A DNA stretch of 17,900 bases, from NCBI GenBank assembly GCA_038858525.1, contig JAWCFL010000020.1:15803-33702 (forward strand), in the 5' to 3' direction. This DNA comes from Candidatus Jordarchaeales archaeon. GTDB taxonomy: Archaea > Asgardarchaeota > Jordiarchaeia > Jordiarchaeales > Freyrarchaeaceae. Positions within the stretch are counted from its first letter, which is position 1. Each line of letters starts with the position of its first letter. Of the stretch, positions 1-17,900 are shown one piece after another. The notes under the pieces were generated by a model. It was not told the DNA's origin, ran no database searches, and worked only from the letters and a program-made list of their open reading frames with translations. Position numbers and translations under genes: made by a program.

Positions 1-208
1 ATTTTTCGAGGAAAATTTCAGGATCATTGATGTTTAAACTTTTCTGATAACTTCATGCCGGACCAACATATGCTTTTCAAAAATGGTCCTCAAACTACGC
101 TCATTCCTGAATGCTTTTTCCTCTTCTAAATGCTCCAGAAAAATGTTGGGTTTTTATTTTGCTGTTAAACCATAATATTGAGTTTCCCGTTTTAAAAAAG
201 ACAGTGAA

Positions 209-1699
209 TTGGGGGCTTCTTGCTTGAAGAGCAGAAAGATGTTTTTGCTTTTCCTGTTATCTCTTTCCTTGCTTTTGTCCGCCTGCATGGTTTGCGAGCA
301 ATCCGTTAATCTTCAAGTAGCCTTCACTCTAGGTACCTCAAAGGATTTTAACACTAAGAGCAACGTGCTAGTCTGTAGAGGGGATAAGCTCAACTTGACA
401 GTGTTAGTCCTAGACTTAAGTAATCAACCAGCCGAAGGAGTACTCGTCCTTTTCAGGGACGAGGGTCATAACAGGTCGATCGTGATAGTAGAATCTAACG
501 CGTCAGGCTATGCTAGTTTCTCATGGTGGGTACCTAGAGACTACGAGCTTGGCCCAACAATAATCACCGCAACGCCTGTCGTCTGGAACGGTAGTTTTGT
601 GCCGGACACAAACCACGTAGCTGTTCCTTCATCCCTAAACGTAACGATACTTTCCAGAACTAACCTTGAAGCCGTTTCATACCCAGCAACGCTCACTCCA
701 GGTGCACAGTACTTCGTAACTCTCCGCCTAACCGACAATCTTCAAAACCCAATGCCCAGTAAACCTGTATCGCTTTACCTTGACGACAGACTTGTCTCAA
801 TTGGCCCAACCAACGAGTCAGGCATGATAACGTTGCCCTTCATAGTGCCTAAATCAACAACTCCGGGAACCCACAATCTGACAGCCAATTATTCGGGAGA
901 CGATACGCACACCCCCGCAACGCTAACGCTTCAAGTTGAGGTCATTGGCCAAGATGATCCGGTCATAGTAAATGTCTCTCTTAATGAGTCCATAGTGAAA
1001 CCTTACTCTCCGGTTAAAGTTGAGGTTCAAACGAACGGAACGGTTAACCTAGTTACTATTAACAGTACATCCATGTCTAAGGTGAGCGATAACCTGTGGG
1101 AAACCGTGCTAGTTGCTCCGCAGGCACAAGGAAACTACACGCTTCAGATACGCGCTATAGGCAACAGCAAGGAGTGCATTATAAACACTTACATCTATGT
1201 TGACGCCACCCCGCCTAGAATAACGGCGTACATAAGTAATCCCACACCCAGACCAGGTGAACCAGTGGAAATCATTGTAGAAGCCACAGATGAAACAGAA
1301 GTCGTGGCAGTTAGGGTAAACGAGCTCAGCCTTTACAAGCAGGGTAACGTTTGGAGAGGAGTGTTCACCGCCCCACTAGTGGAGGGAGTCCACATCTTTA
1401 ACGTATCCGTCTGGGATAAGGCTGGAAACGTTGCATCAACTGTCCTCGCTTGCAACGTTACACTTACACCTGAATACACGGAAGCCGCACCCGGCAATCA
1501 GGGTGCATCTCTATTTGCCTCGTCGCTTCTCTTTTACTTTCTAGAGGCAACAAGCGGGTCAACGTTCGACCAATTCCTCTTTACAGGTACACTCGCGTCG
1601 TGTGTAACCTTACTAGTAATAGTCTTCAGGCGACCCCGAAGCTTCGAACTGATAGATGACCTTGCGTCGCTTGACGACTCTCTCGGAGGCAGACCATAG
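209..1699 (+). CDS. Secreted/surface protein with several Ig-like beta-sandwich domains, an N-terminal signal peptide (lipobox-like LLSAC) and a C-terminal membrane anchor
   Basis: KSRK followed by a hydrophobic stretch ending LLLSAC (start could be TTG 209, TTG 224 or ATG 239). The body is V/T/N/S-rich with Ig-like motifs (G.T...G.A, H.LTA.YSGD, DATPP.I, WDKAGN). It ends in the hydrophobic segment FLFTGTLASCVTLLVIVF followed by RRPR. Confidence 0.75.
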   Translation: MGASCLKSRKMFLLFLLSLSLLLSACMVCEQSVNLQVAFTLGTSKDFNTKSNVLVCRGDKLNLTVLVLDLSNQPAEGVLVLFRDEGHNRSIVIVESNASGYASFSWWVPRDYELGPTIITATPVVWNGSFVPDTNHVAVPSSLNVTILSRTNLEAVSYPATLTPGAQYFVTLRLTDNLQNPMPSKPVSLYLDDRLVSIGPTNESGMITLPFIVPKSTTPGTHNLTANYSGDDTHTPATLTLQVEVIGQDDPVIVNVSLNESIVKPYSPVKVEVQTNGTVNLVTINSTSMSKVSDNLWETVLVAPQAQGNYTLQIRAIGNSKECIINTYIYVDATPPRITAYISNPTPRPGEPVEIIVEATDETEVVAVRVNELSLYKQGNVWRGVFTAPLVEGVHIFNVSVWDKAGNVASTVLACNVTLTPEYTEAAPGNQGASLFASSLLFYFLEATSGSTFDQFLFTGTLASCVTLLVIVFRRPRSFELIDDLASLDDSLGGRP

Positions 1700-1825
1700 T
1701 TTACATTCTAAACCAAACCGCTACGCTCATTCACCCACTAATTTTCTTTTTATCGAAAAACCATTCTATTTTTTGAAGGAAATAGAAGGCAACAAACGTA
1801 ACACGTTAAAGGCAAAAGAAGGCAA

Positions 1826-2167
1826 TCAAAACTCGACGCGCTCCCCCCTCTTCACGCTCTCATAAACCTCCTCCCAGTAGTCCGCAAACCTCCTCAAACT
1901 AACCGAAAACTCCTTGCTGAGAGCAAAACGCCCCTCCCTCTTCTCAACTAATCCCAGCTCCCTTAACGCCTTCATAACCTTAGTATAGAGACCAGGACTT
2001 GACACCAAAAAACGCCTCCACTCACTGTCAGGTATCTCCCCACTCGCCGCGATCTCCCTCAAAATCTTCCTTGCTTGTTGAACCTGCTCCTCCGTCCTAA
2101 AGCAGTACTGAAGGAAGTGTCGGGGGTCAAGCAGCCTAGGCCTCTTAACCACGCGCAGCCAAACCAT
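1826..2167 (-). CDS. Small winged helix-turn-helix protein (about 113 aa), putative DNA-binding
   Basis: LYTKVMKALRELGLVEKREGRFALS matches a wHTH recognition helix plus wing. I moved the start from 2245 to ATG 2167 because a TATA-like element (minus-strand GATATATA, about 2210-2203) lies inside the low-quality 26-aa N-terminal extension. Confidence 0.65.
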   Translation of the reverse strand: MVWLRVVKRPRLLDPRHFLQYCFRTEEQVQQARKILREIAASGEIPDSEWRRFLVSSPGLYTKVMKALRELGLVEKREGRFALSKEFSVSLRRFADYWEEVYESVKRGERVEF

Positions 2168-2956
2168 ACTCAAACACCGAGTACCATGACACAAATCCAA
2201 AGTATATATCTCTAACCGCCAAAAAACACGGCAAAGAACCCCCATTACTCACGGGAAAAAGCGACTATACGCGAAATGCGAGTACTACAAAGCCACCAAA
2301 GAAAAACGCCTCGACACTTCGTACTCGAAAACCGAGTATTTACCGTAACATCAAAAAAACACCCACGTACCTCCCAGATAATACTGAGGTAACATCCTTC
2401 CGGAGTCTCTTCTATCTCCCCTAAAGATAGGTTCCAGTCAAGAGAAGGGCCTGAGAAAAAAGGGAGGAGAGGCGTTGGGGGGGACAACTTTCTAGGAAAA
2501 CAACCTTCTATAATTCACTAACCTTTCTTTTCCACTTGCCTTTTAGTTCCTAGCGTTTTTAGAGTAAAAAGGTGGTGCGTTATTACCGACTTACTGCAAT
2601 GACTCTACTCGGCTACTTTTGCCGTCATCACAGTCTCCTCTCGAAGATGAAGCAGTTGTCTTGTGAGGAATTGTTGAAGGCAATCTACTTTCCTTTTCAG
2701 TATTACCTTTTTTGCCTCGAAAAAATTGCATTAAATAAAAAGATTTTCGAAAAATGAAAAATAAGGGAGATCAGCCAACTAATTATAAATGACCATTTAT
2801 TCAAAAATAGATCTAAGAGAAACAGGCTTACAAAAACAACCGGGATAACGCCTCCAAAAACCACCTCAAAATAATCCAGCAACTACTGTAATACGCCAAC
2901 TTCAGCATGAAAAACAGTGATTGACCCACACAGCCGGGTACGAGAAAAGTGCCTCC

Positions 2957-3391
2957 TCAAACATATATCCAGTCTGTTCTGCTAGGCGTCTTTGCCTCAC
3001 CTATGCTTGGAATTATCCTTTCCCAGAAGTACTTCACAGCAAGAGGTATGACGCTGAACTCCTCCCAGAAAACGTCAAACGTGAGGGCTGGAATAAATAT
3101 GTCCTCACTAATTCCTATGTTTCCCTCCTCATCCATGTCGTAGGCGAACTCGTAATAGTCATGGTTCGCCTGGAGAAGCTTCCTATAAAGCTCCTCCTTG
3201 TATCTTTGGGGCACCTCGTCACTCTTCATTATTCCCGTCCTTATAACGAGCCAAGTGTTAGACCAGCTTATCACGATCACATGCTTGTGCCCGGAAATCT
3301 CGTACGGAACCAAGAAGGCGTTGTGCTCATCAGACCACTCGAACTTTAAATTCATAAGCTTCAAGTAGAACTCTATGCGCTCCCTGACCAT
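2957..3391 (-). CDS. YbjN / type III secretion chaperone (CesT)-like domain protein
   Basis: About 144 aa with the helix-beta3-helix-beta2-helix pattern typical of YbjN-like proteins (LYRKLLQAN..YYEFAYDMDEEGNI). Purine-rich RBS (GAGGAGAAAG) before ATG 3391; ATG 3412 is an alternative start. Confidence 0.6.
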   Translation of the reverse strand: MVRERIEFYLKLMNLKFEWSDEHNAFLVPYEISGHKHVIVISWSNTWLVIRTGIMKSDEVPQRYKEELYRKLLQANHDYYEFAYDMDEEGNIGISEDIFIPALTFDVFWEEFSVIPLAVKYFWERIIPSIGEAKTPSRTDWIYV

Positions 3392-3500
3392 CCAATTACT
3401 TTCTCCTCTCATCTCGATACACCATCTCACGCTTTAATAATGAACTTTGAGTGTAGTTCCACTTATATTTTTGACTCCTCAACTCGTTTGTATCTTGTCG

Positions 3501-4025
3501 TCAGTAGTCCACTCCCCTTCTAGCATCTATACCGGCCTTTAATGGGTGTTTCACTTCACGCATCTCAGTCACCAGGTCCGCTCTCTCAACGAGTTCTTTC
3601 GGTGCCCGTCTTCCCGTTAAAACTACGAGTAAGCAATCTTTGGCTTCCTCTAACAGCATGAGTACGTCGTCGAGTCTCAGTAAACCTACCGCTACAGCCA
3701 AGTTGATCTCGTCCAGTATTAGCACGTCAGGCTTTTTTCTCTTGAGAAGTTTCCGGGTAAAGCTTAACCCCTCTCTCGCCAACTCGTAATCTATGGGGTG
3801 GGGTTTCTCAAGGTCCACAAACTCCCTTCGTCCGAATTGGTATACCTTGCACATCGGCTTAAATCGTTTCATGGCGAGGTATTCCCCGACATCCTTCCTC
3901 CCCTTCATGAACTGAACGATAAACACGCTGAAACCATGACCTAGCGCCCTAACCGCTGCACCTATAGCTGTTAGCGTCTTCCCTTCTCCATCTCCAGTGT
4001 AAAGGTGAATGTAGCACTTTCCCAA
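3501..4025 (-). CDS. cobO: ATP:cob(I)alamin (corrinoid) adenosyltransferase, CobA/CobO/BtuR family
   Basis: Motifs IHLYTGDGEGKT (short P-loop), RALGHG, VFIVQFMKG, LILDEIN, VVLTGR, ADLVTEM..VKHP and G+DY. Probable start is TTG 4025 after GAGGTG; the ORF track start at 4064 overlaps nrdJ. Confidence 0.92.
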   Translation of the reverse strand: MGKCYIHLYTGDGEGKTLTAIGAAVRALGHGFSVFIVQFMKGRKDVGEYLAMKRFKPMCKVYQFGRREFVDLEKPHPIDYELAREGLSFTRKLLKRKKPDVLILDEINLAVAVGLLRLDDVLMLLEEAKDCLLVVLTGRRAPKELVERADLVTEMREVKHPLKAGIDARRGVDY

Positions 4026-4036
4026 GTGGCGGCACC

Positions 4037-6127
4037 TCAGAAGGGGCATACTGTAGCTGGGCAACCACCCGAGTACTCCGAGTCCGCCACCACGTATTTC
4101 TCCTCCCCTTCTCCTGGAGTTACGCCGAGGTAAAGTACCTGCTCCCTCTTGCTGCCGTAACGGTAAATTGTTATGCCCTTACACTTAAGTTTGTAGGCGA
4201 GCATAAAGACCTTCCTCACGTCTTCAAGTGTCGCGTCGTGGGGTAAGTTAACGGTCTTCGACACGGCGTTATCCACGTACTCCTGAAACGCCGCTTGCAT
4301 TTTCACATGCCACTCTGGCTCTATATCAAGCGCCGTGACGAAAACCCTTTTAACGTCATCCGGCACACCTTCAACGTTCTGAAGCGTCCCAGCCTTAGCT
4401 ATCTTCAGCATAAGCTCCCTACTGTAAAACCCTCTCTCCCTAGCCATCCTCTCGAACAAGGTGTTTACCTCCACGAGCCTTGTCCCTATCACGTTTCTGA
4501 CGAAGGCAACGGCAAATAACGGCTCTATTCCGCTCGACGTCCCAGCTATTATGCTCAACGTTCCCGTCGGGGCAATGGATGTAACAGTCGCGTTCCTCAT
4601 AGCTCCATAACTACTCGCCCATACGCTTCTCTCAAAGTTCGGGAAGGACCCTCTTTCCTCCCCAAGCTCCACAGACTTGGCTCTCGCCTCCTCCGAGATG
4701 AACCTCATAACCTTACCAGCGACCTCAAGGGCTTCCTTTGAATTGTATGGAATATCTAGCTGTATGAGCATCTCCGCGAAGCCCATTACGCCCAACCCGA
4801 TCTTCCTGTTAGCCTTCGTCATCTCCTCCACTTGAGGGAGAGGGTAATTGTTAACATCTATCACGTTATCTAAAAAGTGGACTCCCAGCCTGACCACTTC
4901 ACCCAAGTGCTCCCAGTCAATGTCGCCCTTAGAAACCATCCTGGAAAGGTTGACGGAGCCGAGGTTACACGACTCGTATGGCAGCAGGGGGACTTCGCCA
5001 CACGGGTTCGTCGCCTCTATTACCCCGAGGCTGGGCGTCGGGTTCCTCCTGTTTATCTCGTCTAGGAATACGAGCCCCGGGTCGCCGGTTCTCCAAGCGT
5101 TCGCCACCATCAAGTCGAACACGTCCCTCGCCCTGACAGTCCTGACAACCTCGCCGTTCCTCGGATTCACCAAGTCGTACTCCTCATCCCTCTCAACTTT
5201 CCTCATGAAGTCGTCGGTTACGCCAACGGAAATGTTAAAGTTCGAGAGTATGCCCTCCTCGCCTTTAGCTGTCACGAACTCCATTATGTCAGGGTGGTCA
5301 ACCCGCAGGATACCCATGTTCGCCCCCCTCCTCCTTCCCCCCTGCTTTATAACCTCGGTCGCAACATCGAATATCTTCATAAAGGAGACTGGGCCACTTG
5401 CGACGCCGCCAGTAGACCTAACTACGTCCCCCTTAGGCCTCAGCCGTGAAAAGGAGAACCCAGTGCCCCCGCCAGACTTATGTATCAGCGCCATGTACTT
5501 CAACGCGTTAAAGATCCCCTCAATGGAGTCCTCAACTGGAAGGACGAAGCAAGCCGAGAGCTGCCCAATATCAGTTCCAGCGTTCATCAGCGTAGGCGAA
5601 TTAGGCAGGAACTCGAGGCTAGTCATCGCCCTGTAGAAGCGCCTAGCTGTTTCCTCCACGTCACCTCCATACCTCTTGTCCGCCAGCGCTATGCTCCTAG
5701 CCACCCTCCCGAACATCTCAGACGGCGTCTCCACGACCCTCCCCTTCTCATCCTTCAAAAGGTACCTCTTTTCGAGCACTCTCACAGCGTTAAGGGAAAG
5801 CTTCAAGTCGTCCCAGACGCCAAGAAACTTCTTTGCCTCCCTCAGCTCCGTCCGCTGATTCCTGTAGAGTATGTACGCCTTAGCAACATCCGAAAAACCA
5901 TTCCTTATGAGGACGTCTTCAACCAAATCCTGAATATCCTCAACTCCAGGAACGCTATCGACAAACCTACTCTCAAGCCTCTCAACAACCTGCCTAGCCA
6001 GGCTCCAAGCCACTTCTCCATCTTCTCTCCCGACAGCCACGAAGGCCTTCCTGATGGCTTCAGCGATCTTCGAAGCGTCAAAATCCACTATCCTACCATC
6101 ACGCTTCCTAACCTTAGAAACAGGCAA
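4037..6127 (-). CDS. nrdJ: Class II adenosylcobalamin-dependent ribonucleotide reductase with N-terminal ATP-cone
   Basis: ATP-cone VRKRDGRIVDFDASKI; FLPNSPTLMNAG; QLSACFV; GGGTG; RRGANMG; TNPCGE (thiyl Cys); ESCNLGS; NRKIGLGVMG; IAPTGT; DNAVSKTVN; C-terminal CPATVC pair. Probable start is TTG 6127 after GGAGGAAGG; the ORF is open to GTG 6151. Confidence 0.96.
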   Translation of the reverse strand: MPVSKVRKRDGRIVDFDASKIAEAIRKAFVAVGREDGEVAWSLARQVVERLESRFVDSVPGVEDIQDLVEDVLIRNGFSDVAKAYILYRNQRTELREAKKFLGVWDDLKLSLNAVRVLEKRYLLKDEKGRVVETPSEMFGRVARSIALADKRYGGDVEETARRFYRAMTSLEFLPNSPTLMNAGTDIGQLSACFVLPVEDSIEGIFNALKYMALIHKSGGGTGFSFSRLRPKGDVVRSTGGVASGPVSFMKIFDVATEVIKQGGRRRGANMGILRVDHPDIMEFVTAKGEEGILSNFNISVGVTDDFMRKVERDEEYDLVNPRNGEVVRTVRARDVFDLMVANAWRTGDPGLVFLDEINRRNPTPSLGVIEATNPCGEVPLLPYESCNLGSVNLSRMVSKGDIDWEHLGEVVRLGVHFLDNVIDVNNYPLPQVEEMTKANRKIGLGVMGFAEMLIQLDIPYNSKEALEVAGKVMRFISEEARAKSVELGEERGSFPNFERSVWASSYGAMRNATVTSIAPTGTLSIIAGTSSGIEPLFAVAFVRNVIGTRLVEVNTLFERMARERGFYSRELMLKIAKAGTLQNVEGVPDDVKRVFVTALDIEPEWHVKMQAAFQEYVDNAVSKTVNLPHDATLEDVRKVFMLAYKLKCKGITIYRYGSKREQVLYLGVTPGEGEEKYVVADSEYSGGCPATVCPF

Positions 6128-6175
6128 CCGCCTTCCTCCACCCAAAAACACATTACCTTAAGAAAACAATAACCT

Positions 6176-6195
6176 GGAAACATATTTAAAGAAAA
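6176..6195. promoter_or_regulatory. Putative (possibly bidirectional) BRE/TATA element between divergent nrdJ and the cupin gene
   Basis: GGAAACATATTTAAAGAAAA is the main TATA-like AT box in the short intergenic region and reads TTTAAA on both strands. Confidence 0.45.
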
Positions 6196-6228
6196 CCCGG
6201 GATTCTCAAAGCGCGGGAGGAAGCCAGA

Positions 6229-6564
6229 TTGGTGGTTGTAAAAGCTGATAGTGTTAATGCTGAAGAGCTCAGAGACATAGGAGTAAAGGCGAAAATACAG
6301 TGGCTTATAAGCAGGGAGACTGGAGCACCAAACTTCTCAATGCGCAGGTTTATTGTGGAGAGGGGAGGCGAAATCAAGGAGCACAGTCACGACTGGGAGC
6401 ACGAAATATACATCCTGCAAGGAGAGGCGACAGTCAAAGTGGGCAAAGACACATTCACAGCGTCAAAGGACACCGCAATATACATTCCCCCAAACGTTCC
6501 TCACTCGTATAAAAACACGGGCGATGACACTCTAATCTTTATATGTGTGGTGCCGAACAAGTAA
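6229..6564 (+). CDS. Cupin_2-type single-domain cupin (metal-binding)
   Basis: Motif 1 HSHDWEHEIYILQG and motif 2 GKD...AIYIPPNVPHSYKN; GAPNFSMRRF N-terminal strand; GGGAGG RBS upstream. Confidence 0.9.
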   Translation: MVVVKADSVNAEELRDIGVKAKIQWLISRETGAPNFSMRRFIVERGGEIKEHSHDWEHEIYILQGEATVKVGKDTFTASKDTAIYIPPNVPHSYKNTGDDTLIFICVVPNK

Positions 6565-6778
6565 CCCACAAAAAACAGAAACAGAAGGTCGGAGGCTGCT
6601 TCCGGTCATCGCAAAGCTCCCATGACTCTCCAACCTCCTCATCCCAATAAATCTTAACACTCAATACTTAAAAAACATTCTTTAAAAAGCAACTACCTCC
6701 GAGAAACCCCTAAGTACAAACTAATGAATCACGGCTAAACTGTTATATACGCGCCGCCTCTACACGTGTTCACCGCAC

Positions 6779-7633
6779 TCATCGCTTTTTCAGTAATTTC
6801 TCAACCTCTTCCACTATTCGAGGGACCACTTCCCCTATTCTCCCTTCTATAATGTAGTCTGATATTATCCCTGTAAGCGGTGTTGGCTCCCCATTCACCT
6901 CTATAACCTTTGCCCCATACTCGTTCAGCACTTGGGGGCGGTATCCCATAACACTCCACCTGTATCCTGTTTTCTCCTTAGCTATCCGCGGCAGGTCCGC
7001 TGCAGGGTAAACCACAGCCGAGGTTCCTATAACCAGCATGAGGTCACAGAGCAAAGCTTCCTCCTCCGCTTTGAACAGTGCGTCTCTGGGTATGGGCTCA
7101 CCGAACAAGACCGCATTAGGTTTAAGGACCCCTCCGCACGAGTCACATCGCGGGGGCAGCTCACCCTCCATGGCCTTCATGGCAGCCCTCTCTATTGAAA
7201 CTATGCTTCTACAACTTAAGCAGATAGCTTCTCTAACGTTACCGTGAAACTCCACCACGTTTCTGCTACCAGCCTTCTGGTGAAGCCCATCAATGTTCTG
7301 CGTTATTATGCAGTCAAGCTTACCCAGCTCCTCTAGCCTCGCCAACGCATAATGAGCAGGGTTAGGCTCGGCAGTAAAAAGGGAGAACCCATCCATTGCT
7401 ATGCTTATCTGAACACTCCAGAACCTCGCCGGGTCACTTATGAAGCGAGAAAAAGTGAAATCCTCAGGGTCATACTTCTTCCATAACCCATCAGGCCCCC
7501 TGAAATCGGGTATCCCGCTCTCCGTCGAAATCCCAGCACCAGTCAGGGCAACAACCTTATTCGCCTTAACGATGTCCCTAGCAGCTTGCCTAATCAACTC
7601 CTCCCTCTCTTCATCCAACAAGAAAATCACCAA
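6779..7633 (-). CDS. cobB: NAD-dependent protein deacylase, Sir2/CobB family
   Basis: GAGISTESGIPDFRG, TQNIDGLHQKAGS, catalytic HG, Zn-binding CLSC...CDSC, KPNAVLFGE, GTSAVVYPAA, EVN. Exact start uncertain (TTG 7633 or GTG 7630). Confidence 0.95.
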   Translation of the reverse strand: MVIFLLDEEREELIRQAARDIVKANKVVALTGAGISTESGIPDFRGPDGLWKKYDPEDFTFSRFISDPARFWSVQISIAMDGFSLFTAEPNPAHYALARLEELGKLDCIITQNIDGLHQKAGSRNVVEFHGNVREAICLSCRSIVSIERAAMKAMEGELPPRCDSCGGVLKPNAVLFGEPIPRDALFKAEEEALLCDLMLVIGTSAVVYPAADLPRIAKEKTGYRWSVMGYRPQVLNEYGAKVIEVNGEPTPLTGIISDYIIEGRIGEVVPRIVEEVEKLLKKR

Positions 7634-7763
7634 AAAATTGAATGAGAAAACAGCTAAAATATTTACCCCCTAACGGGGCAGCAAATCGCAACAGCAAAAC
7701 CAATGCTGCCTCAAAAGAGTTAGGAGACAGAATTCCCAATTAACCTTTTTTGAAGAATTAAGG

Positions 7764-7849
7764 AAAAAGGGGTGTGGCGGCGCTTCACCACCAGATCACC
7801 ACCCCCAAACAAGTTCTTAACGGGGGCAGGTCATTTCATACCCCTTTTT
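7764..7849 (-). promoter_or_regulatory. Candidate eukaryote-type SECIS element in the 3' UTR of the HesB-like selenoprotein gene
   Basis: Minus strand: AUGA (7834-7831), 12 nt, AA (7818-7817), 19 nt, GA (7797-7796). Helix II is CUGCCCCC/GGGGGUGG. The outer helix AAAAAGGGGU (7849-7840) pairs with ACCCCUUUUU (7773-7764). The element starts 17 nt after the stop codon. Confidence 0.72.
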
Positions 7850-7866
7850 CAGCGTCACTTCATCTT

Positions 7867-8208
7867 TTAGCAAGTTCCTCTGAGCCTCGTAGGAGTATAA
7901 TTTGTAACACGTAGCTCCTTATACCAGTACCCTGAGTAGTCCACGTGAACCTCGTCTGGGAGGTAATCATATGCGTCCTCGTGCACGTAAACCCTCAGCC
8001 CATTTACGGGGCTTTCCTCCTTGAAGCCACCCGCCTGCAAAACCTCTTTCTCGTGGTATACTCCTGCACGCACCTCAATTCTGCTACTCCTTCAAGAATA
8101 CACTCGCTCAGCCCAGACAGCTAAAACAGGATTCCCGCCTTCCCTAGTTATTCTCTCTGCCGCAGCAGTAACATAGTCTTGGGCACTTTCGGTCAACTTG
8201 AATCTCAT
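7867..8208 (-). CDS. HesB/IscA-like (CC/Se-motif type) selenoprotein, 113 aa, Sec at codon 39 (TGA 8094-8092)
   Basis: Continuous frame from ATG 8208: MRFKLTESAQDYVTAAAERITREGGNPVLAVWAERVYS-U-RSSRIEVRAGVYHEKEVLQAGGFKEESPVNGLRVYVHEDAYDYLPDEVHVDYSGYWYKELRVTNYTPTRLRGTC*. It shows HesB-fold hallmarks (LTESA, NGLRVYV..DA..YL..V.VDY, terminal GTC) and has a SECIS-like element downstream. Confidence 0.8.
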
Positions 8209-8227
8209 ACTTATCCCCTGAAACTCC

Positions 8228-8244
8228 CTTTTCAAGCTGAAAAG
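8228..8244. repeat. Palindromic motif CTTTTCA-agc-TGAAAAG, copy 1, upstream of the selenoprotein gene
   Basis: 7-bp inverted arms with a 3-nt spacer. The core TTTCAAGCTGAAA recurs at 11216-11228. Confidence 0.45.
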
Positions 8245-8554
8245 TCTCAAGCGCTCTTCAAATACCTTTCCCTTCCCCCATGCTCTTTCCTGGACTTCCT
8301 AAGATATAAGTGAAACGTTTTCTTTAATTAGTGCTGATCCAAGCAAAGACCGTTGAGGGTGAATAAAAGTAGAAGGAGAGCCATTCTGATTCTTAAGTGG
8401 AAAGGGAGATTTCTGGCCTCCTATGGCGTACAAGGTGAATATAGAAACTGTATTGGTTCCTCGAACCTCATTTAAAAGAAAAATAAAAAATTAAGTCATA
8501 AAACCTCGTAACTCGTCTATTCAGCCTCTTTTTTGGGCAATGCATTCCTAATAA

Positions 8555-9757
8555 TCACTCAGACCTGAAGCTTTCCTTAATAGAGAGTTTCAGTGGCTTC
8601 TTTAGTAGATTTGCGGTGGCGAGAACTGCTAGTCCTATTAGTAGAAACGCCAGGAAACCGGTGGCTCCCTGAGCAAAGGATGGCAAGAACTGCGGCGTTC
8701 TGGATGATAGCCAAACTCCTATAGCGAGTGGAGTTACGGTTAAGGCTAAAAGGAGGACCATGTGAGGTAGCGCCTCCATTTTTGTGGCTTCTTTTTTCGG
8801 AAGTTCGACGAGCTTTAAAGCTACGGGAACAGCGAGGAATGGGAGGTAGACTCCGGCAACTTCTATCGTTACGTCGAAGAAGTAGCCTAAACCAGCACTG
8901 GTCAGGTTAGCGGGAACCATTAGGAAAACTGGGACAACTAACGGGTAAATGGATATCACAACTGGTAGCCCGTAGCTGACCCATACGAGTCTTAACAAAG
9001 CTTGAGCTGGGTCTAGTATTGTAAGCGTCATGCTGGCAGGGTCAAACCCGACAGATAACAGGGGGACACCAACCCACCGCTTGAATCCCACAAGTTGCCC
9101 CATGAGAGATGCGTACGACGTGTATATTACGAGGTAAACGAAGTAATGCGATGTTAGCTTCCACAACGAGTAACTTCTCCTCCAGGCAGTTATGGCCAAG
9201 CCCAGCGCCGTCATGGACAATAATCCTCCAACCGACGAGGGGTTAAACACCCACCTGACACTGTAAGTCGCATTCCAGACGGGGACACCTAGTAGTAGCA
9301 TGGCAGGGTGAAGAATGCCCATCCGTGCCCCCAAGGTCTCAAAGAATCCTTCCACGAAAAGGTAAAGCGCCATGAAACCCAGAACTCCAGCAACTCCCCT
9401 AAACCTCCCATGATAAAGGTTCACGGCGAACAGGTAAGCTAGAAGCACAGGCAAGGCCCCGTCAGTCACCCCCCTAAGCAGAGCTGGGACAAGCTCGGAA
9501 ACAGTAATTCCACCCATAAGCTGGACAGGAGTCACCAGCCGTCCCCCTGAAACAACCCAGTAAACTTCACTAAGCGACCAAGACACAAGAGATAACAGAA
9601 AAACCCACAGAGCTCCTTTGTCACCCATTCTAACGGCGTGAGCCAAAAGAAGAACAGTCAAAGCTACAACCACAATGGCACCAGTATAAAAGTAACCGTT
9701 AGCTGTTCTCACAATGTAGACCAAGCTAGCTAAAACCTCGAACATACACCCAACCAC
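8555..9757 (-). CDS. Multi-pass integral membrane protein of unknown function (paralog A)
   Basis: About 400 aa with many hydrophobic helices; colinear homolog of 9931-11169. Probable start ATG 9745. Confidence 0.85.
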   Translation of the reverse strand: MVGCMFEVLASLVYIVRTANGYFYTGAIVVVALTVLLLAHAVRMGDKGALWVFLLSLVSWSLSEVYWVVSGGRLVTPVQLMGGITVSELVPALLRGVTDGALPVLLAYLFAVNLYHGRFRGVAGVLGFMALYLFVEGFFETLGARMGILHPAMLLLGVPVWNATYSVRWVFNPSSVGGLLSMTALGLAITAWRRSYSLWKLTSHYFVYLVIYTSYASLMGQLVGFKRWVGVPLLSVGFDPASMTLTILDPAQALLRLVWVSYGLPVVISIYPLVVPVFLMVPANLTSAGLGYFFDVTIEVAGVYLPFLAVPVALKLVELPKKEATKMEALPHMVLLLALTVTPLAIGVWLSSRTPQFLPSFAQGATGFLAFLLIGLAVLATANLLKKPLKLSIKESFRSE

Positions 9758-9930
9758 CTACCTGAAGCCCAGTAACCAGCTCAGCCTCGAAACACTATTT
9801 TTTTATCTCTTCTAAGCATAAAAAGTCTTCTTTTCATCTTTTCTTTGTTCCCACCAGTAACCTATCTTTCAACGGACATGAATAAGTAAAGGAAAGTGAA
9901 AGTTCTAAAATACAGTAAAATAAAGATAAT

Positions 9931-11169
9931 TTGGAGGCTGATCGCTTGACGGTTAGCTTGCTCTACCTTTTGGCTAGTTACGTCTTGGCTAATCAGATGT
10001 GCATTGTGAGGACAAGCAACGGCTACTTTTACACCGGCGCTTTGATAGTCGTTGCCATGACCTTTGTGCTTCTCGCATACCTGCTTAGGAAAGGCGAGCG
10101 AGGGGCGGCGTGGGTTTTCCTGATGGCGTCCATCGCTTGGACGACGGTTGAAGTGTACATTGCGTTGTCAGGAATAAGAGCCGTTAACCCATTAATGCTG
10201 ATGGGCGGAGTATGGCTTCCCACATGGGTTCCAGCCGTGATAAGGGGAATAACCGATGGAGCCCTACCAGCCCTCCTAGGATATCTTTTCGCTAGGACTC
10301 TGAATCTTAAGAACTACACGGCGTCGCTTCTAATACTCCTCTTTACGCTAGCCTTTCTTGGCATTGAAAGGAGCGTTGAGAGCATCGGAGTCGCAGCTGG
10401 CGTGCTCCACCCATCCATGGGGCTACTGGGAATCCCAGTATGGAACTCAACCTACAGCATAAGGTGGATCTTCAACCCTGTTTCAGTGGGCGGGCTACTC
10501 GTAATGACCTTAATAGGGCTGGCATTGCTCATGCGCATAAACGGCAGAGGTTTCTGGGTCTTCACGACGCATTACTTTCTCTACATAGTTTATTACGCGT
10601 TATGCTTCATCCTTATCCCCCAACAGTTCGGCTTCAGAAGGTGGGTAGGCGTACCTTTACCATTTGCAGGCTTTGACCCCGAAATAATGTCAATCACACT
10701 TCTCGACCCAGCTCAGTCACTCATAAGATCCCTCTGGTTGGGATACGGGTTACCAATAATAATACCCTTCTACCACACGGCGATCCCCATCCTAGTACTG
10801 TTCCCAGCCGATCTTTTCGGGGCGAGCGTCACATATCTCTTCGACGCAACAATAGAGATTGCAGGCGTCTACATTCCTTACCTAACAATACCGGTCGCTC
10901 TCAGACTGGTGGAAAAACCCGAAAACGGCACTTCAACAATAAGCCTCATGCTTCACGCCACCATCCTACTATCACTCACTGTGGGACCAATAACAATGGC
11001 TCTCTGGTTATCCGCATCCTCGATGAACTTCCTCCCCAACCTTTTAGAAGGCGCCGCCACAGGACCAGTATCCCTTCTAGTAGGAGTCGCGGTGCTAGCA
11101 GTGACACGCTACCTCACCGAGAAAACCAGAAAAAAGAGAAATACCGAAAAAGACAAAGGGAAGCAGTAA
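9931..11169 (+). CDS. Multi-pass integral membrane protein of unknown function (paralog B)
   Basis: Shares IVRTxNGYFYTGA, RGxTDGALP, YSxRWxFNP, GFxRWVGVP and FDxTIExAGVY with paralog A. Basic C-terminal tail. Start may be ATG 9997. Confidence 0.85.
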   Translation: MEADRLTVSLLYLLASYVLANQMCIVRTSNGYFYTGALIVVAMTFVLLAYLLRKGERGAAWVFLMASIAWTTVEVYIALSGIRAVNPLMLMGGVWLPTWVPAVIRGITDGALPALLGYLFARTLNLKNYTASLLILLFTLAFLGIERSVESIGVAAGVLHPSMGLLGIPVWNSTYSIRWIFNPVSVGGLLVMTLIGLALLMRINGRGFWVFTTHYFLYIVYYALCFILIPQQFGFRRWVGVPLPFAGFDPEIMSITLLDPAQSLIRSLWLGYGLPIIIPFYHTAIPILVLFPADLFGASVTYLFDATIEIAGVYIPYLTIPVALRLVEKPENGTSTISLMLHATILLSLTVGPITMALWLSASSMNFLPNLLEGAATGPVSLLVGVAVLAVTRYLTEKTRKKRNTEKDKGKQ

Positions 11170-11214
11170 CCGCCAAATACCCCCTCTTTCTCATTTATGA
11201 ATTCTTTCCTTTTC

Positions 11215-11229
11215 CTTTCAAGCTGAAAG
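11215..11229. repeat. Palindromic motif CTTTCA-agc-TGAAAG, copy 2, directly upstream of a TATA-like box (TTTTTATA, about 11233-11240)
   Basis: Same 13-nt core as 8230-8242, in the intergenic region before the acyl-CoA synthetase gene. Confidence 0.45.
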
Positions 11230-11431
11230 CAGTTTTTATATTTCAGTTAATTGGTCACAAGAACCTCAAATGTCTACGGACAAGTAATATCGCTGTATTG
11301 TTTTTAATGCTTAGAAAACTGGTTCTTTCTTGCATTTATCTCAATTAAACTATTTTATTCATACGAAAAATTTAATTTAAATAGGGAATTTTTATGTCTT
11401 AAACTTCATCTCACTTGACGGCTGGTGTTTA

Positions 11432-12916
11432 GTGATGAAAACTTATGAATTTAAGGATCTCCTTGACCCCGAGTCGGTTGCCGTGGTTGGCTCAACAAGC
11501 AGAAACAGGTTCTACTTTCTCAGGTCACTAGTGTCAGCTGGGTTTAAGGGTGCGATCTACCCTGTTAATCCTAACGTTAAGGCAGCCTTTGGGCACAAGT
11601 TCTACCCGAGCCTTCTTGACGTCCCGGACAAAGTTGACCTAGTTATATCCGAGGTCCCCGCCCGCGTGACGCCAAGGATCATAGAGGAATGCGTTAAGAA
11701 AGAAGCGAAAGGAGTTGTGGTCTTCGCGTCAGGCTTCAGTGAAGCTGGGACGGAGGAGGGCGTGCGGCTGGAGAAGGAGATCGTGAGAATCGCTAGAGAT
11801 GGCGGAGTAAGGATAATAGGCCCTAACTGTTTGGGGATATATCACCCTGAGCACGGGCTCGCCTTCAGACCTGACCTTCCCCGCGACCCCGGACCCGTTG
11901 GTTTCGTGTCTCAGAGTGGGGGGCACGCTATAAACTTCGCCTTAATAGGCAAGGTGACGGGGTTAAGGTTCAGCACCGTTGTCAGCTTTGGCAACGGGTG
12001 CGACGTAGACGCAGCCGAAGTTCTGGACTACTTGACTGATGATCCTAAAACGAAGGTGATATCCGTTTATGTTGAAGGCGTGCGGGATGGGCGCCGGTTC
12101 TTCAGTTCGCTTAAGAGGGCTGCTGCTAGGAAGCCCGTGGTTGTCTGGAAGGGTGGGAGAACCGAGGTTGGCAGTAGAGCCGTAGCATCGCACACCGGGT
12201 CCCTAGCAGGGTCGCCCAAAGTATGGGAGTCGGTGATACAGCAGTGCAACGCTGTTCCGGTTAAAAGCTTCTACGAGATGGTGGATACCGTACTCGCCTT
12301 CATGTTTTGCCCGAGGGTTGAAGGGCGGCGGGTTGGCTTGGTTTCGATCAGTGGTGGGTCTGGCGTGGTCAACTCCGACTACTGCTCGGAGGTGGGGCTC
12401 GAAGTACCCCAGCTAAGTGAAAATGCGAGGGAGAAGATGTCCAGAGCCATACAGAACGTCGGGACCAGCGTGGCGAACCCAATAGACCTAGCCGGCTCGT
12501 TCATGAGCCCGATCGCCGTTAAGACAGTCTTTGAAACACTAAAGGAGGAAGACAACATAGACTCGGTGATCTTCGAACTGGCAGTACAGTATCCATCCTT
12601 CTACGCTGACTTCATAGACGACCCGTCGCTATCTGTAAAATTCTACAATATGCTTGTCGAGGAGTGCCGAGAAGCTGGGAAAGTAAAACCCGTGCTAGTC
12701 GCCATACCTCAAGTCGCATATGAGGAAGCTCAAAGATACGTGCGTGACGTTTTCGTCCAAGCCAAGCTTCCAGTTTTCCCTAGCGTTGAAAGAGCCGCCA
12801 ACGCCCTTAAAAACATCATAAACTACTACACCAAGAACACTACGAATCAGTCATTGCATACAGCTACTTCATCATTAACAGCTGAGAAGTCAAAAGAAGC
12901 AAAAACGCGGTATTGA
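11432..12916 (+). CDS. NDP-forming acyl-CoA synthetase (acetate-CoA ligase, ADP-forming) alpha-type subunit / CoA-binding protein
   Basis: CoA-binding domain (SVAVVGS, YPVNP, YPSLLDVPDKVDL), GPNCLG, SQSGG, SFGN, KGGRT, phospho-His motif ASHTGSLAG, SGGSGV, NPIDL. No ATP-grasp domain is fused. Confidence 0.9.
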   Translation: MMKTYEFKDLLDPESVAVVGSTSRNRFYFLRSLVSAGFKGAIYPVNPNVKAAFGHKFYPSLLDVPDKVDLVISEVPARVTPRIIEECVKKEAKGVVVFASGFSEAGTEEGVRLEKEIVRIARDGGVRIIGPNCLGIYHPEHGLAFRPDLPRDPGPVGFVSQSGGHAINFALIGKVTGLRFSTVVSFGNGCDVDAAEVLDYLTDDPKTKVISVYVEGVRDGRRFFSSLKRAAARKPVVVWKGGRTEVGSRAVASHTGSLAGSPKVWESVIQQCNAVPVKSFYEMVDTVLAFMFCPRVEGRRVGLVSISGGSGVVNSDYCSEVGLEVPQLSENAREKMSRAIQNVGTSVANPIDLAGSFMSPIAVKTVFETLKEEDNIDSVIFELAVQYPSFYADFIDDPSLSVKFYNMLVEECREAGKVKPVLVAIPQVAYEEAQRYVRDVFVQAKLPVFPSVERAANALKNIINYYTKNTTNQSLHTATSSLTAEKSKEAKTRY

Positions 12917-12943
12917 AACTGAAGTGGCGCATCTCTCCCCTTT

Positions 12944-13945
12944 CTATGTTGGCTCAAAGTAAAGTTTTCCTTCTTTCATCGTGAACCTTACTTTTCCCTC
13001 CTTGATAAGCTTGTTTAGGTATCCTAGGGTAGCCCCCCTCACAAGGTATATGTCGTTGACCTGGCCATAAAGTTCCCTAACTATAGCTTCAAGGTCCTTT
13101 CTGCCCTCTTGGAGAATCTCAACAAGCTTTCTCTCCCTAGACTTCTTCCTCTCTAATGTCTCTGCTATCCTCCCGTATGGGTCAGTAGATACTGGGCCAT
13201 GAGCTGGGAAAATGATTCTCACTTCTAAACCAAGAAGCTTCTCTAACGACTTCATGTAGAGATCTATATCCCCCTCAAACCACCATGATTCTCCCTCCTC
13301 TCTCTCAACCCCGTAGAATATGCCTCCGAAACCTGACCCAACGAAAGGTGTCCCCTCACCCAACACGTGGTCTCCGGTAAAGAGCGCCTTCCGCTCCTCA
13401 TCGTAGAGGCATATATGGCCAAGCGAGTGCCCGGGCGTATGTATCACCTTTAACTCACGTGACCCCAAGTCTATAATGTCTCCATCCCTCACCCTATGAT
13501 CCACGCTGGTCACTTTCACCATGAGGTTGAAACGCATGATAATCTTTAACCGCTCCCTATCCCAAACCGGCATTTCAACCCGGTCTATGAGCTTCCCGAG
13601 CTTCAGCACGGCTTCATGAAACCCCTCTATGGCGTCCGCCGCTATAACGTGCGCATAGACATCCGCCCCAGTCCTGTCCTTTACATCCTTATTTCCACCA
13701 AAGTGCTCGATGTGCTCGTGAGTGGTGATTATATGCTCAAGGTCGCTCACTCTAATTCCCGCTTCCTCAACTCCCCTAAGCACTCTTTCAACCGAGATCT
13801 GGTCCCCGATCCCCGTATCGATGACCGCTGGCTTTTCTTCCTTCAGAATGTAAACGTTAAGATAATCTGTTCCCCTAAACGGCAGGGGCAAAGTCATCCT
13901 GTAGACTCCCTTAATAACCTCCTCCAAAATAACCACCATAAACAA
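12944..13945 (-). CDS. Metallo-beta-lactamase fold hydrolase with C-terminal winged-helix (LACTB2/MBLAC-like)
   Basis: IDTG, THEHIEHFGG, HTPGHSLGH, TGDHVLG, PAHG and a C-terminal helical/wHTH tail (YLNKLIKEGKV). Start TTG 13945 or ATG 13939. Confidence 0.9.
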   Translation of the reverse strand: MFMVVILEEVIKGVYRMTLPLPFRGTDYLNVYILKEEKPAVIDTGIGDQISVERVLRGVEEAGIRVSDLEHIITTHEHIEHFGGNKDVKDRTGADVYAHVIAADAIEGFHEAVLKLGKLIDRVEMPVWDRERLKIIMRFNLMVKVTSVDHRVRDGDIIDLGSRELKVIHTPGHSLGHICLYDEERKALFTGDHVLGEGTPFVGSGFGGIFYGVEREEGESWWFEGDIDLYMKSLEKLLGLEVRIIFPAHGPVSTDPYGRIAETLERKKSRERKLVEILQEGRKDLEAIVRELYGQVNDIYLVRGATLGYLNKLIKEGKVRFTMKEGKLYFEPT

Positions 13946-14053
13946 GTCATCACTCAGTAACCAAGCACATTAACCATAAATTCTTGTCTTTATCGTTGCT
14001 TACAACGAACTCCTCTCCTTTAAGAATTAGAAAAAGGAAATTAAAAAATCGCT

Positions 14054-14998
14054 TTATTGCAGCTTCATTAATATGTGCATCATTTCTTCTCTGGGCGGAA
14101 GCTTCGCTATTAGCTCCCGTAACTTTGGCCCTATCTCCTCAGGCGTCAGGAACCCCTTCTTCGATATGGGGCCTATCGATGTCCAGCTTTGCAATACCCA
14201 TATGTTACCTCCAACCACCCTGATGACCTGCCCGGTTATGTCCTTCGCCTCGTCCGAAGCCAAGTATGCTACGAGGGGAGCTATGCTGTGCGGGTCTAGG
14301 ACGTCGTACCCATACTTTTTCGTCATCTCTTCAGGCGTGCTCATTAACGGCTTAAGGGATGGTGTGGCGTCGGTCGTCAACCTCGTCCGAGCCATAGGAA
14401 CTATCACGTTCGCCGTTACACCATACTTCGCCATCTCCTTGGCCACTATCAAGGTGAAAGCAGTTATCCCTGCTTTCGCCGCCCCATAATTGCTCTGTCC
14501 AGGGTTGTAAAGAAGCCCTGCGTCCGAAGCAGTATTTATTATTCTCCCAGCTACCGGCTTGCCCGCTTTAGACTCCTCCCTCCAGTAGGCGCACGCATGC
14601 CTAGTGCAGTTAAATGTACCTTTAAGGTGAACGTTTATCACAGCGTCCCACTCCTCCTCCGTCATGTTAAATATCATCCTGTCCCTTAGAATTCCAGCGT
14701 TATTAACAAGTATGTCGAGCTTGCCGAACGACTCTATCGCCGTGTCAATTATCCTTTTAGCCGCCTGAAAACTCGATACGTCATCGTAGTTTGGTACAGC
14801 TTCGCCCCCCATTTCCTTTATCTCCCTGACGACGTCATCCGCTGGTCCCTGGTGTTTTCCTGTACCATCAAAGCTTCCTCCAACATCGTTAACCACGACC
14901 TTCGCGCCTTCCCTAGCCAGCATTAAAGATTCTCCTCTTCCTATCCCTCTCCCGGCACCTGTAACTATGGCCACCTTACCCTTCAGCAACCCGGCCAA
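14054..14998 (-). CDS. Classical SDR oxidoreductase, similar to the hydroxyacyl-CoA dehydrogenase domain of MFE-2/HSD17B4
   Basis: TGAGRGIG, VVVNDVGG, NNAGILRD, catalytic S...YGAAK, PMARTRLT, VAYLASD. Start moved to TTG 14998 (after GGGAGGA) because the ORF track start at 15046 abuts the TATA box. Confidence 0.92.
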   Translation of the reverse strand: MAGLLKGKVAIVTGAGRGIGRGESLMLAREGAKVVVNDVGGSFDGTGKHQGPADDVVREIKEMGGEAVPNYDDVSSFQAAKRIIDTAIESFGKLDILVNNAGILRDRMIFNMTEEEWDAVINVHLKGTFNCTRHACAYWREESKAGKPVAGRIINTASDAGLLYNPGQSNYGAAKAGITAFTLIVAKEMAKYGVTANVIVPMARTRLTTDATPSLKPLMSTPEEMTKKYGYDVLDPHSIAPLVAYLASDEAKDITGQVIRVVGGNIWVLQSWTSIGPISKKGFLTPEEIGPKLRELIAKLPPREEMMHILMKLQ

Positions 14999-15046
14999 GA
15001 CAACATCCTCCCTTTTCCCTTCTGATGAAGGGAAAAACTGACCCAA

Positions 15047-15060
15047 GTATAAGCTTTTCG
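15047..15060 (-). promoter_or_regulatory. BRE + TATA promoter of the SDR gene
   Basis: Minus strand CGAAAAG-CTTATAC fits the archaeal BRE-TATA layout, about 50 nt upstream of TTG 14998. Confidence 0.6.
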
Positions 15061-15166
15061 TTCAAGCACTCCCAAGGTTGACGTGCTCACCACTCTCATT
15101 TCCCCCACTCGAAAACAGTTTTTAAACGCTTAAAGCATCCAAACATGTTCTTAGAGGTGTTACAGT

Positions 15167-15823
15167 ATGAGGAGGGAGCCTCCAGAAAAAGTGGAAGTTA
15201 AAGTCGTTGTTTTTGACTTCGACGGGGTCCTATATGAGGGAGATCACAGCGTTCGCTTTGCTGATGAGCTGGGCTTCGGCGACGCTGCACGCAAACTTTA
15301 CAGCGCAATGGTGAGGGGCGAAATCAGCTTCGAGGAGGGGCTGAGGCGGGGTGCTGAACTATGGCGTGGTGTTTCGGTTGAAGCTGTTAAAAAGGCCATG
15401 GGCAGGTTAGAACTTAGAGCTGGGGTCGAAGAAACATTCATCACTCTGAGAAGCCTTGGGTATAGGACTGCACTCGTCAGTTGCGGCGGTAGCAACATAG
15501 GTTTCCTTCCCGTAAAAAAGCGTCTGGGAATAAACTACGTTTACAGCAACCCCATGGAGTCCAGGAAAGGCGTCTTGACGGGGAGGATAGCCGGTAGCCC
15601 GATGACGCCTAAAAGGAAAGCTGAAGTTCTGGCCATGATCGCTGAGAGGGAGGGAGTAACACTTGCCGAGTGCGCAGCGGTCGGAAACGACGCTCTGGAT
15701 ATTCCCATGTTCAAGTTAGCTGGGCTAACCATAGGCGTTAATCCATCACCTGAAGCCCAAAAATACGTAATGTTCTCCATCAACCTCTCAAACATGAAAG
15801 ACATACTAAAATACTTAACCTAA
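15167..15823 (+). CDS. HAD-superfamily phosphatase, phosphoserine phosphatase (SerB)-like, C1 cap
   Basis: FDFDGVL (motif I), VSCG (II), K (III), GNDALD (variant IV); GEISFEEGLRR cap motif; GAGGTG RBS. Confidence 0.8.
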   Translation: MRREPPEKVEVKVVVFDFDGVLYEGDHSVRFADELGFGDAARKLYSAMVRGEISFEEGLRRGAELWRGVSVEAVKKAMGRLELRAGVEETFITLRSLGYRTALVSCGGSNIGFLPVKKRLGINYVYSNPMESRKGVLTGRIAGSPMTPKRKAEVLAMIAEREGVTLAECAAVGNDALDIPMFKLAGLTIGVNPSPEAQKYVMFSINLSNMKDILKYLT

Positions 15824-16001
15824 CAGAACCGGTTAAATTACGCCATCACCACCCGTAACTTACCTTTTCCTCCCAATTTTGTTGATGCTCTTCAACGGTG
15901 TATTCAGTTTTAACATGATGTTTTTTGTATTGTGAAAAAAGTTAAAGATAAAAGGTTCGCTTGCTCAATTATACTGAGCAGGCTTGTTTTGAAGGGCGGT
16001 A

Positions 16002-17459
16002 GTGTTGGAAGAAGTCCCGGTTAGAGTGCTTTTCTTTAAGAGCAAGAGTTGCGCGTTCTGTGCTCCTGTCGAGCGGATGGTCAGGAAGGCTATATCCCGT
16101 CTCTTTGGAGACGAATTAATAACTGTGAACGTGTTCGATGTTGACGAGCATAACGAGTTAGTTGATGAGTATAAGATTACGAGTCTGCCGTACGTCATAG
16201 TGGGCGAGGTTCCCGTGATCTCTGGGATGGCGAGCGAAAAGGAGATCGAAGACGCCCTGATGAGAGGAATCCTTCATAGCGCTTCGTCCCGGGCTGAGAG
16301 GATTGAGGTGGGTGCTAAGCAGGTTTTCATAGAGGCAAACCTAAACTTCGTAGAGAGCATAAATTCTAAGGAGAGAATAAGGAGAAATATAGGGGACTAT
16401 GTGCACATAAGCAATCTTCAGTTGGCCACGATTTCTCTCTTATCACTAGACACTACTGCTGGAAACCTCCTCTATTCCATAGGGAAGCTAGCGGGCAAGA
16501 CGGGTGCCTTTACGGGTCTCCTTTATGATATTGAGCCCAGTCTCGGTGACCCTTACGCGTCGGTTGAGAAAAACTTTCGTAGCTTCCTGATTGCTATAGA
16601 CAGGTTTCATGTAAAGCAAAACGAGTTAGGCGTATTTGATGCTAGGAACGCGGAAGTGGTGGAAGAGGATAAGGGCTACGGCCGTATCAGAATTTATGAG
16701 TCAGCAACCGCCACAGGGGTGCCCGTCATAGGCGAGCCCATATGTTACTTCACAGCTGGTATGATCAGCGGACTGGCAGAGGCAATTCTGGGCGAAACCG
16801 TGTATGTTGCTGAGAGAAACTGCTGGGGGCTGGGGGCATCCTACTGCGAGTTCGAGATTTCACTCAGCGAGGGTGCACTTGAAGGAAAGAAAACCACCCC
16901 CCACCTGACCAAGAAGGGTGTCGAGGCTAGAGAAGAGTCGTTCGGCCGCCTTATAAGAACTCTTACTAGAAACATGACTCAGAGCGTCTTAGAAGGACGC
17001 AGAATAAGAGTTGGAATCTCAGACTACACCCACATCATGAATCTTCAGCAGCAGATAACATCAATAAAGCTGGCAGACCCTGTTGCAGGATTCTTCCTCA
17101 GGCTTGCGGGGAAGAGGCTGGGGAGAATCATAGCGCCGAAAGAACACTTATCTGTTAATGAAGCGATATTTGAATTGAAAAACTACATGAATTCGCCGCT
17201 TAGCTTGATGAGTGGCATCCACTCGAACTGCAATATTAAAAAGGGTGACGGTGAAAGCTTCATCGTAACCGTAGAGTCATGCGCCTTCGCTTCAGGTCAG
17301 GAAAATATAGGTGTCAGCTTGTGCGAATTTGAAGCAGGCGTAATAGAAGGATTCATGGAGAAGTCAACCGGGAAGTCCTACTCGTCTAAGGAGGTTGAGT
17401 GCTGGGGTCTCGGGCAACAGCACTGCGCCTTTCAAGTCGAAAGGGAAAAGTTTTCCTAG
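16002..17459 (+). CDS. Thioredoxin-like (CxxC) domain fused to two tandem V4R domains
   Basis: N-terminal SCAFCAP...YKITSLP thioredoxin fold. Two V4R repeats: CYFTAG..G..E...ERNCWGLGASYCEF and CEFEAG..EG...EVECWGLGQQHCAF. Confidence 0.85.
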   Translation: MLEEVPVRVLFFKSKSCAFCAPVERMVRKAISRLFGDELITVNVFDVDEHNELVDEYKITSLPYVIVGEVPVISGMASEKEIEDALMRGILHSASSRAERIEVGAKQVFIEANLNFVESINSKERIRRNIGDYVHISNLQLATISLLSLDTTAGNLLYSIGKLAGKTGAFTGLLYDIEPSLGDPYASVEKNFRSFLIAIDRFHVKQNELGVFDARNAEVVEEDKGYGRIRIYESATATGVPVIGEPICYFTAGMISGLAEAILGETVYVAERNCWGLGASYCEFEISLSEGALEGKKTTPHLTKKGVEAREESFGRLIRTLTRNMTQSVLEGRRIRVGISDYTHIMNLQQQITSIKLADPVAGFFLRLAGKRLGRIIAPKEHLSVNEAIFELKNYMNSPLSLMSGIHSNCNIKKGDGESFIVTVESCAFASGQENIGVSLCEFEAGVIEGFMEKSTGKSYSSKEVECWGLGQQHCAFQVEREKFS

Positions 17460-17515
17460 AAACCTTTTAGTTGCAAAAAGAGCAGTGATCACGACAACTG
17501 AAGGAGAGGCCGCTA

Positions 17516-17900
17516 TTGAGCCCCAAAGTTTACCGTGGATGCCCCTGTCTTCTACAGGAAAAGCACAAGACTTTCTGTCTCAACGAGGAAAACCTTACAG
17601 AGGTTATTTTAATCCCCACGGAAGGTGAAGTCTTCCTGTTAGAAAAGCGAGGAATATGCCACAACATTGTTCTGGCGGGAGAAGACGGTTACGTGCGGTG
17701 CCCATCTACAGGAAGTCGCGTGAAAGTTAAGGGGGAAAGCATTCCAAATGAGCTCTTTGAAGAAATGTATGGTTTAGCTAAACTGGCATTCACAGACCCC
17801 TCATCATGCACTCAATGCCTTCATAATCTACTGGCGTCAGAGGTGGCTGAGAAAAAGGTAACCATTTTCATTCTAGGTGAAAACCTGAACTTTGATTCTT
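17516..17900 (+). CDS. Cys-rich hypothetical protein, 3' truncated by the window end (absent from the ORF track)
   Basis: TTG 17516 after AAGGAGAGG opens a frame with no stop to 17900 (128 codons): MSPKVYRGCPCLLQEKHKTFCLNEEN...GICHN...RCPSTG...SCTQCLHN... Confidence 0.65.
   Translation, partial: MSPKVYRGCPCLLQEKHKTFCLNEENLTEVILIPTEGEVFLLEKRGICHNIVLAGEDGYVRCPSTGSRVKVKGESIPNELFEEMYGLAKLAFTDPSSCTQCLHNLLASEVAEKKVTIFILGENLNFDS

Follow-up and report, generated by a model that had tools for sequence, protein, structure and literature searches.

Whether a eukaryote-type SECIS is present in the 3' UTR of an archaeal gene, and whether it serves a selenocysteine (Sec) codon of that gene, is the question raised by a short motif in the 17,900-nucleotide stretch of DNA analyzed here (hereafter the window). 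On the minus strand, AUGA, AA and GA follow the stop codon of a small gene with an in-frame UGA. The preliminary description took them for a Sec-directing SECIS and regarded the DNA as being of Asgard origin. The comparative evidence, which comprises a conserved UGA, a covarying 3' UTR and similar elements elsewhere in the same genome, supports the proposed function, and we consider it very probable that this motif represents the core of an Asgard eukaryote-like SECIS that is functional and serves the UGA at 8094-8092. The Asgard origin was likewise borne out: orthologues were found in Candidatus Jordarchaeia archaeon, Candidatus Jordarchaeum and Candidatus Freyarchaeota, the named carriers being Candidatus Jordarchaeum sp. 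LHC_1308, Candidatus Jordarchaeum madagascariense and Candidatus Freyarchaeota archaeon SRVP19, and the genome itself is a Jordarchaeia/Freyarchaeia MAG.

The small coding sequence occupies 8208-7867 on the minus strand, with its ATG at 8208-8206 and its TAA stop at 7869-7867, and it gives a protein of 113 residues when the TGA is read through (MRFKLTES…VYS-U-RSSRIEV…RGTC). This TGA, the proposed selenocysteine codon at residue 39, occupies the same column in each of the 9 orthologues that were aligned. Gene callers split the 113-codon gene at the UGA; the database entries of the protein are N-terminal fragments that end at residue 38 and C-terminal fragments of 68 amino acids. We found orthologues in 10 relatives of the same order (4/4 sampled from the family of the window and 6/6 from its sister family), with identities of 40-82% across the whole length and the TGA inside the match in every one of the 10. 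A possible reading of such a gene is that the UGA is leaky or lies between two genes, and that the structure behind the stop is a general 3'-end element (a terminator, a stability hairpin or a generic L7Ae kink-turn) unrelated to UGA decoding. The orthologue alignment argues against this reading of the UGA. The dN/dS values were 0.10-0.28 upstream and 0.09-0.41 downstream of the UGA, with purifying selection also on the codons that separate the UGA from the earliest possible restart; the codons right after the UGA varied synonymously (AGG/AGA, AGA/AGG/CGA, ATT/ATC/ATA and GAG/GAA); and the sister family had no start codon near the UGA or at that restart. Because of these three observations, two separate genes are untenable. 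TGA terminates 342 of the 1139 long open frames in the genome (30%) and is thus a normal stop rather than a reassigned codon, so that decoding of this UGA requires a local signal.

A profile search against 1.84 billion representatives revealed no Cys-containing homologue of the small protein, and the usual argument from Sec/Cys pairing is therefore unavailable for this gene. The sole full-length entry was the same gene of one relative (G006), translated with TGA=W. Short stretches of some long multi-domain proteins also matched the profile. With Pfam, Fe-S_biosyn (HesB/IscA) showed a weak match over the full length (E = 0.12), and TIGR01911, which describes the HesB-like selenoprotein, showed no match to the small protein at E <= 1. 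The HesB-like selenoprotein family (TIGR01911; PMC13188914) is similar in its length of about 110 residues and in containing Sec, and the small protein also has a C-terminal Cys. The two differ in their motifs, which are UxGP in the HesB-like family (PMC13188914) and U-[RG]-[SG]-S in the small-protein family (U-R-S-S in the window).

The motif consists, on the minus strand, of AUGA (7834-7831), CCUGCCCCCGUU (12 nt), AA (7818-7817), GAACUUGUUUGGGGGUGGU (19 nt) and GA (7797-7796). All coordinates and counts given in the preliminary description were correct, and the spacers of 12 and 19 nt fall within the eukaryotic pattern that it had invoked (AUGA, 11-12 nt, AA, 18-27 nt, GA). The AUGA is located 32 nt past the TAA stop and 257 nt past the in-frame UGA, close to the earlier figure of about 260. 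There is also a chance in-frame TGA in the window between the true stop TAA and the SECIS. The core had been placed at 7796-7834, where it indeed lies; the extent of the element was underestimated, as the whole structure is larger (about 7850-7763) and forms a three-way junction. Its minus-strand reading from the 5' side of the core onwards is GGGGU AUGAA AUGA C CUGCCCCC GUUAAGAACUUGUUU GGGGGUGG U GA UC UGGUGG UGAAGCG CCGCCA C ACCCCUUUUUC.

The junction is closed by an outer helix I, in which the 5' strand GAAAAAGGGGU (7850-7840) pairs with the 3' strand ACCCCUUUUUC (7773-7763) in the minimum free energy structure, with an ensemble probability of 0.89-1.0; the 3' strand contains a run of five U residues (7768-7764). 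The SECIS arm begins with the 5' strand of a putative kink-turn (7837-7831), which is composed of G7837-A7836, the bulge A-A-U (7835-7833) and G7832-A7831, the last two belonging to the tandem sheared pairs; the corresponding 3' strand is U-GA-UC (7798-7794), with its GA at 7797-7796. C7830 lies opposite U7798, and this non-Watson-Crick position adjoins the tandem G.A pairs. The upper stem, helix II, was described as 8-9 bp long, which agrees with our count: CUGCCCCC (7829-7822) and GGGGGUGG (7806-7799) form 8 bp, or 9 when the G.U pair 7821/7807 is included, and the 3' strand was supported by RNAalifold and by pair counting on the orthologues. The apical loop GUUAAGAACUUGUUU (7821-7807) contains the conserved AA at 7818-7817, is 13-15 nt in length and ends in UUU. 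The remaining arm is an accessory hairpin, H3 (7793-7775), which was recovered by RNAalifold and showed an ensemble probability of 0.75-0.98.

The 116-nt region after the stop folded at -42.4 kcal/mol, compared with -27.9 +/- 3.3 kcal/mol for 200 shuffled sequences (z = -4.4), none of which (0/200) folded as well. The sequence pattern alone says little: when searched as a loose descriptor ([AG]UGA-stem-loop-stem-[GA]A), it gave 403 matches in the genome of 2.09 Mb and 367 in shuffled sequence, with a chance rate of about 1% per 100-nt stretch. Since the bare pattern is common, the significance of the element rests on its position, conservation and covariation and not on the pattern itself.

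We aligned the 3' UTRs of 10 orthologues of the small gene from two families and ran RNAalifold unguided. Three helices were predicted: the outer helix (columns 25-29/99-103), the SECIS upper stem (columns 41-47/65-71) and the second hairpin (columns 78-82/90-94); of their 17 pairs, 9 carried compensatory changes. In the structure named above, 92.6% of the alignment cells were paired, compared with 51-57% when the 3' partners were slid, and the covariation score was 0.467, compared with 0.15-0.21 after sliding; this score was reached by 0/500 shuffles. Helix II showed changes on both sides in 5/8 pairs, with 93.8% of the cells paired. For outer helix I, RNAalifold recovered the inner five pairs, of which two showed compensatory changes, and H3 likewise contained two such pairs. 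The conservation expected of a SECIS was thus found in the 10 genomes of both families, in which the UGA of the core, the loop A and the 3' U-(G/A)A-UC are kept while helix II covaries.

At the level of single positions, G7837, A7836, U7833, G7832 and A7831 were invariant among the 10 orthologues on the 5' side of the core, and U7798, A7796, U7795 and C7794 on the 3' side. Position 7834 is A or, in two genomes, G, which gives AUGA or GUGA; position 7797 is G in the family of the window and A throughout the sister family. Both the GUGA and the AUGA_AA forms are published variants (PMC11227280). In the loop, A7818 was invariant and A7817 was at least 90% conserved; the orthologue loops are all A-rich, 11-15 nt in length and varied at their ends. 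The invariant G7837-A7836 could pair with U7795-C7794 in a possible 2-bp C-stem, which together with the A-A-U 3-nt bulge would constitute a textbook kink-turn layout. The sequence fits such a layout (G-A, AAU, G-A … G-A, U-C), with a C-stem that is only 2 bp long and invariant, hence without covariation.

A covariance model of the SECIS arm, built from the 10 orthologues and searched in the genome itself, found only the window element (E = 1e-8). The next match, at C35:53-95 (E = 2), is another SECIS-like element at the start of a contig. The model proved too gene-specific and missed the elements of hdrA, vhuD and selD described below. In one relative (G004), the small gene is reduced to its 3' half and carries a TGG-to-TGA nonsense change; the SECIS upper hairpin has been deleted there, leaving the flanking AUGA, the accessory hairpin and the outer helix in place. 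In this single case, the gene and its SECIS signal have decayed together.

The same stretch contains a repeat that suggests a different kind of RNA. The octamer GGUGGUGA is duplicated (7803-7796 and 7792-7785), and the element could be imagined as a two-state switch in which the CGCCGCC strand pairs with either copy and thereby turns the SECIS off. The copies have also changed in parallel: both have become GGCGGUGA in relatives G001 and G003, and in relative G002 they are GGCGGUGA and GGCGGUAA. Two independent strengthenings of G.U to G-C pairs would, however, explain this parallel change equally well, and the sister family lacks the octamer duplication yet keeps both helices. Moreover, no alternative pair between 7810-7795 and 7784-7773 exceeded 1% in the ensemble, and blocking of H3 costs about 11 kcal/mol. 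We consider a switch of this type most improbable.

A relationship to ligand-sensing RNAs was suggested by the best sub-threshold Rfam match, the c-di-GMP-II riboswitch (RF01786), which also contains a kink-turn and aligned end to end in a 201-nt search (20.2 bits, E = 0.045). Against a gathering score of 53.5, the match falls far short and is at chance level, and the whole-window search gave no such match; the likeness is confined to the outer helix and the kink-turn arm, and the element is located in a 3' UTR. The probability of such a relationship is, in our view, negligible.

We found further in-frame UGA codons at known Sec positions in the same genome, namely in selD (…HG-U-ACK…), two hdrA genes (…DCAI-U-IL…) and two vhuD genes (…VG-U-xVGEC…). 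If the preferred reading as a SECIS is right, comparable elements would accompany these genes, and selD, one hdrA and both vhuD genes are indeed followed by an AUGA…GA/AA hairpin. This hairpin lies 18 nt after hdrA and 26 nt after vhuD on contig C1 and 6 nt after selD on contig C2, and it overlaps the end of the second vhuD on contig C4; an additional one is found at the beginning of contig C35, the gene before it being truncated by the contig end. Across 71 genomes of the phylum, a SECIS-like element was present at the stop of every inspected UGA-containing vhuD, and none was present at Cys-type vhuD loci. Three of the vhuD elements were identified by eye, as mismatches or bulges made the descriptor miss them. 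Helix II of the vhuD element covaried in 8/8 pairs.

These elements bear directly on the rival view of a general 3'-end element. Transcription by archaeal RNA polymerase ends at oligo-U, and the U5 run at 7768-7764, which closes the element, could serve as an archaeal termination signal; a bacterial-style scan also reported H3 together with ACCCCUUUUU as a terminator-like site, and the bare AUGA…GA pattern occurs in shuffled sequence as often as in the genome. Against this view, the same architecture stands behind selD, hdrA and vhuD and behind the UGA-containing vhuD of five families, not behind Cys-type vhuD, and most of the other elements lack a U run after H3. A role in termination or stability only would leave both the link to UGA-containing genes and the missing U run unexplained, and we regard the general 3'-end element as very unlikely.

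To return to the SECIS, its accessory hairpin deserves separate consideration. H3 directly follows the 3' GA-UC and is a 6-bp hairpin in which UGGUGG and CCGCCA enclose the 7-nt loop UGAAGCG. The orthologue loops (AGAAGCA, AAAAGCG, ACAAGCA, UGAGGCG and UAAUGCA) yield the consensus NNARGCR, in which A, G and C are invariant. An equivalent hairpin was observed after the other SECIS elements of the genome, with the loop GUAAGCG at vhuD, UAGCG at hdrA and AGCA at both selD and the contig C35 element. It was also observed after the vhuD SECIS of five Asgard families, with the loops GUAAGCG, AGAAUGCA, AAACGCA, UACGC, CGCGA, UGCG and GCA. The loop reads NNARGCR or GUAAGCG in the present genome and three vhuD families, and it is GC-containing elsewhere. 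In an imperfect cross-family alignment of vhuD, 6/8 pairs of H3 changed on both sides, and 72% of the cells were paired, compared with 38-51% when the whole structure was slid. Among random genome positions, only 3.6-4.9% had such a hairpin (>=5 bp, GCR or AGC loop) starting within 3 nt. Its presence in 4/4 selenoprotein 3' UTRs that had been identified independently thus greatly exceeds chance expectation. The hairpin is thus common to at least four selenoprotein gene families in the genome and to vhuD in five Asgard families, and in most cases the outer helix encloses both arms, which gives a three-way junction.

In the main texts of PMC4989117 and PMC11227280, no hairpin is mentioned that would stand after the 3' GA and before the lower stem. 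We tentatively suggest, at somewhat less than even chances, that the Asgard SECIS is a three-armed, k-junction-like structure rather than the published two-stem hairpin, and that the accessory hairpin is a second determinant of Sec insertion. The loop of H3 could then be the docking site for archaeal SelB or for a substitute of SBP2. If this proposal is true, the eukaryotic SECIS would have arisen when the accessory arm was lost and helix I became longer. Search models in present use, which contain only the core, upper stem and loop, would be incomplete should Sec insertion depend on the hairpin.

The assembly (2.09 Mb, 63 contigs, 92.7% complete) was also searched for the Sec machinery. It contains a PSTK-like gene (174 bits, full-length alignment) and a selD with UGA (Sec-selD). 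SelB and SepSecS were not found in the assembly: the matches to TIGR00475 were EF-1alpha and aIF2-gamma by sequence reading, and the match to PF05889 was SepCysS. The selB and SepSecS genes are adjacent and score above the cut-off in 8-9 of 10 relatives, including one of the same genus, and we therefore read their absence as a gap in the incomplete assembly. No tRNA-Sec was found in the genome, where RF01852 gave only tRNA-Leu-like matches, or above the RF01852 cut-off in 13 related genomes, and two anticodon-arm pattern scans revealed nothing tRNA-like. ARAGORN recovered only 5-12 tRNAs in the whole genome. According to a preprint (10.64898/2026.10.13.758758, which does not name the present clade), many introns interrupt the tRNA genes of some Asgard archaea, and such interruption could explain the miss; Secmarker found tRNA-Sec in Freyarchaeia (PMC11291895).

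The following mechanism is consistent with these observations. The mRNA of the 113-codon gene would carry the UGA at codon 39, and its 3' UTR, 32 nt past the stop, would fold into a three-way junction held by the outer helix (7850-7840 with 7773-7763). One arm would be a kink-turn arm, with tandem G.A pairs formed from AUGA and GA, the stem of 8-9 bp and the A-containing loop of 13-15 nt; the third arm would be the short hairpin at 7793-7775. We infer from archaeal and eukaryotic Sec decoding that the element would recruit aSelB/EFSec with Sec-tRNA(Sec), by direct contact or with a kink-turn-binding L7Ae-family protein as intermediary, and that the ribosome would then read the UGA at 8094-8092 as Sec without termination. 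Archaea are not known to have an SBP2 homologue.

That Asgard 3' UTRs can contain a eukaryote-like SECIS is in itself established. The preliminary description rightly stated that such elements had been reported in Lokiarchaeota, and it thereby understated their range: they have been published for most Asgard classes, including the present one (PMC11227280, PMC9723677, PMC11291895), and specifically for Jordarchaeia in 2021 (PMC9723677) and Freyarchaeia in 2024 (PMC11291895). The selenoprotein lists for these groups comprise HdrA, Prx, MvhD/VhuD, SPS and VhuU, the small protein being absent from them (PMC9723677, PMC11291895), and the small gene is outside the seven Asgard selenoprotein families of PMC11227280. 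Relative to these lists and to the two main texts named above, what is new is the small selenoprotein gene and the accessory hairpin with its three-way junction, of which the latter is the most novel point. The results add a well-supported SECIS and selenoprotein gene to Jordarchaeia/Freyarchaeia. The gene was missed by surveys that relied on homology to known families and was cut in two by gene callers. In addition, the compact and strongly covarying alignment places an Asgard SECIS within a three-way junction, next to an accessory hairpin that is also conserved.

To understand how the window element relates to known RNAs, we compared it with kink-turns and with each described type of SECIS. 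Its sequence would suit the kink-turn and k-junction motifs of the Lilley laboratory. The features that it would share with them are the 3-nt bulge, the tandem G.A and A.G pairs, an invariant mini C-stem of G-C and A-U, and a third helix at the junction; the putative C-stem would be only 1-2 bp long. In Rfam, the whole window gave nothing at gathering scores, and the 201-nt search by E-value gave chance-level matches only.

The bacterial in-frame SECIS and the methanogen type had both been set apart from the motif in the preliminary description, and our results agree. The 60 nt from the UGA folded at -10.2 kcal/mol (z = -1.25) and contained no stable hairpin, and the 230 nt after the stop (7640-7869, minus strand) contained no GAA_A element under the loose criteria of PMC11227280. 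The euryarchaeal SECIS of Methanococcales and Methanopyrus (PMC11881835, PMC9622424) is similar in being archaeal, in lying in the 3' UTR and in acting on a distant UGA. It differs in having two stems, a 5'-GAA / 3'-A bulge and a GC-rich upper stem, and this bulge structure is absent from the window element. The c-di-GMP-II, methanogen GAA_A and bacterial post-UGA hairpin readings were rejected, the first for its chance-level score and the other two because their elements were absent.

The eukaryotic type I SECIS (RF00031) was found to be more similar, sharing the AUGA-12-AA-19-GA spacing, the tandem G.A core, a U.U-type flanking pair and the location in the 3' UTR. Some structural differences were present. 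The upper stem of the window element is shorter, a caveat that had already been raised, and the lower part is a three-way junction, in contrast to the continuous helix I with an internal loop in the eukaryotic SECIS. The covariance model RF00031 (SECIS_1) gave no match at its gathering score in the whole window and none at E <= 10 in the 201-nt region; the eukaryotic covariance model likewise fails on the Lokiarchaeota elements (Mariotti et al., PMC4989117). No SBP2 homologue has been reported in Asgard archaea (PMC11227280, PMC9723677).

The closest similarity was to the Asgard elements themselves. The window element has all the features of the type I eSECIS-like class (Huang et al. 2024, PMC11227280). 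In particular, the core 5'-GA … [G/A]A-3', usually within AUGA, appears as AUGA/GUGA with GA/AA among the orthologues; the upper stem, for which 7-15 bp and <=2 mismatches are described, has 8-9 bp and one C.U; the apical loop, for which 8-20 nt with unpaired adenines are described, has 13-15 nt; and the element lies in the 3' UTR of an in-frame-UGA gene in a Sec-using Asgard genome. As in the Asgard type I elements (PMC11227280), the loop of 8-20 nt contains A, and the element is missed by the eukaryotic, bacterial and methanogen SECIS models. The lokiSECIS (Mariotti et al. 2016, PMC4989117) has a fixed 9-bp stem, an 11-nt loop and a G as the last loop residue (usually AG), a combination that the window element does not show. 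Compared with the Lokiarchaeota consensus, it departs only in the length of the loop (13-15 instead of 11 nt) and in the loop end, which is without A-G; the position in the 3' UTR near the stop, the AUGA/GUGA, the stem of about 9 bp and the GA/AA are shared with both the type I elements and the lokiSECIS (PMC4989117, PMC11227280).

The selD gene of the source genome (G000, GCA_038858525.1), which carries an in-frame UGA at a known Sec position, was found to contain a short insert that ends in an in-frame UAA. This insert is located between the residues …SDVY and AKGATEI… (contig C2:6357-6386; L004:1753-1782 in the extracted locus), and the corresponding pattern of one TGA and one TAA in selD was present in 8 of the 11 genomes searched, the source genome among them. 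The insert is 30 nt long in G000 and the related genome G004, 31 nt in G002 and 34 nt in G003; because the lengths differ in this way, it is not simply translatable. The insert folds into a hairpin with compensatory changes, as seen in the pairs GCGCAGCC/GGCUGCGU, GCGUAGCC/GGCUACGC and ACACAGCC/GGCUGUGU. It could be either a mini-intron in a protein-coding gene or a translational bypass element, and we consider a mini-intron most likely, possibly one of the archaeal bulge-helix-bulge type.

In-frame TAA codons were also observed in a GTPase homologue of approximately 556 residues that weakly matched TIGR00475, the profile used in the search for SelB. One or two such codons recur at equivalent positions across six relatives (G002, C1:115703-116812; G005, C297:749-1798; G007, C6:10127-11179; G008, C4:18338-19402; G009, C17:18712-19764; G010, C263:248-1300), and this gene may harbor an insert of the same kind as that in selD. 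ARAGORN identified only 5 tRNA genes in the 2.09-Mb source genome in its default mode and 12 with the intron search, and the top match to the tRNA-Sec model RF01852 was a tRNA-Leu(UAA) whose D-arm region carries an insert. Heavily intron-interrupted tRNA genes are described for some Asgard archaea (2026 preprint, 10.64898/2026.10.13.758758).

Downstream of the SECIS in the window, before the next gene, of the Sir2 family (6779-7633), begins, a second small GC hairpin is present on the minus strand at 7664-7680 (UGCCCCGUUAGGGGGUA, then AAUAUUUUAG); it was flagged as terminator-like by a bacterial-style scan. In G004, the small selenoprotein gene that precedes this SECIS survives as a decayed copy (contig C56; L030:1465-1790), which has lost its 5' half, including the Sec codon, and has a nonsense change from TGG to TGA in its 3' half. 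The SECIS upper hairpin of this copy is deleted, and the AUGA, the accessory hairpin and the outer helix are kept.

Additional SECIS-like elements were found in the source genome. A complete three-armed element (outer helix, upper hairpin and accessory hairpin) with the accessory loop AGCA lies at the start of contig C35 (C35:1-130, L032; AUGA at C35:58), 18 nt past the stop of a gene truncated by the contig start (gene end …KIAERDIELSES*), which probably represents an additional, unassembled selenoprotein gene. The second vhuD copy, on contig C4 (L056), has a minus-strand SECIS approximately 47 nt before its stop; this SECIS shares sequence with the 3' end of the coding region, and the UAA stop codon falls within the accessory-hairpin loop (GGUAAGCG). 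At the hdrA-vhuD locus (L055, C1:82000-85300), HdrA and VhuD each contain two in-frame UGA codons, and SECIS-like three-armed elements are located both between the two genes and after vhuD (C1:84244 and C1:84838). In Lokiarchaeota, a single element after vhuD was reported to serve both hdrA and vhuD (PMC4989117).

Follow-up and report, generated by a model that had tools for sequence, protein, structure and literature searches.

A probable selenoprotein of IscA fold, overlooked by annotation, in a Jordarchaeales archaeon

The window, i.e., the whole 17,900-nucleotide stretch of a Jordarchaeales contig analyzed here, carries on its minus strand a single reading frame that comprises 38 codons beginning with ATG at 8208, a TGA at 8094 to 8092, and a further 74 codons ending with TAA at 7869 to 7867, exactly as laid out in an earlier reading of the letters alone (the sequence-only reading). 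Its neighbors in the window include genes for Sir2, nrdJ, and cobA. The features of the gene itself are as follows.

7867 to 8208, minus strand: complete gene for a putative 113-residue selenoprotein (ATG at 8208 to 8206, Sec codon 39, TAA at 7869 to 7867), defined by the frame, homologues, pN/pS, and AlphaFold2 prediction
8092 to 8094, minus strand: UGA codon 39, probably read as selenocysteine (invariant column, Cys-containing relatives, weak IscA profile alignment)
7870 to 7872, minus strand: codon of the C-terminal residue Cys113 (G-x-C end), near-invariant in the alignment and a proposed partner of Sec39
8210 to 8218, minus strand: purine-rich GGGGATAAG just 5' of the ATG, a possible ribosome-binding site judged from sequence only

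The 38 residues encoded before the UGA are MRFKLTESAQDYVTAAAERITREGGNPVLAVWAERVYS, and the C terminus of the 113-residue protein reads ...RGTC. Under translation table 11, the open reading frame listing of the locus shows only a 68-aa piece (7867 to 8073) and a 52-aa piece (8092 to 8250), and the public protein collection holds the family as fragments of 62 to 68 aa; standard annotation does overlook the gene, as had been supposed. TGA is an ordinary stop codon in this host: in the window it ends nrdJ, Sir2, a 157-aa gene, and four more genes, and genome-wide it terminates 260 of 870 stop-to-stop open frames that are 300 codons or longer (30%). The 157-aa gene, previously called YbjN-like, is of the CesT_Tir_1 type. 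The gene neighborhood gave no functional clue and contains no Fe-S assembly genes; it differs between lineages, with genes for GDH and a metallo-beta-lactamase, or for Ogg, found next to the homologues elsewhere. The suspected Asgard origin of the DNA was borne out, a syntenic relative being recorded under the name Ca. Freyarchaeota, which we take to be equivalent to the GTDB class Jordarchaeia.

A search of 400 Asgard genomes yielded 14 real homologous loci, 13 of them full-length; three further hits (L040 to L042) were chance matches. P0010 (3,145 aa, 13 stretches) proved to be an unrelated repeat protein. The matches span residues 1 to 113, and each of the 14 loci has a single TGA inside the match. 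In all 13 full-length homologues, with identities to the window protein down to 25%, the TGA occupies the identical column, i.e., in four of four members of the host's own family, six of six of a sister family, and three distant genomes at 25 to 29% identity. The Sec column is likewise invariant in 11 aligned sequences that are 26 to 83% identical to the window protein, and in the syntenic loci, where the TGA was confirmed, neighboring codons display synonymous changes. That 13 full-length homologues keep the TGA column while its flanking codons change synonymously is far beyond chance. The codons before and after the TGA are under equally strong purifying selection, with pN/pS values of 0.17 to 0.27 upstream and 0.18 to 0.35 downstream at a pS of 0.4 to 0.85.

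Two relatives that translate under table 11 carry a standard residue of interest here: P0030 has a Cys in exactly the Sec39 column, and P0025 has one a single column away. Some of the full-length database entries list W here. For P0011 and P0020, the two whose DNA was looked up, the entries were verified as 'with_TGA=W', i.e., the W appears because TGA was read as Trp, an artefact that arose when genes on short contigs were called with code 4; for P0006 the same reading is based on identity to the G116 gene only, and four further W entries lie outside the look-up. Overall, both sides of the stop are conserved, column 39 is occupied by TGA and rarely by a Cys at or adjoining it, and a genuinely encoded Trp, Arg, or Gly, which the sequence-only reading had named as evidence against itself, was found in no homologue. 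The motif following Sec is U-[RGS]-[SGT]-[SV], i.e., URSS, UGGS, USGS, or UGTV. Cys113 is near-invariant and absent only in G112, whose C terminus is frameshifted. One genome, G115, has a decayed copy of the gene, which is therefore dispensable in some lineages; among the genomes searched, the full-length gene occurs only where selenoprotein genes or Sec machinery are also kept, as they are in the whole order.

Downstream of the stop codon, the 3' untranslated region (3'UTR) is predicted to fold into an RNA element with the following parts.

7763 to 7850, minus strand: whole SECIS element, a predicted three-way junction starting 19 nt after the stop (minimum free energy [MFE] fold, homologue folds, covariance model)
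7840 to 7850, minus strand: 5' strand of the lower stem, GAAAAAGGGGU, predicted to pair with 7763 to 7773 (ACCCCUUUUUC)
7831 to 7834, minus strand: 5' side of the SECIS core, AUGA
7799 to 7830, minus strand: upper stem (9 to 10 bp) with the 13-nt apical loop UUAAGAACUUGUU (compensatory changes)
7795 to 7798, minus strand: 3' side of the SECIS core, UGAU, with the GA of the kink-turn quartet (conserved in 11 of 12 homologues)
7775 to 7793, minus strand: second hairpin UGGUGGUG-AAG-CGCCGCCA, 2 nt past the core and inside the lower stem (covariation)

The SECIS core lies 258 nt downstream of the UGA and 32 nt after the stop. The MFE fold of the region has a z-score of -4.7 to -5.4, the same architecture was predicted independently in five of six other homologues folded, and covariance model R1 scored 60.8 bits at window positions 7772 to 7839. 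In 11 of 12 homologues the 5' core is [A/G]UGA and the 3' core UGAU, UAAU, or UGAC; the exception in both cases is G126, with AAGA on the 5' side and without GA or AA on the 3' side. Compensatory changes affect eight of the nine upper-stem pairs in 12 sequences, and three of the five consensus pairs of the second hairpin covary; the structure as a whole is 86% paired, with compensatory changes at 11 of its 14 pairs. Scored over both helices, its covariation amounts to 0.587, compared with 0.32 for shuffled alignments (none of 500 reached the observed value) and 0.16 to 0.29 for slid controls. Inspected by eye, the alignment shows coordinated changes in the two strands of the lower stem in G113 and G112; this stem would close both the SECIS hairpin and the second hairpin to give the three-way junction. 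An Rfam scan of the window returned no SECIS or other relevant family, only weak CRISPR-DR and weak snoRNA matches.

The element resembles the type I SECIS of Loki- and other Asgard archaea (PMC4989117, PMC11227280) in its AUGA, 9- to 10-bp stem, 13-nt loop with adenines, 3' GA, and location in the 3'UTR. It fits the model published for Asgard type I elements in all the features specified there (core 5'-GA...[G/A]A-3', with both GA and AA accepted on the 3' side; upper stem of 7 to 15 bp with at most two mismatches; apical loop of 8 to 20 nt [PMC11227280]): the upper stem comprises 10 positions with one mismatch, and the apical loop is A-rich. It differs from that type in the second G+C-rich hairpin, located 2 to 3 nt past the core and within the lower stem, which would turn the element into a three-way junction; such a hairpin is not mentioned in the text of either PMC4989117 or PMC11227280.

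A custom pattern of this design had only eight matches in 4.2 Mb of genome sequence (both strands). Five of them lie behind selD, hdrA, hdrA-vhuD, or the present gene, all of which contain an in-frame TGA, or at a contig start; a sixth element of the design was found behind vhuD. The remaining three matches (C1:130059, C2:37023, and C3:107691) were set aside, as a U-containing gene is absent upstream. NCBIfam models confirmed the families of the TGA-containing genes (HdrA2, 869 bits; VhuD, 178 bits; SelD), and in selD, hdrA, and vhuD the UGA is located at known Sec active-site positions. Each of the six SECIS elements identified in the genome, the present one and the five others, is accompanied by the G+C-rich second hairpin. 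When covariance model R1 was run on the genome (150 of 591 candidates scored), the only convincing match besides that of the gene itself was the SECIS element at the start of contig C35; a match on contig C6 looks false.

The Sec machinery looked for on the strength of the sequence-only reading was recovered in part. The draft assembly (63 contigs, 92.7% complete) contains SelD with an active-site U and a PSTK-like gene (173 bits, below the 290-bit cut-off), but EFSec, SepSecS, and tRNA-Sec could not be located in it. In profile searches, the PF05889 'SepSecS' match turned out to be SepCysS and the best 'selB' match EF-1alpha. The Rfam tRNA-Sec model gave nothing over the cut-off in this genome and 12 relatives, a complete one included, the best own-genome matches being tRNA-Leu genes; ARAGORN, with and without intron mode, reported 5 to 11 tRNAs in 2.1 Mb with tRNA-Sec not among them, and two scans for UCA anticodon arms produced no tRNA-like candidate. 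Rfam models were equally unsuccessful in 39 kb surrounding the EFSec-SepSecS clusters of relatives, and a conserved 98-nt stretch near such a cluster is an intron-bearing tRNA-Gln rather than tRNA-Sec; the tRNAs of the host are intron-rich. The SepSecS model matched in all ten other genomes of the order (nine over the cut-off, one a cut fragment), EFSec was over the cut-off in eight of the ten and a cut fragment in a ninth, and the two genes stand side by side on one contig in six of them. The gene order shared with G113 breaks off at the end of contig C18, with SepSecS still about 9 kb away. The missing machinery speaks against the selenoprotein reading, though less strongly because the relatives possess SepSecS and mostly EFSec, synteny reaches a contig end, and Rfam fails even in a complete relative.

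AlphaFold2 predicted one domain across both halves of the 113-residue protein (pLDDT, 90; pTM, 0.81), and the model gives an IscA/SufA (A-type carrier) fold. Specifically, Sec39 is placed at the turn of the β2-β3 hairpin, whereas Cys113 resides on a flexible C-terminal tail. Foldseek returned a probability of 1.0 and TM scores of 0.50 to 0.66 for the best five matches. According to VIA-align, the ten best PDB matches are IscA, SufA, DsrR, or their relatives (Z-scores of 9.1 to 6.3, followed by a next match at 2.5), with 9.1 for 1r94, 8.7 for SufA 2d2a, and 8.4 for 1x0g, and the AFDB clusters of this fold contain Fe-S biogenesis proteins. A search of PDB sequences with the family profiles gave no significant match. 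An hhalign comparison with Asgard IscA proteins, weak at an E value of 5.5e-4 and a probability of 30%, placed Sec39 on the Cys of GGC, so that the earlier assignment of the UGA to the position of the first redox Cys is upheld at the level of this alignment. Like A-type carriers (PF01521: IscA, SufA, ErpA), the protein thus has its Sec on the first ligand Cys and a Cys on a flexible tail. It differs from them in having Sec for Cys, one C-terminal Cys in place of C-x-C, and no Fe-S assembly genes nearby; of the three ligand Cys residues of IscA (the central one and the C-terminal C-x-C), only the counterparts Sec39 and a single terminal Cys are conserved. Canonical IscA is rare in Asgard archaea (4 of 121 genomes), and those proteins carry GGC...CGCG.

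Membership in the established families was assessed by score and motif. The window protein reached 13 bits with PF01521 (E value of 0.12; gathering threshold, 26.3 bits); six of 11 family members matched this profile (best E value, 2e-4), the below-threshold score being shown for the window protein only. A six-frame search of the genome with PF01521 found no gene. TIGR01911 had no match at an E value of 1 or less among 17 members, and its UxGP motif is absent. NF041239 (CC/Se motif, Moor_selen_rel) gave the window protein 13.3 bits against a cut-off of 40 bits, the listed scores ranging from 13.3 to 18.6; weak matches over nearly the full profile were seen in nine of the 17 members (best E value, 6.7e-6, given without a bit score). 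Because the cut-offs of PF01521, TIGR01911, and NF041239 were missed, we regard these proteins as a divergent new family: the HesB/IscA-like designation of the sequence-only reading holds for the fold, but by score the family stands outside TIGR01911 and PF01521 as one of its own.

The closest known counterparts include the HesB-like selenoproteins of Methanococcales and anaerobic bacteria (TIGR01911, motif UxGP [PMC13188914, PMC1794560]). Both share an IscA/HesB scaffold of about 100 residues, one Sec at the first ligand-Cys position, Cys homologues, and the lack of a known function, whereas the present family has U-[RGS]-[SGT]-[SV] instead of UxGP as well as a conserved C-terminal G-x-C, and its SECIS is of the eukaryote-like Asgard type rather than the methanococcal GAA_A or the in-frame bacterial type. 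With NF041239 it shares the weak near-full-profile matches, but instead of a vicinal C-C or U-C pair it has R, G, or S next to U, and its second Cys ends the chain. U-C (as U-C-G-P) or C-C does occur at the Sec39 column in a sister group from other Asgard families, which scores 21 to 38 bits with NF041239 and thus stays under the cut-off (L075 being of the CC type). This group lacks the C-terminal Cys, so each of the two groups retains two chalcogen residues. A departure of the IscA fold from three-Cys carrier chemistry is also seen in DsrR of Allochromatium vinosum (PDB 2k4z; Z-score, 8.3), a protein described as devoid of the ligand Cys residues and as functioning in dsr regulation; the present protein differs in retaining two chalcogen residues, one of them Sec.

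Taken together, positions 8208 to 7867 of the minus strand very probably constitute one gene for a 113-residue selenoprotein of IscA fold, with UGA codon 39 decoded as Sec by means of the eukaryote-like SECIS in the 3'UTR. This reading is strongly supported by the conserved UGA, the Cys relatives, the covarying SECIS, and the fold, and the proposal of a hidden selenoprotein miscalled as a 68-aa fragment gained support from the 13 homologues and the pN/pS values as well; from the sequence evidence we infer that Sec is actually inserted. That the UGA is a real stop, marking a pseudogene, a faulty assembly, or a pair of separate small genes (38 and 68 residues), would agree with the way gene callers and databases split the locus, with a GTG at 8073 that could start the second piece, and with the decayed copy in G115; it is nevertheless a highly improbable explanation, given that the TGA is kept in several Asgard families and independent assemblies, that both halves are under purifying selection and are predicted to build a single β-sheet domain in which the UGA falls on a hairpin turn, and that a covarying SECIS follows the gene. 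Just as improbable is a UGA read through or reassigned as Trp, Cys, or Arg: the W entries and the failure to find tRNA-Sec speak for it, but P0011 and P0020 are gene-calling artefacts, TGA ends 30% of the long open reading frames, the 3'UTR element is of the same kind as those behind selD, hdrA, and vhuD with their UGA at known Sec sites, and the standard residue of relatives at or adjoining the column is Cys.

Within the selenoprotein reading, Sec39 would be the reactive center, and Cys113, the only other conserved chalcogen residue, may bend back to it, forming and then resolving a selenenylsulfide. The product would then be a small protein of redox chemistry or chalcogen transfer, and not an Fe-S carrier of the classical three-Cys kind, and we rate such a redox role at slightly under an even chance. 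A true A-type carrier, in which Sec39 and Cys113 of two protomers would ligate a bridging Fe-S (or Fe-Se) cluster and pass it to clients as do IscA, SufA, and ErpA, is a less likely but serious candidate. The fold matches those of IscA, SufA, and [2Fe-2S]-bound IscA (1x0g), Sec39 aligns with the first ligand Cys, the C-terminal Cys sits on a tail resembling the C-x-C tail of IscA, and no other PF01521 gene was found in this genome, canonical IscA being scarce in Asgard archaea generally; on the other hand, only two of three invariant ligand positions are present, the vicinal U-C or C-C of the sister group fits a redox pair better than cluster ligation, the lineage-variable neighborhoods are devoid of Fe-S assembly genes, and the Sec residues of known selenoproteins almost always act as redox nucleophiles. 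Selenium trafficking, with Sec39 and Cys113 binding selenide or perselenide and handing it over (e.g., to SelD), or else binding a soft metal, appears improbable: a Sec/Cys pair on a carrier-type fold and the restriction of the full-length gene, among the genomes searched, to those with selenoprotein genes or Sec machinery fit it, but none of the loci seen is linked to selD or other Sec machinery genes, and G115 retains the machinery while having lost the gene.

Published surveys describe seven Asgard (PMC11227280) and eleven archaeal (PMC13188914) selenoprotein families; an IscA/HesB-like family is absent from the Asgard lists of both, and HesB/IscA is unmentioned in the main text and 87 supplementary files of the main survey. 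Tentatively, and with somewhat less than even confidence, we propose that the present gene and the sister group with the U-C motif form an Asgard-wide family of IscA-fold selenoproteins outside these surveys, and that the SECIS of Jordarchaeales is a three-way junction with an obligatory second hairpin that could dock an archaeal SECIS-binding factor. The gene itself would add a selenoprotein family overlooked by homology-based surveys and gene callers alike, in which the IscA scaffold would have been put to a new use with a Sec/Cys pair. Eukaryotes have their nearest known relatives among the Asgard archaea, whose Sec system with its eukaryote-like SECIS elements is used to reconstruct the origin of eukaryotic selenoprotein synthesis. 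A deeply diverged, covarying set of SECIS elements such as this one can sharpen SECIS models, and the second hairpin is a testable candidate for a feature recognized by the archaeal SECIS reader.

On the reverse strand of the window, an ATG at 8208, preceded by GGGGATAAG, starts 38 codons that lead into a TGA at 8094-8092, after which the same frame continues for 74 codons to a TAA at 7869-7867; the C terminus reads RGTC. The coordinates and codon counts of the in-frame TGA, first put forward in the sequence-only reading, were confirmed on the sequence in every detail. As that reading also held, TGA is an ordinary stop in the studied genome: it ends nrdJ, the Sir2 gene, and five further genes of the window and terminates 260 of the 870 open frames that span 300 codons or more from stop to stop. 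Standard annotation misses the full gene, again as anticipated, with an ORF listing under table 11 giving just two pieces (68 and 52 aa) and the public protein collection holding fragments of 62 to 68 aa for this gene and its relatives. The window corresponds to C20:15803-33702 of the studied assembly. Syntenic loci in MAGs show an unknown 400-aa gene, the UGA gene, Sir2, and nrdJ in the same order; one of them is recorded as Candidatus Freyarchaeota, an Asgard lineage that we take to be the GTDB class Jordarchaeia, which bears out the proposal of a probable Asgard host. The neighborhood provided no functional clue, and neighbors vary between lineages. Elsewhere in the window, a class II (B12-dependent type) ribonucleotide reductase with an ATP-cone (3501-6151, reverse strand) is directly followed by an ATP:corrinoid adenosyltransferase (CobA/BtuR), a sensible cofactor-supply pairing. 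A weak intergenic match to the CRISPR direct-repeat model RF01335 before a CoA-ligase gene (11284-11319, reverse strand; 25.9 bits, E 0.14) is probably due to chance.

A six-frame search of 400 Asgard genomes yielded 14 real homologous loci, each with exactly one TGA within the match. Homologues occur in 4/4 genomes of the own family, in 6/6 of the sister family of the order Jordarchaeales (40 to 47% identity), and in three distant genomes (25 to 29% identity). When 11 full-length sequences were aligned, the Sec column showed no variation and the terminal Cys almost none; together with two sister-family read-through translations, the TGA is located at the same column in 13 full-length genes. 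The codons flanking it vary synonymously (TAT TCT to TAC TCC; AGG AGT to AGA AGT). Within the genus, pN/pS was 0.17 to 0.27 for codons 1 to 38 versus 0.18 to 0.35 for codons 40 to 96, at a synonymous divergence of 0.4 to 0.85; because the values are alike on either side of the TGA, both halves are translated in this one frame and equally constrained. The copy in genome G115 is decayed, having lost its N-terminal half and the SECIS upper hairpin and having changed one TGG to TGA, and the copy in G112 carries a frameshift shortly before the C terminus.

An exhaustive profile search of 1.84 billion representatives returned 27 proteins, most of them N- or C-terminal fragments; the full-length database entries carry W in the Sec column. 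A genuine Trp was rejected for the entries P0011 and P0020, which are code-4 gene calls on short contigs, since their DNA yields these proteins only if TGA is read as Trp. P0006 differs from the read-through gene of genome G116 only by W at the TGA column. Two entries translated under table 11 carry a Cys, exactly in the Sec column in P0030 and one column from it in P0025, which has a KYGC C terminus. The homologue search suggested in the sequence-only reading thus came out in its favor: the protein is conserved on both sides of the stop, with TGA, or Cys at or one column off, at the Sec column.

The 3'UTR of the UGA gene folds far more stably than shuffled sequences (z-scores of -4.7 and -5.4), with the following features.

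7850-7840 with 7773-7763, reverse strand: SECIS lower stem, from the fold
7834-7831, reverse strand: 5' side of the SECIS core, AUGA
7830-7799, reverse strand: SECIS upper stem with 13-nt loop UUAAGAACUUGUU
7798-7795, reverse strand: 3' side of the SECIS core, UGAU
7793-7775, reverse strand: second hairpin

Among 12 homologues, both hairpins are 86% paired, with compensatory changes in 11 of 14 pairs, and the covariation score is 0.587, as against 0.32 for column shuffles (0/500 reaching 0.587) and 0.16 to 0.29 for slid registers. A three-way junction formed in six of seven single-sequence folds of very different homologues, one from the sister group with a U-C motif described below. The element agrees in all points with the Asgard type I eSECIS-like model (GA...[G/A]A core, 7- to 15-bp stem, 8- to 20-nt loop; PMC11227280) and resembles the lokiSECIS (AUGA, 9-bp stem, 11-nt A-rich loop, GA or AA; PMC4989117).

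A search pattern of [AG]UGA, an 8- to 10-bp stem, a loop rich in A, and GA or AA, with a G+C-rich hairpin behind them, matched just eight places in the studied genome. Five of these lie at the 3'UTRs of selD and of an hdrA gene with DCAIUIL, at an hdrA-vhuD pair, at the very start of contig C35, and at the UGA gene. Omission of the second hairpin gave 108 matches with only one extra convincing case, a vhuD gene, where a hairpin likewise follows but has a longer loop. NCBIfam models identified HdrA2 (869 bits) and VhuD (178 bits) and recognized the N-terminal part of SelD, whose U in HG-U-ACK is the catalytic position. From the pattern matches and these identities, the genome holds genes of several known selenoprotein families with an in-frame TGA and the same SECIS design. 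All six SECIS elements (contig positions C2:7146, C1:84244, C1:84838, C4:86089, and C35:58, and window 7763-7850) are followed after 2 to 3 nt by a G+C-rich hairpin, and requiring it reduces the pattern matches from 108 to 8 while retaining five of the six. At the UGA gene, the one element of the six that was folded for this purpose, a lower stem encloses both hairpins as a three-way junction. The texts of the SECIS papers (PMC4989117, PMC11227280) contain no description of the second hairpin. In the hdrA gene at C1:82261-84222, TGA occurs twice in frame (as VCKUGVN toward the N terminus and as DCAIUIL), in agreement with the Jordarchaeia HdrA with two Sec residues that PMC11227280 includes in its supplementary alignments.

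Judged by its genes, the lineage appears positive for Sec machinery, which the sequence-only reading had named as a check; within the studied assembly (2.09 Mb, 63 contigs, 92.7% complete) this held in part. SelD (225 bits) is present, as is a PSTK-like gene whose sole strong match is PSTK, aligned along its whole length at 173 bits against a cut-off of 290 bits; EFSec, SepSecS, and tRNA-Sec were not found. The PF05889 match proved to be SepCysS and the best EFSec match EF-1alpha. In the ten other genomes of the order, the SepSecS model matched in all (nine over the cut-off, one cut fragment) and EFSec in nine (eight over the cut-off, the ninth a cut fragment), with the two genes adjacent on one contig in six. 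A block syntenic with contig C17 of relative G113 reaches to within 1.3 kb of the end of contig C18 of the studied genome; synteny stops approximately 9 kb short of the SepSecS position in G113, and the remainder, absent from the assembly, is read as an assembly gap. Even in a relative with a complete genome on a single contig, Rfam detected no tRNA-Sec; PMC9723677 depicts one from Jordarchaeia. The tRNA genes of the studied genome are very hard to detect, with ARAGORN reporting only 5 in 2.1 Mb and Rfam missing them, and two read by eye, tRNA-Leu(UAA) and tRNA-Gln(CUG) (C12:55570-55679 and C4:83740-83833), have insertions at unusual positions. Directly after the PSTK-like gene lies a 359-aa ORF without Pfam or NCBIfam match (C18:24477-25553; L005 2237-3313), which may be the Asgard-only hypothetical protein adjoining Sec-machinery genes in PMC11227280.

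The selD gene itself (C2:6105-7004; locus L007 1483-2541, also L069-L072) combines the active-site TGA with a conserved insertion of 27 nt, in frame and terminated by TAA, immediately behind the SDVY(S/N) motif. One in-frame TAA is present in 8/8 full-length selD genes seen in Jordarchaeales and ends the insertion in 5/5 examined as DNA. The insertion forms a hairpin whose stems are wholly different between the two families yet paired (GCAGCC/GGCUGC versus GUAAAUC/GAUUUAC), followed by a conserved (A/G)UGCAUAA, and without the 27 nt the protein resembles canonical SelD; candidate explanations are an mRNA mini-intron, a recoding signal, and a split gene. In six relatives from both families, a homologue of translational GTPases with about 556 aa (G114:C1:115703-116812, equivalents in G117-G121) likewise contains a single conserved TAA in frame (G118 has two) and may represent the same phenomenon.

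The AlphaFold2 model, computed from the 11-sequence alignment (pLDDT 90, pTM 0.81), features a β hairpin of residues 27 to 38 and 41 to 52 with Sec39 at the turn; confidence is low for the final three residues. Its ten best PDB matches are IscA (1r94, 1x0g, 1s98), SufA, DsrR, HI1723, AQ_1857, and three further IscA-like entries (Foldseek probability 1.0 for the top five; VIA-align Z 9.1 to 6.3 for the top ten, then 2.5), and AFDB clusters agree with the IscA fold. At the sequence level, links to known families were weak. PF01521 matched 6 of 11 family members (best E, 2e-4), the window protein scoring 13 bits, below the gathering score, and NF041239 (CC/Se motif (seleno)protein) matched 9 of 17 (best E, 6.7e-6), with listed scores of 13.3 to 18.6 bits all below 40 bits. 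TIGR01911 matched none of the 17, and family profiles found no match among PDB sequences. When eight IscA proteins from Asgard archaea were compared by hhalign (E 5.5e-4, probability 30%), Sec39 fell on the GGC-motif Cys. The proposed HesB/IscA-like identity therefore stands for the fold and the tentative alignment of Sec39, with PF01521 below threshold and TIGR01911 unmatched.

Searching the 400 Asgard genomes with NF041239 gave 11 subthreshold loci in other families, 8 of them with one TGA. At the place of the Sec column, translations of this sister group show S-U-C-G-P (C-C in the Cys forms), and they lack a C-terminal Cys; in several of the genes the 3'UTR has the same combination of SECIS and hairpin. 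Each group thus retains two chalcogen residues and no more, side by side in the sister group and as Sec39 plus the last residue in the UGA gene group.

Selenoproteins resembling IscA/HesB have been described from methanococci and bacteria (PMC1794560, PMC13188914), and the selenoproteins of the Asgard surveys comprise only SelD, FrhA, HdrA, FrhD, Prx-like, an AhpF-N homologue, and DsbA-like (PMC11227280). "HesB" and "IscA" are absent from the main text and 87 supplementary files of the main survey (PMC11227280). A search of one literature library returned no paper linking selenoprotein, Asgard, and IscA.

Sec almost always serves as a redox nucleophile, selenenylsulfides form between vicinal Cys and Sec, e.g., in the GCUG tail of thioredoxin reductase, and the C-terminal tail of IscA reaches the first Cys. 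That the product is instead a classical Fe-S carrier is a serious rival explanation, in line with the lack of any other PF01521 gene in the studied genome; however, one of the three ligand positions of IscA is absent, and the pair used by the sister group is vicinal, for which reasons a redox function is favored. Building on a single gene with a conserved UGA, a SECIS element, an IscA fold, and a defined Sec position, and on the background just given, we infer a redox mechanism in which Sec39 would react with a substrate and Cys113 would resolve the Sec39-substrate intermediate via a selenenylsulfide.
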